A DNA stretch of 64,000 nucleotides from Candidatus Latescibacterota bacterium (lineage in GTDB: Bacteria; Latescibacterota; UBA2968), in contig OZ242010.1 in NCBI GenBank assembly GCA_965204745.1, forward strand, positions 544,001 through 608,000, given 5' to 3'. Position 1 is the first letter of the stretch; each line of letters begins with the position of its first letter. The translations under genes were made by a program, and so were the position numbers. The notes under the pieces were generated by a model that ran no database searches, had not been told where the DNA came from, and worked only from the letters and a program-made list of their open reading frames with translations. Below are positions 1-64,000 of this stretch, piece after piece.

Positions 1-467
1 AGACCGCGTCCCTGCTCGCGCTCTCTTGCGAATTGGGCGCGCTGTTGGGCAATGGGTCGCCGGATCAGGTCGCGCGCATGGCGGCCTTTGGCAGCGAAAT
101 TGGCGTGGCCTATCAAATTACCGATGATGTGCTCGACCTGATCGGCAGCCCGACCGATCTGGGCAAGCCCACGGGAAATGATCTGCGCGAAAAAAAATTG
201 ACCTTGCCCCTCATTCGCGCGCTGGCAAATTGCGAAAATGGCGAAGCCACGCACATTCGCACCAAAGTGCTCAATGGCGTGGAAACCGACGGGGATTGGC
301 GAGAAGTCATTCGCTTTGTCCAACGGTATCGGGGCGTGGAAACCGCGCGAGAAGAAGCGCGTTCCCATGCCCAATCCGCACTCAAAAACCTCGATGTCCT
401 GCACACCTCGCGGGCGCGAGACGCGCTCATGTTGGCCGTTCAACACGTCGTTGAGCGCGACCGATAA
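1..467 (+). CDS. Polyprenyl diphosphate synthase, C-terminal part (5' end outside window)
   Basis: Second Asp-rich motif YQITDDVLD and GKPTGNDLREKKLTLP, typical of trans-isoprenyl diphosphate synthases. Confidence 0.9.
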   Translation, partial: TASLLALSCELGALLGNGSPDQVARMAAFGSEIGVAYQITDDVLDLIGSPTDLGKPTGNDLREKKLTLPLIRALANCENGEATHIRTKVLNGVETDGDWREVIRFVQRYRGVETAREEARSHAQSALKNLDVLHTSRARDALMLAVQHVVERDR

Positions 468-486
468 CCCCAACTGGAGTCCTGAG

Positions 487-3015
487 ATGACCCGAGAAAA
501 CTGGCGTTTGTTGACCATCGGTGCGACGATTGTGCTCGCGCTTTTTTATCTTTATCCCACGTACCAATTTTACTACGCGCCGCCCGAAAATTTGGATCGG
601 CGCGCGCGCGTCAAGCAACAGGCCATCAACCTGGGGCTGGACTTGCAAGGGGGCATCCACCTCGTGCTCGAAGTGGATCAAGCCGATCTTTCGGACGATG
701 AAAAAACCGACGTGGTGGCCCGCGCCCTCGAAGTGATTCGCAACCGCATCGACCAATTTGGCGTTTCCGAACCCATTATTCACCGCGAAGGCGATTGGCG
801 CATCGTGGTCGAATTGCCGGGCGTGCAAGACATCGAACGCGCCAAGGGCCTGATCGGCAAAACCGCGCGCCTCGAGTTCAAGATTCTCGAATCCGCCGAA
901 GACCGCGTGGGGATGATCGAGAAAATAGACGCGTACTTGGAGGCACAAGCGCCCGCTGACAGCGCAAAAACCGACGATCCGCTCTTGGGCCAAACCGCGG
1001 ACGACACCCCATCTCTTTCGCGGTACGTGCGCGCATTTGGGCGAGACTTCGTGGTTTTGGAAGACAATATTTTGACCGTGCGAGACATTTTGGATCGTCC
1101 GAGCGTGCAAAAGCTCACCCCGCCGGATGCCCAATTCCTGTGGGGGTCCAAGGTCGAGGAAATGGTCGATGGGCAACTCTATCGCGTGCTTTACTACGTC
1201 AAAAGGCGCGTGGAAATGACGGGCGAAATTCTCTCGGATGCGTCTGTCACCACCGGTCAGTCTTTTGAAAATGCCGGGCAGCCCATCGTGAATTTTACGA
1301 CCACCAGCCAGGGCGTGCGCCTGTTTGGCCGGGTCACGGGGGCGAACGTGGGCGAGCGCATGGCGATCATTCTCGACAATCAGGTCTATTCCGCGCCCAC
1401 CATCCGATCCAAAATCAGCCAGGGGTCGGGCATTATCGAAGGCACGGGCAACATTGACGAGGCTAAGGACCTCGCCATAGTCTTGCGCGCGGGGGCGTTG
1501 CCGGCCGATGTCCATATCGTCGAGGACCGCACGGTGGGGCCATCCCTTGGGCGCGATTCCGTCGAGCAGGGCAAAAATGCCGCTGCCATAGGCCTGGCCA
1601 TCGTGATCGTCTTTATGGTCATTTACTACGGCTTTTCCGGCTTGGTTGCAGACTTCGCGCTCGTGCTCAACCTCGTCTTTGTGATGGCGATTCTCGCGGC
1701 TTTTCAAGGCACGCTGACCCTGCCCGGCATTGCGGGAATCATTTTGACCATCGGTATGGCCGTGGATGCCAATGTGCTGATTCTCGAGCGCATCCGCGAG
1801 GAATTGCGCGCGGGCAAAACCGTGCGGGCGGCAATAGAGAACGGGTATGCGCGGGCCGTTCAGACGATAGTCGACGCCAACGTGACCACCATTATCACGG
1901 CTATCGTGCTCTATCAATACGGCACGGGTCCGATCAAGGGGTTCGCGCTGACGTTGATGATCGGGATCGTCTCGTCGATGTTCACCGCGATTTTTGTCAC
2001 GCGCACGATTTACGACGCGATTGTCTCGCGGCAGATCAACCCGAGTCTGAACATCGGGCGGTTGCGCGTTTTCGGCGATACCAATCTCGACTTTCTCGGG
2101 CTACGGCGCGGCGCGTTTGTGTTGTCCATCGCGTTCATTCTGGTCGGCATAGGCTCCGCGGTTGTCAAAGGCGGTTACAATCTGGGCATCGACTTTGCCG
2201 GTGGCACGTTGCTCGAGTTGCACTTTGACCCGGCAACGTCTGTGGGCGACATCCGCCAGTCATTGGGCGACGTGCGCGTTGGGGATCGCAGCGTGGATTT
2301 GCGAAACAGCGAGATCAAAGAGTTTGGGTCGCCCAACGACATTCTCATTCGCGTGGAGGAAGAGGCCGAGGGCACGGCTATCGCGGATGCGATAAAAACC
2401 CGGCTCAAATCCGATTTTGCCGGCAATATTCGAGATGCGACCGAGTGGTTGCGCCGGCAAGAAGCGGTTGGCCCCAAAATTGGCGAGGAACTCAAGACCA
2501 ACGCGGTCTATGCCATTCTCGTGTCGATGGTGCTCATCATCGCGTACGTGTGGTGGCGGTTTAGGCAGATCGAGTTTGGGGTCGCCGCCGTGATCGCCCT
2601 GTTCCACGATGTGATGATTACGCTGGGGATTTTCTCCCTTCTGGATCGGGAAATCTCCCTGGCCATCGTGGCGGCCTTGCTCACCATTGTGGGGTACTCC
2701 CTCAACGATACGATTGTGGTGTACGACCGCATTCGAGAAGATCTCAAATTGTATCGCCGCGAGACATTCGGCACGGTGATCAACCGCGCGATCAACGAAT
2801 GTCTCAACCGCACAGTGCTCACGTCGGGCACGACCATGCTGGTCGTTCTCTCCCTGATTTTCTTGGGCGGCGAGGTGATCCGCGACTTTGCGATTGCCCT
2901 GCTCATCGGCATTATCGTGGGTACGTACTCATCCGCTTTTGTGGCCTCGCCCATCGTGGTTGAATGGCACAACCGCCGCGAGGCAAAAGCGAGGCGAAAC
3001 CGAAGCGCGGCGTAG
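487..3015 (+). CDS. secDF: Protein translocase SecD-SecF fusion
   Basis: LGLDLQGG, RIDQFGVSEP, LRAGALP, GMAVDANVLILERIREE, GIDFAGG and GYSLNDTIVVYDRIRE motifs; ATG at 487 after GGAG. Confidence 0.97.
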   Translation: MTRENWRLLTIGATIVLALFYLYPTYQFYYAPPENLDRRARVKQQAINLGLDLQGGIHLVLEVDQADLSDDEKTDVVARALEVIRNRIDQFGVSEPIIHREGDWRIVVELPGVQDIERAKGLIGKTARLEFKILESAEDRVGMIEKIDAYLEAQAPADSAKTDDPLLGQTADDTPSLSRYVRAFGRDFVVLEDNILTVRDILDRPSVQKLTPPDAQFLWGSKVEEMVDGQLYRVLYYVKRRVEMTGEILSDASVTTGQSFENAGQPIVNFTTTSQGVRLFGRVTGANVGERMAIILDNQVYSAPTIRSKISQGSGIIEGTGNIDEAKDLAIVLRAGALPADVHIVEDRTVGPSLGRDSVEQGKNAAAIGLAIVIVFMVIYYGFSGLVADFALVLNLVFVMAILAAFQGTLTLPGIAGIILTIGMAVDANVLILERIREELRAGKTVRAAIENGYARAVQTIVDANVTTIITAIVLYQYGTGPIKGFALTLMIGIVSSMFTAIFVTRTIYDAIVSRQINPSLNIGRLRVFGDTNLDFLGLRRGAFVLSIAFILVGIGSAVVKGGYNLGIDFAGGTLLELHFDPATSVGDIRQSLGDVRVGDRSVDLRNSEIKEFGSPNDILIRVEEEAEGTAIADAIKTRLKSDFAGNIRDATEWLRRQEAVGPKIGEELKTNAVYAILVSMVLIIAYVWWRFRQIEFGVAAVIALFHDVMITLGIFSLLDREISLAIVAALLTIVGYSLNDTIVVYDRIREDLKLYRRETFGTVINRAINECLNRTVLTSGTTMLVVLSLIFLGGEVIRDFAIALLIGIIVGTYSSAFVASPIVVEWHNRREAKARRNRSAA

Positions 3016-3052
3016 GTTGGGCGAGCACCGCGCTCAATTCGCTCTCAAACAC

Positions 3053-3083
3053 AAAAAGCCGACGTTTGCACGTCGGCTTTTTT
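3053..3083. terminator. Bidirectional intrinsic terminator
   Basis: AAAAAGCCGACG-tttgca-CGTCGGCTTTTTT between convergent genes. Confidence 0.85.
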
Positions 3084-3369
3084 AGTTGGAAGAATTTTTC
3101 TCCAAGTCACACATCGCGTATGTGTCGCCCAGTTCAAAGGGCTTTCAGAACAGCCCTCAGAATGCACACCTCTTTTTGAGACATGTCATCCATCTTGGAG
3201 AAATAGGCCGGGTAACTCTCTTGTCCCGCATTGTGTTCGACCACGACGATAGCGATGCCCTTTCCGTTGCCCTCTGACAGACATCGAATAAACGCTGTTT
3301 GATTTGCGCGTCTGTTGTGCCCAGGCTCAGGTTGATGATAGGGCAAGAGAGGCTTTGACTTTGCTACGC

Positions 3370-4017
3370 TCAGTCCGAATCAGATTTTTGGCGTGCGCCT
3401 TTCTCAACAATCGAATTAAAAAAAATATTTGCGAACATCATTCCTAAAAATAAAACGTTCAACGCAGATAGAATAGCAGTCGAAAGCCTTATATGAGGCG
3501 CACTCAACATCCATAAGCCGTGTAACACGGCAACAAAAAAGATAAAAATCGCGCTCTTCCAATACCGAAACCCCAACAGCGTGCCGCAATTTTTACAAGG
3601 CCATGTTTGACAAAAAAGCGTATTCCCCCTATGGCGCAACCCAACGAGATGCCCACACTTGGGACACGCAGAAATGTTTTTCATAACTCTTGGTGTATAT
3701 TCGGTAGCCGACTTCTCAACAATTAAAAAAAGAAAAATGCTCACTAAGAGATCGAAAAAAATAATGCTTGCGACAAATAGACCCATCTGGAAAGGCGTTA
3801 AGGGCCTAAGCAAAAAATACAAGAATGCGGCACACACAAGGAGCAAAAGGTTCAAAATCAGGCGTTGCCGAGGATTAACTTCCAATAGAGCACCACAATT
3901 TTTACAAGGCCAGTGACGACCAAAAATGCTACCAGCCCTCCATTTGTGCCACCCCCATCCCCCAACGGAATGTCCACACTTTGGACATGTGTAAATGCTT
4001 TTTATTTTTCTCGGCAT
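3370..4017 (-). CDS. Membrane protein with two tandem CxxC-(19-23)-CxxC zinc-ribbon plus 2-TM units (Cxxc_20_cxxc-like)
   Basis: CPKC-23-CKNC plus hydrophobic hairpin, then CPKC-19-CKNC plus hydrophobic hairpin; ATG 4017 with GGAG. Confidence 0.75.
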   Translation of the reverse strand: MPRKIKSIYTCPKCGHSVGGWGWHKWRAGSIFGRHWPCKNCGALLEVNPRQRLILNLLLLVCAAFLYFLLRPLTPFQMGLFVASIIFFDLLVSIFLFLIVEKSATEYTPRVMKNISACPKCGHLVGLRHRGNTLFCQTWPCKNCGTLLGFRYWKSAIFIFFVAVLHGLWMLSAPHIRLSTAILSALNVLFLGMMFANIFFNSIVEKGARQKSDSD

Positions 4018-4036
4018 ATCGTTGACTCCCAAACGC

Positions 4037-4250
4037 TCAGGCTGAATCAGATTTTTGACGGGTGCCTTTCTCAACAATCGGAATGACAAAAATTCTCGCT
4101 AAGTGGACCAAAAAGAAAGAGCCTATAATAAATAGATTCACATTCAAAATAGTTCTCCGAGGCTCAATCCATAAGTAGAGCAATATGGCAAACATAGGGA
4201 TCAAAATCAGGCTCTGCCAGTAGCTAAATCCCAAAATCGTACCGCAACTT
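4037..4250 (-). pseudogene. 5'-truncated third copy of the CxxC membrane unit
   Basis: SCGTILGFSYW...IVEKGTRQKSDSA matches NCGTLLGFRYW...IVEKGARQKSDSD; no start codon or first CPKC; abuts the ACP stop codon. Confidence 0.75.
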
Positions 4251-4514
4251 TCAGGTGGCAGTCGCGTCTTCAAGCGCGGTGCGGACATAATCGGTCATTG
4301 TTTTCACGCTATCGAACAGTTCCACACGCAAATCTTCATCGGGCACTTCAAGGCCAAATTCTTCTTCCAAGCCCACAATGATCTCGATCGTCGCCATTGA
4401 ATTGAGGCCTAAACCACCGCCAAAAAGCGCGTCTTCAGCACCGATTTCTTCTGGCGTCACTTCAAGAGACAAGGAGCGAATAATGACCTGCTTGACCCGA
4501 TGTTCAATGGACAT
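4251..4514 (-). CDS. Acyl carrier protein
   Basis: 87 aa, acidic; GLGLNSMATIEIIVGLEEEFG with the phosphopantetheine Ser retained. Confidence 0.9.
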   Translation of the reverse strand: MSIEHRVKQVIIRSLSLEVTPEEIGAEDALFGGGLGLNSMATIEIIVGLEEEFGLEVPDEDLRVELFDSVKTMTDYVRTALEDATAT

Positions 4515-4522
4515 AAGCCCTC

Positions 4523-6436
4523 CTATGGGATTGCTGCCGCTGGCTGAGCCTCTGAGAAATACTGAATCGCGGTTTCAACGAGACGCCGTTGACCCGTCTC
4601 GGACAGAATCTCTATCGCGGGCAATTGAAACGTGTCTTCCAATGTGTTCAGGTGGCGATCAATCTCGTGTCGTGCCATCTTTTTCGGGGTGATCATACTG
4701 CGCCCATACGCGGTTCGGATGTGCTTTTTGCGGTTGCCCATCGCCAGCAACAGGGTCGGGGCTTTGCACACGGCGCGTATCCCATCTATCGTATCGCGGA
4801 TGTACGCTGTCGCATCGATGCTGTTGACCACCAAAACGCAAGCATCCGGCTTTACGCCGAGCAAAAACGCCAGCGACGACAAACAATGCGTGCTGTGTTC
4901 TTGGACATCATAAGGTATCGTGCCCGATTGAGACCCCGTCAGGATGATGTCGGGCCGGCGGTGCTGGCAAATCTCGCGCATCTTGTAATCCAAATACGGC
5001 GCGTAGTGTTGAAAGGGAAGTTTGAGCGGAGAAGCATAGCCCATTGGAAAGGCGGCATCCATGCCAAATAAGCGCGCATGGTGCTCGGTGCCGATTTGCC
5101 CAACCTCATAGCCTTCTTGTTGCAAGCGCGCCCGCAACGCGAGTTGCAGGGTGAACTTGCCCTGTTGCGAACTCGTGCCCATCACCGCGAGCACGGGCAC
5201 ATCCACGGGCGGGAGTGCCTTGAAATTTTGAAGTGCCTGTGTGCGTTCTGTTTTGGAAATGTGCGGATAGGCCAAGCGCAGGCCCTTTTTGTCCGCCGTG
5301 TCATACAGATCGCCGTAAGCGGTTGGGTCAAGGGCTTGCAAACTGAACACATGGCAACCCGCATCCAGCGCCAATGCGATGTGTTCTCTGAGCAAATCGC
5401 GCTTGCGAACGCGGGAGAGTTGATCCACATAGCCCAAGATGAGCGTATCCGCATCTGCCATTGCGCGGCGGATATTTGGGCTGATACGCAGATTGGCAAC
5501 CGGCGCGTCGATCACTTTGCCCGCATCTTTGCCGCCCATCCCCTTGCCGAGGGGATCGCCGACGCCCACGATCTCAAAATCGAGCATCTCGCGATAGCGC
5601 ACCAAGCTGTGCATCTCTTTGTTGTACGGATACAGCGCGGCTTTTTTAATCCATGAATAATCCGCTTGAAAAACGTTTTGAGAGGCCGGGCGACTGGTCT
5701 TTGCCGTATTCTGGTTCTTCGGCATTCTTATGGCTTTTTCCTGTAACAATAACCGAATTTTTTGAACAGAAGAATTGGGGTGCTGGTTCAGCAAGCGCGC
5801 CACAATGCCCGCGATATGCGGCGCGGCAAAGCTATTGCCGCCGGTCATGATGTATTTTCCGTTGAGCCAGCAAACGCGCTGTTCATCGCCACGCGCCACG
5901 CATTCGATGTGCTGATCCTTGCGATAGTAAAATCCGTCTCGGTCATAAATCGCACCCCCCGTCACCCCAAGCACTTCGGGAAACACCGCCGGGTAACTCT
6001 CGCCCCCGTCATTGCTCTCTGCCGCCACGAGAATTATGCCCGCCTCGACCGCCTTGCGACACACGGCTTGAAGGGATCGCTTAAACGTCACATCCGTTGT
6101 GCCCAAGCTCAAATTCACGACATTCATCGCGTTGTCAATACACCACTGAATCGCCGCGATCAACGCCCGGCCATCTGCCATCAACGAGTCGTCAAAAATC
6201 CGCACGCCATACAACGCCGCGTCCGGTGCCTTCTTCCGAATAATCCCCGCGCACGCCGTGCCGTGCCCCGCACAATCGACATAATCATCTGACACCATTA
6301 CCTCGCCACCTTCACCCATCCGAATCCGAACCCCACCCGCAATATCCCCCACCCCCGAATGCGATGCGTCTATGCCACTGTCGATAATGGCAACCCGGAT
6401 GCGAGTGTGATTTGCTTTACCCATGACATTCTCCAA
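4523..6436 (-). CDS. S8 subtilisin-like peptidase fused to a C-terminal DUF1611/TIGR04066-like P-loop domain
   Basis: Catalytic triad IIDSG, GHGT, GNSFAAP; C-terminal LYPYNKEMHSLVRY and P-loop GTSSQQGKFT; no signal peptide. Start could be the ATG at 6424. Confidence 0.85.
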   Translation of the reverse strand: MENVMGKANHTRIRVAIIDSGIDASHSGVGDIAGGVRIRMGEGGEVMVSDDYVDCAGHGTACAGIIRKKAPDAALYGVRIFDDSLMADGRALIAAIQWCIDNAMNVVNLSLGTTDVTFKRSLQAVCRKAVEAGIILVAAESNDGGESYPAVFPEVLGVTGGAIYDRDGFYYRKDQHIECVARGDEQRVCWLNGKYIMTGGNSFAAPHIAGIVARLLNQHPNSSVQKIRLLLQEKAIRMPKNQNTAKTSRPASQNVFQADYSWIKKAALYPYNKEMHSLVRYREMLDFEIVGVGDPLGKGMGGKDAGKVIDAPVANLRISPNIRRAMADADTLILGYVDQLSRVRKRDLLREHIALALDAGCHVFSLQALDPTAYGDLYDTADKKGLRLAYPHISKTERTQALQNFKALPPVDVPVLAVMGTSSQQGKFTLQLALRARLQQEGYEVGQIGTEHHARLFGMDAAFPMGYASPLKLPFQHYAPYLDYKMREICQHRRPDIILTGSQSGTIPYDVQEHSTHCLSSLAFLLGVKPDACVLVVNSIDATAYIRDTIDGIRAVCKAPTLLLAMGNRKKHIRTAYGRSMITPKKMARHEIDRHLNTLEDTFQLPAIEILSETGQRRLVETAIQYFSEAQPAAAIP

Positions 6437-7141
6437 CTAATGCTGTGAATCCATAATTTTGCATTCCACATCAATGATTTCCTTTTTTTTCCAATCAACC
6501 AATACGCGCAATGTGTCATCAAACTTTCTTGGCTTCCAGCGATATTCAAAGACACTTAAGCCATTCACCTCAACAGCATCATACCCATAACTGCGTTCGT
6601 TCTGGAGGGTGCGAATATAATCATGGCGGGCAAAATAGGGTTGTGCATCTATATGCTTCACAATAGCTGGCAGATAATTTTCCATCAAAAGATTGGTGCC
6701 TGGTATTGCACGAAATCCATATCGTTTGTAGAGTGGAATCCCTTTTCGATTGAATGACCAAGTCGTAATTTCGATCCGTTTGCATTCAGATTCACAGGTG
6801 GTTCTCAAACACCTATCTGCCAGTGCAAGCCCAAAAACCCCGCGTTTCTGAAAGTCGGGATGGGTTTCTACATGAGAAAAAATGATCACATCTGGCTCAG
6901 ATTTCTTTTGGCTTATCTTCATGGATGAAATGATGCGGTGATTTCGCTTGAGTAAATAGATGACCGCGTGCTCTAAGTTGCTCAAATTCTCAATGATTTC
7001 TTCACAACTGGGTAGGCATTCAGGGTTTGGCTGTCTTTGAAACGCATTGGAAGACAAGGACCAATGTCGTGTCTGAATACCTCTTAGAAAGATAGCATAG
7101 TGGTGTAAATCGTTTTCGCTTAAGGGCTGAATGTGATACAT
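6437..7141 (-). CDS. GNAT-family acyltransferase
   Basis: Motif A VETHPDFQKRGV and motif B TWSFNRKGIPLYKRYGF. Confidence 0.85.
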   Translation of the reverse strand: MYHIQPLSENDLHHYAIFLRGIQTRHWSLSSNAFQRQPNPECLPSCEEIIENLSNLEHAVIYLLKRNHRIISSMKISQKKSEPDVIIFSHVETHPDFQKRGVFGLALADRCLRTTCESECKRIEITTWSFNRKGIPLYKRYGFRAIPGTNLLMENYLPAIVKHIDAQPYFARHDYIRTLQNERSYGYDAVEVNGLSVFEYRWKPRKFDDTLRVLVDWKKKEIIDVECKIMDSQH

Positions 7142-7168
7142 TTTTGTTCTCTTTGAGAAATTGAAAAA

Positions 7169-7908
7169 TCACTTGCTGACGATATAGCCGCCATACAGAA
7201 ATCCAATTAACGGTGCAATAGTGACATTGAAATTTATAGCCCCATGAAAAACCATACATAACAAAAGACTGCGTTTAGATTCGTAGAGATAAGTCAAGAA
7301 ACAGGAAAGTACAGCTAATAATATCAGGTGATGAAAAAATATGGACCAATAACCACCCGTAACCAAAAAATATAATTGTTCATGAAGACCGACGAAGACC
7401 AAAACAGTAATAATATAAGCCCTTACTCTTCCATATCTTGTCCTGATTGCCCCAAAAAATAAACCCCGAAAAAGAAGTTCTTCTCGAACTGGAGTCAATA
7501 TAACAAGTCCGAGAAGATCAAATAGACACTCAATAACAAAGCCTGGAGGCTGCGAACCAAAACCTACTGAAAAATACAAGGGTAAATTATATGCTGTTAG
7601 ACCTATACCTACATATATCCACAAGAAGAACACTTTTTTTGGGGAACTCCATAATATATCATCTTCCGCAACCCAAATTGTCCGAATCGGTAAAAAAAAG
7701 AAAAAATTAATAGAAGATTTATTCCTTCTACAACAACTTGCATAATCACATTAGATGACTGAACAATCCACCACACAATTTTGTTTTCTAGAAAAACAAA
7801 AAAACCCCAGATCAAACCTTTTGCCAAAGGCACATGGAGTGTTAAGGGCCAGTTCTCCTGCATAGATTCTACTTTGATAGATTCTTCCATTGAGGATCCT
7901 TGGGCCAT
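7169..7908 (-). pseudogene. CPBP (CAAX protease/Abi) intramembrane metalloprotease, frameshifted at an A7 tract
   Basis: EELLFRG, FVGLH and HGAIN motifs in ORF 7169-7633; N-terminus in ORF 7609-7908; one extra A at 7634-7640 would fuse them. Confidence 0.8.
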
Positions 7909-7927
7909 ATAAGCACTCCAATTCAGT

Positions 7928-8721
7928 TTAATCCGGTTTGTTGCTCAACATCTTAAAACTTTCGTCCATCAATAGAAATTCGAAAGCAGGCTCTTTGTAA
8001 ATTTTTTCTTTTAAAATGGGATCCCACCGGAGTGCTCTTTTTAAGGAATAAAGAGTTAGTTCTTTATTTTTTATACCCCCATATACACGAGATCGGTTAT
8101 ACCATGCATTACCATTTTGGGGATTTAGTTCAAGTGACCGATCTAACGCAACGATGGCTTTGGGTAATCTGCCTAACTCAAGAAGCAGAGCTCCTTTATT
8201 GTTCCAGGCATCAGAATATTTGGTGTCGAGTTCTAAAGCACGATCAAACGACTGGAGTGCTTTTTCCAATTCGCCCAGTTTCATCAAAACAGCACCTCGA
8301 TTATTCCATAATATAGATGCTCGAGGTAGTATTTGAAGTGCTTGATCATAAATTTCAAGTGCCGTTTTATATTGACCCAAACGTATGAGAATATCCCCTC
8401 TGTTTATCCAATAGGTCATATTTTCAGGATCGGCCTCTGTTGCACGTATATACATTTCAAGTGCGTCTTGATTTTTTTTTGCTGTTTGTAAATCAAACCA
8501 CATCTGAACCAGGCAACCGCATTTTGGGGATTTAACTCAACTGTTTGACGATAGACTTTCAGAGCTTCTTCAAATGCACGAATCCGCCAAAACTTATTTC
8601 CCTTCTCAAACAAAATTTGGGATTGTTCAAGAGATTTATACGGTTGAAAAATAAAATTCGTAAAATAATAGAAAACAACGGCATATACAAAGGGAAGGCA
8701 CAATAGCAAAAACTTTTTCAT
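7928..8721 (-). pseudogene. Membrane-anchored TPR protein, frameshifted at an A9 tract
   Basis: N-terminal TM plus first TPR in 8416-8721; further TPRs (WINRG, WNNRG, WNNKG, WYNRS) in 7928-8503; one extra A at 8472-8480 restores the frame. Confidence 0.85.
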
Positions 8722-8949
8722 CGCAACATTCTCCTATCCATACGGGCAAAAAAATAAAATATTTATTTAGTATGAGATCAGCGCGCTGAGAATGTTGAAA
8801 TGTATTGAAAAGAGCCTTCGGGGGCTGAGAAAAGTGTTCACAGGTTTTCAAGTTACCCAAAGAAAGGGGCAACGAAATACAGTTTGGGCAAAAACTCGTG
8901 AACAATTCACAATGCGCGGATCGTCAAAATTTAACGTTACCCTCCCAGA

Positions 8950-9366
8950 TTAATGGGTACGTTTTCTGCCGAGATTATCATACTCTTCCTGATTAGGCAC
9001 AATATAACCCGGAGGAGGATGAACACTGCTTTCTACCTCTCCACCTCGAGCTATAGCTGTCTCTATAGTCACCACTGTATTAGTGAAGGGAATTGGGAAA
9101 CTGTAAGTCAGGAATAGACTATCATCTGTGACACCAATTGGCGATCTGGCTTCGATTCTACCGGTTGTACGTCCACCTGGAAAATGCAAGGTACCTTCAA
9201 ATCCCCTAGGTGTCATCCCATGCGACACACCAGTCGAAGTTGAGTCAGCATTGACAGCCTTCTCAGCATCAGCCTGTGCATCAGGGTCTTCTTCCTCGCC
9301 AGAATAGGCAATAACACTTTCCAGATTGCCCATCCGTTGAGGTTTGTACAACTTTCTGATTTCCAT
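8950..9366 (-). CDS. Putative exported precursor A (138 aa) with conserved leader
   Basis: AAGGAG RBS, ATG 9366; MEIRKLYKPQRMGNLESVIAYSG...ADSTS shared with precursor B; directly after the ABC exporter. Confidence 0.75.
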   Translation of the reverse strand: MEIRKLYKPQRMGNLESVIAYSGEEEDPDAQADAEKAVNADSTSTGVSHGMTPRGFEGTLHFPGGRTTGRIEARSPIGVTDDSLFLTYSFPIPFTNTVVTIETAIARGGEVESSVHPPPGYIVPNQEEYDNLGRKRTH

Positions 9367-9421
9367 TGTGTTTCTCCTTTCGAAAAGAATGAATGTACAG
9401 CCCCCGAAGGCCAAATTCATA

Positions 9422-11137
9422 TCATATACTCGCTGTTTTTTTATGCAAATGTGCATACACCCCATCTTGCATAGCCAACTGCTCGTGCGTGCCCTGCTCT
9501 GCGATCTGTCCCTCATCCAGAACCACAATTTCATCTGCGGTTTGAATCGTTGACAGTCGATGCGCGATGATCAGCGTGGTTCTGCCTTGTCGCACGGTTT
9601 TTAACGCCTCTTGGATGTGATACTCCGATTCCATATCCAAGGCGGCAGTGGGTTCGTCCAAAATCAGAATCGGCGTGTCCATCAACAGCACACGCGCCAG
9701 TGCAACGCGCTGTTTCTGCCCCTCCGACATCTGTGCTCCCTGTTCGCCCACCAATGTTTCATAGCCCTCCGGCAATGACGCAATGAAGTCGTGAATGTAC
9801 GCGGCCCGCGTCGCGTCTTGAACATCTCGCATGGGTATCTCGTGCCCAAAGGTCAAGTTGTCTAAAATACTGCCTTGAAACAAGGTACTGCCCTGCATCG
9901 CAAACCCCACCTGTTGCCGAATGGATTTCAAGCGGTAGTTCCGAATATCGTACCCATCGAGCGACACATAGCCCTCTTGCGGATCGTAGAATCGCGGGAT
10001 CAATTTGGCAAGCGTCGATTTGCCTGAGCCGCTTCTGCCGACCAATGCAATGGTCGTTTGTGCCGGGATATGCAGGTCAATATGGCGCAACACGGGTTGC
10101 CCTTCATGATACGCAAAGCTCACATTGTGAAAACCGATCTCGCCTCGCACTTGCGGTAACGCGGGCATGTCGGGACGATCCTGAATTTCTGGCCTCAACT
10201 CATAGACTTCAAAAAAGCGATTGATGCGAACCAATGCCATTTCAACTTGTCCTACCAGGCCGATGAGATTGCCGATGGGACCGTAGAGATAGCCCACATA
10301 ACCCGAAAATGCCATATAACTGCCCAGGGAAAGATTGCCGTTTAGAACCTGCGTCCACCCATACCAGCCATAAGCCAACGTGCCCGCTGTTTTCACCAGC
10401 GATCCCACAAAATTGAAGCCGCCACTTAAATGCGTCGATCTGATCCGCAGTTTCGACACATCGAGAAAGATGCCTCTGATCTTGTGATAAAACGCGGCTT
10501 CCAACCCTAGGGCTTGCACGGTTCGGATACCCGAAAGCGATTCGTAGGACTTGGCCGAGGACTCAGCCGATGCTTCGGTCACTTTTTTGGAAATTCTGCT
10601 GAGGTACTTTTTTGAAACCATAATCAACACCGTATCAAATGGCAAGACCGCCAAACTGATCAAAGCCAGTTTCCAATTGATGTAGAGCAAAATAGGCGGG
10701 AAAATGAGCAACTGGAGCGTGTTCATAATCAGGCTGTTCACCATCCCGATGGTGCTGTTGACCGAACTGTCCATATCCCTAAATCGAGATAGGATTTCGC
10801 CTGTCTGCCGGTTGTCAAAAAAGCTGAAATCCAGTGATTGCACATGAGAATAGAAGCGCGATTTGAAATCCAACCCCATGTTGACGCCGACATAACGCGC
10901 AAAATACGTGCTCAACAATCCCGTAAATCCCAACCCCGTCGAAAGCACGGCCCCCAAAATCAGAATGAAGGTCAGGAGCGTGTGGTCTTTGTGGGGATAC
11001 ACATCATCGATCAACACTTTGGTAATGTATGGCCCTGGGATTTGCAAGAACATGACCATGATGCCCACGAGGAACGATTGAAAGATAAACCGCCAATACG
11101 GCCGGAGCATTTTGATGATCTTAAATATCTGACGCAT
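9422..11137 (-). CDS. ABC exporter (TMD plus NBD) without a C39 peptidase domain
   Basis: Walker A GRSGSGKS, variant signature MSEGQKQR, Walker B ILILDEPT, IIAHRLST; N-terminal TM domain. Confidence 0.95.
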   Translation of the reverse strand: MRQIFKIIKMLRPYWRFIFQSFLVGIMVMFLQIPGPYITKVLIDDVYPHKDHTLLTFILILGAVLSTGLGFTGLLSTYFARYVGVNMGLDFKSRFYSHVQSLDFSFFDNRQTGEILSRFRDMDSSVNSTIGMVNSLIMNTLQLLIFPPILLYINWKLALISLAVLPFDTVLIMVSKKYLSRISKKVTEASAESSAKSYESLSGIRTVQALGLEAAFYHKIRGIFLDVSKLRIRSTHLSGGFNFVGSLVKTAGTLAYGWYGWTQVLNGNLSLGSYMAFSGYVGYLYGPIGNLIGLVGQVEMALVRINRFFEVYELRPEIQDRPDMPALPQVRGEIGFHNVSFAYHEGQPVLRHIDLHIPAQTTIALVGRSGSGKSTLAKLIPRFYDPQEGYVSLDGYDIRNYRLKSIRQQVGFAMQGSTLFQGSILDNLTFGHEIPMRDVQDATRAAYIHDFIASLPEGYETLVGEQGAQMSEGQKQRVALARVLLMDTPILILDEPTAALDMESEYHIQEALKTVRQGRTTLIIAHRLSTIQTADEIVVLDEGQIAEQGTHEQLAMQDGVYAHLHKKTASI

Positions 11138-11147
11138 GGAATCGTTC
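11105..11147. repeat. 43-bp direct repeat, copy 1 (start of ABC gene)
   Basis: 40/43 identical to 12771-12813. Confidence 0.9.
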
Positions 11148-11483
11148 TAAAAAAAAGGTATTCGACAAATGCTTGAAGCACGTCATCTGTCATGGCTGAC
11201 GTTGTGCTTATGCGTTGGTGGCATGGTTTCAAGTCTGCCTCGTAGTGCTTTGATACAGGACCTGCAAGACCTGCTTGCACATGTTGCACGCGCAGGCAAG
11301 AAGCAGACAGGCGCGACCACAACTTAGTCATCCACCAGCGAAAAATGATAATGGGTGTTCAACGCTACCCGCTTGAAACTTCGGTAAGCATTGAACACCC
11401 AATGATCAGAGGTCATCTATTGCATTCTGCGAGATCGGGCGTCAATGATCAAACGGAAATTTCACCTGATCTTTTGACACCGC

Positions 11484-11903
11484 CTACTTATCCTTCTTCT
11501 TCTCCTCCTCTTCTTCTTCCCCTGTTTCGATTTCCGGTGCCCGGGGCGGACTTTGGTCGTGGCAACTCCTATAGCAAGATGTGTATGTTCTCGCTACTGC
11601 CATGACTCCTCCAGCAGCCAAGGCAGATCGCCAATTCCTATTGTTTGCGTATACTCCTCCAGCAACAGCAGCAGAATAAAGCAAAACACTCTCGGCAGCC
11701 TCGTAATGTGCCTCGTCAATTGCGGCCTGCCTTGGGTCCACATCCGTTGGAATCTGAGGCTCAACAGAAGTTGAATCCGGAGAAGTTGTATCCGGTTCGG
11801 CAATTTCAAATTCCAAACCCTTGTCTCCATCTCCAGAATATGCCATAACACTATGAGTGCTATCGGCATACGGAGATGGCGAGATTTTTCTGAGAGATCT
11901 CAT
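11484..11903 (-). CDS. Putative exported precursor B (139 aa) with conserved leader
   Basis: AAGGAG RBS, ATG 11903; MRSLRKISPSPYADSTHSVMAYSG...PDSTS; Ala/Gly-rich hydrophobic core and acidic/basic tail. Confidence 0.75.
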   Translation of the reverse strand: MRSLRKISPSPYADSTHSVMAYSGDGDKGLEFEIAEPDTTSPDSTSVEPQIPTDVDPRQAAIDEAHYEAAESVLLYSAAVAGGVYANNRNWRSALAAGGVMAVARTYTSCYRSCHDQSPPRAPEIETGEEEEEEKKKDK

Positions 11904-11941
11904 GGTTTGCTCCTTTCTTGAAAAGTGATGACGACCTCTGA

Positions 11942-12682
11942 TCACAACAATAAAAATTCACTATAGTGATATGCCACTATTGTGACTAAATTACCGATGG
12001 CGTGAAACACAAAGCTGGCAGTGAGTGAATTTGTGCGTTCTAACAAGAATGCTGTCACCACACCAACCAAAAATACGAAGATAAGACCCGTAAGATCAAT
12101 CATCCAAACATGGAAAAATGAAAAAATAAAGGCTGAAATCAAAGTTGATATAATACTATCATTTTGTTTGCGTAAGGTTCTATACAACAGACCGCGAAAG
12201 CACAATTCTTCGTCAAATGGACCTAAAAGACCCGTAACTATTATCTGGCCATAAAATATCGCATCAGAAGAATATTTGGGGGGATTACCAAAATTTATGT
12301 CTATCCCGGACTCTAAAATAGACACTATAGCACCGAAGACGAAGGCATAAATGATATATCGAAACTGAGTCGCAGGATATATTGCTCCCCAAATTAACTT
12401 GATCGATAAATCCACTTTCTTACATTGCCAGATAAGGAATGCAAGAAAGGCAAGCGTCAAAACTGGAGGAAGAGATATTGCCCCAATATGCCCCATATCC
12501 TGGAATGTTAAACCCCATCCATTGGCGTAATTAAAATATGCTATCAACAAGCCAGACAGTGCAATAACAACCAAACCAATTACACCGTACAAAACTAACC
12601 AAATAATTACTCTTTTGATAGACCATGGGAGTTGTGGTTGCAGGACATCATCAACTTCCAAAGTATCTTTGTTGTCTTGCAT
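11942..12682 (-). CDS. CPBP (CAAX protease/Abi) intramembrane metalloprotease
   Basis: EELCFRG, FSFFH and HAIGN motifs; multi-TM; AT-rich. Confidence 0.9.
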   Translation of the reverse strand: MQDNKDTLEVDDVLQPQLPWSIKRVIIWLVLYGVIGLVVIALSGLLIAYFNYANGWGLTFQDMGHIGAISLPPVLTLAFLAFLIWQCKKVDLSIKLIWGAIYPATQFRYIIYAFVFGAIVSILESGIDINFGNPPKYSSDAIFYGQIIVTGLLGPFDEELCFRGLLYRTLRKQNDSIISTLISAFIFSFFHVWMIDLTGLIFVFLVGVVTAFLLERTNSLTASFVFHAIGNLVTIVAYHYSEFLLL

Positions 12683-12770
12683 TTTTGTTCTCCCATGAAC
12701 TGCTATGGCAATTGTACATTAAACCCTATCATGCTTTGCTTCGTTATAGGCTCTGCTCGTGCCGCACCCT

Positions 12771-12813
12771 GAGCATTTTGATGATCTTGAATATCTGACG
12801 CATTGAATCATTC
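12771..12813. repeat. 43-bp direct repeat, copy 2 (orphan ABC start MRQIFKIIKMLR)
   Basis: Lies right after the hlyD stop; gives a 19-aa ORF at 12744-12803 whose first 12 aa equal those of the ABC exporter. Confidence 0.9.
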
Positions 12814-14104
12814 AGTTTCTGGCCTGTACATTTTCGGGCTGTTCTTCCAAGCGATAAATCTCAGGACGCCCTATTTTGCCCACTGTCTTGAGGAACTTTC
12901 GCCACAACAAGTTGACGATTGGGCCGCGCTCGGTCACGATTTTGGCGTCAACGCCCATGCCGTACGCGAGTGAATAAACGCTTTTGCCATCCGATACATG
13001 TGGGTCTATCACGCGCATGGTCACGGGATAAGTAGCATCTGCGCCACCACTCGGCAACAGACCCGCACCAAGGGGTGTCGCGGCTTCGGGCTTTCGCGGC
13101 ACGTCGGTCACCTCGCCCTCAAACACCTTGTATTCCATGTGTGGGAATGCGTTCACATACAACCGCACCCGCTGTCCCGCTTTCACCTTGGGAATATCCA
13201 CTTCTTGAATCATCACCCGCGCTTGCCAGCCATCCAACGCGGCCAATTCAATTACGGCTTCACCTGCCAAAATGCGGTCGCCCACGCGCTTCTCCAAATC
13301 GCGCGTCAACACGGTTCCCGAAACAGAGGCGCGAATCTGCATCTGTTCCAACTGCGTTTTGAGCAAGCGATAGCTAACCCGTAATTTTTCATCCATCTGC
13401 GCCATCGTTTTCAGTTCCTGTTTGCGATTGTCCAAGGCGGCCAACCTGCGCTTTGCACGCTCAATTTCTACTTTTGCACCCGCTACCCGCATCTGCTGTA
13501 ACCGAACCGGGATCAACGTATCCACAGGGGGACGCGCACTGCCATCTATGCGAAAGGGCAGGTATTTGTGGTAAATCTGATACTCTTTGCGAATCTGATC
13601 CAACTGTAACTGCGCGGTCTGATGCGCGACTTCTGCCCGTTCAATCTCGGTTTCCAAAACCGCGCGCTCGCGTTGCAACTCGACGGTCAACGCCTCGCGA
13701 CGACTTTGGTTCATCGCCCGTTCCTGTTCGAGTTGCGCCAATTCCGTGCGTAAATCCGCGTCATCCAACGTCAGCATCAAATCCCCTTGTTCAACCGCTT
13801 GCCCGTGTTGCACATGGACGGTTTGGATCAAGCCAGCGCGTTGGGCTTTTACTTCACAACGCGCACTGGGTTGCACGCGCCCTCGACCTTCAACCGTGAT
13901 TTCCATGCCCAAATGCCACCCCAACAGCCCGATGAGTGCGACCATGCTTCCCACAACACAGAGAATAATGAGCAAGAAATAGCGCACAAACCGAAAACCC
14001 ATCCCCGAAGTTGCGTGTGCTTCCGGACTCTGTGCGTGTGCAGACACCTCTCGATGTTGCGTGTGGTAGCCATTGCCCACTATCACCTGTTCCCCAAGTG
14101 CCAT
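12812..14104 (-). CDS. HlyD-family membrane fusion (adaptor) protein
   Basis: N-terminal TM, lipoyl half-motifs (VQHGQAVEQGD; IRASVSGTV), long coiled coil, AFPHMEYKVFEGEV. Confidence 0.92.
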   Translation of the reverse strand: MALGEQVIVGNGYHTQHREVSAHAQSPEAHATSGMGFRFVRYFLLIILCVVGSMVALIGLLGWHLGMEITVEGRGRVQPSARCEVKAQRAGLIQTVHVQHGQAVEQGDLMLTLDDADLRTELAQLEQERAMNQSRREALTVELQRERAVLETEIERAEVAHQTAQLQLDQIRKEYQIYHKYLPFRIDGSARPPVDTLIPVRLQQMRVAGAKVEIERAKRRLAALDNRKQELKTMAQMDEKLRVSYRLLKTQLEQMQIRASVSGTVLTRDLEKRVGDRILAGEAVIELAALDGWQARVMIQEVDIPKVKAGQRVRLYVNAFPHMEYKVFEGEVTDVPRKPEAATPLGAGLLPSGGADATYPVTMRVIDPHVSDGKSVYSLAYGMGVDAKIVTERGPIVNLLWRKFLKTVGKIGRPEIYRLEEQPENVQARN

Positions 14105-14257
14105 AACCCATGATCCTATATGCCGATCTGCATATACTCAGGTTGTTGATGGCGAACGCCAAAATAGTTTCATCTCTATAAACATGCGTTACATTCAGCG
14201 GTTTATCGCCGCTGAATGGGGCTTTTGAAACTCCTTTGATTTCGCAAGGGGAGTGCG

Positions 14258-14842
14258 TCATGTTAAACTCTCTACGACAGCCCTGATTCCGGCCGTCACA
14301 CCTGTTTGAATCGTTTCCAACGCCATGCTCGGTTGGGACGCGCCCGCGAGTTCTGGCGTGGGTGGTACGTGGATAAATCCCACAGGCGTATCGATCCCCT
14401 TTTCCGCGAGCAGATGCAATGTGGAATACAAGATGTGATTGCACAGGAACGTGCCCGCCGAATACGTCAATCGCGCAGGCACATTGGCCTCGCGCATTCG
14501 CCGAACCATCAACCGAGTCGGCAGGGTGGAGAAATAGGCATCGGGTCCCCGGTCAACAATGGGATAATCCACATCGTCTATCACTTTTAGGTTGATGCCA
14601 ACGCGCTCGACATGCAGCGCATTCGCCGAACCGTGCAAGCCCAAAGACACCACAGCCGCGGGTTTGTACTCGGCAATGAGCGGGGCGACTTTGGCAATAT
14701 CATCGCCGTGACTCACCGGCAACACGGTTGAAACGATTTCGCATCCCCGGATCAAAGCACCATCCAACGCCTCGGCCACAACGCCCGATGGATTGCTTGA
14801 CCACTCAGCCCAGGGTTCAAAACCCGTCAGTAAAATTTTCAT
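14258..14842 (-). CDS. pcp: Pyroglutamyl-peptidase I
   Basis: MKILLTGFEP, ERVGIN, SAGTFLCN and GFIHVP motifs. Confidence 0.93.
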   Translation of the reverse strand: MKILLTGFEPWAEWSSNPSGVVAEALDGALIRGCEIVSTVLPVSHGDDIAKVAPLIAEYKPAAVVSLGLHGSANALHVERVGINLKVIDDVDYPIVDRGPDAYFSTLPTRLMVRRMREANVPARLTYSAGTFLCNHILYSTLHLLAEKGIDTPVGFIHVPPTPELAGASQPSMALETIQTGVTAGIRAVVESLT

Positions 14843-14887
14843 CAAATAGCCCCTTGATATCCCGTCCCTTTCGTGCGGAACGGTTGT

Positions 14888-15042
14888 CATTAAGAGTAGA
14901 AAGCGAGTGGGAAGCAAGCCGCGACCAATCGCCGCCGACTCATCCATTACCGAATCGCCCCTTAGAACGTGTCTTAAAACAAACGATAGATGCCCCCTCC
15001 TCCGGCTCTTCTCCGCATGGATTCAACGCTTTATTCGCATTG
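14888..15042 (-). mobile_element. MITE built from IS982 ends
   Basis: Begins CAATGCGAATAAAGCGTTGAATCCAT (IS982 left end) and ends GCTTTCTACTCTTAAT (right end); interior homologous to 30297-30438. Confidence 0.75.
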
Positions 15043-15081
15043 TCAGGAACAAGCTAGCAGCGCGGGGGGTGTGTCACCTGA

Positions 15082-15412
15082 TCACGCCTCCAGCACCATC
15101 TGCAACAGCGCCATGCGGATATAAACGCCGTTGTGCGCTTGGCGGAAGTACGCGGCGCGCGGGTCTTTGTCCACCGCCGGATCGATCTCATCCACCCGGG
15201 GCAAGGGGTGCATCACGATGGCGTCGGCTGACAACGCGACCATCGCCGCCGGGTCGATGATGTATTTTCCCCGAACCGCTTCGTAGTCCGCGATGCGGTC
15301 ACCGAACCGCTCTCGCTGAATGCGCGTTTGGTACACCACATCCACGTCGGCCATGACCTTCATCAGGTCTTCTTCTTCTACAAACGCGACCCCGTGTTCT
15401 GCCAAATACGCA
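15082..15412 (-). pseudogene. pyrB: Aspartate carbamoyltransferase 3' fragment
   Basis: [23 protein letters not shown] and YFRQAHNG motifs; the N-terminal carbamoyl-phosphate domain is missing. Confidence 0.88.
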
Positions 15413-15459
15413 ACGAATAAAAAAATATAATAATAGGACAAGATAAATTCAATTTGGTA

Positions 15460-16383
15460 TTACTTCTCTCTTCCCACCTTCTTTTTCCACGCCTCCAGCC
15501 CTTGGTACGTTGCAAAGATCGCTTCGAGCAAGTGGCGAATTGCCGGGCCGAAATATCGGCCTTTGCGCCAAGCGATGCCGATCTCTCGGCGAAAGGACAC
15601 GCCCTCTACATCCACCACTTTCAACACCCCGTCCTTTAGGGACTCGCGCACGGCCAACATCGGCAAAAACGAAATGCCAACGCCCACCTCGACCAACTTT
15701 CGCATGGCCTCGGGGCTCCGCATTTCCATCACCACGCCGGGGGACACGCCCGCCTCGGCGAATCGCTCATCCACGATCTTGCGCGAGATGGAATCGGTGT
15801 GAAACAGCATCAGCGGCTCTTGCACGACCGCTTGCAAAGTCGCGGTTTTCCGCGCGGCAAAGGGATGCGACGCGCCCACGACCAGCGGCATGGAATCCCG
15901 GTAAATCGACACGGTCTCCACGCGCGGATGCTCAAATGGCAACGAGATGACCGCGAACTCGGAGCGATTCATCAGCAGATCATCCACCAAATAGCGCGAG
16001 GGTGCCACCTGTGCGGACAGGGCAATCTCGGGATAGGCGCGCATGTAAGCCTTCAAAATATCCGGCAACAAATACGTCACGGCCGCGTCAATCGCGCCAA
16101 ACTGAAACCCCTCGCCCGGCAACACGTCGCGCCGTTGCAAGCGGTCTTCGGCCTCTTCGATCAGGTCTTGAATCTGCATCGCGTAATGCACTAGGGTGCG
16201 GCCTTCCATCGTGAGCGTCGCCCGCTTGTTTCCCCGATTGAACAGGCGCACCCCCATCGTTCTTTCCAATTCTGCAATCCCGTTGCTCACGGTGGGTTGC
16301 GTCACGTACATCTCGCGGGCCGCGCGGCTAAAACTCCCGGTTTGGGCCACAGACAGAAAATAGCGCAAGTGATAAAAGTTCAT
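15460..16383 (-). CDS. LysR-family transcriptional regulator
   Basis: N-terminal HTH GSFSRAAREMYVTQPTVS plus substrate-binding domain; ATG 16383 after GGAGGGGAG. Confidence 0.95.
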   Translation of the reverse strand: MNFYHLRYFLSVAQTGSFSRAAREMYVTQPTVSNGIAELERTMGVRLFNRGNKRATLTMEGRTLVHYAMQIQDLIEEAEDRLQRRDVLPGEGFQFGAIDAAVTYLLPDILKAYMRAYPEIALSAQVAPSRYLVDDLLMNRSEFAVISLPFEHPRVETVSIYRDSMPLVVGASHPFAARKTATLQAVVQEPLMLFHTDSISRKIVDERFAEAGVSPGVVMEMRSPEAMRKLVEVGVGISFLPMLAVRESLKDGVLKVVDVEGVSFRREIGIAWRKGRYFGPAIRHLLEAIFATYQGLEAWKKKVGREK

Positions 16384-16394
16384 CTCCCCTCCTG

Positions 16395-16432
16395 TATAGA
16401 TTATTTCTATAACCAATATAGCAATTATTGAT
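16395..16432. promoter_or_regulatory. LysR operator (T-N11-A boxes) in the divergent promoter
   Basis: TATAG-N7-CTATA at 16395-16411 and a weaker ATAG-N7-TGAT at 16418-16432. Confidence 0.65.
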
Positions 16433-16499
16433 TTGTCAAATAAAGAAAAATGACGGACATTTTGCGCGACCCCGATCCCCTCATCTCAAGGAGAAGACC

Positions 16500-17585
16500 A
16501 TGAATCGCAAAGTCCGAGTCGCCATCATCGGCGTGGGCAACTGCGCGTCCTCGCTCGTGCAGGGCATTGAGTATTACAAGAACGCCGCTGAGGATGCGTT
16601 CATCCCCGGCTTGATGCACCCCAACTTGGGGGGGTATCACATCCGCGACATCGCGTTTTCCGCCGCGTTTGACATCAATGCCGAAAAAGTGGGCAAAGAC
16701 TTGGGCGAAGCCATCTTTGCCCCGCCCAACAACACCGTCAAATTCGCCGACGTGCCCCATCTCGACGTGCCGGTGTCCCGCGGCATGACGCACGATGGCT
16801 TGGGCAAATATCTCGACCGCGTCATCGCCAAAGCCGAAGGCGACACAGTGGATGTTGCCGAAGTCCTCAAAGCCACGCGCACGGATGTCGTCGTCAACTA
16901 CCTGCCCGTGGGCAGCGAACAAGCCACCAAGTGGTATGTCGAACAAGTTCTTCAAGCCGGTTGCGCGTTTGTCAACTGCATGCCCGTGTTCATCGCCAGC
17001 GCAGGGCACTGGCCCGAGCGGTTTGAAAAACGCGGCCTGCCCATCATCGGCGACGACATCAAATCGCAGGTCGGCGCGACCATCACGCACCGCGTGCTCA
17101 CCCGGTTGTTCCGCGAGCGCGGCGTCAAGCTCACCAAGACGTATCAACTCAATTTTGGCGGCAACACGGATTTTTACAACATGCTCGAGCGCGAACGCTT
17201 GGAGTCGAAAAAAATCTCCAAAACGCAAGCCGTCACGTCGCAACTCGACTACGACCTCGGCGAGGACAACATCCACGTTGGCCCCAGCGATCACATCCCG
17301 TGGTTGGAAGACCGCAAGTGGTGTCACATCCGCATGGAAGGCGAGACCTTTGGCGGCGTGCCCCTCAATTTGGAACTCAAGCTCGAAGTCTGGGATTCTC
17401 CGAACTCCGCGGGCGTGGTCATCGACGCGGTCAGGCTTTGCAAACTCGCCCTCAACCACGGCCTCAAAGGCCCGTTGATGGGCCCCTCGTCCTACCTGAT
17501 GAAATCCCCACCCAAACAATTCAGCGACGACCAAGCCCGCGAAATGACCGATGGCTTCATCCTGCAATACGGCCTAAAAAAATAA
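16500..17585 (+). CDS. ino1: Myo-inositol-1-phosphate synthase
   Basis: [31 protein letters not shown] and WDSPNSAG motifs. Confidence 0.96.
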
Positions 17586-17608
17586 CCCGCCCCATCGGAC
17601 GCAACGCC

Positions 17609-17649
17609 AAAAAGCCCCCAGTATTTGATCTGGGGGCTTTTGTTTTTTT
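17609..17649. terminator. Intrinsic terminator
   Basis: AAAAAGCCCCCAG...CTGGGGGCTTTT followed by a T-tract. Confidence 0.85.
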
Positions 17650-17745
17650 GCAAAAACAAGGTGCTTCGGTGGCGAGGCGGGAGTTAAAAGCTGAGAACAA
17701 ATGACGTTACGCAATATCCCGCGTGTCATTCATCGGGGAATCGCG

Positions 17746-18729
17746 TTAGGCCTCCGCATCCAACACGCGCTGAAAGGCCTCCAGATCATCCACTTGCACC
17801 GCTGCACGATGCAACCGCTTGAGCCGTTGCAAATCGTTGATAACCGCAATGCGACCGGCGAACTGACCGGCCACACCTGCATCAAAGCGAATCTCCAACG
17901 TTTCTCGGATGCTCTCTTGGATGCCTCGCTCGATGCCCTGCTCGATGCCCTGCTCGATGCCCTGCTCGATGCCCTGCTCGATGCCCTGCTCAATGCCCTG
18001 CTCGATGAACTGTTCCTTGAACTGTTCCTGGACGTGTTCCTGGATCTGTTCCTTGAGGTATTGGGCAAACGATGACTCACGCATAATCGCGTCCATAAAA
18101 CCCTCCTGTAAAAGAATCCGCGTGATGGTGGGCAGATCATAAGCCAACCCACTCAAGACCGCCAAGCTATTCAAATAATTAGCCTTTTCTGCCGGATCCA
18201 ACGAAACCGAATCGCTCCTGCGAACACACTCGCGCAACCAGTCCTCGGAAGCCATCTCCACAGGGTGCTTCATCAACGGCGCGAAAGGAAGCAAGCCCGG
18301 ATGACCACCCTCGAGGATACCTTGCCCGTCTATCTCGGTCAATCGAAGCACCTTGTAGCGCACCAGCACGGGGAAGTCGGCATGATCTTGGCGGAAAAAT
18401 CCTTCATCGCGGCGCCCGGCATCGGGACGCAGGTAGATGACAAAGGCATAGACCGGCAGGCCATAGCGTTCGATGAGGCGGAGGATATAGATCGCCATGC
18501 GAATAGCCATATTCGCGCTGTCGGTGGTTTGAAATTCGATGTGGACCAATGCTTTCTTGCCATCGATCCGCACGCGAATCACGCTATCGACCATGCGCGT
18601 TTCAATCCTCGGGAGTTCGGTGTCGAGAACTTCTTCAATTTCGACATCCTCGCGTCCGAGTGCCAAGTGGACGAGGTCTTGCGGGTAGATGTGAATCAAC
18701 TGCTTGGGAATCGTGTCGTATTCTGCCAT
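17746..18729 (-). CDS. Rpn/YhgA-like PD-(D/E)XK nuclease-fold protein with EQGI repeats
   Basis: VDSVI...HIEFQT...RMAIY motif; C-terminal (EQGI)n. Confidence 0.8.
   Translation of the reverse strand: MAEYDTIPKQLIHIYPQDLVHLALGREDVEIEEVLDTELPRIETRMVDSVIRVRIDGKKALVHIEFQTTDSANMAIRMAIYILRLIERYGLPVYAFVIYLRPDAGRRDEGFFRQDHADFPVLVRYKVLRLTEIDGQGILEGGHPGLLPFAPLMKHPVEMASEDWLRECVRRSDSVSLDPAEKANYLNSLAVLSGLAYDLPTITRILLQEGFMDAIMRESSFAQYLKEQIQEHVQEQFKEQFIEQGIEQGIEQGIEQGIEQGIEQGIERGIQESIRETLEIRFDAGVAGQFAGRIAVINDLQRLKRLHRAAVQVDDLEAFQRVLDAEA
17928..18007. repeat. 12-bp coding tandem repeat (GCTCGATGCCCT)n
   Basis: About six copies encoding EQGI. Confidence 0.9.
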
Positions 18730-18807
18730 GGGGATCCTCCTGAGATTGTTTGAACGACTTGCGGAACGAGATAAATAATCTCCAATTCCTCTCGCGATGT
18801 CAAGTGG

Positions 18808-20127
18808 TTAGGTCGCGTCGACATTTTGTTTTTTGTCGATGAGAGTGGCGATAAATTTGTCGCGTACTGTGAACAACTCCTTAAAATCACTTCCCGTCGG
18901 CACTTGAAATACGCCGAGATCGAACGCGGGCACCACCGCGAGAAGGTGGTCAAAAATATCCGCCTGAACAGCCTCGTAATCCGCCCACGCCGTGTCGTTG
19001 CAAAAAACGTAAATTTCAATCGGCAAGCCGTGTTCCCCAGGCGCCAGTTGCCGCACCATAAGCATTAGGTCCCGGTTGATTTTTGGGTGATTTTTCAAAT
19101 ACGCAACGACATAAGCCCGAAACGTGCCGATATTGGTCAGGTGCCGACCGTTCACCAGACTCGATTCATCCACCGCTCGTTCATCGTTGAATCGCGCCAG
19201 TTCTTGCTTTTTTTGCTCGAGATACGCCGCGATGTATTTAATTTTTGAAAACCGTGCGAGCATCTCCGCGTCGCAAAACGCAATCGTCTGAACATCGATC
19301 AAAATTGACCGCTTAATCTGCCGCCCGCCCGCCTCCTGCATGCCCCGCCAGTTCTTGAACGAATCGCCGATTAGGGAATACGCTGGAATCGTCGTAATCG
19401 TCTTGTTCCAATTTTGCACCTTCACCGTGGTCAATGCGATATCGATCACCTCGCCATCTGCGCCGTACTTGGGCATCTCGATCCAATCGCCCACCGCCAC
19501 CATTTTATTTGCACTCAGTTGTATGCCCGCTGCGAATCCCAAGAGCATATCCTTAAACACCAACAAAAGCACGGCTGTCAACGCGCCCAACGCGCTGAAG
19601 AAATACATGGGATTGCGATCTAACAAAATCGAGAGGATCAAAACGCCGCCGACAAAATACGTCAGCATGGTCAAGACCTGTACAAAACCCTTGCCGGGGA
19701 TTTCGCGCGAGACATCAAAGGTCTGATAAACGGACAGCGCGCCATTGAGTAATGCCCCTACGACCCGAATGCCGGTGATCGCGACAAAAATCAGCAGAAT
19801 ATCGAGCGCGAGCGCCGCGCAATAATCTCGATCTGCCGCTGTCATTTCCGCGAGTGGCAAATCGATCAAACCGTAAATGACGAATGCGGGCACGAGGGGC
19901 ATCAACCGATTGAGCACCCGAATCGCGCCAACCGCGATTTCCAAGGACGCCTGCGTTTTTGCTATCGCGTATTTCAGTGCCCGAAAGGCAACGCGCTTCA
20001 CCGCAAGATGGACGATTGCACTGAGCACCAAAATACACAGCCCAACCAACGCAGGAGCGACCCAATATTGAGCCACCCCTGGTTCCAGGCCCAAACCGAT
20101 GAGGTAGGTGTAGATGCGTTCCAGCAT
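18808..20127 (-). CDS. Mechanosensitive channel, MscS family (YbdG-like)
   Basis: GDWIEMPKYGADGEV, VKVQNWNKTITTIP, FKNWRGM and LTNIGTFR motifs. Confidence 0.93.
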   Translation of the reverse strand: MLERIYTYLIGLGLEPGVAQYWVAPALVGLCILVLSAIVHLAVKRVAFRALKYAIAKTQASLEIAVGAIRVLNRLMPLVPAFVIYGLIDLPLAEMTAADRDYCAALALDILLIFVAITGIRVVGALLNGALSVYQTFDVSREIPGKGFVQVLTMLTYFVGGVLILSILLDRNPMYFFSALGALTAVLLLVFKDMLLGFAAGIQLSANKMVAVGDWIEMPKYGADGEVIDIALTTVKVQNWNKTITTIPAYSLIGDSFKNWRGMQEAGGRQIKRSILIDVQTIAFCDAEMLARFSKIKYIAAYLEQKKQELARFNDERAVDESSLVNGRHLTNIGTFRAYVVAYLKNHPKINRDLMLMVRQLAPGEHGLPIEIYVFCNDTAWADYEAVQADIFDHLLAVVPAFDLGVFQVPTGSDFKELFTVRDKFIATLIDKKQNVDAT

Positions 20128-20144
20128 CGCGTGTGTCTCGTTGA

Positions 20145-22217
20145 TTACAAAAGTCCATTGTGGCGCAACAACGCTTCGGTGCTCGGTTCGCGCCCGCGAA
20201 ATGCGCGGTACACATCCATCGGGTGTTTGCCGCCGCCCAATGCGAGAATCGTATCTCGAAACCTGCGCCCGGTCGCTTTTACCGCGGCTTCGTCGTCCAG
20301 CCCGGCCTCTTCAAACGCGCCAAACGCATCCGCGCTCAACACCTCGGACCACTTGTAGCTGTAATACCCAGCCGCATATCCGCCGGCAAAAATATGGGAA
20401 AACGAGCACAGGAAGCGACTCTCGGGCAGCGGGGGCAACACGGCCATTTCTTCGATGACGCGGCGTTCCACCTCAAACGCGGTTTCTGTGCCTTCGGGAT
20501 CGTAAGTCGAATGTAGCAACATGTCGATCTTGCCAAAGGACAACTGTCGCATCATCAAAGACCCGGCTTGAAACGTGCGCGCGGCCGCGATTTTTTTAAA
20601 CAAATCATCCGGCAAGGGATCCCCGGTTTCCACATGCGCGGTCATCCCGATCAGCGTGGGTTTGTGATAACACCAGTTTTCCATAAACTGGCTGGCGATC
20701 TCCACGGCATCCCATTCCACGCCGCTCAACCCGGCCACGTCTGCGTAATCGACCGTGGTCAACATGCCCTGCAACCCGTGGCCAAACTCGTGGAACAGGG
20801 TCTCCACCTCTGAAAAACTCATCAGCGATGGCGTATCGCCCACAGGCGGCGTCCCATTGCACACGAGATGCACCACCGGCAAGCGCAACGCGCCATCGAG
20901 CCATTGCCGCCCCAAACAATCGTCCATCCACGCGCCCCCGCGCTTTTCCGCCGGGCGCGAATAGGGATCCAAATAAAACGACGCAACGCGCTCGCCATCG
21001 CGCAACACATTGAAAAACTGCACATCTTTGTGCCACTTGTGCGCGGCTTCGCCCTCTGCGCGCACGATCTCGATATCGAACAACCGCTCGGAGAGGGCGA
21101 ACATGCCGTCGAGCACTTTGGGCAGGGGAAAATAGGGGCGCAACTGATCGTCTGTATAGTCGAATTTTTGCTCGCGCAACCGCTCTGACCAGAACGACAC
21201 ATCCCAGTGCAGCACCGGCTCTTTTTGCCCATTCGCCTTTGCCAATGCCTGCAACGCCTCAAAATCCCGCTCGCTATGCGCCTGCGCCGCGGCTTGCAAC
21301 TCGTCGATCACGCGCTCGACAGCGGTCACGTCCGGCGCCATCTTGGCGTCTAAGCTCCAGTCCGCATACGTTTCAAATCCCAAGAGCGCGGCTTGTTCGA
21401 GTCGCAATTTTAAGGTGCGGGCGATCAGGTCGCTGTTGTCCAACTCGCCCGAAGACGCGCGTTGGACATACGCTTTGTACACCTGTTCGCGGTGGTCTCG
21501 CCCCCGATGGTGCTGCATAAAGGGGAAAAAACTCGGAAAATCCAGCGTGATGCGCCACGGGCCGTCTTCCGCTGTTGCATCGCTGCCCGCATTGGCTTGG
21601 CGATAGGACTGCGCGGTCACTTGTCGCAAACTGTTCGGCCAGCCCTCTGCGTCTTTTTTGTCGTGGATGATCAACTCGTAAGCCTTGGTCGCATCCAGTA
21701 CATGGTTGGAAAAATCCGTGCTGATCTGCGACAGGGTTTTGGCGATCTCGTTGAAGCGTTCTTTTGCCTGCCCGGTCAAGCCCACGCCCGCGTGTTCAGC
21801 CGCGCGAATTTTCAGTTCCACGCACCGCTGTTGCGCCTCGTCGAGTTTTGCCCATCCCTCGCCCTCTCGAATCGCCATCAGGCCTTCGTAAATGGGACGG
21901 CTTTGTTGCACGCGCAAGCCATAAGCCACCACGTCTTGCAACACGGCCTCGTGCGCGCGGCGCAATTCATCCGAATTTTTCACCCCCATCAAATGCCCGA
22001 CCGGCCCCCACGCATAAAAAAAGGGCAGGCTGTTCTCTTCGAGCGGCACGAGCAAGCCCTCCCACGTCGGGATCAAATTTTGCTCCAACGCCGCGACGCG
22101 CTTTTCCGCATCTGCCAACACCTGCTTCACCCCCGGCACGACGTGCTCGGGCAGAATTTCATCGTACCGCGGCAAGCCCTCTGTCACGAGCAGGGGATTG
22201 TTTGTTGCGTTACTCAT
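20145..22217 (-). CDS. prlC: Oligopeptidase A (M3 family)
   Basis: NPLL start, HEFGH zinc motif, EWDAVE, FSHIFAGGYAAGYYSYKW. Confidence 0.95.
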   Translation of the reverse strand: MSNATNNPLLVTEGLPRYDEILPEHVVPGVKQVLADAEKRVAALEQNLIPTWEGLLVPLEENSLPFFYAWGPVGHLMGVKNSDELRRAHEAVLQDVVAYGLRVQQSRPIYEGLMAIREGEGWAKLDEAQQRCVELKIRAAEHAGVGLTGQAKERFNEIAKTLSQISTDFSNHVLDATKAYELIIHDKKDAEGWPNSLRQVTAQSYRQANAGSDATAEDGPWRITLDFPSFFPFMQHHRGRDHREQVYKAYVQRASSGELDNSDLIARTLKLRLEQAALLGFETYADWSLDAKMAPDVTAVERVIDELQAAAQAHSERDFEALQALAKANGQKEPVLHWDVSFWSERLREQKFDYTDDQLRPYFPLPKVLDGMFALSERLFDIEIVRAEGEAAHKWHKDVQFFNVLRDGERVASFYLDPYSRPAEKRGGAWMDDCLGRQWLDGALRLPVVHLVCNGTPPVGDTPSLMSFSEVETLFHEFGHGLQGMLTTVDYADVAGLSGVEWDAVEIASQFMENWCYHKPTLIGMTAHVETGDPLPDDLFKKIAAARTFQAGSLMMRQLSFGKIDMLLHSTYDPEGTETAFEVERRVIEEMAVLPPLPESRFLCSFSHIFAGGYAAGYYSYKWSEVLSADAFGAFEEAGLDDEAAVKATGRRFRDTILALGGGKHPMDVYRAFRGREPSTEALLRHNGLL

Positions 22218-22231
22218 GAGACACCTCCGTT

Positions 22232-22879
22232 TCATAAGTCCTCAAAAGAAAAGACCAACTGCACCTGCAAGTCGCCGTGGGAAGTGGTGGAGACCGTCGC
22301 TACGGGGCGGGTTTTGGTGGCGATGTTGGCGGCATTGAGCGCGCTGGCAAAGCGGTTGAAGAGCAACGCGCCCGCAAAGAGAAAACCGCGCGTGCGCGCC
22401 CAAGTGGCTTTGCTCCGCAAGGTGCGAAAGTGTTCGCGGGATGCCTGCGAATCCCATTCCCAAAAATTGTCGGGCGTTTCCGGCAAGGGCATAGATGACG
22501 CGCCCTCGACGTATTGCAACCGGGCATTGTAGTCGTAAATGCTGTTGTACGCAGCCAGGCGGTCGTAATGGGAGTTGGGCCGTTTGGACGCGGTGGCACC
22601 TGCGCGGGCGGTCGCGTAGGCGCGAAACGTGTTTTCCCGCGTGGCGTTGAGTTTTTGAAACGCGAACAGGCCCGTCCAGAACGCGCCTTCGGTGAACAGG
22701 AAAAACTTGGCGGATTTGCGCCCGCCCGCGTACCGCTCGCCCAAGCCGGGCAAGAGAATGGACAACAGGGCGGCTTTTTTGGGCGATTTCGCTTCGCGCG
22801 GCCACGCGGCAGAGGGCGCGAGCAAACAGGCCATCGCACATGCGATCAAGAGGCGCGATTTGGGGATGGATAGGGTCAT
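22232..22879 (-). CDS. Hypothetical secreted/membrane protein
   Basis: Signal-like N-terminus, KSPKKAALLSILLPGLGERY motif, C-terminal beta-strand. Confidence 0.7.
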   Translation of the reverse strand: MTLSIPKSRLLIACAMACLLAPSAAWPREAKSPKKAALLSILLPGLGERYAGGRKSAKFFLFTEGAFWTGLFAFQKLNATRENTFRAYATARAGATASKRPNSHYDRLAAYNSIYDYNARLQYVEGASSMPLPETPDNFWEWDSQASREHFRTLRSKATWARTRGFLFAGALLFNRFASALNAANIATKTRPVATVSTTSHGDLQVQLVFSFEDL

Positions 22880-22947
22880 GTTTTTAGGTCGTGTTGACAT
22901 TTTATTTTTTTCGAAGCGGAGCGAGTAACGGGGGTTAGGGGGTAGGT

Positions 22948-22997
22948 CCCAATAACAAGGACAAGCACGCGATAGATTCAACGTTTAATTCGCATTG
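22948..22997 (-). mobile_element. IS982 left-end remnant
   Basis: CAATGCGAATTAAACGTTGAATCTATCGCGTGCTTGTC resembles 33590-33627. Confidence 0.7.
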
Positions 22998-23063
22998 TCA
23001 GTCCACCCCATCCCACGGTTTCGGGCGCGAGTTGAGTGGTACTCGCCATGTCGTCGCCTTTCA

Positions 23064-24044
23064 TCACTTTAATGTCAACGGCTTGCCTTCTCGCGCGGAT
23101 TGATAGACCGCTTCGAGCAGGGCGACGGTGCGGCGGCCTTCGCGGCCATCGACGGCGAGGGGCGTGCCTTTTGTGACGGCATTGACCACATCTTCCACAA
23201 TGTTGTGGACGTGATTTTCCACGCTGTCGAGCTTCTCCTGAAGCCCGTCTCCGTACGCGGTCATCTCGCCATTTAGAACATCGTGCAGCAAAACGCCACC
23301 TGTTGACCCGTGGACCTCTGCGCTGAAATACGCGCTTTGGGGAAAGGTCGTCGTGCCCAAAATCGCGCCCTTTGCCCCGCTCTCAAAATTCAGGATCGCC
23401 AGCCCGATATCCTCGGTCTCGATCTCGTGATTCACAATGTCGATCTCGCCGTACACGGACACCGGATCGCCCATGAACCAACTCAACACATCGAGCAGAT
23501 GCGCGCCCTGATTCGCGAGCGAACCGCCGCCATCCATCGCCCATGTGCCGCGCCAACCGACATCGTGCGAAAAATAATCGTCCGACCGAAACCACTTAAA
23601 ACGCACCTCGCCCAAAATCATCTTCCCCAACCAACCCGCTTGAATCGCGGTCGCCACCTTCACATTGCCATCCACGTATCGGCTTTGATAATCCACGCCG
23701 CACAACACGCCGGCATCATCACACGCCGCAATCAGCCGATCACACGCTTCAGTGCTCACGTCCATCGGCTTGGTCGTAATCACATGCTTGCCCGCCTTTG
23801 CCGCTTCAACGCCCACGGCCGCGTGCTTGCCACTCGGGGTCATCACCATCACCACATCCACATCGTCTCGCGCAAACACCTGCGCCATATCCACCGCGCA
23901 ATCCGTCTCCAACTCCCGCGCGACTTCCTCGGCCAAATCCGCGTGCAAATCGCACACCACCTTCAACTCTGCCCCCTCGGTCTCTTTGATCAACCGCGCC
24001 CTGTTGCGCCCCATGCCCAGCCCAATAACGCCAAAACCGACCAT
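23064..24044 (-). CDS. Gfo/Idh/MocA-family oxidoreductase
   Basis: GVIGLGMG, TPSGKH, AGKHVITTKP, WRGTWAMDGGG and NQGAH motifs. Confidence 0.92.
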   Translation of the reverse strand: MVGFGVIGLGMGRNRARLIKETEGAELKVVCDLHADLAEEVARELETDCAVDMAQVFARDDVDVVMVMTPSGKHAAVGVEAAKAGKHVITTKPMDVSTEACDRLIAACDDAGVLCGVDYQSRYVDGNVKVATAIQAGWLGKMILGEVRFKWFRSDDYFSHDVGWRGTWAMDGGGSLANQGAHLLDVLSWFMGDPVSVYGEIDIVNHEIETEDIGLAILNFESGAKGAILGTTTFPQSAYFSAEVHGSTGGVLLHDVLNGEMTAYGDGLQEKLDSVENHVHNIVEDVVNAVTKGTPLAVDGREGRRTVALLEAVYQSAREGKPLTLK

Positions 24045-24203
24045 CTTATCCTCCTTTTGGGACTACCCCTAACCCCCTATATCTTAGCAACCAGCAAAAC
24101 GAGCGGTCAGCACATACATTGCTTTTTCCCCACGAGAAATGGTGGGAAAACATCTCCCCTCTCCGTCTCGGGGAGGGGTCCGATTTCGTTTTAAGACAAC
24201 TCC

Positions 24204-25211
24204 TCACGCGCAATCCGGGTGGCCTTCTCGCCAGCGTCCAAACGGAACATCGGTCTGTCCGCCCTGATTGATCTTCGACATCGCCTCGCGGGTGTCCAAC
24301 CACATGCGCGTCCACACCTTTGCATCTCGCAACTCGCGCTCGGGATGTTTCCGACTGCGCGCCACAAACCCCGGAAAAGCCTCGCGTCCGGTCGGCTGAC
24401 CAATGGGATTGTAGCGCAGATCAAAACTCCAGCGAATTTTATCGCTCACATTGGGCAATGACCCGTGAACCGTGCGCTTGGGCAAAAAAATGACATCCCC
24501 CCGATTGACCGGCAACGGTATCATGCGGTCTGCTTCAAACAGGGACTCGGGGATTTGTCGCCCGCCCGCTGTTCGGGGGCCGTTGCCAAAATACGACGAG
24601 CAGTGCGTCAAAAGCCCGTGGTTGTGGCTGCCGGGCACGACCTTGAGCGGGCCTTGTTCGAGGGCGACATCTTCGAGCGCGAACCACACCGTCAGCATTT
24701 CGGTCTCGTCTGCTTCTGGCACGACCACGCCTTGATCCTGATGCCAGATCGTCTCGCCCAAAATCGGATTGCCAAACTGATTTTTGGGCAAGATATGCTC
24801 GGGCGGTTTGATCCGCACATGTTGCACCGGATTCGAGTAAATCTCCTCGCCGATGAGCGATGCCACGCAATCGAGCAACGGCTCGGCTGTGAACGCATTC
24901 AGAACCGCCTGACCCGTCCAAAACGGCGTATCGGGCTTCACATTTTGGAACGGCAGGGAAAAGTCGAAATACTGCTTGTGGACATCCCCCGTCTCGATGC
25001 AAACCGCGGTGAATCGCTCGGCAAAATCCAAGTCCTCAAACAAAGACGAAATTTCCTCGCGCGCGTACAAATCGCGCACGAGCGTGTCGAGCACCTCCGT
25101 GTACTCGTCGATCACCGGATCCAACACGGTCTCGGGATCCAACACCCCTTCCACCACCAGATAGCCTTCGTCTTCAAACTGTGCAATCTGATCGGCAGTC
25201 AGGTAACTCAT
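24204..25211 (-). CDS. Phytanoyl-CoA dioxygenase (PhyH)-family protein
   Basis: WHQD, LKVVPGSH, TVHGSLPN and RWSFDLRY motifs. Confidence 0.9.
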   Translation of the reverse strand: MSYLTADQIAQFEDEGYLVVEGVLDPETVLDPVIDEYTEVLDTLVRDLYAREEISSLFEDLDFAERFTAVCIETGDVHKQYFDFSLPFQNVKPDTPFWTGQAVLNAFTAEPLLDCVASLIGEEIYSNPVQHVRIKPPEHILPKNQFGNPILGETIWHQDQGVVVPEADETEMLTVWFALEDVALEQGPLKVVPGSHNHGLLTHCSSYFGNGPRTAGGRQIPESLFEADRMIPLPVNRGDVIFLPKRTVHGSLPNVSDKIRWSFDLRYNPIGQPTGREAFPGFVARSRKHPERELRDAKVWTRMWLDTREAMSKINQGGQTDVPFGRWREGHPDCA

Positions 25212-25397
25212 GGTGTTCCTCCTTGTGAGATGTGGCAATCAGCGTTGCGCCTATACAGCGTTTTGGGCGGCTAATTGCTTTTCAGACAGGCACGGGAGCC
25301 TGTCCCTACACACAGATCGTCTTTGAACTGGCTATCGCCACTTGTACCCCGCTCGTGCCTAACCCCCTCTTGCTTCTCCCCTCTTACTTCTCCCCTC

Positions 25398-26288
25398 TCA
25401 CGCCGTCCCCGGCACAACCACTTTCAGGGCCTTGGGCAGAATTTCAAATGCGAGTTCTTTCGGGCCTTTTGCCACTTCGCCATCGAATTGAAACCAATCG
25501 CATCGTTCGCGCACAATGCAAATTTTCTTCGCCCGAAACATCTCCACGCCGGGCATGCGGTCAAACGTGTTATTGAAAAGCCGGTAGGTATTCAACGCCA
25601 TGCGAATCCAGCCCGGATGGGTGAACACGCACACGTCGAGTTCCCCATCATCTATCGCGGCTTGGGGAGCAATTGCCGCGCCGCCGCCGTATTGCGACAT
25701 ATTGGCGATGGCGACGAACAAGGGACGGCGTTCAATCTCCGGATCGGCATTCAAGTTCAACCGCAACCTCTCAGGCCGAAACATGGGCAAGACCTGCGCG
25801 GTGAGCAGGACGTAAGGCAAAAAGCCCCGGCGTCCCGTGCGACTGGCATACCGACGGGCCACCTCTGCATCCAAGCCAATGCCGGCCGTGGCGAAAAACA
25901 GGGCATCGCCCACGCGCCCCACGTCGATCGTGCGAATCCGTGGGCGGACAAACGCCTCGCACGCCTCGCCCGGATTTAGAGACAATTTCAACTCACGCGC
26001 AAACGCATTGCCCGACCCGGCAGGCACCACGCCCAAGGGCATCTCCGTGTGGACCAACGCGCGGCCCACCTCGTTGATCGTGCCATCGCCGCCAATGGCG
26101 ACCACCAAATCATAGCCATTTTCAGACGCCTGTGCGGCCAACTGCGTGGCGTGCCCCGGATACTGCGTGTCTGCAATGACAAAATCCAGCCCGGCTTTTT
26201 CGCACGCGGCAATCGCGCACGAGCGCACGCGACGCACGCCAGCCTGCGGATTCGCAATGCCGAGCACGCGGGAAAATCGCACGTTCAT
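25398..26288 (-). CDS. Diacylglycerol/lipid kinase (YegS/BmrU family)
   Basis: NPQAG, GGDGTINEV, PAGSGNAFAR, YGGG and DGE motifs. Confidence 0.92.
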   Translation of the reverse strand: MNVRFSRVLGIANPQAGVRRVRSCAIAACEKAGLDFVIADTQYPGHATQLAAQASENGYDLVVAIGGDGTINEVGRALVHTEMPLGVVPAGSGNAFARELKLSLNPGEACEAFVRPRIRTIDVGRVGDALFFATAGIGLDAEVARRYASRTGRRGFLPYVLLTAQVLPMFRPERLRLNLNADPEIERRPLFVAIANMSQYGGGAAIAPQAAIDDGELDVCVFTHPGWIRMALNTYRLFNNTFDRMPGVEMFRAKKICIVRERCDWFQFDGEVAKGPKELAFEILPKALKVVVPGTA

Positions 26289-26878
26289 GAATGCAAAAAA
26301 TCGACCAGCACCTGGCCGATGTCCCTCAAAATTTTGGACGGGGGTTGCGACACATCGATCTGTTGCACAATCGAATTGGGATAGTGCCTCAAAACCTCAA
26401 CCGTCTGTCGGTCATAGACCTCAAACCGCTTGCGGATGATCTCTTCGCTCGCATCATCCACCCGATACGCCACGAGCGCGCGCCCGAAAAGCCGCTTGAT
26501 CAGCACCTCTCGATCCGGGCAGTCCAACAAGATGATCAATTTGACATTCAAACTCTCATCGGCCATTTGCGCTTGGGTAAGGGTGCGCGGAAGGCCATCC
26601 AAAACCAAGGTGTGTTGCTGTGGCTTAAACGTGCCAAACTCGACCAGACGCTGCATGTGATCGCGCCACAGGGACACGACAAACTCATCGGGCACCAACT
26701 CGCCCCTGCGGATGCTCGCCAACGCCATTTCCCCCGGTTGGCTGTTGAGGTCCAGTGCCCTGAGCATATCGCCACTGGAAAAGTGAAACAAGTCCGGAAT
26801 TTGTTTCAATACGCTTCCCCAGGTGCCTTTTCCCGCGCCAGGGGGGCCGAACAACAAGACGGTTTCATACATCGACAT
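26285..26878 (-). CDS. Adenylate kinase-like nucleoside monophosphate kinase
   Basis: GPPGAGKGT, SSGDMLR, GELVPD and LDGLPRT motifs; short LID. Confidence 0.88.
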   Translation of the reverse strand: MSMYETVLLFGPPGAGKGTWGSVLKQIPDLFHFSSGDMLRALDLNSQPGEMALASIRRGELVPDEFVVSLWRDHMQRLVEFGTFKPQQHTLVLDGLPRTLTQAQMADESLNVKLIILLDCPDREVLIKRLFGRALVAYRVDDASEEIIRKRFEVYDRQTVEVLRHYPNSIVQQIDVSQPPSKILRDIGQVLVDFLHS

Positions 26879-26960
26879 AACTCCCGCGTTTGTATTTTGA
26901 CAGAATGGAACTGCGATGGTATTTTAGCGATCAGATCGCCGCTAGAGGCGGGGGCCTTCT

Positions 26961-27027
26961 CCCCTCTTGCCTCTTGCGTCTTACGCCTTACCTCTTACTT
27001 CTCACCTCTCACCGCTTCCCGCTTCCC
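26961..27027. repeat. Degenerate heptamer array (TCTYRCS)n
   Basis: cctcttg cctcttg cgtctta cgcctta cctctta...; same family at about 25365, 30184-30275, 36206, 37305, 42234, 43850 and 58676. Confidence 0.85.
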
Positions 27028-27039
27028 AAGGAGAAAACC

Positions 27040-27633
27040 ATGAACCTCGATCCCACCGCTATTTCAATGAAAAAAAACGGCGACAAAATCGAAGCCATCA
27101 TCCGAGGCGAAACAGAGCGCGTTGATCGCGTCGCGCGTGCGTTTCCCAGAACCAACCCGGATCACTTCGTCAGTTTGCTCGATGACGTGGGGCACGAAAT
27201 CGGCATCATCGAAAATCCCAGCGAACTCGACCCGGGGTCGCGCGAGGTGCTCGAAGCCGAACTCAAAGCCATCTACTTTGTCCCGACCATCAGCGCGATT
27301 CGCTCGGTCGTTTCCAAAGGCACGGGCAGCGAGTGGACTGTCGATACCGACGATGGGGAATACACCTTCCGCATTATGGGACGGGACGCGCTCAAGGGCG
27401 ACGAACCGCCAACCCTGGAAATCACGGACGAACACGGCAAGCGATACAAAATCGACAATTACTGGGAACTCGACGCCCAAAGCCGGGACCTCACCTCTGA
27501 CCTGTTGCCAGACAAAATCCTCAAAGCGCGCTATTACATGCGGTCGATGAGCACGAGTGGCAGAAGTAGCAGTAGCCGCAGCAGTTCGCGGGGTTCGTCC
27601 GGCGGATCGAGCTCGATGATGGGCATCCGCTGA
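27040..27633 (+). CDS. DUF1854-like protein with a Ser-rich tail
   Basis: RAFPRTNPDHFVSLLDDVGHEIGII...YFVPTI...WTVDTDDG pattern; AGGAG RBS. Confidence 0.7.
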   Translation: MNLDPTAISMKKNGDKIEAIIRGETERVDRVARAFPRTNPDHFVSLLDDVGHEIGIIENPSELDPGSREVLEAELKAIYFVPTISAIRSVVSKGTGSEWTVDTDDGEYTFRIMGRDALKGDEPPTLEITDEHGKRYKIDNYWELDAQSRDLTSDLLPDKILKARYYMRSMSTSGRSSSSRSSSRGSSGGSSSMMGIR

Positions 27634-27637
27634 CTCC

Positions 27638-28813
27638 TCAACAACACCGCACGCCCAATAGCACCTCGGCCAGCAACTGATCCAACCGTTCATAGCCAAG
27701 CCCGACGCGGCCCATCGCGTCGATGTCAAACGGAACGCGCTTGAGTGCTTGTGCCTTTTCCCGGCTGTACGCGCCCAGATGCTGTTCGTACTCGGGATTC
27801 TGGTTCGCCAAGTCTCGCAAAATCCCCTGAATTTCCGCGTCTGCCTCAAATTGCGCGGCTTTTTCCCGCAGGATATTGTACGTCCGCATGCACCCTGCGG
27901 CAAAATCCCACACGCCCTCTTCGTCTTCGGTGCGAAATGCGTGTGCGTCAAAGTGTTTTGGCCCCGCGTACCCGTTGTTTTCCAACAAGCGCACGAGCAA
28001 AAACGCGCTCTTGTAATCCTCTGAGCCAAACCGAAAATCCTGATCGTAGCGCCCAAACCGCTGGTCGTTGAGATCGATGTGAAACAACTTGCCCGCCTCG
28101 AGTGCTTGGGCGACGCCGTGATGGAAATTCAACCCGGCCATGTGTTCGTGCGCCACTTCTGGATTGACGCCCACCATCTCGGGGTGATCCAGCGTTTCGA
28201 TAAAAGCCAAGTAGTGCCCGGTCGTCGGGAAATACATATCCGCACGCGGTTCATTGGGCTTGGCCTCGAGCGCGAATTTCAAATCGTATTGTTGATCGCG
28301 CACGTACTCGCACAGATAATTTAGCCCATCTCGGTAGCGTTTGAGGGCCTCGATGGGGTCCTTGCCCACATTGCACTCCGCGCCTTCGCGCCCGCCCCAA
28401 AACACATAGGTCGCGGCGCCCAATTCCACGCCCAAGTCAATGGCCCGCATGATTTTTTGCAAGCCATACGCCCGAATTTTGGGGTCGTTGGACGTAAATC
28501 CTCCGTCCTTAAAAACCGGATGCGAAAATGTGTTGGTGGTTGCCATCGGCACTACCATGCCGTAATTTTCCAGCGCGTTTTTGAAATCGCGCACAATTTT
28601 GTCGCGTTCTCGCAACGGGGCGTCAATCGGCACGAGGTCATTGTCGTGCAGGTTGATGCCCCACGCGCCCAGTTCGCTCAACCGCTGCACAATCCGTTCC
28701 GGCGCGAGCGGATTCCGCGTGGGGTCGCCAAAGGGATCGCGCCCGGGATTGCCCACGGTCCACAACCCAAATGAAAACTTATCCCCTTTTCTCGGCGTAT
28801 ATGCGTCTGCCAT
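27638..28813 (-). CDS. xylA: Xylose isomerase (short, class I type)
   Basis: [30 protein letters not shown] and KLFHIDLN motifs. Confidence 0.95.
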
Positions 28814-28953
28814 TGGACCTCCTCAGAATTGGTATAAGATGATACCCACCGATGTCTCGCAAACAGGTTGTAAAATATGCCCTCTCCGCCAAGTGTCAAT
28901 GGACAATTCGACAGATCGCGTCCGCGTATCAACGCGATCAGGAGCATGCGACC

Positions 28954-30198
28954 ATGATCATCCGCGACCCCGTTCACGGGGACCTCGCCTTCAACGAATC
29001 CGAACGCCGGGTCATGGACACGCGGCAAATGCAGCGCCTGCGCGGCGTGCGCCAAACCGGAACCGCATACCTCGTCTATCCGGGCTGCGTGCACACGCGA
29101 TTTGAACACTCTTTGGGCACGGCCGCTATGGCGCGGCGCATCCTCGACGCCCTGCGTCACAAAGGCGCGCCCATCGAACCCGAACAGGCCGATGCGGTTG
29201 CCCTGGCCGCGTTGGTTCACGACATCTCGCACCTGCCCTTTGGGCACACCTTTGAAGACGAGCGCAAACTCTTTCCCCGCCACGACACGGCGGACCGCAT
29301 CGCGCACTTCTTGTCGCAAACGGAAATCGCGCAAGCCCTCGACGCTTCGGGCCTGCGCGACATCGTCGTCTCCCTGCTCACGGACAAATCGTTTTCCCCG
29401 GCGTGGATGCAGCAAATCGTCTCGAGCACCATAGACGCGGACCTGCTCGACTACCTGCGCCGAGACGCCTATTTCGCGGGCCTGCGCCAGGATTACGACG
29501 ACCGCATTTTCAGCACCTTTGTGCTCGTCGACGACACCCTGGCCATCGACCTGACCCGCCTGAGCACGCGCACCGAGTTGTTGCACCTGCTCCGCTTGCG
29601 CTACTTCCTCACCGAGCGCGTTTATTATCACCACGCCAAAGTCGCATCCGGCGCGATGATCGCCAAAGCCGTTGAACTCGCCACGGAACGCGGACTCGTC
29701 GAAACCGACCTCTACGCCCTGACTGACGAAGCCCTGTTTCGCCACCTGCTCGCGTATGAAGACCCGCGCATCGACCGCTTGATCACCGGCGTTTGCGACC
29801 GGCACCTGCTCAAACGCGCGTACGCGATTTCCACCGCCGAGACGGGCCGCCGAGGGCGCGATGAATTGATCGCCACGTACACCCGATCCGCCGAAGCCCG
29901 CCGGCAACTTGAACGGGAGATCGCAGACGCCATCACCCTCCATCCGGATCAGATCATCCTCTATTGCCCCGACATCTCGGCCATTAAAGAAGCGCGCGTG
30001 CGCGTGGTCACCCGCCATGGCCTGACCCGCCTCAACGATCCCCCCGACAATCCGCCCTTTGACGTGAAAGTCGTGGAAGACCAATACGACCGCCTCTGGA
30101 AATTCTACATCTTCGCCCCCGAAAGCTACAAAGAGCGCGTCGGACAAATATGCGAGCGCGTCTTTGGCGAACAAAATGCGGTAGGACGGGAGACGTGA
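28954..30198 (+). CDS. HD-domain phosphohydrolase (dNTPase-like)
   Basis: RDPVHG, QRLRGVRQ, HTRFEHSLG, HDISHLPFGH and DADLLDYLRRD motifs. Confidence 0.9.
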   Translation: MIIRDPVHGDLAFNESERRVMDTRQMQRLRGVRQTGTAYLVYPGCVHTRFEHSLGTAAMARRILDALRHKGAPIEPEQADAVALAALVHDISHLPFGHTFEDERKLFPRHDTADRIAHFLSQTEIAQALDASGLRDIVVSLLTDKSFSPAWMQQIVSSTIDADLLDYLRRDAYFAGLRQDYDDRIFSTFVLVDDTLAIDLTRLSTRTELLHLLRLRYFLTERVYYHHAKVASGAMIAKAVELATERGLVETDLYALTDEALFRHLLAYEDPRIDRLITGVCDRHLLKRAYAISTAETGRRGRDELIATYTRSAEARRQLEREIADAITLHPDQIILYCPDISAIKEARVRVVTRHGLTRLNDPPDNPPFDVKVVEDQYDRLWKFYIFAPESYKERVGQICERVFGEQNAVGRET

Positions 30199-30296
30199 GA
30201 GGCGAGATGAAAGGCGTAAGACGGGAGAGGCAAGACGGGAGAGGCAAGACGGGAGAGGTAAGACGTGAGATACAAGGGGGAATAACATCTCTCCGT

Positions 30297-30438
30297 TGCG
30301 GGGAAGAGCCGAAGGAGGTGACATCGTTTTTTTTGGACGAGTTCTAAGGTGCGATCCTATAATGGATGAGTCGTTCATGTCTTTGGACGATTGACCGCGG
30401 CTTGCTTCTTACTCGCTTTCTACTCTTAATTCGCATTG
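30297..30438 (+). mobile_element. IS982-derived MITE/right-end remnant
   Basis: Last ~65 bp nearly identical to 34511-34577, followed by ACAACTGACAACTG. Confidence 0.8.
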
Positions 30439-30470
30439 ACAACTGACAACTGCCTCCCGCCTCTCTCCCC

Positions 30471-31352
30471 TCACCCAATCCCCCACGCCCGCTTGGCTGA
30501 CCAGATGGTGTTGTGCAAGAGCATGGTAATCGTCATTGGGCCGACGCCGCCTGGCACTGGCGTGATGGCGCGGACTTTGTTTTTGATGCGGGGATAATCG
30601 ACATCGCCCACGAGGCGATAGCCGGATTTTTTGGAGGGATCGGGCACGCGGTTCACGCCAATGTCAATGACGATGGCGTCTTTTTTTATCATATCCGCGG
30701 TGACCGTGTTGGGATGCCCGGTCACCGCGATGAGAATATCCGCTTGGCGAGTGAACGCGCCGAGGTCGCGCGTGCCGGTGTGGCACAGGGTGACCGTGGC
30801 ATTGGTGGGTTTTTGCGACAGGATATTGGCGAGGGGCCGCCCCACTAAGGTGCTGCGACCCACGATGACGACGTGTTTGCCCGCCACGTCAAAATTGCCG
30901 CGTTTGAGGAGTTGGTGAACGCCGTGCGGGGTGCAGGGCAAAAACCCTTCTTCCCCGCGCATGAGGCGGCCGAGGTTGACCGGGTGCAAGCCATCCACGT
31001 CTTTGTCGGGCGAGAGCCGGTTGAGGGCTGTTTGTTCGTCAAACCCATCGGGCAGGGGCAGTTGCACGAGGATGCCGTGAATCGCGGGGTCGTCGTTGAG
31101 TTGATCGATGATGGCGAGCAGGTCGGATTCGGGTTGTTGCGCGGTCAGGATGTGTTCGGTGGCGTAAATGCCGATGGCTGCACATGCTCCGCGCTTGCCC
31201 TTGATGTAGGAGATGGACGCCGGGTCGTCCCCCACGCGCACCACCGCGAGGCCGGGGGTGAGGCTGTGCGATGCCTTGAGGTGTTGCACTTCTGCCGCCA
31301 TTTCAGCGCGCATGGTTTTGGACAGGTCTGTACCGCTGATGATATGTGCCAA
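30471..31352 (-). CDS. folD: Methylenetetrahydrofolate dehydrogenase/cyclohydrolase
   Basis: GILVQLPLP, KDVDGLHP, PCTP, GRSTLVGRP and TPVPGGVGPMT motifs; likely TTG start. Confidence 0.96.
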   Translation of the reverse strand: MAHIISGTDLSKTMRAEMAAEVQHLKASHSLTPGLAVVRVGDDPASISYIKGKRGACAAIGIYATEHILTAQQPESDLLAIIDQLNDDPAIHGILVQLPLPDGFDEQTALNRLSPDKDVDGLHPVNLGRLMRGEEGFLPCTPHGVHQLLKRGNFDVAGKHVVIVGRSTLVGRPLANILSQKPTNATVTLCHTGTRDLGAFTRQADILIAVTGHPNTVTADMIKKDAIVIDIGVNRVPDPSKKSGYRLVGDVDYPRIKNKVRAITPVPGGVGPMTITMLLHNTIWSAKRAWGIG

Positions 31353-31410
31353 GGTCGCTTCTCCGGTCAAAGCCCAAACGAAAAAACGCCCGGGCAATGG
31401 TGATTGTTTT

Positions 31411-31486
31411 TGGCCCAGGCGGTCGGCATGTGCGCGTTCCAGTGCTCCCCTGTGGTTCGTTCCACAATTCCGCCAGTTGCACCGGA
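31411..31486 (-). ncRNA. ZMP/ZTP (pfl) riboswitch
   Basis: ACTGGCG...GTGG..CCACAGGGGAGC...GCCGACCGCCTGGGC consensus upstream of folD; overlapping terminator ending GCCCGGGCGTTTTTT. Confidence 0.92.
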
Positions 31487-31498
31487 TAGAGGATGAAT

Positions 31499-32935
31499 TT
31501 ACGGCATTTGAGTCGCCGTGTCAAACGACGGTTCGAGCGGGTGCTCAAAATCGCCCGTCATGGTATCGGGAAGTTGATAGACGCGGCCCTTTTTGTCGCA
31601 AAAGTAAAGCCGCGATATGGACGCCTGCCGCGCATGCCCATCGGCCCAAAGCGCGTAGAAATCCGGATGGGCGTTCACCGGGCAGCGCGCGTACGTGTGG
31701 TTGCGCTCGCTGTTTTGCGTGAGTTGTTTGACGCGCTGCCAAGCATGGCCTCTGTTTTCCCACATCGCCATTTCGCCGCCGGGGTTGTAGGGTTGCGGCC
31801 CCGGTTCCGTGGGCGCGATGACGCGCTTTGTGCCATCTGCTTCGAGGTAGAGCGATCCCATGTCGTAGTTGCTGTCGGACGTGGTGATGGTCTGGCTTTG
31901 CCAATCGCGGCCCGTCCACTGCAACAGCGTCCAAGTGCGCGGGCCATTCTCCGGGCCTGACGCATAGCCCTTGCTGGTGATGACGAGGATGGCGGGATTG
32001 CCCTGCGGGTCGAGGCGGATGTCTTTGAGATAGACTTTCAAGCCTTGGGCCTGGTAATCGCACACCAGCGCCTTGTTGTCCGGCGTTGTGAGCGGCAGGG
32101 AAACGCGCTCGCCGCCGGCGGTTTGCCAGGTGCGTCCAAAATCCGGGGTTTCGAGATAGTAGAGGTTGGTGCGCCAGTTGAGGCCCTGCGGCGACGGGTG
32201 GTAGTTAAACGCCGTGACCGCTTTGTGCGGCGAACAAGCGCTGATTTGGTAATGTCCTTTTTCAATGGCGGCCAAGCGCGTCCATTCCGACCACTTGACG
32301 CCATCCGCGCTGGTGACAAAAAACAGGGTGCGGTCCGCCGGGTCTTTGTAGCGCGTGACGAAATTGATGAACCCGCGCCCCGGCAAGTGCCACGCCTGCA
32401 TGTAGGAAAAGTTGTCCATGTCCCGTTCGCGCCCTTGAAAGCGGTAGGTCGCGTCAACCCGTTCAAACGCCTCAATCGCGTAGGGCCGCACGCTGCGGTG
32501 GATGTACGAGGGACGCGACAAGCCGTGCGAGGTGGAGAATATCCAAATATAGCCCGCGTCGTCCATGGAGATGACGGGATTGTCGTGGGCATCCGCCGTG
32601 TTCTTGTCCAACAAGATGGTCGGCCGAGGCACCTGCCGGGTCTCGTGGTCGAAATAGGAGACCATGTGCAACAAAAATCCCGCGCGGTCCCGAGAAAAGG
32701 CACCGTCCCCGCGGAGGTCTGCTGCGGTGTGCTTGCGATGTGCATCGACAGGCGTGCCGCCGTAACAGAAAAAGGTCTTATCGACTTCGGGACGGTACAC
32801 GGCAAAGGGGCGATGCTTGGCGCAATACGTGCCCAAGCCGCCGCTGTATTTGTACGCGTACTCATCGCCGGATGGCTGATTGTAATACCATATCCCGCGA
32901 TAGCCCGCGTCTTTTTGATTCAAGGTGAGGCGCAT
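31499..32935 (-). CDS. BNR-4 repeat beta-propeller protein
   Basis: DAHDNP, SADGVKWS and TPDFGRTWQ Asp-box-like motifs. Confidence 0.75.
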   Translation of the reverse strand: MRLTLNQKDAGYRGIWYYNQPSGDEYAYKYSGGLGTYCAKHRPFAVYRPEVDKTFFCYGGTPVDAHRKHTAADLRGDGAFSRDRAGFLLHMVSYFDHETRQVPRPTILLDKNTADAHDNPVISMDDAGYIWIFSTSHGLSRPSYIHRSVRPYAIEAFERVDATYRFQGRERDMDNFSYMQAWHLPGRGFINFVTRYKDPADRTLFFVTSADGVKWSEWTRLAAIEKGHYQISACSPHKAVTAFNYHPSPQGLNWRTNLYYLETPDFGRTWQTAGGERVSLPLTTPDNKALVCDYQAQGLKVYLKDIRLDPQGNPAILVITSKGYASGPENGPRTWTLLQWTGRDWQSQTITTSDSNYDMGSLYLEADGTKRVIAPTEPGPQPYNPGGEMAMWENRGHAWQRVKQLTQNSERNHTYARCPVNAHPDFYALWADGHARQASISRLYFCDKKGRVYQLPDTMTGDFEHPLEPSFDTATQMP

Positions 32936-33017
32936 GGCTTTTCCCCGTGTCGCGTTGTGGTTGGACGCGAAAAAGAAATGCAAACGGAAATCCGCGTTCA
33001 TCCGCGTTCGTCTCCAA

Positions 33018-33335
33018 CTACTGAACCGGCGAAAAGGACGTCGCGGTCATCATCTCGGAAATGACCTCTGACACAATCGGCCCATTGGCCTCGGTTCGCG
33101 CTCTGGCCTCGATCCATTCGGGATCTGCGCGAAACCCTGCCCACGCGCGCTCCATCGCCGCTTCGCCCTCGTACTTGCAAATATAGACGATCTCATTCGC
33201 GTCCGTTTTTTGCCAAAACCCCATCACCTCAATGCCGTACCGATCAAAAAGGCCAAACGTGATATTTTCAAATCGGCTGAGAATGTCGGGCATTTTCCCT
33301 TCGGGAATGCGGTAAGTACGCATTTCGTAAATCAT
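33018..33335 (-). CDS. NIPSNAP-family protein
   Basis: YEMRTY...WAGFRADPEW...TSFSP. Confidence 0.9.
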   Translation of the reverse strand: MIYEMRTYRIPEGKMPDILSRFENITFGLFDRYGIEVMGFWQKTDANEIVYICKYEGEAAMERAWAGFRADPEWIEARARTEANGPIVSEVISEMMTATSFSPVQ

Positions 33336-33535
33336 AGTGCCTCCCAAAACAAGTGGATAGTATTTTGTGTTTTTCATGATAACAATGACTATATTCCAAG
33401 GTCAAGTACAGAAACGCACGGCAAAGACCAATTTGTCGATCTCGACCAGGCCCTGTGCCTGTCCCTACGGATGGGCGATGGCGGGGCGGTCTCACCTCTC
33501 TCGTCTTACGTCTTACCGCAGGGAGTTGGGCGGGG

Positions 33536-33589
33536 ACTGACAACTGACAACTGACAACTGACAACTGACAACTGACAACTGACAACTGA
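33536..33589. repeat. Heptamer array (ACTGACA)n, continued at 34578-34597 beyond the IS
   Basis: Perfect tandem copies on both sides of IS982. Confidence 0.95.
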
Positions 33590-34577
33590 CAATGCGAATT
33601 AAGAGTTGAATCCATCGCGTACTTGTCTTTTCTTGAGGGCTCAGTCATTTCACCCTTAAAGGAAGGAGCACGCGATGGATTGGCAAGATAAACTCATTCA
33701 CTTGTATGTCTATATTTGTCAGCAGTATGACCAAAAGCATCTGTGGTTTTATACGGAACGCATGAGTAATAACGACACGCCGACCTTCACAGATGAAGAA
33801 GTGCTGACGATCTATTTGTTTGGGATCATGCAACAACACACGCAGATCAAGGCGATTTATACCTATACCAAGGATCATTTGTTCGACTGGTTTCCCAATC
33901 TGCCCACTTATGCAGGCTATATCCAGCGGTTGAACCGCTTGTGTGTGGTCTTCGCCCCATTGATTGAACAAATCCAAAAGGATAGTCCCGCAACCGATGT
34001 CTCTGAACACACCTACTTGGTGGATTCCATGCCGATTGTTATGGCACAATCGGCACGTAGCGGTCAGGCATGTGTGGCTGAAGAACAACTGGCCAACAAA
34101 GGCCGCTGCGCTTCCAAAAAGATGTGGTATTACGGCACCAAACTGCACATGGTCGCACAAGACCGCGAGAATGGCCTCCCGAAAGCAGAGTACTTCGGCT
34201 TGACAGGTGCAGCAGAGCATGACCTGACTGCTTTGCGACATGTCTTACCCGTTTTGCGTGATGGACACCTCTACGGCGATAAAATCTACGCCGATCAGCC
34301 CTTAAAAGACACGCTTAGCAAACAGCAGAACCTGATCTTCGAGACGCCGGTGAAGCGAAAAAAGGGGCAAGAAAGCCTGACCGAGGCCGAAAAAGACTTT
34401 TCTCGGGCGGTTTCGAGCATGCGACAGCCTATAGAGGCCTTGTTCAGTTGGATTGAACGAAAGACGAACATCTCGATGGCGTCTCGGGTACGATCCTATG
34501 AGGGCTTACTCGTTCATGTCTTTGGGCGATTGACCGCGGCTTGCTTCTTACTCGCTTTCTACTCTTAATTCGCATTG
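33590..34577 (+). mobile_element. IS982-family insertion sequence
   Basis: Perfect 17-bp terminal IRs CAATGCGAATTAAGAGT/ACTCTTAATTCGCATTG; ACAACTGA on both flanks. Confidence 0.92.
33675..34568 (+). CDS. IS982-family DDE transposase
   Basis: FTDEEVLTI, VDSMPI, YGTKLH, GDKIY and RQPIEALFS motifs. Confidence 0.92.
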   Translation: MDWQDKLIHLYVYICQQYDQKHLWFYTERMSNNDTPTFTDEEVLTIYLFGIMQQHTQIKAIYTYTKDHLFDWFPNLPTYAGYIQRLNRLCVVFAPLIEQIQKDSPATDVSEHTYLVDSMPIVMAQSARSGQACVAEEQLANKGRCASKKMWYYGTKLHMVAQDRENGLPKAEYFGLTGAAEHDLTALRHVLPVLRDGHLYGDKIYADQPLKDTLSKQQNLIFETPVKRKKGQESLTEAEKDFSRAVSSMRQPIEALFSWIERKTNISMASRVRSYEGLLVHVFGRLTAACFLLAFYS

Positions 34578-34644
34578 ACAACTGACAACTGACAACTTGG
34601 GGGCTTGGGGCCGGGGGAGGAATCATCTTTCATCTGGAGGAAGC

Positions 34645-35940
34645 ATGGAAATTCTCGGATCGATCTTCATCGCAACCGTCTGGTCTGGGCATCCCGTGGG
34701 GTTTGACCTGTTGACGGATGGCGACCAGCAATTTGTGGCATTTTACGATGCGGACCGCAAAATGACCGTGGGGACGCGCCTTTTGACGGAAGACACCTGG
34801 ATGTTTGCCCAGCCCAAAGGCGTCTGGTTGGAAAATCGCGGACGCCTGTCGTCCGAGGTCGGATGGGACAGCCACAATTCCTTGACCATGGCCATTGACG
34901 ACGCGGGCCACATTCATCTGTGCGGGAATATGCATGTGGATCCCCTGATTTACTTTCGCACCACGCGCCCACGCGATATAACCAGCTTTGAACGCATTCC
35001 CGCGATGGTGGGCAAAAATGAGGACCGATGCACGTATCCGGTATTTATGCGCGGCCCAAATCGGGAATTGATTTTTCGGTTTCGAGATGGCAAAAGTGGC
35101 AATGGGGTCGATTTTTACAATGCGTACGACGCCCAAACCAAAACCTGGCACCGCTTGCACCACGCGCCCTTGTTGGATGGCTTAGACCGCATGAATGCCT
35201 ACGCCCGCATGCCGGAAAAAGGCCCCGATGGCCGGTATCACATGATCTGGATGTGGCGCGACACCCCGGATTGCGCGACCAATCACAGCATTTCCTACGC
35301 CCGTAGCCACGACCTCATCGCTTGGGAAACCGGGGCAGGCAACGCGCTGAATTTGCCGATCACCATAGAAAGCGGCGCGGTCGTCGATCCCGTGCCCCCG
35401 GGCGGTGGGTTGATCAACATGACGCAATCACTGGGCTTTGACCACCAAAAACGCCCGGTGATCAGCTATCACAAACACGACGAAACCGGATCCACGCAAG
35501 CCTATTGTGCGCGGTTGGAAAATGGCGACTGGGCGTTTTACAAGGTGAGCGATTGGACCTACCGATGGGAATTTGGCGGCGGCGGCTCTATCGGCGCGGA
35601 AATCCGCTTGGGCGGCGTACAAGCCGAAGCCGATGGCGGGTTGCGTCTGCGCTATTGGCACGCCAAAGAAGGGCACGGCATCTGGAAATTGCATCCCGAA
35701 ACCCTACGGGTGATCGGCACGTATCCCCCGCCCGAGAACCAAATTCCCGATGAATTGGAACGAGTCACCTCAAATTACTCGGGCATGGTCGTCAACCTAC
35801 GCAACGCACGCGACACCGGAACGCACCCCGACGAACAACACCTCTTGCGCTGGGAAACCCTGGACCGCAATCGAGACAGACCCCGCGAAACCATCCCTCC
35901 GCCGAGCGAGTTGAGACTCTACATTCTGCAACGCGACTAA
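34645..35940 (+). CDS. BNR-4 repeat beta-propeller protein
   Basis: WDSHNSLTMAIDDAGHIHLCGNMH, TYPVF and WMWRDTPD motifs. Confidence 0.75.
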   Translation: MEILGSIFIATVWSGHPVGFDLLTDGDQQFVAFYDADRKMTVGTRLLTEDTWMFAQPKGVWLENRGRLSSEVGWDSHNSLTMAIDDAGHIHLCGNMHVDPLIYFRTTRPRDITSFERIPAMVGKNEDRCTYPVFMRGPNRELIFRFRDGKSGNGVDFYNAYDAQTKTWHRLHHAPLLDGLDRMNAYARMPEKGPDGRYHMIWMWRDTPDCATNHSISYARSHDLIAWETGAGNALNLPITIESGAVVDPVPPGGGLINMTQSLGFDHQKRPVISYHKHDETGSTQAYCARLENGDWAFYKVSDWTYRWEFGGGGSIGAEIRLGGVQAEADGGLRLRYWHAKEGHGIWKLHPETLRVIGTYPPPENQIPDELERVTSNYSGMVVNLRNARDTGTHPDEQHLLRWETLDRNRDRPRETIPPPSELRLYILQRD

Positions 35941-36144
35941 AGAAACGCCCCGGTGATTGCGTGCCCCGCTCATCCACCCATCCACCAGTGCGGCCTTACC
36001 GTGCCACCCAACCGCCGTGTGCGTTATCCCGGCCCATATTCCCCGGCCTCTTGTATCTTTGGGCGAGCACGGGGGCATCGCCCCTACGTTTCTCTCCTCG
36101 CCTCTTGTATCTCGCTTAAAGGGGTTGGGGGTTAGGGTTGGGCG

Positions 36145-36183
36145 GACTGACTACTGACTACTGACTACTGACTACTGACCACT
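36145..36183. repeat. Heptamer array (ACTGACT)n
   Basis: Tandem copies after GGGCGG. Confidence 0.9.
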
Positions 36184-36346
36184 TGGGGTTGGGGACTGGT
36201 GGCCTTCTTACCTCTTACCTCTTACCTCTCACTTGGGCGCGGCGGCGGGGCGCGGCGAGGCTGTTTTTTTGTTTGAAAGACGCGGTGGCATCGCTTATTT
36301 TGGCTGGGTGTATTTTGCAAGGGTTCGCATTCAACGAGGAGGCGAT

Positions 36347-37276
36347 ATGAGCAGGGATGCGTTTCGCGGGGTGTTTCCCATTTTGTCAACACCGTTTGCG
36401 AAAAATGGCGATGCCGATTGGGGCGACCTCGAGCGGGTCGTGGATTTTTGTGTGGCATGCGGATCGCACGGAATCGTGTGGCCCGTCAATGCGAGCAGTT
36501 TTCCGGTCTTGACCGATGAGGAACGCATGCGAGGCATGCAGGTGGTCATCGAACAAACGGCCGGGCGCGTGCCGGTCATTCTCGGGGTTCAGGGGGCGAG
36601 CGGGCACCACGCGGCCCTGTTTAGCCGCCACGCGCAGGCATTGGGGGCCGATGGGGTGATCGCCATGGCGCCTTATGTCGAGGCAATCGAGGACGAGGAT
36701 GCGATGGTGCGCTATTTTCAGGCGATTGACCGCGAAGTGAATATGCCCATTTTCATTCAGAATCACATCCGAGGCAGCGAGTTGTCTATCGACGCGATGG
36801 CGCGGTTGATCCGCGAAGTCGAACACATCGAATACGTCAAGGAAGAGTCCTTTCCCGCAACGCACATGACCACGGGCTTGATAGAACGCGCCGGCCCCAA
36901 ATTAAAGGGCGTATTCGGCGGTGCTAGCGGGCGGTACTTGTTGCTCGAACACCCGCGCGGCGGTGCCGGGCAAATGCCGGGGTGCCACATTCCAGATGTG
37001 GTGGTGCGATTGTGGAACGCGCTAGAAGCCGGGGATTTGACAGAGGCCAAGCGGGTATATGGCATCATGGCGCCGCTGTTCGCGCTGGAGACCCTCAAAG
37101 GCACGACGTACCCGGAAATCCTGCGCCGGCGACAGGTGATCACGAGTTCGCACAGCCGGTTGACGACCCACTTTCCCATGCAAGATGCGTACGATCACGC
37201 CGCCCTAGACGATATTTTGCGCGATTTGCAACCGCTGTTCACATGGAACGAGAAGCCGGTGTTGTTTGGAAGGTAG
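36347..37276 (+). CDS. Dihydrodipicolinate synthase-family aldolase/lyase
   Basis: GVFPILSTPF, GRVPVILGV and Schiff-base Lys in YVKEE. Confidence 0.88.
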   Translation: MSRDAFRGVFPILSTPFAKNGDADWGDLERVVDFCVACGSHGIVWPVNASSFPVLTDEERMRGMQVVIEQTAGRVPVILGVQGASGHHAALFSRHAQALGADGVIAMAPYVEAIEDEDAMVRYFQAIDREVNMPIFIQNHIRGSELSIDAMARLIREVEHIEYVKEESFPATHMTTGLIERAGPKLKGVFGGASGRYLLLEHPRGGAGQMPGCHIPDVVVRLWNALEAGDLTEAKRVYGIMAPLFALETLKGTTYPEILRRRQVITSSHSRLTTHFPMQDAYDHAALDDILRDLQPLFTWNEKPVLFGR

Positions 37277-37402
37277 TGGTCAGGCCACCCGGCCCAACCC
37301 CCTTCGGTAAGACGTAAGACGTAAGAGGGAAGATACAAGATGACAGAGGGGTTGGGTGTTGTCTTATTTCTGCGTTCTCTCTGCTTTCCCCGTACATACG
37401 AC

Positions 37403-37437
37403 AACTCCCCGACGGTTTTGAACTGTCGGGGAGTTTT
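37403..37437. terminator. Intrinsic terminator
   Basis: AACTCCCCGACGG...CTGTCGGGGAGTTTT between convergent genes. Confidence 0.75.
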
Positions 37438-37480
37438 ATGTAATGTATCTGAAACGGGAGACGCAAGACTCTCCCTGATG

Positions 37481-38950
37481 TTAAACCAAATCCGCTGTGG
37501 TGTAATGCCGTTTGAGCCGACTCAAGAGGAACCATTGGAGCAGGGCAAAGCAAGTGATGAGCAGCGGCACTTCGACGGTCAGTATCAAATCGGGATAGAG
37601 GAGACGCATCGCACACATACCTATACCGACGATGCTCGCCAAAAATAAGAGCGCGAATGAGAAAATCCAACCCCATAATCGTTGTCGCGTCTGTTGATTG
37701 TCGTGCAGGAGATATTTGACCTGCACCCACTGGAGCCACGGCGCCAGCACCAGTCCCCATCCAAGCGGACAAAGGACGCCCAAAAAAACGTCGGACGCAA
37801 ACCCGATTTTTGCACCTGCCAACACGCCCAATACGCCCAACAACAAGGCCGATGCAAGAAAAAAGGAAACACTTTGCACCAGCAAACCGCAATACCGAAT
37901 CCACATCTGCCGATTGCGAGAGAGCGGATACACATACCCTTTTTTCAGTGAAAAGGCGGAAAAGGGCGTACAAAAATACAGGGGTAGAGCGACAAATACC
38001 GCTGCGGAGATCATAATGGCTGTTTTTGCTTCCAATTGGTCAAAATGAAATGCCGTTTGGTAGAGCGTTTTCAATACCGCATCAAAATCGTACTGAAATA
38101 CATTCAGCCCAAACGTCGTGAAAATGCCCCAAAAGGGCAGCATTAAAGCCGCGTAAAACGCGGAAGATAGCCATCTATGTGCGTGCCAGCCACAATTCTC
38201 GTACTGACTCGCACGTAGCCAGTTGACAATGCCCGTGCCGATGTGGTCGAGATGCCATATCTTGGTACTCGGGTTTCGCGTCTTCGAGATATTCTTTTTT
38301 AGCCACTCTTGGGTGGGCGAATAATAGGCCGCGTGCATAGAAAAAAACAGCGCGAATGGCTTCATCCGAAATGCCTTCTGATTAAATACCATATAAAAAG
38401 CCCCAACCGCGATGGCGAATGCAATGACCGCCAGTGCCAAGGTCTGTTGCTGTACAAAGACGATCACTCCGCGCCACTGCCAAGCCACGGCCAGTCCCAA
38501 AGCCATGAGGATGGATATGGATCTGAACACGGTCTCAAAGCCGAACCGATGGGCGCCAGCCCCGGCGATGGCAAATCCCAAATTGTAAATCCCCAAATTG
38601 ACGCAGAAGATCACCGGCCACGCCACATTCCAAGAGGCGGACATGAGCAGGGCTGTCCACGCCGAGACGGAAAGCAGTCCGATACTCGCGGCCCAGGCCA
38701 TCAGACGCTTGCGAAAATCTGGCAGGGACCAGGTGAACATCCGGTGTTGGTTTTCCCCCACCAGATTGCCGATGGCATAGCCCCAAAACCCGATAAACGC
38801 AAACAGCCAAAACATATAGATCAGATCTGCAAAGGAATCGGAAGTCACGTCCCATGTCGGAACAAAAATCAGAAACGGAGAGATGCCCAGTGCAACCCAA
38901 AGATAAACCGGACTTCGCAACAACCTAAAAAACGGGAAAATATCCATCAC
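37481..38950 (-). CDS. Polytopic membrane protein, probable ABC permease
   Basis: Many TM segments; overlaps the ABC ATPase stop. Confidence 0.7.
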   Translation of the reverse strand: MMDIFPFFRLLRSPVYLWVALGISPFLIFVPTWDVTSDSFADLIYMFWLFAFIGFWGYAIGNLVGENQHRMFTWSLPDFRKRLMAWAASIGLLSVSAWTALLMSASWNVAWPVIFCVNLGIYNLGFAIAGAGAHRFGFETVFRSISILMALGLAVAWQWRGVIVFVQQQTLALAVIAFAIAVGAFYMVFNQKAFRMKPFALFFSMHAAYYSPTQEWLKKNISKTRNPSTKIWHLDHIGTGIVNWLRASQYENCGWHAHRWLSSAFYAALMLPFWGIFTTFGLNVFQYDFDAVLKTLYQTAFHFDQLEAKTAIMISAAVFVALPLYFCTPFSAFSLKKGYVYPLSRNRQMWIRYCGLLVQSVSFFLASALLLGVLGVLAGAKIGFASDVFLGVLCPLGWGLVLAPWLQWVQVKYLLHDNQQTRQRLWGWIFSFALLFLASIVGIGMCAMRLLYPDLILTVEVPLLITCFALLQWFLLSRLKRHYTTADLV

Positions 38951-39831
38951 ATGCCCTCCCGAATCAAAATGGGAAACAATTGGTCCAAACTCAGCGTGCG
39001 ACTGGCAACTTCGGCGCGATACGCATGCCTGAACTGGTCCGCATTGCCCAAGGCTTGATCGACTATCAAATGGGCAGACGCGCCATTGACGGTTTGCGAC
39101 AATACATAAGGTTCGGAAAACCGCTGTGGCAATCCGCTACCCGTGACGGTCCACGCCGCATAAGTTTGGCGCAAATCGTCCAGTGCCCTATCGGCTTTGA
39201 CCACGCCGTTGTCCAGGCACACCACCCAGTCCACGATTTTTTCAATATCCCTCAAGATATGCGACGAAATGACGATGGTATTTTCGTCCTCGGCCAAGCG
39301 TTCCATCAAAAATTTCAACATAGTCTCCCGCGCAATGGGATCCAGACCGCTGAGGGGTTCGTCCAAAATCAGCAACTCGGGATGGTGGCAAACCGCCAGA
39401 ATAATGCCCAATTTTTGCTCATTGCCCGCAGACAACGCGCCCACGCGCACCGACGTGTCCAACTCGAGTTCGCGCAACAACCGCGCCTCCAACTCGCGGT
39501 CCCAAACCTCGTAAAACGATGCCACGTAGCGCAAATGTTGCTCGACGGTCATCCATTCAAAAAAGCGATTCTCCTGATGCACCACGCCAATGCGCGACAA
39601 TTCGTCTGCGCCCAACTGATCGCACGCACACCCCAGGGTCTTGCACGTTCCCTCGGTGGGCAAGTACAAGCCGATCATGTGGCGGATCAAGGTCGTCTTG
39701 CCACCGCCATTGCGCCCGACCAGTCCAATCACCCGATGTGCCTCAAGGGACAAGGTCACGGCATTGAGCGCGACCGTATCATCGAACTTTTTGGTCAAAG
39801 ACGCCGCTTCAAACACAGGTGAAAAAATCAC
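38947..39831 (-). CDS. ABC transporter ATP-binding protein (YtrB-like)
   Basis: GRNGGGKTT, LSAG, LILDEP and ISSH motifs. Confidence 0.92.
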   Translation of the reverse strand: MIFSPVFEAASLTKKFDDTVALNAVTLSLEAHRVIGLVGRNGGGKTTLIRHMIGLYLPTEGTCKTLGCACDQLGADELSRIGVVHQENRFFEWMTVEQHLRYVASFYEVWDRELEARLLRELELDTSVRVGALSAGNEQKLGIILAVCHHPELLILDEPLSGLDPIARETMLKFLMERLAEDENTIVISSHILRDIEKIVDWVVCLDNGVVKADRALDDLRQTYAAWTVTGSGLPQRFSEPYVLSQTVNGASAHLIVDQALGNADQFRHAYRAEVASRTLSLDQLFPILIREGM

Positions 39832-40217
39832 ACCTTACCTCCTTCCAACGAATCCAATGTGGATGTAAAAAGATCTACGACTTCCGCCCGATCAACCCCC
39901 AACTGTCGAACCATGGTTGCCAACTGCGTGATTTGCGGTTTGAGTTGCGCCAATTTCTCGGCGTGCATCACCCGCGCCTGCACGGGTTTCACCGTCAAGG
40001 GCCTGCCGCGCCGCCGCTCGACCAATCCCCCTGCTTCCAGCAAGCTATACGCCTTGCTCACAGTCATGGGATTGAGGCCGAGTTGCGAGGACAAGGCGCG
40101 CGTGGAGGGAAGCGCGTCCCCCGGCGCGAGCAATCCGCTGACCACATGAAATTTCACTTGGTCAATAATTTGACGAAAAACCGGAATGCCATTGTGATGG
40201 TCAATTGAGATCAACAT
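39828..40217 (-). CDS. GntR-family regulator (YtrA subfamily)
   Basis: PVFRQIIDQ...LPSTRALS...NPMTVSKAY; short C-terminal domain. Confidence 0.92.
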   Translation of the reverse strand: MLISIDHHNGIPVFRQIIDQVKFHVVSGLLAPGDALPSTRALSSQLGLNPMTVSKAYSLLEAGGLVERRRGRPLTVKPVQARVMHAEKLAQLKPQITQLATMVRQLGVDRAEVVDLFTSTLDSLEGGKV

Positions 40218-40244
40218 AATCCCCTTCCTTTCCCAAATGTGAAT

Positions 40245-40268
40245 TACTATATTACTAATATAATACAC
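40245..40268. promoter_or_regulatory. Probable GntR/YtrA autoregulatory operator
   Basis: Inverted repeat TACTATATTA-C-TAATATAATA upstream of gntR. Confidence 0.6.
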
Positions 40269-40323
40269 TTAGCCGCGTTACGCAAGTCTTTTTTTTAGAA
40301 ATTTTTACCATATTTTGAAAAAT

Positions 40324-40358
40324 AAAAAAGGCTTGTGCCCGAGCGACACAAGCCCTTT
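40324..40358. repeat. 35-bp terminator hairpin, duplicate of 41136-41170
   Basis: AAAAAAGGCTTGTGCCCGAGCGACACAAGCCCTTT identical in both places. Confidence 0.92.
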
Positions 40359-40386
40359 GTGATGTCCGAGAGTTGAACTTTGTTTT

Positions 40387-40659
40387 TTACGTCTTATTCC
40401 GCGTAAAAAAATACGTAGCCGCGCTTCCCGTTAAGCCGGAAAGAACGGGTAATGTGGCAGAAAAAATATCCTTCAGCGATGCTAAGAGATCGTCAGCCCC
40501 CCAAATATAGATGCAAACCGTCGCGCCGTAGTGAAGGAGAAGATAGCCGCCGAGCATGCTGAGAGATAGAAAAGCCAACCGTCTCGCCGTGTCCGATTCC
40601 TGTTTCTGGATGATGTATCGATACTCGGCTGTCTTGTCGAATCCCGTGATCTGGTTCAT
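40387..40659 (-). CDS. Small 2-TM hypothetical protein
   Basis: GGAGG RBS; two hydrophobic helices; LPVLSGLTGSAATYFF. Confidence 0.7.
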   Translation of the reverse strand: MNQITGFDKTAEYRYIIQKQESDTARRLAFLSLSMLGGYLLLHYGATVCIYIWGADDLLASLKDIFSATLPVLSGLTGSAATYFFTRNKT

Positions 40660-40802
40660 TGGGTACCTCCTGTTAAAAGTAAAAAAAATAGCCTTTGGAC
40701 ATCACAATTATGCCATTCAGCGGTGCATATCGACATTTTTTTGCGTACACAAGTTGGGATGCTCATAGCGAAAAAATGAAGATAAGCAAACAGCCCGTCC
40801 TC

Positions 40803-41045
40803 TTACTTTTTTCTGCTCAATGCTTGCAGGTGAGGAATAATAATGACGCATTCTTCCCCTGTGTTGGGGTTTCGCAATGCAATTTCAGAGAAGCCTTGTT
40901 TTGCCTGAGTTTGTAGCGCACGACTGATTTGAAGAGATTCGAGGATCGCATCAGCCATCGAGTCGTAGTTCCCCTCTTTGGTCATATCTTCCAAGGCATC
41001 TAAACTTCGCTCATCAAATGTGAAAGCAACTCGCCCGCTCTGCAT
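40803..41045 (-). CDS. Ribbon-helix-helix-like small DNA-binding protein
   Basis: GGAGG RBS; RVAFTF beta-strand followed by two helices. Confidence 0.6.
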   Translation of the reverse strand: MQSGRVAFTFDERSLDALEDMTKEGNYDSMADAILESLQISRALQTQAKQGFSEIALRNPNTGEECVIIIPHLQALSRKK

Positions 41046-41135
41046 AACAGATCACCTCCTTTCTTTGCGACAAAACAAACATACGATAGGCTATCACATT
41101 TGGCAACAAAATCATAGAATATAAAGATACCCACC

Positions 41136-41170
41136 AAAAAAGGCTTGTGCCCGAGCGACACAAGCCCTTT
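41136..41170 (-). terminator. Terminator downstream of tRNA-Thr
   Basis: GGCTTGTG/CACAAGCC hairpin plus T6 on the minus strand. Confidence 0.85.
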
Positions 41171-41175
41171 CTTTG

Positions 41176-41251
41176 TGGAGCCATCCAGCGGATTCGAACC
41201 GCCGACCGCCTGATTACGAATCAGGTGCTCTACCAGCTGAGCTAGGATGGC
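41176..41251 (-). tRNA. tRNA-Thr(CGT)
   Basis: 76-nt cloverleaf GCCATCC...; anticodon arm CCTGA-TTCGTAA-TCAGG; GTTCGAATCC; CCA end. Confidence 0.97.
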
Positions 41252-41345
41252 TTTGAGGTGTTGAACAACGGCTCTATTCTGTGCAACGAAAAATACACAA
41301 AGCCCGAAACCCTGTCAAGAAGGAATGCAAAATTAGGAGGTGCCG

Positions 41346-42128
41346 ATGAAATTTGTCGTTGCGGTCGATTGCGAAGGTGTGGCTTGTGGCGTGGGATCCC
41401 CGGGCGCGTCCCTCAATTCGTCTCGAAACTTGGCGTTCGCGCAATTACAGGCCACGCGAGAAGCAGACGCGGCGGTTCGGGGGTTGTTTGACGCAGGGGC
41501 CGAACAGGTGATCGTGTGGGACAACCACAACGGGAGCTTGAATCTCGATTACGACTTGTTGGACGAGCGGTGCGACATCGCGCTCGGCGTGGGCTTTGAA
41601 CACCGGTTTCCCGGCATGGACGAATCGTTTGACGGGGTCGCGCTGGTGGGCTATCACGCGATGGACAACACCATTGACGGGGTGATGTGCCACACGTTTA
41701 GCTCAGCCACGTATCAATGGATCGAGATCAACGGCCGCGAAGTGGGCGAAATGGCGATAGACGCGGCGGTTGCCGGTGAACGGGGCGTACCCGTCATTTT
41801 CGTATCTAGCGATGACAAGGGCACGGCAGAAGCCGAACAATTTTTCCCCGGCGTCGTCACGGTCACGACCAAGCAGGGCATGGGATGGAATTGCGCGGTG
41901 AGCAAACACCCCCGGCGCGTGGAACGCGAAATCTTCGACTCGGTTCAAAAAGCCGTGGCAAAGCGCGAGGCGATCAAACCCTTTGCATTCTCGCGGCCCC
42001 TGACGATAGAGACGCGCTACAAACGCCTCGAAGCCGCACAATCGGCAAGTCGCGGCTTTCACGGCGCAGAGCGCGTTGACGCCTACACTGTGCGCCGAAC
42101 CTTGCAATCCATTTGCGACTATTATTGA
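41346..42128 (+). CDS. D-aminopeptidase, M55 (DppA) family
   Basis: DCEG, DNHN, VGYHA, HT and IFVSSDD motifs. Confidence 0.9.
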   Translation: MKFVVAVDCEGVACGVGSPGASLNSSRNLAFAQLQATREADAAVRGLFDAGAEQVIVWDNHNGSLNLDYDLLDERCDIALGVGFEHRFPGMDESFDGVALVGYHAMDNTIDGVMCHTFSSATYQWIEINGREVGEMAIDAAVAGERGVPVIFVSSDDKGTAEAEQFFPGVVTVTTKQGMGWNCAVSKHPRRVEREIFDSVQKAVAKREAIKPFAFSRPLTIETRYKRLEAAQSASRGFHGAERVDAYTVRRTLQSICDYY

Positions 42129-42353
42129 CCTGCCCGCACGACCGTAGCCTAAAACGAAGCGTGGCGAATAATCGGGGAAGATGGACTTTATCCCCCTTGT
42201 ATCTTTGGGCGAGCACGGGGGCATCGCCTAAAAAGGTGAGAGGTGAGAGGCAAGACGGGAGAAGCCCCACCCTCACTGCTCGCCTTTGAACTGGCTGTCG
42301 CCAGTTGTACCCCGCTCGTGCTTGCTATTCCCCAAATTGAGAAAGGTGCGATC

Positions 42354-43808
42354 ATGAAAATTTTGCTCGCGGCATTCAAACAGGAAACCTCCAGTTTCAA
42401 CCCGGCGCGCACGCCTTACGACCTGTTCAACGTGCGGTTTGGCGACGCGTTGTACGCACTGCGCGGTAGCAACACGGAAATCGCCGGCGCGCTCGATGTC
42501 TTTGATGGCCGGCGCGACCTTGACCTCGTGCCCCTGTATTCGGCCTCGTCGGTCTCGGGCGGGCCAGTCGCCGATGCGGCCCTTGACCGGCTGATGGACG
42601 AATTGCTCGCCGCCGTTCGCAACAACGCGCCCGCAGATGGGATGCTCATGGTTTTTCACGGCGCGATGGCCGGCGAAACCGAAGTGGATCCCGAAGGCCA
42701 TGTCCTGTCCGAAATCCGCGCCATCCTCGGCGATGTGCCCATCGTCACCACCTTTGACCTGCACGGCATCATCACGGACCGCTTGGTCGCGCATTCCGAC
42801 ATCATGGTGCCATTCCACACCTATCCGCACATCGACATGTACGAAACCGGCCAACGGGGTGCGCGCAACTTGCTCGCCCTGCTTGACGACAATGTCAAAC
42901 CCACAGTGGCGCGCGTCCGCCTGCCCATGCTCGTGCGGGGGGACGAACTCATCACCAAAACCGGCCGCTTTGGACAGGCCATCCGCTGGTGTCAGGATAT
43001 CGAAAACTCCGAAGGCGGTCTGGGCAGTGGGGTTTATATCGGCAACCCCTTCACAGACGTGCCGGACTTGCGCTCCAACGTGATCGTCTTCACGGACAAC
43101 GACCCCAACCGCGCCCGAGATGAGGCCGAGCGCATTGCCCGATACCTGTGGGACAACCGCGATCACTTCACTGCTCCGCTCGTGTCAATTCCGGACGCGA
43201 TTCGCTTGGCCGAACAAACCGAGGGGCTCACGGTATTTTCCGATGCTGCGGACGCCACCTCGTCCGGCGCGTCTGGGGATAGCAACGCCATTCTCAAGGG
43301 CTTGTTTGAACACGGATACACGGGCCGCACGCTCCTGCCGATAGTCGATCCACCGGCCGTTGAAGCCGCGTTTCGCGCAGGCGTGGGCGCGACCCTCACC
43401 CTGCCCATTGGCGGCGCGATAGACAAAACGCGCTTTTCCCCTATCGAATGCGAGGTTTATGTCAAATTGCTCACGGATGGCGACTACACCACGGGCACGG
43501 GCACATCCGGGCGTGCGGGCAACACCGCTGTTCTCGCGACCAACACGTACAGTATCATGGCGACCACGCGCCCGGTCAGCATTATGGATCGCAAGGTTTT
43601 TGAAGCGCGGGGCCTGGATCCGCGGGATTTCGATTTGGTCGTGTGCAAATCGCCCAATGGCTTTCGGGTTCACTACGAAGAAATCGCGGCCCGAATCGTG
43701 CCCGTGGATGCGCCCGGCTCGACCAGCGCCAACCTCAAATCCCTGCCCTATACCCAATGCCCGCGGCCCATATTTCCGTTGGATGAAGCGGTGAGATGGG
43801 AGACGTGA
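42354..43808 (+). CDS. M81 (MlrC-like) metallopeptidase
   Basis: QETSSFNP, HGAM, DPEG, DLHG and TYPHID motifs. Confidence 0.9.
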   Translation: MKILLAAFKQETSSFNPARTPYDLFNVRFGDALYALRGSNTEIAGALDVFDGRRDLDLVPLYSASSVSGGPVADAALDRLMDELLAAVRNNAPADGMLMVFHGAMAGETEVDPEGHVLSEIRAILGDVPIVTTFDLHGIITDRLVAHSDIMVPFHTYPHIDMYETGQRGARNLLALLDDNVKPTVARVRLPMLVRGDELITKTGRFGQAIRWCQDIENSEGGLGSGVYIGNPFTDVPDLRSNVIVFTDNDPNRARDEAERIARYLWDNRDHFTAPLVSIPDAIRLAEQTEGLTVFSDAADATSSGASGDSNAILKGLFEHGYTGRTLLPIVDPPAVEAAFRAGVGATLTLPIGGAIDKTRFSPIECEVYVKLLTDGDYTTGTGTSGRAGNTAVLATNTYSIMATTRPVSIMDRKVFEARGLDPRDFDLVVCKSPNGFRVHYEEIAARIVPVDAPGSTSANLKSLPYTQCPRPIFPLDEAVRWET

Positions 43809-43993
43809 GATGCAGTGGTCAGTCCCCGCCCATCGCCGCCCAACCAGAGGGAAGACGTGAGACGTGAGAGGCAAGAGGACCATCGTCAGGCTGACGATGA
43901 CCGAGCGGGGAAGGAAACGCACTTGGCGGGGCGGTATCGGGCAGGGCACGCACATGGCGGGGTGGGGTAGTGGCGGGGCTATGTTTTCGCCTT

Positions 43994-46222
43994 TCATCCG
44001 CGTTTAGGTGTTTCCCCCTCCAACAACGCATTAAACGTCTCACTCGGGCGCATGGCGGAGGTCATTTTTGCTTCGTTTGGAAAATAATAACCGCCAATAT
44101 CGACGGCTGACCCTTGCGCTGCATCGAGTTCGGCCATGATCCTCGTTTCATTCGCTTCGAGTTGTTGCGCCAATCGGGTAAATCGCGCTTGAAGATCAGC
44201 GTCCTTATCTTGCGCCGCCAATGCCTGTGCCCAATACAGCGCGAGGTAAAAATGGCTGCCGCGATTGTCCAACTCGTGTACCACGCGCGAAGGAGATTTT
44301 CCGTTGTTCAAAAATTCGCGCGTTGCCCCATTCAGCGCGTCGGCCAAAATTTTGATCCGCTCATCGTCCGTCTTGTGCCCCAGGTCTTCCAAAGACGCGG
44401 CAAGGGCCAAAAATTCCCCGAGTGAATCCCAGCGCAAATGCCCTTCCGCCACAAATTGCTGAACGTGCTTGGGAGCCGATCCTGCCGCGCCGGTTTCAAA
44501 CAGACTTCCCCCGGCCAAAAGCGGCACGATGGAAAGCATCTTCGCGCTCGTGCCCAATTCGAGAATGGGAAACAGGTCCGTGAGGTAATCGCGCAACACA
44601 TTGCCCGTGACCGAGATGGTATCTTTGCCGTCGCGGGCGCGCTCCAAAGTCACGCGCATGGCTTTTGTCGGCGACATGATGCGAATGTCCAAACCGCTCG
44701 TATCGCGTGCGTCCAAATACGCATGGACTTTATCCATCACATTTTTGTCGTGCGCCCTGTTCTCATCCAACCAGAAAATCGCCGGCGCGCCCGTTATGCG
44801 TGCGCGCTTGACCGCGAGCTCGACCCAGTCGCGGATCGGCAAATCCCTCGTCTGACACGCCCGCCAGATATCCCCCTTTCCCACGTCATGCGCGAGCAAG
44901 ACCCGGCCGCGGTGATCGACGACGCGAACCCGGCCCTGCGCCGCCATTTCAAACGTCTTATCGTGCGAGCCGTATTCCTCTGCCTTTTGCGCTGTCAGCC
45001 CCACATTGGACACATTGCCCATCGCGGTCACGTCAAACGCCCCGTGTTCCTTGTGAAACGCAATCAGCTCTTGATACACCCGCGCATAACACCGATCCGG
45101 GATGGTGAACTTGGTATCGCAAAGCGCGCCATCCGGCCCCCACATGCGCCCGGATTCGCGGATCGCCGTCGGCATCGAGGCGTCTATGATCACATCGCTG
45201 GGCACGTGCAAATTGGTGATCCCCCGGTCCGAGTTGACCATCGCGAGTTTTGCCCGCCGCGCAGAACGAGCAGCGATATCCGCTTCGATTTCCGCGCGTT
45301 GCCCATCCGGCAGGCGTTTGATTTTTTCGTACACCTCGCCAATGCCATTATTCGGGTCGATGCCGAGTTCGGCAAACACCGCCGCGTGTTTTTCAAACGC
45401 GGCTTTGTAATACACAGAAACCGAGTGCCCAAACAAAATCGGGTCCGAGACCTTCATCATCGTGGCTTTGAGATGCAGGGAAAACAATACCCCTTTGGCG
45501 TTCGCATCCGCGATTTCCGCCTCGTAAAACGCGCGCAATGCCCGACAATCCATCACAGCCGCATCCACGATTTCACCTGCCGCAACGGGGATATCCTCCT
45601 TGAGAACCGTCGCCTTGCCATCGCCAGCCACAAATTCAATTTTGAGCGTTCCCGCCTCTGCGATCACCACGGATTGTTCGCTGCTGTAAAAATCCCCGTC
45701 GCGCATATACGCCACATGGGATTTTGAATCCGAGTGCCAGTCGCCCATCGGATGGGGATTGTTTTTCGCGTATTCCTTGACCGCTGTTGCCACCCTGCGA
45801 TCCGAGTTCCCCTCGCGCAAAACCGGGTTCACCGCGCTGCCCAAAATTTTTGCATATCGGGCCTTAATTTTTTGCTCTGCACGGGTCTTGGGGTCTTCGA
45901 CATAGTCCGGAACGCCGTAGCCCTTGCCCTGCAATTCCGCTATCGCAGCGGTCAACTGCGGCACCGAAGCACTGATATTGGGCAATTTGATAATATTCGC
46001 CACCGGCGTTTTTGCCAGTTCCCCCAAGGCCGCCAAATCGTCGGGTTGCCGCTGGCTCTCCGTCAAATGCTCTGGAAAACTCGCAATGATCCTGCCCGCG
46101 AGCGAAATGTCTTTTGTCTCAACTTCAATCCCAGCCGGTGCCGCAAAAACTTTGATAATCGGCAACAACGAACACGTTGCCAATGCCGGGGCTTCATCCG
46201 TTTTTGTATAGACGAGTGTCAT
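43994..46222 (-). CDS. icd: Monomeric NADP-dependent isocitrate dehydrogenase
   Basis: [42 protein letters not shown] and [11 protein letters not shown] motifs. Confidence 0.97.
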
Positions 46223-46362
46223 AGATATTCCCTGAGTTTTGGGGTGATGTGGATTAGGGATTTTCATCGGCAACTTGCCAAACTGCTCACTCTTCGCCTT
46301 GCATCCGTGTCATCCGCGTAATCCGTTTAATCCGCGATCTGCCTTTCATCCGCGCAATCCGT

Positions 46363-47742
46363 TTAATCCATGATCGCTTTTTCCCACATTGCCACGTATT
46401 CTTCGGGCGCGAGGGGCCAGAGAGAGCCATGGTCGGCTCGCATTTGGGCGTGGTTTTTGGCGTGCATGTCTTCGGCTTGGGCGGCGATCACGGCAGGGTC
46501 TTCGGGAATGGCGCCATGGGTGTCAAAGGTCTCGATCCAGTTGTCCACGCGACCGCGCAGGTCGGTGAGCACAGCGCGGTGATCGGGCGAGTCCGCGAGG
46601 TTGTGGATCTCGTGCGGGTCCGCTTGCAGGTCGTAGAGTTCCTCGTAGGGCCGGTAGGGCGCGAGGAATTTGGCTTGGGCGTCTGTGAGTTTGCCCTGTT
46701 TGGCGAGCACCGGGAGGAGTGTCCACAGCGGATATTGCTGGTGTTTGTACCTGTTGAATTGCATGTACGGGCGATCTGGATGGTAGTTGCGAATGTACTT
46801 GTACTGTTTCGTCCGCACGCAGCGAATCCGATCCACTGTGCCGTCGCACCGGTCGCGGGCAGAGAAAATTTCACTGCGCGACGTGGCATCGTCCCCCAAG
46901 AAGATGTTGCCCTGCATCTCGGCCGGGACATCCAACCCGGCGAGCGAGAGCGCGGTGGGGGCAAAGTCGATGCCGCTGACGAGTTCATCGCTCACGACGC
47001 CCGCGTCAATCCCCGAGGGCCACCGCGCGATGCAGGGCACGCGAATGCCGCCGTCGTAGAGAAATTGCTTGTCGCGGATGTGGGCACGCCCGTGGTCCGC
47101 GATGAGGAAAACAATGGTGTTGTCGGCTATGCCCTCGTCTTCGAGCCGCTGGAGCACCCGACCGACCTTGCGGTCAAACACCTGAACGCTTTCGAGGTAC
47201 ATGGCCCAATCTTTTCGCACGAGCGGATGATCCGGATAATAAGGCGGGAGTTCCACCGAGTCCGGGTCGATGGGATTTTCCGGGTCGGGCGTGAAATTTC
47301 GGTGCGTGTCCGTGATGTTGTTTTGCGCGTAAAACGGCTGACCCTCTGCGCGTTGGGCCCAGTCGATGCCGTCGAAGACGTCTTTGCGCTGAAAGTTGAA
47401 ATCGGTCTTGCCGGGCTTGTCAAATGGCGGGCCCGGGCTGTTGCACGTATAATATCCCGCGTCCCGAAAGTAGTCCGTGATGAGGCGAATGTCACGCGGC
47501 AGTGGGACATCGCGCTTGCTGCGGTGATTGTGCGCGTCAATGCTGGTTTGGTACCGGCCCGTGATGATGGCCGACCTGCTCGGCGAACACACCGGGCAGG
47601 TGACAAACGCATTCGTAAAGAGCGTCCCCTCCGACGCCAGTTGGTCGATGTTCGGGGTTTGTACAACCGGCGTGCCATAACAGGCGAGATTGGGATACAG
47701 GTCTTCGCCGTAGATCCAGAGGATGTTGGGTTTATCAGTCAT
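46363..47742 (-). CDS. Formylglycine-dependent sulfatase
   Basis: KPNILWI, CSPSRSAIITG, DHG and EELYDLQADPHE motifs. Confidence 0.93.
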   Translation of the reverse strand: MTDKPNILWIYGEDLYPNLACYGTPVVQTPNIDQLASEGTLFTNAFVTCPVCSPSRSAIITGRYQTSIDAHNHRSKRDVPLPRDIRLITDYFRDAGYYTCNSPGPPFDKPGKTDFNFQRKDVFDGIDWAQRAEGQPFYAQNNITDTHRNFTPDPENPIDPDSVELPPYYPDHPLVRKDWAMYLESVQVFDRKVGRVLQRLEDEGIADNTIVFLIADHGRAHIRDKQFLYDGGIRVPCIARWPSGIDAGVVSDELVSGIDFAPTALSLAGLDVPAEMQGNIFLGDDATSRSEIFSARDRCDGTVDRIRCVRTKQYKYIRNYHPDRPYMQFNRYKHQQYPLWTLLPVLAKQGKLTDAQAKFLAPYRPYEELYDLQADPHEIHNLADSPDHRAVLTDLRGRVDNWIETFDTHGAIPEDPAVIAAQAEDMHAKNHAQMRADHGSLWPLAPEEYVAMWEKAIMD

Positions 47743-47829
47743 GGGAAAATCCTTTGTGTAACAGATGGAATAGCGCGATGGGGTCTGACGACTGCTTCGG
47801 CCGGGCACAGAGGCACCGCCCCTACGCTC

Positions 47830-48633
47830 TCACCTTGCGCCGCACGCTTGTAGCGATGCCTGCATGTGCCCGCGGGTTTCCGCGCCGATGATGCAACACT
47901 GTTCCAAACTGTATCCTTGGGCCTTTGTGCCGATGACCTCGAGATTGACCGGGCCATCGTACCCGTTTTCGTGCAGGACGCGGATGTACCCGACCAAGTC
48001 GATATCCCCGCGGCCATTGGCCTGATTGTGCGGTTCACCAGGGCCGCGTTCCCTGCCTTTGCAGTCGCGGATGTGGATGTGTTTGACGCGCGAGATCACG
48101 GCGGCGATGGCTTCGACTGGGTTTTCATTTGCGCGGTGAATGTGCGACGGATCCATGTCGATGCCAAAGGCGGGGGACGTGATGGCGTCCATTGCGCGCA
48201 GGGTGGTCGGCGTGTTGTAAATGGCCGCGCCTACGTGGGCTTTGACGCAAAGGGTGACGCCGTACTTTTCCGCCATGTGGGCGAGGTTGCCCAGAGAATT
48301 GATGCTTTGCTGGAAGGTCGCTTCGTCATCCGATTTCCCCCCCGGCCCGCAGTTGACGATGGGAATGCCCGCTTCGTTTGCGGCCTGAAACGCCGTTTCC
48401 ATCATGACGGGGTCTTGTTTGGGTTGTTCCATAGCGAGCAGGTCGAGGCCGTATTCTCGCCCCAAGCGTTTGGCTTCTCGCGCTGTTTCGCGCCAGTTGT
48501 CGAGGACGAGGTGCTGGCTCATCCCGCCAATCGCCGAGACTTCAATCCCGTCATACCCAGCCATCGCCGTGTACTTAAACGCGGTCTCCATATCCCACGC
48601 GCCAAAAAGAACCGAGTTCAATCCGAGTTTCAT
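47830..48633 (-). CDS. Sugar phosphate isomerase/epimerase (TIM barrel)
   Basis: GYDGIE, DPSH, HIHIRD, GRGDID and NLE motifs. Confidence 0.85.
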   Translation of the reverse strand: MKLGLNSVLFGAWDMETAFKYTAMAGYDGIEVSAIGGMSQHLVLDNWRETAREAKRLGREYGLDLLAMEQPKQDPVMMETAFQAANEAGIPIVNCGPGGKSDDEATFQQSINSLGNLAHMAEKYGVTLCVKAHVGAAIYNTPTTLRAMDAITSPAFGIDMDPSHIHRANENPVEAIAAVISRVKHIHIRDCKGRERGPGEPHNQANGRGDIDLVGYIRVLHENGYDGPVNLEVIGTKAQGYSLEQCCIIGAETRGHMQASLQACGAR

Positions 48634-48740
48634 GTTTCCTCCTGTGGTGAAAGAAAGCCCCCAACCCCGGTATTCGCTCTGCTCGGGGAATCGAGACAAC
48701 CAAAAGATGGCAGAATACCTCTGTCCCACCTCGGGAAGGG

Positions 48741-48824
48741 GTTATCATCGCTTCATCGCCGGCAAATCCACCTGACCACTGACCACTGACTACGTTATCA
48801 TCGCTTCATCGCTGGCAAATCCAC
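48741..48824. repeat. 31-bp direct repeat flanking a (CTGACYA)3 array
   Basis: 48741-48771 vs 48794-48824, 30/31 identical. Confidence 0.9.
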
Positions 48825-49850
48825 GCGCGCGCCGCGCACGGCAATGGCTTCCCGCGAAAGCCGCGCTATCGGGGCTTCGCCCTTGAGTACCCGTTCAAAA
48901 TCGTCGGCGATCACATGGGCGGCTTGCACGTTTGCGTCTTTTGTGCGCCCGGCAATGTGCGGGGTGTGTACCACGTTGACCCGATTTCGCAACAAATCGT
49001 CTGTGGGCACGGGTTCATTGTCGTACACGTCGAACGCGCCCGCGAGTTCATGGGCGATGATGCGCTCGCGCAAGGCGTCCATATCCACGGCATGCGCCCG
49101 CGTGGTAATCGCGACCAGCGCGCCCTTTTGCAACCGATAAATGCGTTCCCGCGACAGAATTTTCCTCGCCGACGGCGTCGGCGGGATGGTGACGATGACG
49201 ATCTCGCAGGCATCGACCAACGCATCCATTTCCACGCCTTCCACGCCGAGTTCGTCCAGCCGCGCTTTGGGGATGAACGGGTCGTAGCCGAGCACGCGCG
49301 CGCCGAGTGCGCCGCACCACTTTGCCACGCGCCCGCCGATTTGCCCCAGTCCCATGACGCCCACGGTTTTTGTGCCCAACGTGCCGTTGACAAAATCCGG
49401 GTGGTCGCAAAATTGCGCGTATTCAAAGTTCCACAGGCGTTCGCCCGCGGCCATGCGTTTGTGCCACTGGGGGATCATCCGCAGCGCGTTCAAGGTCAAC
49501 GCGAGGGTGACTTCTGCCACGGATTGTGCCCACGCCCGCGTGCCGTCGATCATGGGAATGTCGCGTTCAAACAGGGTATCGACCGGGCAACTGCGATGCC
49601 CCCAGTTGTCCAACACCGCGCCGATGGCCTTCAATTCCGGTGCTTTTGCCAAACACGCTTCGGTCAACACCCCGCCGAACAGCGCGATAGCCGAGACCCG
49701 CGACAAGTCCGTGACTTCTCCCAACGGCGCGCCGCGTTCCACCTGCACCACGCGCACCTCGTCCAATTCATGCAACCGCGCCATCAATGCCTCGGGCACA
49801 AAGGGCCACGTCCGCTCCAAATTTTCCGTCCGCGCAAATACAATCGCCAT
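48798..49850 (-). CDS. D-2-hydroxyacid dehydrogenase family protein
   Basis: SVAE, GLGQIG, YDP, DVYDNEP and TPHIAG motifs. Confidence 0.9.
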   Translation of the reverse strand: MAIVFARTENLERTWPFVPEALMARLHELDEVRVVQVERGAPLGEVTDLSRVSAIALFGGVLTEACLAKAPELKAIGAVLDNWGHRSCPVDTLFERDIPMIDGTRAWAQSVAEVTLALTLNALRMIPQWHKRMAAGERLWNFEYAQFCDHPDFVNGTLGTKTVGVMGLGQIGGRVAKWCGALGARVLGYDPFIPKARLDELGVEGVEMDALVDACEIVIVTIPPTPSARKILSRERIYRLQKGALVAITTRAHAVDMDALRERIIAHELAGAFDVYDNEPVPTDDLLRNRVNVVHTPHIAGRTKDANVQAAHVIADDFERVLKGEAPIARLSREAIAVRGARVDLPAMKR

Positions 49851-50035
49851 GTCGATCTCTCCTGTTAATGGATGTGTCATGCTGAGGCAACCGCCACACT
49901 GGCAAAGCCTCTCCTATACGCTACGCTCAGAATGACGAGGCAGTGCTTGCGAGATAATAACACGCCTTGCCCAGACAGACAAGAACCAAAACCACCGGGG
50001 GATATTATCTTTTTTCTGATTAAGGCAGGTGTCTG

Positions 50036-50384
50036 CTAGATCCTGCACGCGCCAATGCCTTTTAGCTCCAACGCATCTTTGAATCGCTTTTTGAGTTCGT
50101 TGAGGAGTCTTGGTACTTTTGCCAAGAAGGCAAAGCGAAAGGTCGTTTGCTCAACGGTTAGAAATTTGATTGGAAAGTTGCAGAAGTTGCTGTGTTTGCC
50201 GTTCTCTCAACTGTTCAATCAGTTCGTCAAACTTCTGAGAGGGCCTCTGAAAGTTGAATTTGTATTTTGCTCCCTCTTTCTTACCCTCCAAGCAATGTCG
50301 ATAGCGTAGGGCGCAGTTTTCAATCTGATTGGATTGCACCAATTGTGCAGTGTCGAATGGATGATATTTAGGTTCTGTTGACAT
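50036..50384 (-). pseudogene. cmr6: Internally deleted CRISPR type III-B Cmr6 relic
   Basis: N-terminal YHPFDT..ENCAL..RQ segment joined out of frame to PIKFLTVEQTTFRFAF...DALELKGIGA. Confidence 0.6.
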
Positions 50385-50477
50385 CTGGGATATCTTGATT
50401 TACTCTGTGTATGTCAAAACTTACTCTCTCCGAACCAATGGCCTAAAATTCTCGCATTCATCCGATCTAAGCATGGA

Positions 50478-50591
50478 CAGGTTGCCGTGATTCCGCCCCG
50501 GTCTGATCGCAAGACCCCGCGTGGCTATGATCACCACCGGTACCAGCAACGCAATTTGATTGAGCGGTTCAAAAAAAAAATGAAGCCGTAA
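50478..50591 (+). pseudogene. IS5-family transposase C-terminal fragment
   Basis: AVIPPRSDRKTPRGYDHHRYQQRNLIERF. Confidence 0.8.
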
Positions 50592-50689
50592 CTCAACCCC
50601 TAAGTTGTCAGTAGTCAGTTGTCAGTCCGCCCTGCCCTTCAACCCCTCAAGTGAGACGGGAGAGGGGAATGGCGAGAGGGTTTTTGGGG

Positions 50690-50947
50690 TTCATGGCGTG
50701 ATCCATTCGCCCAAAGCCATCAGAATAGCCCTGGATACAAACCTTCAAGAAAGCCATGCGCTCCCCCCTTTCCTTGTAGGCACAGGCGTAGCCTACAAGG
50801 AGCGAAGCGAATAACGGGGGCCGGGGGGATAGGTCGCATTTTCATGGCATTATCCATTCGCCCAAAGCCATCAGAACAAGCATAGATATAAGCCATCAAA
50901 GGAACGCTACTCCCCTTTCCTCGTAGGAAAGGGGCCGGGGGATAGGG
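50690..50947. repeat. Diverged ~150-bp tandem duplication with REP-like hairpins
   Basis: TTCATGGC..ATCCATTCGCCCAAAGCCATCAGAA...CCCCTTTCCT.GTAGG...GGGGCCGGGGGATAGG present twice. Confidence 0.7.
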
Positions 50948-51275
50948 CTATGGCGGCAGGGCGTGCGAAGGACACTGCGGAGTGGGAACGATGAAGCGGC
51001 GGCAGGGCGGTGTGGGGTAATCCGCGTAATCTGCGTAATCCGTTTAATCCGCGATTCAGACACGGCGGGGTGAGGACGGGACAGGCACGCATTTGGAGGC
51101 TTCGGATCTGATTTTGGTGATTGTGCCGGCTTATGCCCACGAACCGTTTGCCCTCGTCTGCGCGTCGCATCTCAAGACCGAACATACGGTTGTGCTTTGG
51201 CGTTGACAACTGACCGCTAATAGCGTCTTGTCTCCCCTCTTGCCTCTCCCCTCTCCCCTCTCACGGAGGTTTATC

Positions 51276-52106
51276 ATGATTATTGATCCCCATCTCCACG
51301 TCTGGAGCGATGACGCAAAGACCTATCCCTTTTGCGCGAGCCGGCCCAACCAGCCGGGGTCGGTTGAACTTTTGTTCGACACGATGGCGGAAGCAGGGGT
51401 GGAAAAAGCCGTTATCGTCCAACCCATCCACTACCTTTTTGACAATCGCTATGTTGCCGATTGTCTCAAGCGGTATCCGGACAAACTCGCGGCGCAAGCA
51501 CTCGTCGATCCCACATCACCCGATGCCGCAGATGAACTGGAGCGTTTGCACAGGGAAGAAGGGTTTGGCGGCATGCGGATTCACCTGTCGCGCTACGGGG
51601 ATCCGGCCGGTCTCGCGGCACACGACAAAGACGCGCTTTGGGCACGCGCTCGGGATCTCGGGCTGTGTTTTAATCTGTTTGGCAATGCCGAGGATCACCC
51701 GGCCATCGAACCCATGATCGCGCGATTTCCCGAGGTCAATGTCGTGGTCGATCACCTTGCGGGCATTCCGGCTGACGAACCGGATCCCAAGCCCTTGCTC
51801 GCCAATTTGCTCAACTGGGCGCGTTATCCCAATGTGCATATCAAAATTTCCAATGTGGGGCAACGATCCAACGCACCCTATCCGCACCGCGATACCCATG
51901 ACATGATCAAACGCATTTACGATGTCTATGGCGCGGAACGCCTGATGTGGGGCACGGATTTTCCCCATGTGCTCAAGGGCTGCGGGTACGGGGAATCGCT
52001 GGACTTGATCCGCAACCACATGTTCTTCACCGCCGAGGATCTCGACTGGATTCTGTGCAAAACAATTCGCAAACTCTGGTCTTTTGACGAGCGCGGATCC
52101 GACTAA
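51276..52106 (+). CDS. Amidohydrolase_2 family protein
   Basis: IDPHLHVW, VVDHLAG, HIKIS and LMWGTDFP motifs. Confidence 0.9.
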   Translation: MIIDPHLHVWSDDAKTYPFCASRPNQPGSVELLFDTMAEAGVEKAVIVQPIHYLFDNRYVADCLKRYPDKLAAQALVDPTSPDAADELERLHREEGFGGMRIHLSRYGDPAGLAAHDKDALWARARDLGLCFNLFGNAEDHPAIEPMIARFPEVNVVVDHLAGIPADEPDPKPLLANLLNWARYPNVHIKISNVGQRSNAPYPHRDTHDMIKRIYDVYGAERLMWGTDFPHVLKGCGYGESLDLIRNHMFFTAEDLDWILCKTIRKLWSFDERGSD

Positions 52107-52186
52107 AAAGAGCCATAACAGATGTTGTTATGGCTATGCTTCCCCGACCCCTCCCTGCAATGGGGAGGGGCGTTTTTATTTTTTAT

Positions 52187-53560
52187 TTATCTGGCTAAAA
52201 TTCGATCTGCGGTGTCGATGGCTTGGGCGATGCAGTCGGGAATTGCGGAGCCGCGGTAGGCACTGCCGGTCACGTATAGATCGCCCACTCGTTCGGCGAG
52301 GTGTTCTATTTTCGCCACGCGGTTTAGATGCCCCACATCGAATTGGGGGCGCCCCTGGGGCCAGCGAAAAATGCGTGTGAACAGGGGATTGGCCGCGAGG
52401 CCCATCAAGTCTTTCAATTCCTCGCGGGATTGGGCGATCAGGGTTTCGTCGTCCAACTCGATCCATTCCTCGCGGCCTGTGCCCCCCACAAATGTACGCA
52501 CCAAAACGCCGTCTTCGGGCGCACGGTGATTCAGTTTTGTCGAAACCCAAGTGCAAGCCGCGATCCGACGGCCCTCGCGCCGTGGGGATAAAAAACCAAA
52601 GCCCTCAAAATCGTGTTGCGATGCGACATCGGCCTTGCGGTACGCCAGTGAAATCGTGCCCGTCGAAACATAGCGAATCTCGCGCAGCGCATAGCTCAAC
52701 TCGGGCGCGAAATTAGCCACCAGTTCCGCGGTGACATACGCGGGCGTCGCCAGAACCACAGCGTCTGTCTCGATCACCTGATCGCCTGCGACCACCTCAA
52801 ACCCACCCCTTGTTTTTCGCACCGCAGCGACGCCGACGCCCGCGTGCAAGGCCCCAGTTAGATGCTCGGTCAATGTCTCGACCAGCTCGCCCAATCCGCC
52901 GATCAATGTGTAAAACATGGCGGACGAAGACGGGCGATTTTTTTTTGTCGCCCGCACGCCTTTGATCAAGCTGCCATAGCGTTGCTCCAGCGCGACGTAC
53001 ATGGGAAACGCGCTTTGCATGCTCAATCGCTCTGCGTCCGCGCTGTGAATGCCCGCCAGCATGGCCCCGCCAACGCGAACCGCTTCCTCGCCCAATCGCC
53101 TGCGAATAAAACTGGCGAGGCTTTCATCGCGCTCGTCTTTCCGCTTGGGGATGACCAGATCCAAGCCCATTCTGACTTTGCCAAAAAGCGAAAACATCGG
53201 CGAGGTGACCAGGGGCCAGAACTTGGATGGCACGAGTGAAAAATCTTCCGGGAAGGGCACGAGTTTGCCGTCTTGCACCAAGAACGTGCGCTGGCGATCC
53301 CGGTTTGGCGAAATCAATCGCGCGCCCAATCCCAGGTCTTTGCACAACCGAATGCCCGCGGGTTTTTGCGCGAGCAACAGGTCCGCGCCGCCTTCGATCA
53401 AAAAGCCATCCACGGATTGCGTGGCGATTTGCCCGCCCCATCGCCCATCGCGCTCCAATACCGCGTACTGGATTTCACGGCGCGATTCTTTTGATTTTTT
53501 TTCCAGATAAAAAGCGGTCGCAAGTCCCGCAATGCCACCGCCGATAATTGTTATGTGCAT
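52187..53560 (-). CDS. hemY: Proto/coproporphyrinogen oxidase, HemY type
   Basis: IIGGGIAGL FAD motif, GFGFL, PQFDVGH and YRGSAIPDCI motifs. Confidence 0.92.
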   Translation of the reverse strand: MHITIIGGGIAGLATAFYLEKKSKESRREIQYAVLERDGRWGGQIATQSVDGFLIEGGADLLLAQKPAGIRLCKDLGLGARLISPNRDRQRTFLVQDGKLVPFPEDFSLVPSKFWPLVTSPMFSLFGKVRMGLDLVIPKRKDERDESLASFIRRRLGEEAVRVGGAMLAGIHSADAERLSMQSAFPMYVALEQRYGSLIKGVRATKKNRPSSSAMFYTLIGGLGELVETLTEHLTGALHAGVGVAAVRKTRGGFEVVAGDQVIETDAVVLATPAYVTAELVANFAPELSYALREIRYVSTGTISLAYRKADVASQHDFEGFGFLSPRREGRRIAACTWVSTKLNHRAPEDGVLVRTFVGGTGREEWIELDDETLIAQSREELKDLMGLAANPLFTRIFRWPQGRPQFDVGHLNRVAKIEHLAERVGDLYVTGSAYRGSAIPDCIAQAIDTADRILAR

Positions 53561-53569
53561 AGAGGCTTC

Positions 53570-54481
53570 CTAAATCCTCTCCTCTATCGCGTCGGCGATT
53601 GATTCGATGAATAGGGGGTCGCTGTTCATCATCTCGGTGCGTGCGAGGTGAATGCCGTGTTGTCGGGCGATTTTTTGGCAACCGATGTCGATGTCGTAAA
53701 GTACTTCCACGTGGTCGCACACGAAACCGATAGGCGCGACGAGGACATGGCGATAGTTGCCGTGGGCGAGCGCGGGAATGACGTCTTCGATCTGCGGGCC
53801 GAGCCAGGGTTCGCCCGTGGTTGCGGCACTTTGATAGGCAAACATCCAATCCACAGGCCCCAGTTGTTCGGCGATAGCATGGGCGTTGCGTTTTAATTCC
53901 TCGTCGTAGGGGTCGCCCATTTGCAGCAGCCGGGCGGGCAAGCTGTGCGCGGTAAAAACGAGTTTTGCTTTTTGGCGCACGTCTTCGGAAAATTGTGCGA
54001 AGCCCGCTTTGACGGTTGCCACCTGTGCGTGGCGCAAACGGCGTTGGTCGCACCATGAATCGATGTAGGCAAAGGCAATCGCGCTGTCCACGGCTTCGCG
54101 CACTGCGCTGTGATAACGCCCGATGCTCAGGCGCGAGTAGTGCGGCGCCATCACCAGGGCGACGGCTTTTTCAATGCCATCTGCCCGCATTTTTGCTACG
54201 GCATCTGCAATCCGCGGTTGCCAGTGGCGCATGCCCACGTACGCTTTGGCATTTCGCCCGCGCTTTTTCAATGCGGCTTCGACATGTGCGGCCTGCTCAA
54301 AGGTGCGATCATTCAGGGGCGACCTGCCGCCGATTTGCGCGTAGCGGTCGCGAAATTCCGCTACAAATTCTGGCGACATGGGCCTGCCCCCGCGGATATC
54401 GCTCAAATAGGCCGGCATGTCGTCGAGGGAATCCGGGCTGCCGTAGGCCATGATCAGCACGCCAATGGGGTTCTCGGCCAT
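53570..54481 (-). CDS. hemH: Ferrochelatase
   Basis: MAYGSP, GGRSPL, FTAHSLP, WLGP and GFVCDHVEVLYDID motifs; TGATG overlap with hemE. Confidence 0.95.
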   Translation of the reverse strand: MAENPIGVLIMAYGSPDSLDDMPAYLSDIRGGRPMSPEFVAEFRDRYAQIGGRSPLNDRTFEQAAHVEAALKKRGRNAKAYVGMRHWQPRIADAVAKMRADGIEKAVALVMAPHYSRLSIGRYHSAVREAVDSAIAFAYIDSWCDQRRLRHAQVATVKAGFAQFSEDVRQKAKLVFTAHSLPARLLQMGDPYDEELKRNAHAIAEQLGPVDWMFAYQSAATTGEPWLGPQIEDVIPALAHGNYRHVLVAPIGFVCDHVEVLYDIDIGCQKIARQHGIHLARTEMMNSDPLFIESIADAIEERI

Positions 54482-55515
54482 CAAGTGACGCTCGTGTAGG
54501 TGTGGACAAAGTCGATCAATTTCCGCACGTTCTCCACAGGGGTGCGCGGCAAAATCCCGTGGCCCAAGTTAAAAATGTGCCCGCGCCTGCCCCGCACGGA
54601 ATCGAGCACGCGCCGCGCCTGTCGCTCGATTTCTTCAAAAGGCGCGAACAGCGCAACCGGGTCCAAATTGCCCTGCACGCCGACCTTGTCGCCCAAGCGA
54701 TCCCACGCGACATCGAGATCGACGCGCCAATCGACGCCGATGACATCGCCCCCGGCTTCTTTCAACAATTCGAGGAGGCCCGCGGTGCCGGTGCCAAAGT
54801 GGATCAGCGGGGCGTCTGTGTTTTGTTTGACCAGCGCGATGGCTTTTTGCGAATGGGGCAAGGCGTATTCGCGGTAATCGGCGGGGCTCAACGCGCCGAC
54901 CCAACTGTCAAACACCTGCAAGGCTTGGGCGCCTGCATCGGCTTGCGCGAGCAGGGAATCGGCGATAGCCGAGGCCATGAGATCCATCAGGCGATGCCAT
55001 TGTTTTGGATCGCCGTACATCAACCCCTTGGCGATTTCGTAATTGCGCGACGAACCGCCTTCTATCGCATAGCAGACCAGGGTGAAGGGCGCGCCCGCAA
55101 AGCCGATGAGGGGTACGCGGCCCTCGAGTTCTGCGATAGTCGTCCGAATGGCGTCGCCGGTGTAGGGCATGGCTTCTTCCGCGGGTTTTGCGGTCAACGC
55201 ATCGATGTCTGCCCGCGTGCGAATGGGGTTGTGGATGACCGGCCCCGCGCCTTTGACGTAGTCCAGTTCCAAACCCATGGCTTCGAGAATGGGCAACAAA
55301 TCTTGAAAAATGATCGCCGCGTCCACGTCGTAGGCGTTCACCGGTTGCATGGTAATGGCCGCGGCCACCTCGGGCGTTTTCACCATGTCGAGAAAATCGT
55401 AGCGGTTGCGATACGTCCAATACGCCTTCATATACCGCCCGGCCTGGCGCATGAACCACACGGGCGTGGCATCCACGGATTCCCGACGACACGCTTTCAA
55501 AAAACGATCTGACAC
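54481..55515 (-). CDS. hemE: Uroporphyrinogen decarboxylase
   Basis: PVWFMRQAGRY, IGFAGAPFTL, QGNLDP and FNLGHG motifs; start uncertain. Confidence 0.96.
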   Translation of the reverse strand: MSDRFLKACRRESVDATPVWFMRQAGRYMKAYWTYRNRYDFLDMVKTPEVAAAITMQPVNAYDVDAAIIFQDLLPILEAMGLELDYVKGAGPVIHNPIRTRADIDALTAKPAEEAMPYTGDAIRTTIAELEGRVPLIGFAGAPFTLVCYAIEGGSSRNYEIAKGLMYGDPKQWHRLMDLMASAIADSLLAQADAGAQALQVFDSWVGALSPADYREYALPHSQKAIALVKQNTDAPLIHFGTGTAGLLELLKEAGGDVIGVDWRVDLDVAWDRLGDKVGVQGNLDPVALFAPFEEIERQARRVLDSVRGRRGHIFNLGHGILPRTPVENVRKLIDFVHTYTSVT

Positions 55516-55528
55516 GCAATACGTCCTT

Positions 55529-56305
55529 TCACCTTCCAATAATCACCCCATGGGGATCGACCTCGTCGCGCAAAACGCGCAATTCCTCTGTCTCGGGCGG
55601 CACGGTTTCTCTGACGTGGACGATCCGCCCCAAGTCAAACCCGGTGTTTTCCCGCACGCGGTCAAAGGTCACGCCGGGATGCAGACTTTCGACCTGCATG
55701 CGACAGGTCGTTTCCGAAAAACTCAGCACTGCCAAGTCCGTAATCACGCGATACGGCCCGCCGCCTTTGGGCAACCCGGCCGCTTCTCGCGCACCCGGCC
55801 CGGTGAGATAACCTGGCGTGGTCAAAAAATCCACCTTTTCCACAAAGCGACGGCGGTCGTGGTGCGTGATGATGAGGGTGCGCCAGCAAAAACTCGCAAA
55901 ATCATTGGCGCCGCCACTGCCCGGAAACCGCACGCTCGGCTCGTGGTACTCGCCGATGACCGTGGAATTTAAGTTGCCATAAGCGTCGATTTGCGCGCCG
56001 CCCAAGAAGGCGTAGTCCATCACCCCGCGCTGACAGGCTTCCATGATGTCGCACATGCTCGTCGCCATCAGGGCGCGATGCGTGGTGCGCGAATCGCCCA
56101 CGGAAATCGGCATGGCGGGCAACACCGGGGCCAACCCACCCGCTTCAAACGCCACCAACAACCCCGGCGCGTGCGTCTTTTGCGCCAGCATCGCCGCCGC
56201 ACACGGCGCGCCCGTGCCAACGCCGACCGTCGCGCCATCTTCCAACAACCGAGACGCCACACAAATCATCAGTTCCATTGCGTTGTACATCGGTCTATCC
56301 GTCAA
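55529..56305 (-). CDS. CoA-transferase beta subunit (GctB-like)
   Basis: VGTG, FEAG, FLGGAQIDAYGNLN and PGSGGAND motifs; start uncertain. Confidence 0.9.
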   Translation of the reverse strand: MTDRPMYNAMELMICVASRLLEDGATVGVGTGAPCAAAMLAQKTHAPGLLVAFEAGGLAPVLPAMPISVGDSRTTHRALMATSMCDIMEACQRGVMDYAFLGGAQIDAYGNLNSTVIGEYHEPSVRFPGSGGANDFASFCWRTLIITHHDRRRFVEKVDFLTTPGYLTGPGAREAAGLPKGGGPYRVITDLAVLSFSETTCRMQVESLHPGVTFDRVRENTGFDLGRIVHVRETVPPETEELRVLRDEVDPHGVIIGR

Positions 56306-56559
56306 AGTCGAACTCCGAACACATTGAATAATGTTCACTTTCCCGTGGAATATCGAGATCGTCGTATTTCATGAAAACTCCTTATTCTCGCTTTTGTTGC
56401 ATCGTATTCACTGCCGTTCCGCAGTTCAAAGAAGCCATCCCAACAAGTGCCATCACAACAGACCATCAGCTAAAGCCATCACGCACAGCGCGCAAGTCCG
56501 TCTCGCAACCAACATCCATGTTGCAACCCACTTTGCAGGCTGGCGCATATCGTTCTGTT

Positions 56560-56731
56560 ACAAAAGCGCTTTGCGCTGTGCAAGCCCCTCGGCGTTTGAG
56601 AGCGGCATTTTTTGCCTACTTTTTTTTGCTGTTGAAAAAAAGTAGGTCGCCGAAGGCATCAAAGGCAACCAACGAGGCTGTAGGACCAAACGCCTTAAAT
56701 CAGCAAGCACCACAAATGTCAACACAACCTA
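56560..56731. repeat. MITE/REP-like element between the CoA-transferase subunits
   Basis: Hairpin CCTACTTTTTTT..AAAAAAAGTAGG; end AAATGTCAACACAACCTA resembles 18808 and 22884; left boundary approximate. Confidence 0.55.
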
Positions 56732-57796
56732 GTAATCCCCATTCTCCAGCCTTTGCAACGCTGTTAGGCGAGGTTTGCCGCCGCAGATCTTGAGGTAGGT
56801 TTCAAAACGATCTGTGCCATAGAGGTATTTGTTCAGGAATGCGCGATAGGTGTCGGGGGCGCGCTCGGCGTCTAGCCACGCCTTGAGGTGCGCTTCGTCA
56901 GAGGCGTATTCGCCTGCCATGTTGCCGGGATACGACCCCCAGGGGACGTGGCACACGGCATTGACGCAAAATGCGGGGATCGCGGTCGCATTGGGGTCGC
57001 GGCGGATCTCATCGGTGCTCACAACGCGCTCGGCGCTCACAATCACATGTTTGGCTGCGCGGGGCAAATCCCAATCGGCAACCGTGATGCCCCGAATGCG
57101 GCAATTGCCGCGTCTGTCGCTCTCGTGTACGTGGATCAGTGCCACGTCGGGGTACAGCGCGGGCACGGCGACGAGGGGTTTGCCGGTGAAGGGACATTCG
57201 ATTTTTTTGGCTGCACTCTCGTCGAACGTATCCGTGCCCAGCATGCTGCGAATCGGCAAAAAAGGCACGCCGGTTGCAGCGGCCCGAAACCGACAGGCCA
57301 GCGCGTAATTCGTCCACTCGCACACCGCAACCGCGCCGCTCTCCATTAATCGCCGCGCCTGTGCGGACAACCCGCGCGCTTCCAAGCCCACAATATAGGC
57401 CGCATCTACCCGCGATAAAATTTGTTTTCCACTGCGCGTCCCGGCTGCCAAAATCTGAAAGTCGTGGGTGGTGGTATGACCGGCAAATCCCAGGTTCACG
57501 CGCTCTTGCCGCACAATCTCGTGCAACAACGCGGTGGCGATGCGGTTGCCGCCAAATCCGCCAGACGCCACATAGTCGCCATCGTGGACAAACTGGGCAA
57601 TGGCATCGGAGACAGACATCAACTTGTCGGTCAACGCGCCCTTTTTTTGCCGGAAAAACGCCCGTGCAATGTCGGGATCGGGATCGGTGAACAGAGGGCC
57701 TCTGCCCTTACCTCTTGCCTCTTGCCTCTCGCCTCTTGCTTCGTCGGGATCGGTGAACAGGGGGCCTCGGCCGGTGTTTTCGGAGTTTGTCATCAT
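56729..57796 (-). CDS. CoA-transferase alpha subunit (GctA-like) with an in-frame repeat insertion near the N-terminus
   Basis: KLMSVSDAI..VHDGD, AAATGVPFLP, PDVALIHV and GSYP motifs. Confidence 0.9.
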   Translation of the reverse strand: MMTNSENTGRGPLFTDPDEARGERQEARGKGRGPLFTDPDPDIARAFFRQKKGALTDKLMSVSDAIAQFVHDGDYVASGGFGGNRIATALLHEIVRQERVNLGFAGHTTTHDFQILAAGTRSGKQILSRVDAAYIVGLEARGLSAQARRLMESGAVAVCEWTNYALACRFRAAATGVPFLPIRSMLGTDTFDESAAKKIECPFTGKPLVAVPALYPDVALIHVHESDRRGNCRIRGITVADWDLPRAAKHVIVSAERVVSTDEIRRDPNATAIPAFCVNAVCHVPWGSYPGNMAGEYASDEAHLKAWLDAERAPDTYRAFLNKYLYGTDRFETYLKICGGKPRLTALQRLENGDY

Positions 57797-57810
57797 TTTG
57801 CAGTCTCACT

Positions 57811-58617
57811 TCACAACGCGGTCCAACCGCCATCCACCAGCAAGGTATGCCCCGTGATGAGATCGGCAGCAGGGCTGGCTAAGAACACCACGGCGCCCAC
57901 CACATCTTCGGGCCGTCCAACGCGGCCGAGGGGGATGCGGGAAAGCACGTCTTCGCGCAAGTGGGCATCGTCAAATGTCGATTGGGTCAACGGGGTCAAA
58001 ATAAATGTCGGCCCCACGGCATTGACCGTAATCCGATGGGGCGCCCACTCCACTGCCAACACGCGCGTCAGGTTGACGACACCGGCTTTGCTCGCACAAT
58101 ACGCCGCGCGTTTGTAATAGCCCACCACGCCGTTTTGCGATGCGATGTTGACGATTTTTCCACCCCCCGTTTCGACCATGGATCGCGCCGCGCATTGAGA
58201 CATAAAGAACAGGCCCTTTAGGTTCACGTCCAGCACCGCGTCCCAATCGGCTTCTGTGACGTCGAGTGCGTCTTTGGGGATGTTGATCCCCGCATTGTTC
58301 ACCAGCACGTCGATTCGCCCGTACGCGTCTAACACGCGGCGAACCACCGAGTCGATAGCCGCGAGATTCGGCAGGTGCAAGGGCAAGGGCAATGCCCGGC
58401 GTCCCAGATTTTCAATCGCTTCGCACACCCCGTCCAACGCATCGATCTTTTGCGGCACTTCGCACACGGTCACATCTGCGCCCGCCTCGGCCACTGCCAG
58501 CGCGATGGCCCGCCCAATGCCCGATCCGCCGCCGGTTACCAATACCACGTTGTCATCCAATCGCATGCTGGGCAAGACCATTGCGGCACTCCTCTGATAT
58601 CTTTCGGCGAGGGACAT
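57811..58617 (-). CDS. SDR-family oxidoreductase
   Basis: TGGGSGIG, NNAG and YCASK motifs. Confidence 0.93.
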   Translation of the reverse strand: MSLAERYQRSAAMVLPSMRLDDNVVLVTGGGSGIGRAIALAVAEAGADVTVCEVPQKIDALDGVCEAIENLGRRALPLPLHLPNLAAIDSVVRRVLDAYGRIDVLVNNAGINIPKDALDVTEADWDAVLDVNLKGLFFMSQCAARSMVETGGGKIVNIASQNGVVGYYKRAAYCASKAGVVNLTRVLAVEWAPHRITVNAVGPTFILTPLTQSTFDDAHLREDVLSRIPLGRVGRPEDVVGAVVFLASPAADLITGHTLLVDGGWTAL

Positions 58618-58799
58618 AGTCACTGCTCGCCTTTGAACGGGTTGTCGCCAGTTGTACCCCGCCCGTGGCTAAAATCCCTCTTGCGTCTTGCCTCTTGCGT
58701 CTTACCTCTTACCTCTTGCGTCTCGCGTCTTACCTCTTGCCTCTTACCTCTCCCGCCTTTCACCTCTTGCCTCTTCCCTCTTGTATCTTGGGCTCAAGG

Positions 58800-58992
58800 G
58801 TTAATTTAGGTGTTGCGCCCTCGCATCGAGACACGCCATCTTGATGCCCTGCTCGGGGAAGGCCGGTGCCTCTTGAAGGCGATGACCTTGTAAGTAAGAT
58901 AGGCCCCCCGACCGCCGGGTCTATGCCGAAGAGTATCTAAGTCCCTTGAGGCTGCATATACAAGACCGGTAGACTTGGCGTCAATGGTCGGG
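58800..58992 (+). ncRNA. Putative IS110 bridge RNA (ends approximate)
   Basis: Two stem/internal-loop modules; the second holds AGAGTATCT and ATACAAG, matching the element's own end junction. Confidence 0.75.
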
Positions 58993-59048
58993 ATCGAACT
59001 CGAGCGCACACCAGACCCCTTACAACCCCCTCATCACAGGAGGCCCCC

Positions 59049-60056
59049 ATGTCGAACGCTCACCCCGCTTTCGCCGGCATTGATGTCAGTGCCCGCACGT
59101 TGTCTGTTGCCCTGTCCAGACCTGGACAAGCTGTCATGCAAGCGACCTTTGACAATGATCCCCAAGCCCATAAGCGGTTGCTGAAGTGGCTCACCAAGGG
59201 CGGGCACATGGTCTCTGTCTGCCTCGAAGCGACCGGGCTTTACAGCTTGGGGGTGGCCTTGGCCTTGCATCGGCATCGCCACACGCAGGTCATGGTCGTC
59301 AATCCCAAAGCGATGAGCAAGTACGGTCAAGCCTGCATGCAACGAGCCAAGACGGATGCGAAGGATGCGTTGTTGATCATGGATTATGCCGAGCGCATGC
59401 CGTTTGTGCCTTGGCAAGCGCCGAGTGAGCAACGGCTCCAACTGCAAGCCCTCACCAGACGCATTGACCAACTCAAGCAGGAGATCATCCGCGAACAGAG
59501 CCGCAACCACGCGCAAAGCTACCACATCCAGAGCACACGTCTCATCGCACGCGATATTCAGGTGAATATTCGACACCTCAAACGCCGGATTGCCTACTTG
59601 GAAGACCAAGCCCTCGATCTCGTTTTGCACGATGAGACCCAAAAGCGCGCCTACCAACACCTCTGCTCTACGCCTGGCATCGCACAAACGAGCGCCTTGC
59701 GGCTCTTGGCCGAGTTGACCCTTTTGCCAGAGGAGATGCAACCGCCCCAGTGGGTCGCACATGCAGACCTGGATCCCAAACCCAAACAATCCGGGACTGC
59801 CAATCCACAAAGACGCATCTCGAAAACCGGGAATAAGTACCTCCGTCATGCCCTCTATATGCCTGCCTGGGTGGCCAGCAGACACGAAGTCCATGTCAAA
59901 GCCTTCTATGACCAACTCATTGCCCGCGGCAAGAAACCTTTGCAGGCTATCGTTGCGGTGATGCGAAAGTTGCTCCATTCGATCTGGGGCATGGTGCGGC
60001 ATGACCAAGATTTTGAGGGCGAGAAATTCTATCGAATCACCCCGAAAACCCCTTGA
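59049..60056 (+). CDS. IS110 DEDD recombinase/transposase
   Basis: GIDVS, LEATG, VVNP, KTDAKDA, QSG, ISKTGNKYLR and AVMRKL motifs. Confidence 0.95.
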   Translation: MSNAHPAFAGIDVSARTLSVALSRPGQAVMQATFDNDPQAHKRLLKWLTKGGHMVSVCLEATGLYSLGVALALHRHRHTQVMVVNPKAMSKYGQACMQRAKTDAKDALLIMDYAERMPFVPWQAPSEQRLQLQALTRRIDQLKQEIIREQSRNHAQSYHIQSTRLIARDIQVNIRHLKRRIAYLEDQALDLVLHDETQKRAYQHLCSTPGIAQTSALRLLAELTLLPEEMQPPQWVAHADLDPKPKQSGTANPQRRISKTGNKYLRHALYMPAWVASRHEVHVKAFYDQLIARGKKPLQAIVAVMRKLLHSIWGMVRHDQDFEGEKFYRITPKTP

Positions 60057-60080
60057 CCTTTTAAGAGAGTATCTCACCTC

Positions 60081-60578
60081 TTACCTTTTTAACAAATTGA
60101 GACCTTCAATTTTTCGCACGGGCGAATCGCGCAAGGACGCCGCTAAAACTCGCATGGATTGCCGCAAGACCGGATGCTTGAGATGCGGGTTGAGGTCGCA
60201 AAGTGGGATCAGCACAAAGGCTCGCTCGTGCAAGTGCGGGTGTGGCACCTGCAAGCCCGGCTGGTGAATGACCACATCGCCGTAGAGTAAGATATCCAAA
60301 TCCACTGTGCGCGGGCCCCATCGCGTTCGGCGCGTGCGACCGAATTGTCGCTCGACCGATAGCAGGTAATTCAACAACTTTCGCACGGAAAGTCGAGAGC
60401 GAAGTTGCAACGCGGCATTGAGAAAACGCGGCTGATCAACCACCCCTACCGGCGCGGTTTCATAGACCGCTGAAGTAGCGACAACAGCGATTTCGGAATG
60501 GGCGTCCAAAACGCCGACCACATTCTGGAGCGTCTTTTCCCGATCCCCCAAATTCGCGCCGATGCCGATGTAGATCAT
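60081..60578 (-). CDS. folK: 6-hydroxymethyl-7,8-dihydropterin pyrophosphokinase
   Basis: IGIGANLGD, FLNA, RWGPRTVDLDIL and PHPHLHERAFVL motifs. Confidence 0.96.
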   Translation of the reverse strand: MIYIGIGANLGDREKTLQNVVGVLDAHSEIAVVATSAVYETAPVGVVDQPRFLNAALQLRSRLSVRKLLNYLLSVERQFGRTRRTRWGPRTVDLDILLYGDVVIHQPGLQVPHPHLHERAFVLIPLCDLNPHLKHPVLRQSMRVLAASLRDSPVRKIEGLNLLKR

Positions 60579-60620
60579 GGTCAGTAGTCAGTAGTCAGTG
60601 GTCAGTAGTCAGTGGTCAGT
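60578..60620. repeat. Heptamer array (GTCAGTR)n directly upstream of the folK ATG
   Basis: About six tandem copies. Confidence 0.9.
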
Positions 60621-60624
60621 CCCC

Positions 60625-60891
60625 CCGCCATTCCACCCCGCAAGTGAGAGGCGAGACGCAAGAGGCAAGAAGGCCACACCGCCATTCAAACCCGCCATTC
60701 CACCCCGCAAGTGAGAGGCGAGACGCAAGAGGCGAGAAGGCCACACCGCCATTCAACACCGCAAGTGAGAGGCGAGACGCAAGAGGTGAGAAGGCCACAC
60801 CGCCATTCAACCCCGCCATTCAACCCCATAAGTGAGAGGCGAGACGCAAGAGGCGAGAAGGCCACACCGCCATTCAACACCGCAAGTGAGA
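60625..60891. repeat. Composite tandem repeat with alternating 67/54-bp periods
   Basis: AAGTGAGAGGCGAGACGCAAGAGG starts at 60642, 60709, 60763 and 60830, partial at 60884. Confidence 0.9.
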
Positions 60892-60913
60892 ATGGAGAAA
60901 TGGGACGAGGTGC

Positions 60914-63900
60914 CTATCCCGCATTTTCATGAAAAATTTTTGCCAGATAATCGTAGTTGTCGTCGCGGTCAAAAAAGAGAATGTGCTTGTCGGCGAAATC
61001 CTCGCGGCGCCATGAGCCATTCTCGTAGCGTTCGCACAAGTCCCGATAAGGCGTTGTCGAAATGATGAACGAATCGAGGCGCACCTCCGACACATTGGCG
61101 GGACGGGTTATTTTACGCGCCAATTTGGGCAACCGCTCGTGGAGTCGGGCCTTGTCGTCGTGGCGATAAGCGTTGGCGTTGAGCATGCCGTGCGGTTCGA
61201 TAAATGCGATGCGTTGCCGGTTGGAATCGACAATCCAAAGAATGAAATCGGGATAGAATCCGCTGGTTTCAAAGAACCCGATGCCCGTGCCTCGGCCCTG
61301 ATTCCGCAAAAGAAATACCTCTGTGCCGGCCAGCGCATCGTCCTTCTCTTTTGCCCAGAACGCCTTCAAGTCATCGACAAATCGTCTCTCGCCTTCGTTC
61401 AACCCCGGCGGCGACAGCGTTATTTTATCAGCGCTTTCCACGAGCAAGGGCTGGTACAGGTGTTGATCAAAATGAATGCGCGGCAAATTGCCCCTGTCGC
61501 TTTCGCAGAGCGCGTGGCAATCGGCGATGAGTTGTTCGAGATCGCCTATCAAAGTTTCTTCTGATCGGGGAACGCTGACGATGTACCGCCCGGTACCGCC
61601 GTCTTTGCCGATGTTGAAGTTGAAGTTGGGGTCGCTTTGGTCCAGCGTCTTATAGACCAGGCCCTTTGACTCCCATCGCGCTCGTTTGTGCCGATAGAGC
61701 GCGTCCGCGTATTTTCGCACGATGCTGACCACGGTCTCTTGCAAGCGCTCGCGGTCCGCATAACTGCGCGGTTTTACCACCTGCTCCTCGGCGATCAGGC
61801 GATACGCGGGCGGCGCGGCGACGAGAATCTTTCTCGGCGCATCCGGGCGGATGATCAGGTTGCACAATCCGCGCTGTTCCTTGTAGTCGAGCAGGTCGAG
61901 ATAGACGCGCCCCCAATCCACCAACGCGAGGCTTTTGTGTGGTATGTCCCTTTCCTCGCCGGAGGTGGCGCGGTCCATTTCGGCAAAATCGCTGTCCAAC
62001 TGGCTCACCTTTGCAGACACATCGACCAGCACGGGCCGCACGCCGGAATTGGGGGCCAAGAGCACCTCGGAGTCGGCTGCGAAATCCCGGTCGTCGTCCA
62101 TGCGGGGGATGACCAAGCCCTTGTCGAGAAAGTCCCGATTGGGCCGAATGACCAACGGCAGTTCCAACACCCCATCCGTCGCCACGCCTTCGCGCTCCAA
62201 GTAATCCCGAAATTGGGCCATATAATTGGCGCGCACGGCAAAGATATTGAGCGTTTCCAGCGCCTTGATGTAATCGGGATGCCGCCCGTCGAGTGCGGCG
62301 CTGCGTTTCAGCGTCATCCCCCGCCCGCGCAACCGCACGCCGCGGCCAAACAGCTGGATGATCTGCGACCCCTCGCTCCTGCCAATGTTGAGCAACCCCA
62401 TGTTGGATACGCGCCAGGAATCCCAACCTTCGATAAATTTTCGGGCGCCGATCAGCACCTCAATGGTCGTTCCCGGTTCGTTGATCCCGTCAAACAGCGA
62501 GCCGGAGAAAGCGTCTTCCTCCATCGCGATGCCGGCGTTGTCAGCCGCGACCAGATTTTTGAATTTCGTCGTATCCCCAATGTAAATCAAGCCGAAGTAC
62601 TCCTCGGCCCCGCCGACTTTAAGCCCGATTTCGCCATCGCGGCCGCGGATGTTGCACAGGTGTAGCCCACTGCCGGCGGCGGCGTGCAACACCCTCGCCA
62701 GTATATCCCGATACAGCGTTGCCGAATCCCGCCCGCGCAGGTACTCGAATTTGTCGGCGAAAACGTCTTTTCCATCCGCGTCGCGCAAGCCCGAATGCCC
62801 CGTCAGCAACTGGTCAATCGCACCCGTAGCCCAAGTCGCATTCGCTATCAGCCGATGCAAGAACCGCACCACCGTCAAAATATCGCTCCGGGGTTGGCGT
62901 CTTTCCGTATAGACCGCGTTGACGCTACCGCCCACGAAAACCCACAGGGGTCGGGCCAGATTGTAGGGCCGGAACGCCTCGGCCCGTTCGGCAAAGACGA
63001 GTTGCTGTTCGTAAAAGGAGAGCAAGTTGGCGAGCAGCAACCTATCCGTTTGGTCCGCAGTCGTCTCCTGTTGCAAGTTGAGAATGTGGAAGTCCTTGCC
63101 ATAGCCATCGCCGTAGAAGTAGCGATAGGAATAGTCAAACGCGATGGCCTTGCCGTATTCAGCCATCAGATCCGCGTTCCGCGCCGCGGTCAGGGCTTGC
63201 CCAAAGGTCGCGCTGTACTCGAAGGTGAACCCGGTCTCGCCCAGTGCATCGCGCAGGTTGCGCCACGCTTCGCCGCCAGAGCCTTTGTGCCCCTCGTCGA
63301 CAAAAATCAGGTTGTTGCCCGCAAATGCCTCGACGGGTACGCGCACCCCACCGCCTCGCTTTTCCCCGACCAACTTGGTAATCTCGGTCACCTCGATGGC
63401 ATTTTGCCCCGCCCCCAGCAGGCTGCTTTTGTTCAGTTCAAACCGCGACGCGGGGATGTTGGACGCTTGCAGTTCTGCCAGATGTTGCTCGGTCAATCCT
63501 TCGTTGGGCGTGATCAACAGGATGTTGTCCAATGCCTCGGCATTGTAATGGAGGAACTGCCGGTAGTTCAGGTGCATGATGAGCGTCTTGCCACTGCCGG
63601 TCGCCATCCAAAACGCCAGTTTTCGCAAATCCGCCTCGGCAAATTCCGTTTCCCGCGCCTCTCGGGCGGAACGCTTGACATTGCGCCGTTTGACCAAATC
63701 GTTCAGCGAGCGCAACAACGCGCCTTGGCGGTTGAAGCACCAGTCGAGAAAAATTTCGGTGTATAGGGCCGCCAGATATTGGAAGTAGCGCAAGGTGATG
63801 GGCCGGAGCCGCCCCTTGTTCATCGCCGTCAGATGGGTGCGGATATGGGCGTCGTACTGCGCCAAATCGGCCAGCGAAACATCCTTCAGGTGGCTCGGTC

Positions 63901-64000
63901 GAGACGCCAACCGGGCGTAGATATGGCTACGGCCTTCGGCGTCAAAGCCTTCATCGACCTGCTCCATGTCCGCTAAGAGATCGCGGTTTCCCAGATAGCC
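60914..64000 (-). CDS. Type III restriction (Res)-like SF2 helicase-nuclease (5' end outside window)
   Basis: MATGSGKT, VDEGH, YSATF, EGWD and QLFGRGVR motifs; C-terminal FYPDFILW...FIEPHG nuclease; frame open to the window edge. Confidence 0.85.
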   Translation of the reverse strand, partial: GYLGNRDLLADMEQVDEGFDAEGRSHIYARLASRPSHLKDVSLADLAQYDAHIRTHLTAMNKGRLRPITLRYFQYLAALYTEIFLDWCFNRQGALLRSLNDLVKRRNVKRSAREARETEFAEADLRKLAFWMATGSGKTLIMHLNYRQFLHYNAEALDNILLITPNEGLTEQHLAELQASNIPASRFELNKSSLLGAGQNAIEVTEITKLVGEKRGGGVRVPVEAFAGNNLIFVDEGHKGSGGEAWRNLRDALGETGFTFEYSATFGQALTAARNADLMAEYGKAIAFDYSYRYFYGDGYGKDFHILNLQQETTADQTDRLLLANLLSFYEQQLVFAERAEAFRPYNLARPLWVFVGGSVNAVYTERRQPRSDILTVVRFLHRLIANATWATGAIDQLLTGHSGLRDADGKDVFADKFEYLRGRDSATLYRDILARVLHAAAGSGLHLCNIRGRDGEIGLKVGGAEEYFGLIYIGDTTKFKNLVAADNAGIAMEEDAFSGSLFDGINEPGTTIEVLIGARKFIEGWDSWRVSNMGLLNIGRSEGSQIIQLFGRGVRLRGRGMTLKRSAALDGRHPDYIKALETLNIFAVRANYMAQFRDYLEREGVATDGVLELPLVIRPNRDFLDKGLVIPRMDDDRDFAADSEVLLAPNSGVRPVLVDVSAKVSQLDSDFAEMDRATSGEERDIPHKSLALVDWGRVYLDLLDYKEQRGLCNLIIRPDAPRKILVAAPPAYRLIAEEQVVKPRSYADRERLQETVVSIVRKYADALYRHKRARWESKGLVYKTLDQSDPNFNFNIGKDGGTGRYIVSVPRSEETLIGDLEQLIADCHALCESDRGNLPRIHFDQHLYQPLLVESADKITLSPPGLNEGERRFVDDLKAFWAKEKDDALAGTEVFLLRNQGRGTGIGFFETSGFYPDFILWIVDSNRQRIAFIEPHGMLNANAYRHDDKARLHERLPKLARKITRPANVSEVRLDSFIISTTPYRDLCERYENGSWRREDFADKHILFFDRDDNYDYLAKIFHENAG

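Follow-up and report, generated by a model that had tools for sequence, protein, structure and literature searches.

Among the described systems closest to the locus considered here is the CLI_3235/TIGR04066 cassette, in which a TIGR04066 protein, an acyl carrier protein (ACP), a subtilisin-like protease and an ABC exporter are encoded together, as in the freyrasin pap cluster and SacP23 of Paenibacillus polymyxa and in the Roseburia intestinalis cassette; the cited accounts already describe a TIGR04068 radical SAM enzyme, TIGR04066, an ACP-related protein, a subtilase and an ABC transporter with CLI_3235 precursors (PMC10731318, PMC4573289). These precursors are short (about 50-100 aa), and their leader is followed directly by a core rich in Cys, some 40 residues long. 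The leaders of genuine TIGR04065 precursors start with M-K-K-L-G-K and end in ...E-T-x-E-A-Y-[AS], genuine CLI_3235 cores start 1-3 residues past the Tyr, and the PapA leader is given in its published account as ending in ...IRAYG (PMC10739248). In the Qhp system, as the cited source describes it, the small protein QhpC loses a leader of 28 residues to the protease QhpE while still in the cytoplasm and is then exported by the ABC transporter QhpF (PMC7876137).

The window, a stretch of 64,000 nucleotides from Candidatus Latescibacterota, resembles the CLI_3235 cassette in its set of genes and, to the eye, in a leader with a basic start (M-K-K-L-x-K in the cassette) and an end of the type ...x-A-Y-[AGS]. 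It differs in that the window has no radical SAM gene and the genome no TIGR04068-class enzyme, in that the protease and TIGR04066 form one fused protein, in a generic ACP in place of TIGR04069, in an acidic cargo of 117 residues with no Cys (A) or two (B), and in the addition of HlyD, CPBP, TPR and GNAT genes. With Qhp the locus shares a propeptide-less cytoplasmic subtilisin-like protease, a small leader-bearing protein and an efflux-type ABC transporter, their roles in the window being predicted (PMC7876137). Unlike Qhp, it has a protease that scores 157 bits with the QhpE model, under the cut-off of 165, lacks a QhpD radical SAM in the window, has neighbour genes of families other than dehydrogenase subunits, leaders of 21-22 rather than 28 residues and a polymorphic cargo unrelated to QhpC, and includes a TIGR04066 domain and an ACP that are foreign to Qhp.

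Two window ORFs with a common N-terminus

The two candidate precursors and their signals are as follows.

8950..9366, reverse strand: ORF A precursor, 138 aa, family A, basic 21-residue leader and acidic 117-residue cargo
9304..9366, reverse strand: ORF A leader, residues 1-21, ending ...SVIAY, putative cut after Tyr21
9374..9379, reverse strand: ORF A ribosome-binding site AAGGAG, 7 nt ahead of the ATG
11484..11903, reverse strand: ORF B precursor, 139 aa, family B, basic 22-residue leader and acidic 117-residue cargo
11838..11903, reverse strand: ORF B leader, residues 1-22, ending ...SVMAY, putative cut after Tyr22
11910..11915, reverse strand: ORF B ribosome-binding site AAGGAG, 6 nt ahead of the ATG

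The initial annotation had described an ungapped N-terminus common to both ORFs, and the match [IL]RK[LI]-x10-SV[IM]AYSG[ED] is exact between I3-E24 of ORF A and L4-D25 of ORF B; the AAGGAG sites, the lengths of 138 and 139 aa and the exporter gene lying between the two ORFs are likewise seen directly in the sequence. The bodies are unrelated, as had been claimed: BLASTP of A against B covers residues 3-24 only (E = 0.027), and when the family alignments are compared with hhalign only 15 columns align, around ...SVIAYSGEEED (E = 5.3e-6, probability 86%). The acidic spacer of 17-18 residues followed by DSTS, also reported at the outset, is present in both window ORFs but is not supported as a feature common to the families, given that a DST-rich block is conserved across family A while DSTS occurs in one of 13 alignment rows of family B, that of the window's own protein; the DSTS of ORF B looks incidental. 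With the genome (5.48 Mb) translated in all six frames, the pattern V[IMLVT]AY[SP][GS][EDG] occurs three times, two of these being ORFs A and B, and the leader match is more than chance. The leaders are strongly basic (pI 9.5-9.7) and the 12.5-kDa, 117-residue cargoes acidic (pI 4.4-4.7); neither a hydrophobic signal peptide nor a transmembrane segment was found in the two ORFs, and neither ORF has a match in Pfam or NCBIfam.

The motif is kept in 12 homologues of ORF A and 13 of ORF B, and on this conservation both ORFs are real conserved genes. In family A, V18, A20 and Y21 are invariant and the C-terminal end ...EYDxxGxxxH is conserved; in family B, V19, A21 and Y22 are invariant or nearly so, and H66, Y107, C110, C114, H115 and an SPP motif are invariant. 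A leader profile built from 4 sequences and searched against 168 Latescibacterota genomes gave convincing matches in nine, all within the window's genus (9 of its 21 genomes), and just 15 matches among 1.84 billion representative proteins. Two more profile matches, with E of about 0.006-0.008, sit within long ORFs. In all eight genus-mates with the leader, the ORF lies between HlyD/ABC and GNAT-S8::TIGR04066-ACP, in a common cluster of HlyD, ABC, cargo modules, GNAT, S8::TIGR04066 fusion and ACP genes, and in the window's genome the two leader ORFs and the sole TIGR04066 gene stand in one cluster, with the leader nowhere else. In the eight genus-mates and the window's genome, the leader was found only inside such clusters.

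At the DNA level the motif differs very little between the two window ORFs or from one genus-mate to another, as it would if the match were a functionless relic of a local duplication or of gene conversion between neighbouring ORFs. This explanation is hardly credible, for the motif is kept in two families with unrelated bodies, in nine genomes and always at residues 17-25, and leaders of a related plan stand beside the fusion gene in other phyla as well.

Protease, carrier protein and exporter

The genes that accompany the two ORFs in the window include the following.

4251..4514, reverse strand: acyl carrier protein, 87 aa, with the Ser kept at the usual attachment position
4523..6436, reverse strand: S8::TIGR04066 fusion, 637 aa, putative leader protease, with an N-terminal QhpE-like S8 domain and a C-terminal TIGR04066/DUF1611 P-loop domain
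6437..7141, reverse strand: GNAT-fold acetyltransferase-like protein, 234 aa, directly upstream of the fusion
9422..11137, reverse strand: ABC exporter, 571 aa, MsbA/HlyB-like, without C39, between ORFs A and B
12812..14104, reverse strand: HlyD-family periplasmic adaptor

The catalytic residues of the S8 domain (D19/H58/S202) are intact, and D19, H58, S202 and N142 are invariant. Its alignment starts at residue 11, which corresponds to subtilisin residue 24, and because this leaves no room ahead of the S8 domain the fusion has neither signal peptide nor propeptide; the protease looks active and cytoplasmic. Against the QhpE model NF049966 it scores 157.1 bits (E = 4e-46; model positions 1-213 of 219), and against TIGR04066 the fusion covers positions 1-360 of 361 with 118.8 bits (cut-off 200). 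The companions known from TIGR04066 systems are all found, with the subtilase fused, the ACP directly downstream and the ABC gene within the cluster. The ACP, which lies downstream of the fusion gene at other loci too, matches generic ACP models and TIGR04069 is absent among its matches, while the GNAT gene is found in clusters with the AYSG-type leader. As to the exporter, no C39 peptidase was found in the ABC protein: Pfam gives ABC_membrane and ABC_tran only, and TIGR01193 aligns from its position 144 onward (367 bits, cut-off 524). The window contains no radical SAM gene, the 17 Radical_SAM matches of the genome all being outside it, and the best genome match to the TIGR04068 class, far from the window, reaches 28.6 bits against a cut-off of 500.

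AYSG resembles the cyanobactin macrocyclase signature. In a PatG-like arrangement it would be recognised as a C-terminal site, and S8 would cut off or cyclise the short N-terminal peptide as the product. The S8 domain does match the PatA/PatG cyanobactin protease model TIGR03895, with 35.5 bits, far below the cut-off of 421. Moreover, it is the N-terminal part that is constant, the C-terminal bodies being conserved per family and paired with specific partners, and the modified core comes after AY in CLI_3235 and in PapA (PMC10739248 for the latter), so that such an arrangement is highly improbable.

The leader plan and the predicted cut

TIGR04066-like domains were found in 84 of the 168 Latescibacterota genomes, and up to 7 S8::TIGR04066 systems occur in one genome, with variant leaders of one plan, namely a basic start M-x-K-L-x-K-P and an end hydrophobic-x-A-Y. 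A strict regular expression has six matches in 27 fusion loci (421 kb) and none in 53 S8-only loci (908 kb); in the 5.48-Mb genome it has three, one real and two spurious. A leader HMM was built from 11 seed leaders that include the window's two ORFs, whose own scores do not count. In 20 further paralogue regions (803 candidate starts) it found 11 ORFs at 10 bits or more, one of them doubtful; in the window's genome (14,877 candidate starts) only the two seeds exceed 10 bits, and the next best start reaches 9.0. No candidate precursor was found in three of the 20 paralogue regions, namely L202 and L207, in both of which positions 7000-8900 were covered, and L206, which was covered by the HMM screen alone. 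The endings differ by fusion clade (...VIAY, ...AVLAY, ...PVEAY, ...IARAY, ...RIYGY), a pattern suggestive of several secretion routes that run in parallel, insulated from one another, and carry exchangeable cargo.

The resemblance to CLI_3235-type leaders, which had been put forward at the outset, is real at the level of architecture: TIGR04065 leaders and the PapA end are of the same kind, the TIGR04066 domain is full-length, and a broad profile-profile comparison, for which sequences were chosen by the seed HMM and by eye, aligns the leaders end to end over 20 columns (P = 5.9e-6). A narrow comparison is weak (P = 0.003, probability 10%), and an HMM of genuine CLI_3235 leaders only matched none of the leaders studied here. 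Likewise, the TIGR04065 model (cut-off 26 bits) leaves ORFs A and B unmatched even at E <= 10, together with seven related precursors of other loci.

Among all leader variants the likeness ends right after the Tyr. Subtilisins prefer a large aromatic residue at P1 and a hydrophobic one at P4, which fits the leader end, and from these two points we infer the cut site. In the reading that we favour, with a probability of about 0.7, ORFs A and B would be leader-dependent precursors handled by analogy with QhpC, QhpE and QhpF. The basic leader of 21-22 residues, of the plan M-x-x-[RK]-K-[LI] ... S-V-[IM]-A-Y, would be recognised by the S8 domain of the fusion, which would cut in the cytoplasm past the Tyr (P1 Tyr, P2 Ala, P4 Val); the freed acidic cargo of 117 residues would then be exported by the peptidase-less ABC transporter with its HlyD adaptor. 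One further step on the same substrate probably involves the ACP, the P-loop domain of TIGR04066 and the GNAT protein.

Conservation extends beyond the proposed cut in both families, into S-G-E-E-E-D, and for this reason the real cut, or a second recognition step, could sit further downstream than the Tyr. The same observation, together with the acidic residues that follow the Tyr in most paralogue leaders, would suit an N-terminus acting as a targeting signal that is uncleaved or otherwise cleaved and read by ABC/HlyD or TIGR04066, with S8 acting elsewhere, e.g., past the acidic stretch. We regard this as quite improbable, since the Tyr is the only invariant boundary over all leader variants, genuine CLI_3235 cores begin just after it, the ABC protein has no peptidase domain and no protease other than S8 is fused to the system or lies beside it; the QhpE precedent, as described in the cited source, points the same way (PMC7876137).

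Cleavage after the Tyr can be extended into a bolder and distinctly speculative proposal, that of a two-step machine in which S8::TIGR04066 with the ACP (here also GNAT) would remove the x-A-Y leader and then acylate or acetylate the new N-terminus of a protein-sized cargo before ABC/HlyD export. The insulated copies, at most seven per Latescibacterota genome and each with its own leader dialect, would then form an undescribed, radical SAM-independent platform for polymorphic antagonists, derived from CLI_3235/ranthipeptide machinery.

Cargo types and partner modules

The idea of a constant leader with a variable cargo, raised in the initial annotation, holds well beyond the window: across genus-mates and protein libraries, no fewer than six different bodies carry the same leader. 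The cargo types are these.

Type A1: the type of ORF A in the window, without Cys
Type A2: ends in ...SGYCPQCLPH
Type B: the second type in the window, that of ORF B
Type C: in locus L171, without Cys
Type D: with CxxCH in P0148 and P0149
A further type: 148 aa, with a variant leader, in locus L219

The partner genes in the window are as follows.

3370..4288, reverse strand: zinc-ribbon membrane protein (239 aa) and an overlapping 83-aa membrane ORF
7169..7633, reverse strand: CPBP homologue 1 (CPBP1), member of the module paired with A-type cargo
7609..7908, reverse strand: small membrane protein of the A module, 99 aa
7928..8721, reverse strand: TPR protein of the A module, split over two frames at an A-rich run
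11942..12682, reverse strand: CPBP2, a homologue of Rce1-like intramembrane proteases, always paired with B-type cargo and a proposed immunity or processing partner

Every cargo type that could be paired has its own CPBP membrane-protein partner: type A goes with the TPR protein (whose gene is unbroken, in a single frame, in L002), the small membrane protein and CPBP1, type B with CPBP2. Type C is joined to two different leader variants. In locus L197, three sets of TPR, small membrane protein and CPBP1 genes occur without cargo, with GNAT and ABC fragments at the junctions. In paralogous systems the ABC gene and the fusion gene have homologues of the zinc-ribbon protein and the 83-aa ORF between them, for which reason the two genes in the window are probably orphan accessory or immunity genes.

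This organization recalls polymorphic toxin loci, in which a constant N-terminal delivery part carries exchangeable C-terminal parts and which may hold orphan immunity arrays; the cargo-less partner arrays and gene fragments of L197 are of this kind, and a contig from another sample, near-identical to the window over ABC and ORF B, departs from it exactly at the ABC/ORF A junction, i.e., at a cargo boundary. Unlike in those loci, the constant part comprises some 21 residues only and is probably cleaved off, and no toxin domain is recognisable in the window's cargoes. Class II bacteriocins and microcins of the double-glycine, C39-ABC type are alike in their small leader-bearing proteins, ABC exporter, adaptor, CPBP proteins and strain-variable modules, and unlike in that the window's exporter has no C39 domain, its leader has no Gly-Gly, leader removal would fall to a separate cytoplasmic S8 protease and the cargo is an acidic protein of 12.5 kDa. 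The suggested likeness to RiPPs or polymorphic toxins stands for the variable cargo and not for the RiPP part; because no RiPP-type modification enzyme was identified, 'polymorphic exported proteins' fits better.

Sequence searches found no detectable relatives of known function for the cargoes. Abi/CPBP proteins have an immunity role, and since cargo types swap, each with its own membrane partner, secreted bacteriocin-like proteins with cognate immunity seem most likely; on gene pairing and this CPBP/Abi role, the cargoes are probably bacteriocin-like antagonists with CPBP immunity, and the CPBP proteins could alternatively be processing enzymes. The invariant Cys/His motifs (CxxxCH and H66 in type B, CxxCH in type D), the S8 domain closest to QhpE, the chemistry on the substrate that ACP, P-loop domain and GNAT suggest, and a weak match of CPBP2 to Mrt-type sorting proteases would speak for another role, that of functional subunits, or of proteins binding a cofactor or metal, which would be exported after a cytoplasmic maturation like that of QhpC, with CPBP, TPR and GNAT as maturation factors. 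Such a role is improbable: cargo types are exchanged between close relatives, the cargo-less arrays of L197 follow a toxin/immunity pattern rather than that of housekeeping subunits, Cys is absent from types A1 and C, and the system is present in fewer than half of the genomes of the genus.

To our knowledge, the TIGR04066/ACP/subtilase/ABC cassette has been known only as a companion of radical SAM peptide maturases. Its occurrence here without radical SAM and with a 12.5-kDa protein cargo, as deduced from the genes, would mean that the leader-protease-export function is separable from the cross-linking chemistry, and makes the system of the window a clean setting in which to learn what TIGR04066 and the ACP do. 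As neither Pfam nor NCBIfam covers the cargo families, genome annotation at present misses dozens of such genes. A tag of 21 residues that would be cut at a Tyr by its own protease could be of use for tagging and export and, for the organisms themselves, the loci would represent putative parallel secretion routes in a poorly studied, uncultured phylum.

The two putative precursors and their shared leader

The two putative precursors, ORF A and ORF B, were identified on either side of an ABC exporter gene, each preceded by an AAGGAG site:

9366-8950, minus strand: ORF A, 138 aa
9374-9379: AAGGAG site upstream of ORF A
9422-11137: ABC exporter gene, minus strand
11903-11484, minus strand: ORF B, 139 aa
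11910-11915: AAGGAG site upstream of ORF B

These lengths, sites and positions can be read directly in the sequence, and so can the gapless alignment of the two N-termini as [IL]RK[LI], ten residues and SV[IM]AYSG[ED], which the initial annotation had reported together with the ORF lengths and the presence of AAGGAG sites. The claim that the bodies are unrelated beyond the leader also holds: in a BLASTP comparison of the two proteins residues 3-24 alone align (E = 0.027), and in a profile-profile comparison of their homologue sets (families A and B) the alignment is confined to 15 N-terminal columns (E = 5.3e-6), which in most members read ...[SN]V[IL]AYSGEEED. These sets come from a search of 5.8 billion proteins, in which ORF A had 12 relatives and ORF B had 13. 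The bodies are conserved within each family, with a DST-rich block and, at the C-terminus, ...EYDxxGxxxH in family A, and with ...QEAHxDA... and a C-terminal Y-x2-C-x3-C-H-D-Q-S-P-P in family B. On these comparative grounds, ORF A and ORF B are real, conserved genes. The DSTS sequence, initially annotated as a motif common to both, is retained in family A, but in family B it is present in the window's own protein only.

The leaders are basic (pI 9.5-9.7), while the remaining 117 residues of each precursor are acidic (pI 4.4-4.7) and show neither a transmembrane segment nor a Sec signal. Searches of ORF A and ORF B against Pfam and NCBIfam gave nothing, even at E <= 10, and the profiles of families A and B found nothing significant among PDB sequences (best E = 0.32 and 2.6, respectively). 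Codon differences within the leaders, 83 synonymous against 176 non-synonymous (A) and 11 against 33 (B), are uninformative. As a separate observation, the C-x3-C-H of the family B cargo together with an invariant His66, and the C-x-x-C-H followed by D-A-H of a further cargo type (type D, in the related precursors P0148 and P0149), resemble haem- or metal-binding sites.

The gene cluster and the distribution of the leader

From high to low coordinates, and all on the minus strand, the cluster comprises an HlyD adaptor, CPBP homologue 2 (CPBP2), ORF B, the ABC exporter, ORF A, a TPR protein, a small membrane protein, CPBP homologue 1 (CPBP1), a GNAT-fold protein, a 637-aa fusion protein (the fusion) and an acyl carrier protein (ACP). 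The exporter is devoid of a C39 peptidase domain. The fusion is encoded by the only TIGR04066 gene of the genome. It begins with a subtilisin-like S8 domain, which reaches 157 bits on the QhpE model (cut-off 165) and whose D19, H58, S202 and N142 are retained without exception in 19 relatives; since its residue 11 aligns with residue 24 of subtilisin, this domain lacks both a signal peptide and a propeptide. Towards the C-terminus follows a full-length TIGR04066/DUF1611 P-loop domain, with Lys427 in the P-loop, which matches positions 1-360 of the 361-position model at 118.8 bits (cut-off 200) and, searched alone against PDB sequences, has no relative at E <= 0.3. The TTG start codon of the fusion immediately follows the final base of the GNAT ORF (6436/6437), an arrangement suggestive of translational coupling.

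Other features of the region deserve mention in their own right. Close to its ...GLIY... codons, at an A-rich run, the TPR gene (7928-8721, minus strand) breaks into two reading frames, while at locus L002 it is one open frame of 268 codons; a contig from sequencing run X1, possibly the very sample of the window's assembly, shows no differences at the break. The split may reflect either a genuine frameshift or an error in the homopolymer. At 3370-4288 (minus strand, GC 42-47%), a 239-aa double zinc-ribbon membrane protein with a weak TIGR04104 match is encoded together with an overlapping 83-aa membrane ORF. Homologues of both occur in several copies between ABC and fusion genes in the paralogue systems at L209, L213 and L216, whose fusions are about 50% identical to the window's, and there they adjoin precursors with a leader ending in ...PVEAY; as no such precursor is found here, the two ORFs look like orphan partner genes. 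At 17746-18729 (minus strand), a 327-aa ORF without Pfam match carries consecutive [IE]QG[IE] repeats close to its C-terminus, and the overlapping frames contain repeats that mirror them. A pyroglutamyl peptidase gene (14258-14947), considered as a further member, is probably outside the system, since it is missing from the clusters of seven of eight genus-mates and lies near that of L198 only.

The tie between leader and cluster was explored with a profile built from four leaders, the kind of search proposed in the initial annotation. Among 1.84 billion representative proteins it gave 15 matches, of which seven were retrieved, six were already in families A and B, and two, long repeat proteins, were left out. 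Across 168 genomes of the phylum, matches were convincing in the window's genus only (the window's genome and eight of 20 others), with two extra weak matches, both within long ORFs; the leader ORF lies within the same cluster in all eight matching genus-mates, which, being of one genus, are non-independent samples. The pattern V[IMLVT]AY[SP][GS][EDG] occurs three times in the six frames of the whole 5.48-Mb genome, ORF A and ORF B accounting for two. A search of metagenome contigs with the fusion alignment found no close relatives.

Relatives of the fusion number at least 778, and full-length fusions are present in records from Latescibacterota, KSB1, Ignavibacteriota, Myxococcota, Clostridia, Spirochaetota and Bacteroidota. 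The order ABC, fusion, ACP is conserved. Many fusion genes are adjoined by small ORFs with strong ribosome-binding sites, which start with M-x-K-L-x-K-P, have a Tyr at about position 16-28 preceded by hydrophobic-x-[Ala/Leu/Gly], and are unrelated past this Tyr. Candidate precursors at these distant loci were chosen by pattern, HMM and eye. The enrichment at homologous clusters implied by the initial annotation is seen with a strict regular expression for the leader, which gives six matches across the 421 kb of 27 fusion loci and none across the 908 kb of 53 loci with an S8 gene only; in the window's genome its three matches are ORF A and two spurious Arg-rich frames. A looser expression, with 19 matches in the same 421 kb versus 12 in the 908 kb of controls, did not discriminate and was set aside as evidence. 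Applied to the 803 candidate starts in 400 kb of sequence from 20 additional paralogue regions, an HMM built from 11 seeds, ORF A and ORF B among them, gave 11 ORFs with scores of at least 10 bits, of which one is doubtful; among the 14,877 candidate starts of the window's genome it gave nothing above 9.0 bits besides the two seeds. Counting weaker matches and manual listing, candidate precursors are found in 17 of the 20 paralogue regions. The endings of the leaders go with the clades of the fusion, in a purely descriptive pairing.

Leader endings by identity of the accompanying fusion to that of the window
about 80%: ...VIAY or ...CIEAY
about 59%: ...AVLAY or ...DVIAY
about 50%: ...PVEAY or ...IA[RC]AY
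about 37%: ...RIYGY

Relation to the CLI_3235 cassette and to Qhp

The original description of the CLI_3235 system is reportedly that of Haft and Basu in 2011. Its genuine precursors (TIGR04065) were found in six of 300 Clostridia genomes searched, and have the form M-K-K-L-G-K-K, five to seven residues, E-T-[VIL]-[EQ]-A-Y-[AS] and a Cys-rich core. In Paenibacillus polymyxa (PMC10731318) and in Roseburia intestinalis (PMC4573289), the radical SAM enzyme TIGR04068 and CLI_3235-family precursors are reported to share a cassette with TIGR04066, an ACP-related protein, a subtilase and an ABC transporter; the leader of PapA is given as LKQINVIAGVKEPIRAYG, followed by the core Cys (PMC10739248).

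The leaders studied here follow the same plan, and to this extent the likeness to CLI_3235 noted in the initial annotation stands. At the sequence level its support is mixed. The TIGR04065 family HMM matches neither ORF A nor ORF B, and a leader-only HMM built from genuine CLI_3235 members recovered none of the leaders studied here. With hhalign, CLI_3235 leaders align with the two window families at P = 0.003 and, end to end over 20 columns, with a 25-sequence leader alignment assembled by the analyst at P = 5.9e-6 (probability 85%). In five fusion-carrying genomes, from Clostridia or others, no TIGR04065 precursor was found (best score 17.4 bits against a cut-off of 26). Because the plan is the same but the sequence support is mixed, we treat these leaders as of the same kind as CLI_3235 leaders, without filing the ORFs as family members. 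Radical SAM genes are absent from the window, and no TIGR04068-class enzyme was found in the genome. Among the matches listed in literature searches, there was no published description of the fusion or of these precursors.

Cargo modules and the proposed route

In genus-mate clusters, A-type cargo is always accompanied by the TPR protein, the small membrane protein and CPBP1 (module A), and B-type cargo by CPBP2 (module B); some genus-mates carry module A alone and others module B alone. At locus L197 (G088:C1:3891500-3911499), a B cargo and an A-variant cargo are found with three TPR - small membrane protein - CPBP1 sets that have no cargo. These extra sets, together with a 122-residue ABC fragment and two GNAT fragments, each 60-65 residues long, that lie at the junctions, are taken as evidence of repeated module insertion. 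One leader precedes several bodies in genus-mates and related proteins.

Cargo bodies found behind the leader
1: the window's A type
2: A variant ending ...SGYCPQCLPH
3: B type
4: type C (L171)
5: CxxCH-bearing (P0148, P0149)
6: 148 aa, behind a variant leader (L219)

The L171 body recurs behind another leader variant in L203 and L218, with 60% identity overall and the divergence in the leaders. Four sequencing runs labelled as sponge metagenome and belonging to one study (X2, X3, X5 and X6) contain at least half of the sampled words of window positions 8900-12000, with long near-identical stretches in X2 and X5. A 3.3-kb contig from X2 has eight differences from the window over 9402-12000 (ABC and ORF B, 2.6 kb) and departs from it precisely at 9402, in the interval that separates the stop codon of ABC from the start of ORF A. 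Past this point its sequence is unrelated, and its minus strand shows a GGAG as well as an ATG with Lys codons after it, which suggests a different cargo gene in the position of ORF A. Comparative evidence of this kind supports the constant-leader, variable-cargo interpretation of the initial annotation, whose observation is correct save for the weight put on DSTS.

The GC content is 35-45% at 3200-4400, 6400-9000 and 11900-12700, where cargo and partner genes lie, and 52-58% across the fusion, ABC and HlyD genes and the flanks, a mosaic that fits exchanged modules. In the type C cluster of L198 (G087:C1:913500-933499), the match to the fusion is broken into pieces of 175 and 443 residues and that to ABC covers 261 residues only, so that this cluster may be decaying.

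The cytoplasmic S8 domain most likely cuts the leader after Tyr: in every leader variant this residue is the one boundary that does not vary, the residues up to it (Val at P4, Ala at P2 and Tyr at P1) suit the specificity of subtilisin, and the exporter itself lacks a peptidase domain. Such a cut would leave products that start at Ser22 for ORF A (calculated mass 12,515 Da) and at Ser23 for ORF B (12,604 Da). The cut 117-residue cargo would then be exported by ABC/HlyD, after the precedent of Qhp, in which the cytoplasmic subtilisin-like protease QhpE takes a 28-residue leader off QhpC, a small protein that then leaves through the ABC transporter QhpF (PMC7876137). The strict pairing of cargo and CPBP module and the partner arrays without cargo point to the cargoes being antagonistic proteins with cognate immunity. 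After the Tyr, S-G-E-E-E-D is conserved; the ACP is constant and the GNAT gene is present in AYSG-type clusters only. Taken with the fusion of protease and P-loop domain, these features raise the idea of a second step on the new N-terminus, which we regard as rather unlikely. The DUF1611-family protein DgcN is an N-acetyltransferase, which bears on this speculative step only, and an NCBIfam search of the fusion's TIGR04066/DUF1611 domain gave no DgcN-type match.

Compared with the known CLI_3235/TIGR04066 cassette, the system would represent a variant without radical SAM and with the protease fused to TIGR04066, proposed to act like QhpE/QhpF but on cargo that is polymorphic and protein-sized. 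It is greatly expanded in Latescibacterota, where a TIGR04066-like domain is found in 84 of 168 genomes of the phylum, with up to seven per genome.

Follow-up and report, generated by a model that had tools for sequence, protein, structure and literature searches.

An IS110-family element with an IS621-type bridge RNA appears to insert at junctions of a heptamer microsatellite, and the copy in this window probably was not placed by the guide it now carries

We found that the window, the whole 64-kb stretch of DNA analysed here, carries a full-length bridge-RNA insertion sequence (IS) of the IS110 family, whose lineages appear to be directed by their own guides to junctions between units of a heptamer microsatellite, while the copy in the window would have had its guide swapped or been guided in trans. 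We put the probability of this reading at roughly 85%. The mechanism of the element is that of a known family, and it is not a new kind of system. In the mechanism we propose, the bridge RNA would be transcribed from the left end and form two internal loops, of which the donor loop would pair with the joined element ends and the target loop with a 12-bp site composed of 5 nt, the CT core and another 5 nt. The sites in this genome would be junctions between variant units of a (CTCTYRC)n heptamer microsatellite, so that the arrays would serve as a multi-copy target. Own-guide targeting of each guide class rests on the covariation of guides with flanks and on occupancy counts.

The element lies at 58780-60074 on the plus strand and consists of 1,293 bp plus a CT core common to both junctions. 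Its boundaries and flanks are as follows.

58780-60074, plus strand: the whole element, with ends common to 52 full-length copies in the genome
58677-58779, plus strand: left-flank heptamer array of CCTCTTR type, whose final 5 nt, TCCCT (58775-79), are the left target
60066-60072, plus strand: left donor arm AGAGTAT, the 7 nt of the right end that lead into the CT core
60075-60089, plus strand: right flank CACCT CTTACC..., holding the right target and leftover heptamer units

The CT cores are at 58780-81 and 60073-74, one of the two being the target's own. Both junctions, and the right flank, were read directly from the sequence: the left one runs TCCCT (58775-79), CT (58780-81), TGTAT (58782-86), and the right one AGAGTAT (60066-72), CT (60073-74), CACCT (60075-79). 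Tandem Repeats Finder reported a repeat of period 7 with 15 copies at 58677-58783, and the element sits at the end of this array. The array is intergenic, and the element is flanked by two minus-strand genes, one of the SDR family (57811-58623) and one for HPPK (60081-60578). When 58300-60700 was read, each motif listed in the preliminary description of this DNA was present at the position given for it. Contigs from one of four sequencing runs (X2) spanned both insertion junctions (58300-60500). Over the same interval, the four runs showed no contig joining across the element and no joint of the circle-junction type, and the contigs are uninformative on circles, expression and mobility.

The element holds one long open reading frame, which codes for its recombinase.

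59049-60056, plus strand: IS110-family RNA-guided recombinase, 335 aa, identified by Pfam, NCBIfam and PDB matches

Pfam assigned PF01548 DEDD_Tnp_IS110 (4e-24) and PF02371 Transposase_20 (3e-17) to the protein, and the NCBIfam model NF033542, 'IS110 family RNA-guided transposase', scored 202.7 bits against a cutoff of 140. Over residues 8-326 the recombinase matched the solved structures of ISCro4 (9t56, 2e-36) and IS621 (8wt6, 2e-33). It combines the two domains typical of the family, DEDD (RuvC-like) at the N terminus and Tnp, in which the catalytic serine lies, at the C terminus. In the recombinase alignment (A6), D12, E60, D103, D106 and S248 were invariant; judged by their motifs, they probably correspond to the IS621 residues named as D11/E60/D105/S241 in passages of PMC11208158.

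Eight residues before the catalytic serine, the window copy has the motif ADL, which results from a G240D change (codon GAC, 59766-68). AGL is kept in five other subfamily representatives, in three relatives from other genomes (G016, G018 and G036) and in ISCro4, and ADL is private to the window copy. BLAST of its own genome found no second copy with the sequence of the window copy. It had been doubted earlier whether a recombinase with ADL is active, and a private change so near the catalytic serine, in a copy with no identical daughters, showed the doubt to be justified. For these two reasons the window copy may no longer be autonomous.

Upstream of the gene, we located a candidate bridge RNA with its two loops.

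58842-58994, plus strand: core of the bridge RNA, with the target-binding loop first and the donor-binding loop second (covariance model R1, 181.9 bits)
58853-58911, plus strand: target-binding loop (consensus structure; guide positions vary between subfamilies along with the flanks)
58913-58980, plus strand: donor-binding loop (guide identity to the element ends; compensatory changes in the stem)

The target loop has a basal stem (58853-58 with 58906-11), a GGCC stem (58861-64 with 58902-05) and an inner hairpin (58876-79 with 58886-89). Its left guide is UGCCU-CU at 58867-73 and its right guide AAGUA-AG at 58892-98, and the motifs TGCCTCT (58867-73) and GTAAG (58894-98) lie inside the loop, with the dinucleotide AU at the handshake position (58899-900). 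The donor loop likewise has a basal stem (58913-28 with 58967-80), in which the stem sequences CGCCGGGTCTA (58913-23) and TAGACTTGGCG (58970-80) lie, and an inner hairpin (58940-43 with 58950-53). The left donor guide, AGAGUAU-CU, corresponds to AGAGTATCT at 58930-38 and is identical to the right end of the element at 60066-74, and the right donor guide, AUACA-AG (ATACAAG, 58958-64), is the reverse complement of 58780-86. In the 64-kb window, AGAGTATCT occurs exactly twice, in the loop and in the right end, against 0.04 occurrences expected, and none of 100 shuffles reached two. CTTGTAT gave 12 matches in the window against 3.1 expected, and it is weaker evidence because it is also present where heptamer arrays start. 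The donor guides were complementary to the joined ends, core included, in all subfamily representatives, with one mismatch in variant u5. Both guides match, in agreement with the earlier proposal that the donor loop spells the element ends AGAGTAT-CT-TGTAT.

The case for the RNA structure was built on covariation, because the whole untranslated region, when folded as a single sequence, gave a minimum-free-energy structure no more stable than those of shuffles (z = -0.74). RNAalifold on 19 aligned 5' regions recovered two internal loops closed by stems, and the explicit structure applied to 15 sequences gave 97.3% paired, with little variation. In 21 diverse homologues, 15 of the 32 pairs showed compensatory changes and 91.9% of cells were paired, compared with 33-51% when the partners were slid, and 0 of 500 shuffles equalled the observed values; the alignment (A5) had been fitted to model R1, and these pair counts lean toward the R1 structure. 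In the basal stem of the donor loop, compensatory changes were found in 10 of 14 pairs. The guide positions were the most variable columns of the alignment, and the donor guide region was conserved. Homologues of R1 were detected in 13 genomes, including that of the window, among the 151 of a phylum sample. A search of Rfam 15 with permissive thresholds over 58500-60400 gave no match, a result that is uninformative since the library apparently has no bridge-RNA family. These results support the preliminary description, in which the 5' untranslated region of an IS110 element carries a bridge RNA of the IS621 type.

The two ends of the element also carry hexamers resembling the parts of a promoter.

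60053-60058, plus strand: TTGACC, a right-end hexamer that is -35-like and overlaps the stop codon (TTGA.C invariant in 19 aligned right ends)
58784-58789, plus strand: TATCTT, -10-like hexamer in the left end (TAT.TT invariant in 19 aligned relatives)

Across a circle junction with a single CT, these hexamers would stand 18 nt apart by eye count, which agrees with the spacing of TTGACC-18-TATCTT predicted before. The spacer is 17 nt in variant u1 and in G016, G018 and G036, and relatives conserve both hexamers as well as the distance of each from its end. The two hexamers are a putative promoter that would form at the circle junction.

To place the window copy within its family, the genome (5.48 Mb, one contig) was searched by BLAST, which gave 75 pieces, of which 52 were full-length copies, each covering >1,200 of the 1,295 query bases. 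All 52 copies start with CT-TGTAT (one with a 1-nt insertion) and end with AGAGTAT-CT; CT is the core at both junctions of every copy, and the target duplication extends no further. Besides the copies, roughly 50 solo motifs resembling the left end were noted. An uninterrupted 335-aa match was found in 51 of the 52, copy c3890249 being absent from that list. As for location, 52/52 copies were at heptamer-type sites, at junctions between repeat units. The preliminary description had held that the target loop spells a junction of the repeat and that the family lives in the heptamer microsatellite; the flanks of all copies, gathered as a check that could refute this, showed the same ends in every case and no unrelated site, and the claim survived.

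Grouping the copies by identity over the first 275 nt gave 10 variants, namely u0 (34 copies), u1 (8), u2 (3) and seven singletons, with the window copy being the singleton u4. We considered whether the copies could have spread by segmental duplication or by recombination between arrays and not by transposition, as five copies of the subfamily that is 90% identical have about 40 bp of similar right flank in common. Such a spread is scarcely credible and was rejected on account of the differing flanks: beyond 15-40 bp the flanks differ in the copies read, and the 34 copies identical over their first 275 nt stand in different contexts.

Four classes of target-loop guide were present in the genome, and, the window copy excepted, the classes sit at sites matching their own guide. 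The tallies of guides against flanks were made by hand. Class A comprises 45 copies (u0, u1, u6, u8 and u9) with the guides CCCCU-CU / AGGUA-AG. The left flank of these copies was CCCCT in 41/45 and TACCT in 4/45, and the right flank was TRCC in 42/45, made up of 24 TACC and 18 TGCC (a U-G wobble), the rest being TACT in one and CCCG in two. Both sides matched the guide, perfectly or by wobble, in 38 of the 45 copies, a single mismatch was found in one, and six matched on one side only; some relaxed insertion therefore occurs. Class B, formed by the three u2 copies and u7, has the guides CGCCTCT / AAGTAAG, and its flanks were CGCCT (3/4) or CACCT (1/4, a G-T wobble) on the left and TACTT (3/4) on the right. 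Variant u3, with TGCCTCT / AAGTAAG, is at TACCT-CT-TACTT, and u5 (copy c1297034), with TCCCTCT / AGGTGAG, is at TCCCT-CT-CACCT, where 12/12 positions match. With the core included, the target guides were complementary to the left flank in 41/45 copies of class A, 3/4 of class B and 1/1 of u5. As a separate matter, the idea that CCCCT belongs to the element itself was rejected, since TACCT stands in its place in 4/45 class-A copies and CGCCT or TCCCT elsewhere, and CCCCTCTTRCC occurs uninterrupted at 84 sites.

We then compared occupied with empty sites, using pattern counts over the genome. The 84 empty CCCCTCTTRCC sites divide into 16 with TACC and 68 with TGCC, and TRCCTCTTRCC gave 448 empty sites. 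There were 29 CGCCTCTTACT sites and 24 empty TGCCTCTTACT sites, the latter perfect for the window copy's own guide, and sites of the type at which the window copy sits, TCCCTCTCACC, numbered 12 empty and 2 occupied. The results showed that class A occupied 20/36 of its perfect sites (56%), 18/86 of the wobble sites (21%) and 4/452 of the TRCCT sites (0.9%). Between TACC and TGCC, the difference in occupancy gave a chi-square of about 14 with 1 degree of freedom (hand arithmetic).

When 40 relatives and the window's own genome (41 in all) were searched at the protein level, the family was found in three of the relatives. G018 has 18 copies, of which nine were examined, and the guide was CGCCU-CU / GGG-AG in the seven copies whose loop was read. 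Left flanks in this genome were CGCCT (2), CACCT (4) and TGCCT (3), and the right flank started with CCC in 8/9, so that 8/9 examined copies were at xRCCT-CT-CCC; seven of the nine lay inside heptamer arrays. In G016, with eight copies of which six were examined, the guide was UCCYC-CU / AGAAA-AG (GGAAAG in one copy), the right flank was TTTCT in 5/6, and the left flank had at most one mismatch to the guide in 4/6; the sites here belong to a REP-like repeat and not to heptamer arrays. The relative in G036, at 53% protein identity, has another guide again. These results showed that the logic linking guide to site holds in two related genomes (G018 and G016) with other guides.

The same data bear on whether the choice of site could be set by protein-DNA recognition or by the structure of the repeat DNA, with the RNA complementarity coincidental. 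The targets are all pyrimidine-rich repeats, and composition alone could give complementarity. Nevertheless, guide changes of 1-3 nt track the flanks in three genomes whose recombinases are 77-96% identical, and class-A occupancy drops 60-fold from CCCCT to TRCCT sites, whose sequences differ at guide-paired positions only, which makes this explanation highly improbable. Targeting of each class by its own guide remains our preferred reading for the family.

The window copy has to be considered separately. Its right target guide is 7 nt long (AAGUAAG, 58892-98), and the predicted target is therefore TGCCT-CT-TACTT. From this the actual site, TCCCT-CT-CACCT, departs by a single mismatch in the left half and two in the right half, with agreement at 7/10 non-core positions. 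One mismatch per side had been reported before; the left count stands, and the right one is corrected from one to two. The actual site has 0 mismatches to the guide of u5 (c1297034), UCCCU-CU / AGGUG-AG. We further compared the 5' region of the window copy with the other variants, which revealed a mosaic.

58796-58917, plus strand: mosaic tract holding the entire target loop (differences counted by eye, alignment A1)

Within this tract the window copy differs at one position from u3, a member of the 90%-identical subfamily, at nine from u1 and at eight from u5. Between 58918 and the start codon the order is the opposite, with about 18 differences to u3, one to u1 and three to u5. The conserved linker that separates the target loop from the donor loop holds the breakpoint, and this reversal indicates that the target-loop module was gained by recombination. 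Because the site fits the guide of another lineage and the tract with the copy's own loop is recombinant, the present guide probably did not place the window copy. Most likely, recombination with a member of the 90% subfamily would have exchanged the target-loop module; alternatively, the target loop of another copy may have acted in trans.

The preliminary description had taken the window copy to have been inserted by its own guide at an imperfect site, with mismatches tolerated. Such tolerance would be in keeping with the six of 45 class-A copies that match only one half of their guide, and a 2026 preprint, in the part available, reports 'half-match' off-target insertion for IS621. In the window site, however, the three mismatches fall on both halves, leaving neither perfect, and 24 perfect and hundreds of near-perfect sites were free. 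The site is also a 12/12 target of another guide and of a rare type (12 empty, 2 occupied), and passages of PMC11208160 report low mismatch tolerance for IS621, with double mismatches poorly tolerated. We thus consider insertion by the copy's own guide unlikely. The broader claim that the IS tolerates mismatches was not borne out: guide and site agree closely across the family, and the window site is the perfect match of another guide.

Guidance in trans would mean that the window copy already had its present guide when its circle was placed by the target loop of a u5-type copy. This is possible because the donor ends are common to all lineages; ends and donor guides are the same across representatives, save for 1 nt in the left donor guide of u5. 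According to the published passages, IS621 works with a bridge RNA given in trans (PMC11208160), two different RNA molecules probably supply the two loops of one synaptic complex (PMC11208158), and in another IS110 element, described in a preprint, an RNA with the target loop only is the main species. In our own data, four class-A copies at TACCT-CT-TACCT have two mismatches to the guide they carry and are better matched by the class-C guide, with one wobble and one mismatch. Against this, the sequence bears no direct sign of guidance in trans, u5 carries a left donor guide with a mismatch, and a swap that followed insertion would account for the mosaic tract more simply; we regard placement in trans as possible with the odds against it. 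A swap of the guide after insertion under a u5-like guide, or guidance in trans, is ranked ahead of mismatch-tolerant insertion, as IS621 tolerates double mismatches poorly and works in trans with loops probably derived from different RNAs. With a single genome to go on, the order of swap and insertion in the window copy is conjectural.

More tentatively, and with somewhat less than even confidence, we suggest that the IS lineages of this genome form one pool, with common ends and a common recombinase, in which target-loop modules recombine and act in trans. If so, the position of a copy need not reflect the guide it carries, and the window copy would be a snapshot of a freshly swapped module in a copy placed by a different guide. 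The heptamer microsatellite would be a graded target landscape in which nearly all single-base guide changes would find tens of perfect sites, and stepwise natural reprogramming of bridge RNAs would therefore be possible.

Bridge recombinases are under development as programmable genome-writing tools, and the natural evolution of guides and their strictness in vivo are known mostly from IS621 in E. coli. On a single chromosome, the present genome offers a natural experiment in which roughly 52 copies in four guide classes meet hundreds of graded sites, occupancy can be measured at perfect, wobble and two-mismatch sites, and some copies match on one side only; the swap of a target-loop module is visible as well. 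Its usefulness as a natural system lies in the target class, the range of guide variants within one genome and the swapped loop. It allows heptamer microsatellites to be named as a target class; a literature search found none reported as targets of IS110 elements or bridge RNAs, and such sites may already be listed in the target tables that supplement the 2024 papers.

Among known systems, IS621 of E. coli is the founding bridge-RNA recombinase system (passages of PMC11208160 and PMC11208158), in which the left guide has top-strand sense and the right guide is the reverse complement, both including the core (PMC11208160). The window element resembles IS621 in its RuvC-like DEDD domain and Tnp domain with catalytic serine, its CT core, its non-coding RNA, which precedes the gene and has its target loop before its donor loop, and the same guide polarity. 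It also shares the 9-nt left donor guide and a handshake AU complementary to donor positions 6-7. IS621 has a -35 element in its right end, completed across the circle junction, and the -35-like hexamer of the window element may play the same part. The lengths of the target guides differ, with 5 + 2 nt here on the left against a nine-base guide and 5 + 2 nt on the right against four bases, extendable (passages of PMC11208160 and PMC11208158). The protein is distant from that of IS621 (E = 2e-33), and a search for DNA similarity to IS621 in E. coli genomes gave no match, so the comparison rests on the protein match and the published passages. IS621 targets REP elements, whereas the targets here are junctions of a heptamer microsatellite, with several guide classes in one genome.

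The best match among solved structures was the ISCro4 transposase (9t56, residues 8-326), which has the AGL...SG motif, with G where the window protein has D; ISCro4 was compared by protein alone. Elements of the IS1111 group (seekRNA) are RNA-guided DEDD recombinases of the same superfamily with the RNA 3' of the gene; unlike in that group, the RNA here lies on the 5' side, which is the arrangement of the IS110 group. Insertion into repeated intergenic sequences is described for ISPpu10 and other IS110 elements in the part of 10.64898/2026.03.19.712850 available. As in ISPpu10, the insertion target here is a multi-copy intergenic repeat; the target of ISPpu10, as given there, is a single conserved intergenic sequence, whereas that of the present family is a heterogeneous tandem repeat whose unit variants have matching guide variants.

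In the genome that carries the window (G000), the left-end tip motif of the IS110-family element (IS), CTCTTGTATCTT, occurred 108 times, versus 0 for the reversed control. Full-length IS copies explain only about 46 of these occurrences, and the remaining ~50 were solo motifs found where heptamer arrays begin. In many cases a GC-rich hairpin comes next, which in the window is GGGCGAGCACGGGGGCATCGCCC. Motif matches in the window gave the following solo left-end-like sites.

36048-36059: solo left-end-like motif
36102-36112: solo left-end-like motif
30270-30276, minus strand: solo left-end-like motif
37333-37339, minus strand: solo left-end-like motif

Such solo motifs could be remnants of IS left ends, MITE-like derivatives, or copies of a host repeat to which the end of the IS is similar. 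The sequence CTTGTAT can also be read as a variant of the heptamer unit.

Many left flanks of class A copies (guide CCCCU-CU / AGGUA-AG), for example those of c838757 and c1407892, carried the hexamer TTGCCT 18 nt upstream of the -10-like TATCTT of the left end, in arrays with two CTCTTGC units preceding the CCCCT unit. The microsatellite itself might thus supply a weak -35 element to integrated copies.

Two copies of the class A variants u1 and u0 lay head to tail at G000:C1:1121591-1124182 (loci L007 and L013), with only TACCT and the core as spacer, indicating that the second copy inserted at TACCT-CT-TACC, adjoining the right end of the first. The flanks were also read at the five IS copies of the 90%-identical subfamily (90% subfamily).

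G000:C1:216675: 90% subfamily copy
G000:C1:288678: 90% subfamily copy
G000:C1:1307080: 90% subfamily copy
G000:C1:2197903: 90% subfamily copy
G000:C1:3989030: 90% subfamily copy

A similar short context was found at all five, with GGGGCGGTGGG...TCTCGCCT on the left and TACTTCTTGCCTCTTACTTGGGGATAGGGCTTGCGG on the right, and the target of this subfamily therefore appears to be a short array inside a REP-like element.

Further repeats and one long ORF were present in the window.

33536-33592, 36146-36183 and 60580-60620: arrays of a second heptamer family (ACTGACA, ACTGACT, GTCAGTA)
60624-60891: compound tandem repeat, period 54, 67 or 121 bp
60914-63967, minus strand: 1,017-aa ORF with ResIII and SWI2/SNF2 helicase domains

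The second heptamer family is common in the window and unused by the IS. The compound repeat is composed of CCGCCATTCAA motifs and inverted heptamer units, and is overlapped by short ORFs. The helicase ORF may belong to a restriction or defence system.

In the related genome G036, the IS relative (53% identical; loci L039, L043 and L047) had AU in its left target guide at the position of the core CU in the others. Its junctions showed AT on the left in two of three copies and CT on the right in all three. This pattern is consistent with a target with an AT core and a donor with a CT core exchanging strands downstream of the core.

The dinucleotide following the right donor guide was compared with the targets.

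58965-58966: donor-loop handshake position, with equivalents in the related genomes G016 and G018

This dinucleotide was AC in G000, where targets have T immediately before the core, and GU in G016, where targets have C there, suggesting that it may covary with target position 7. In G000, T7 of the donor itself is another possible pairing partner for the A of this dinucleotide, and the IS621 paper (PMC11208158) describes such pairing as inhibitory.
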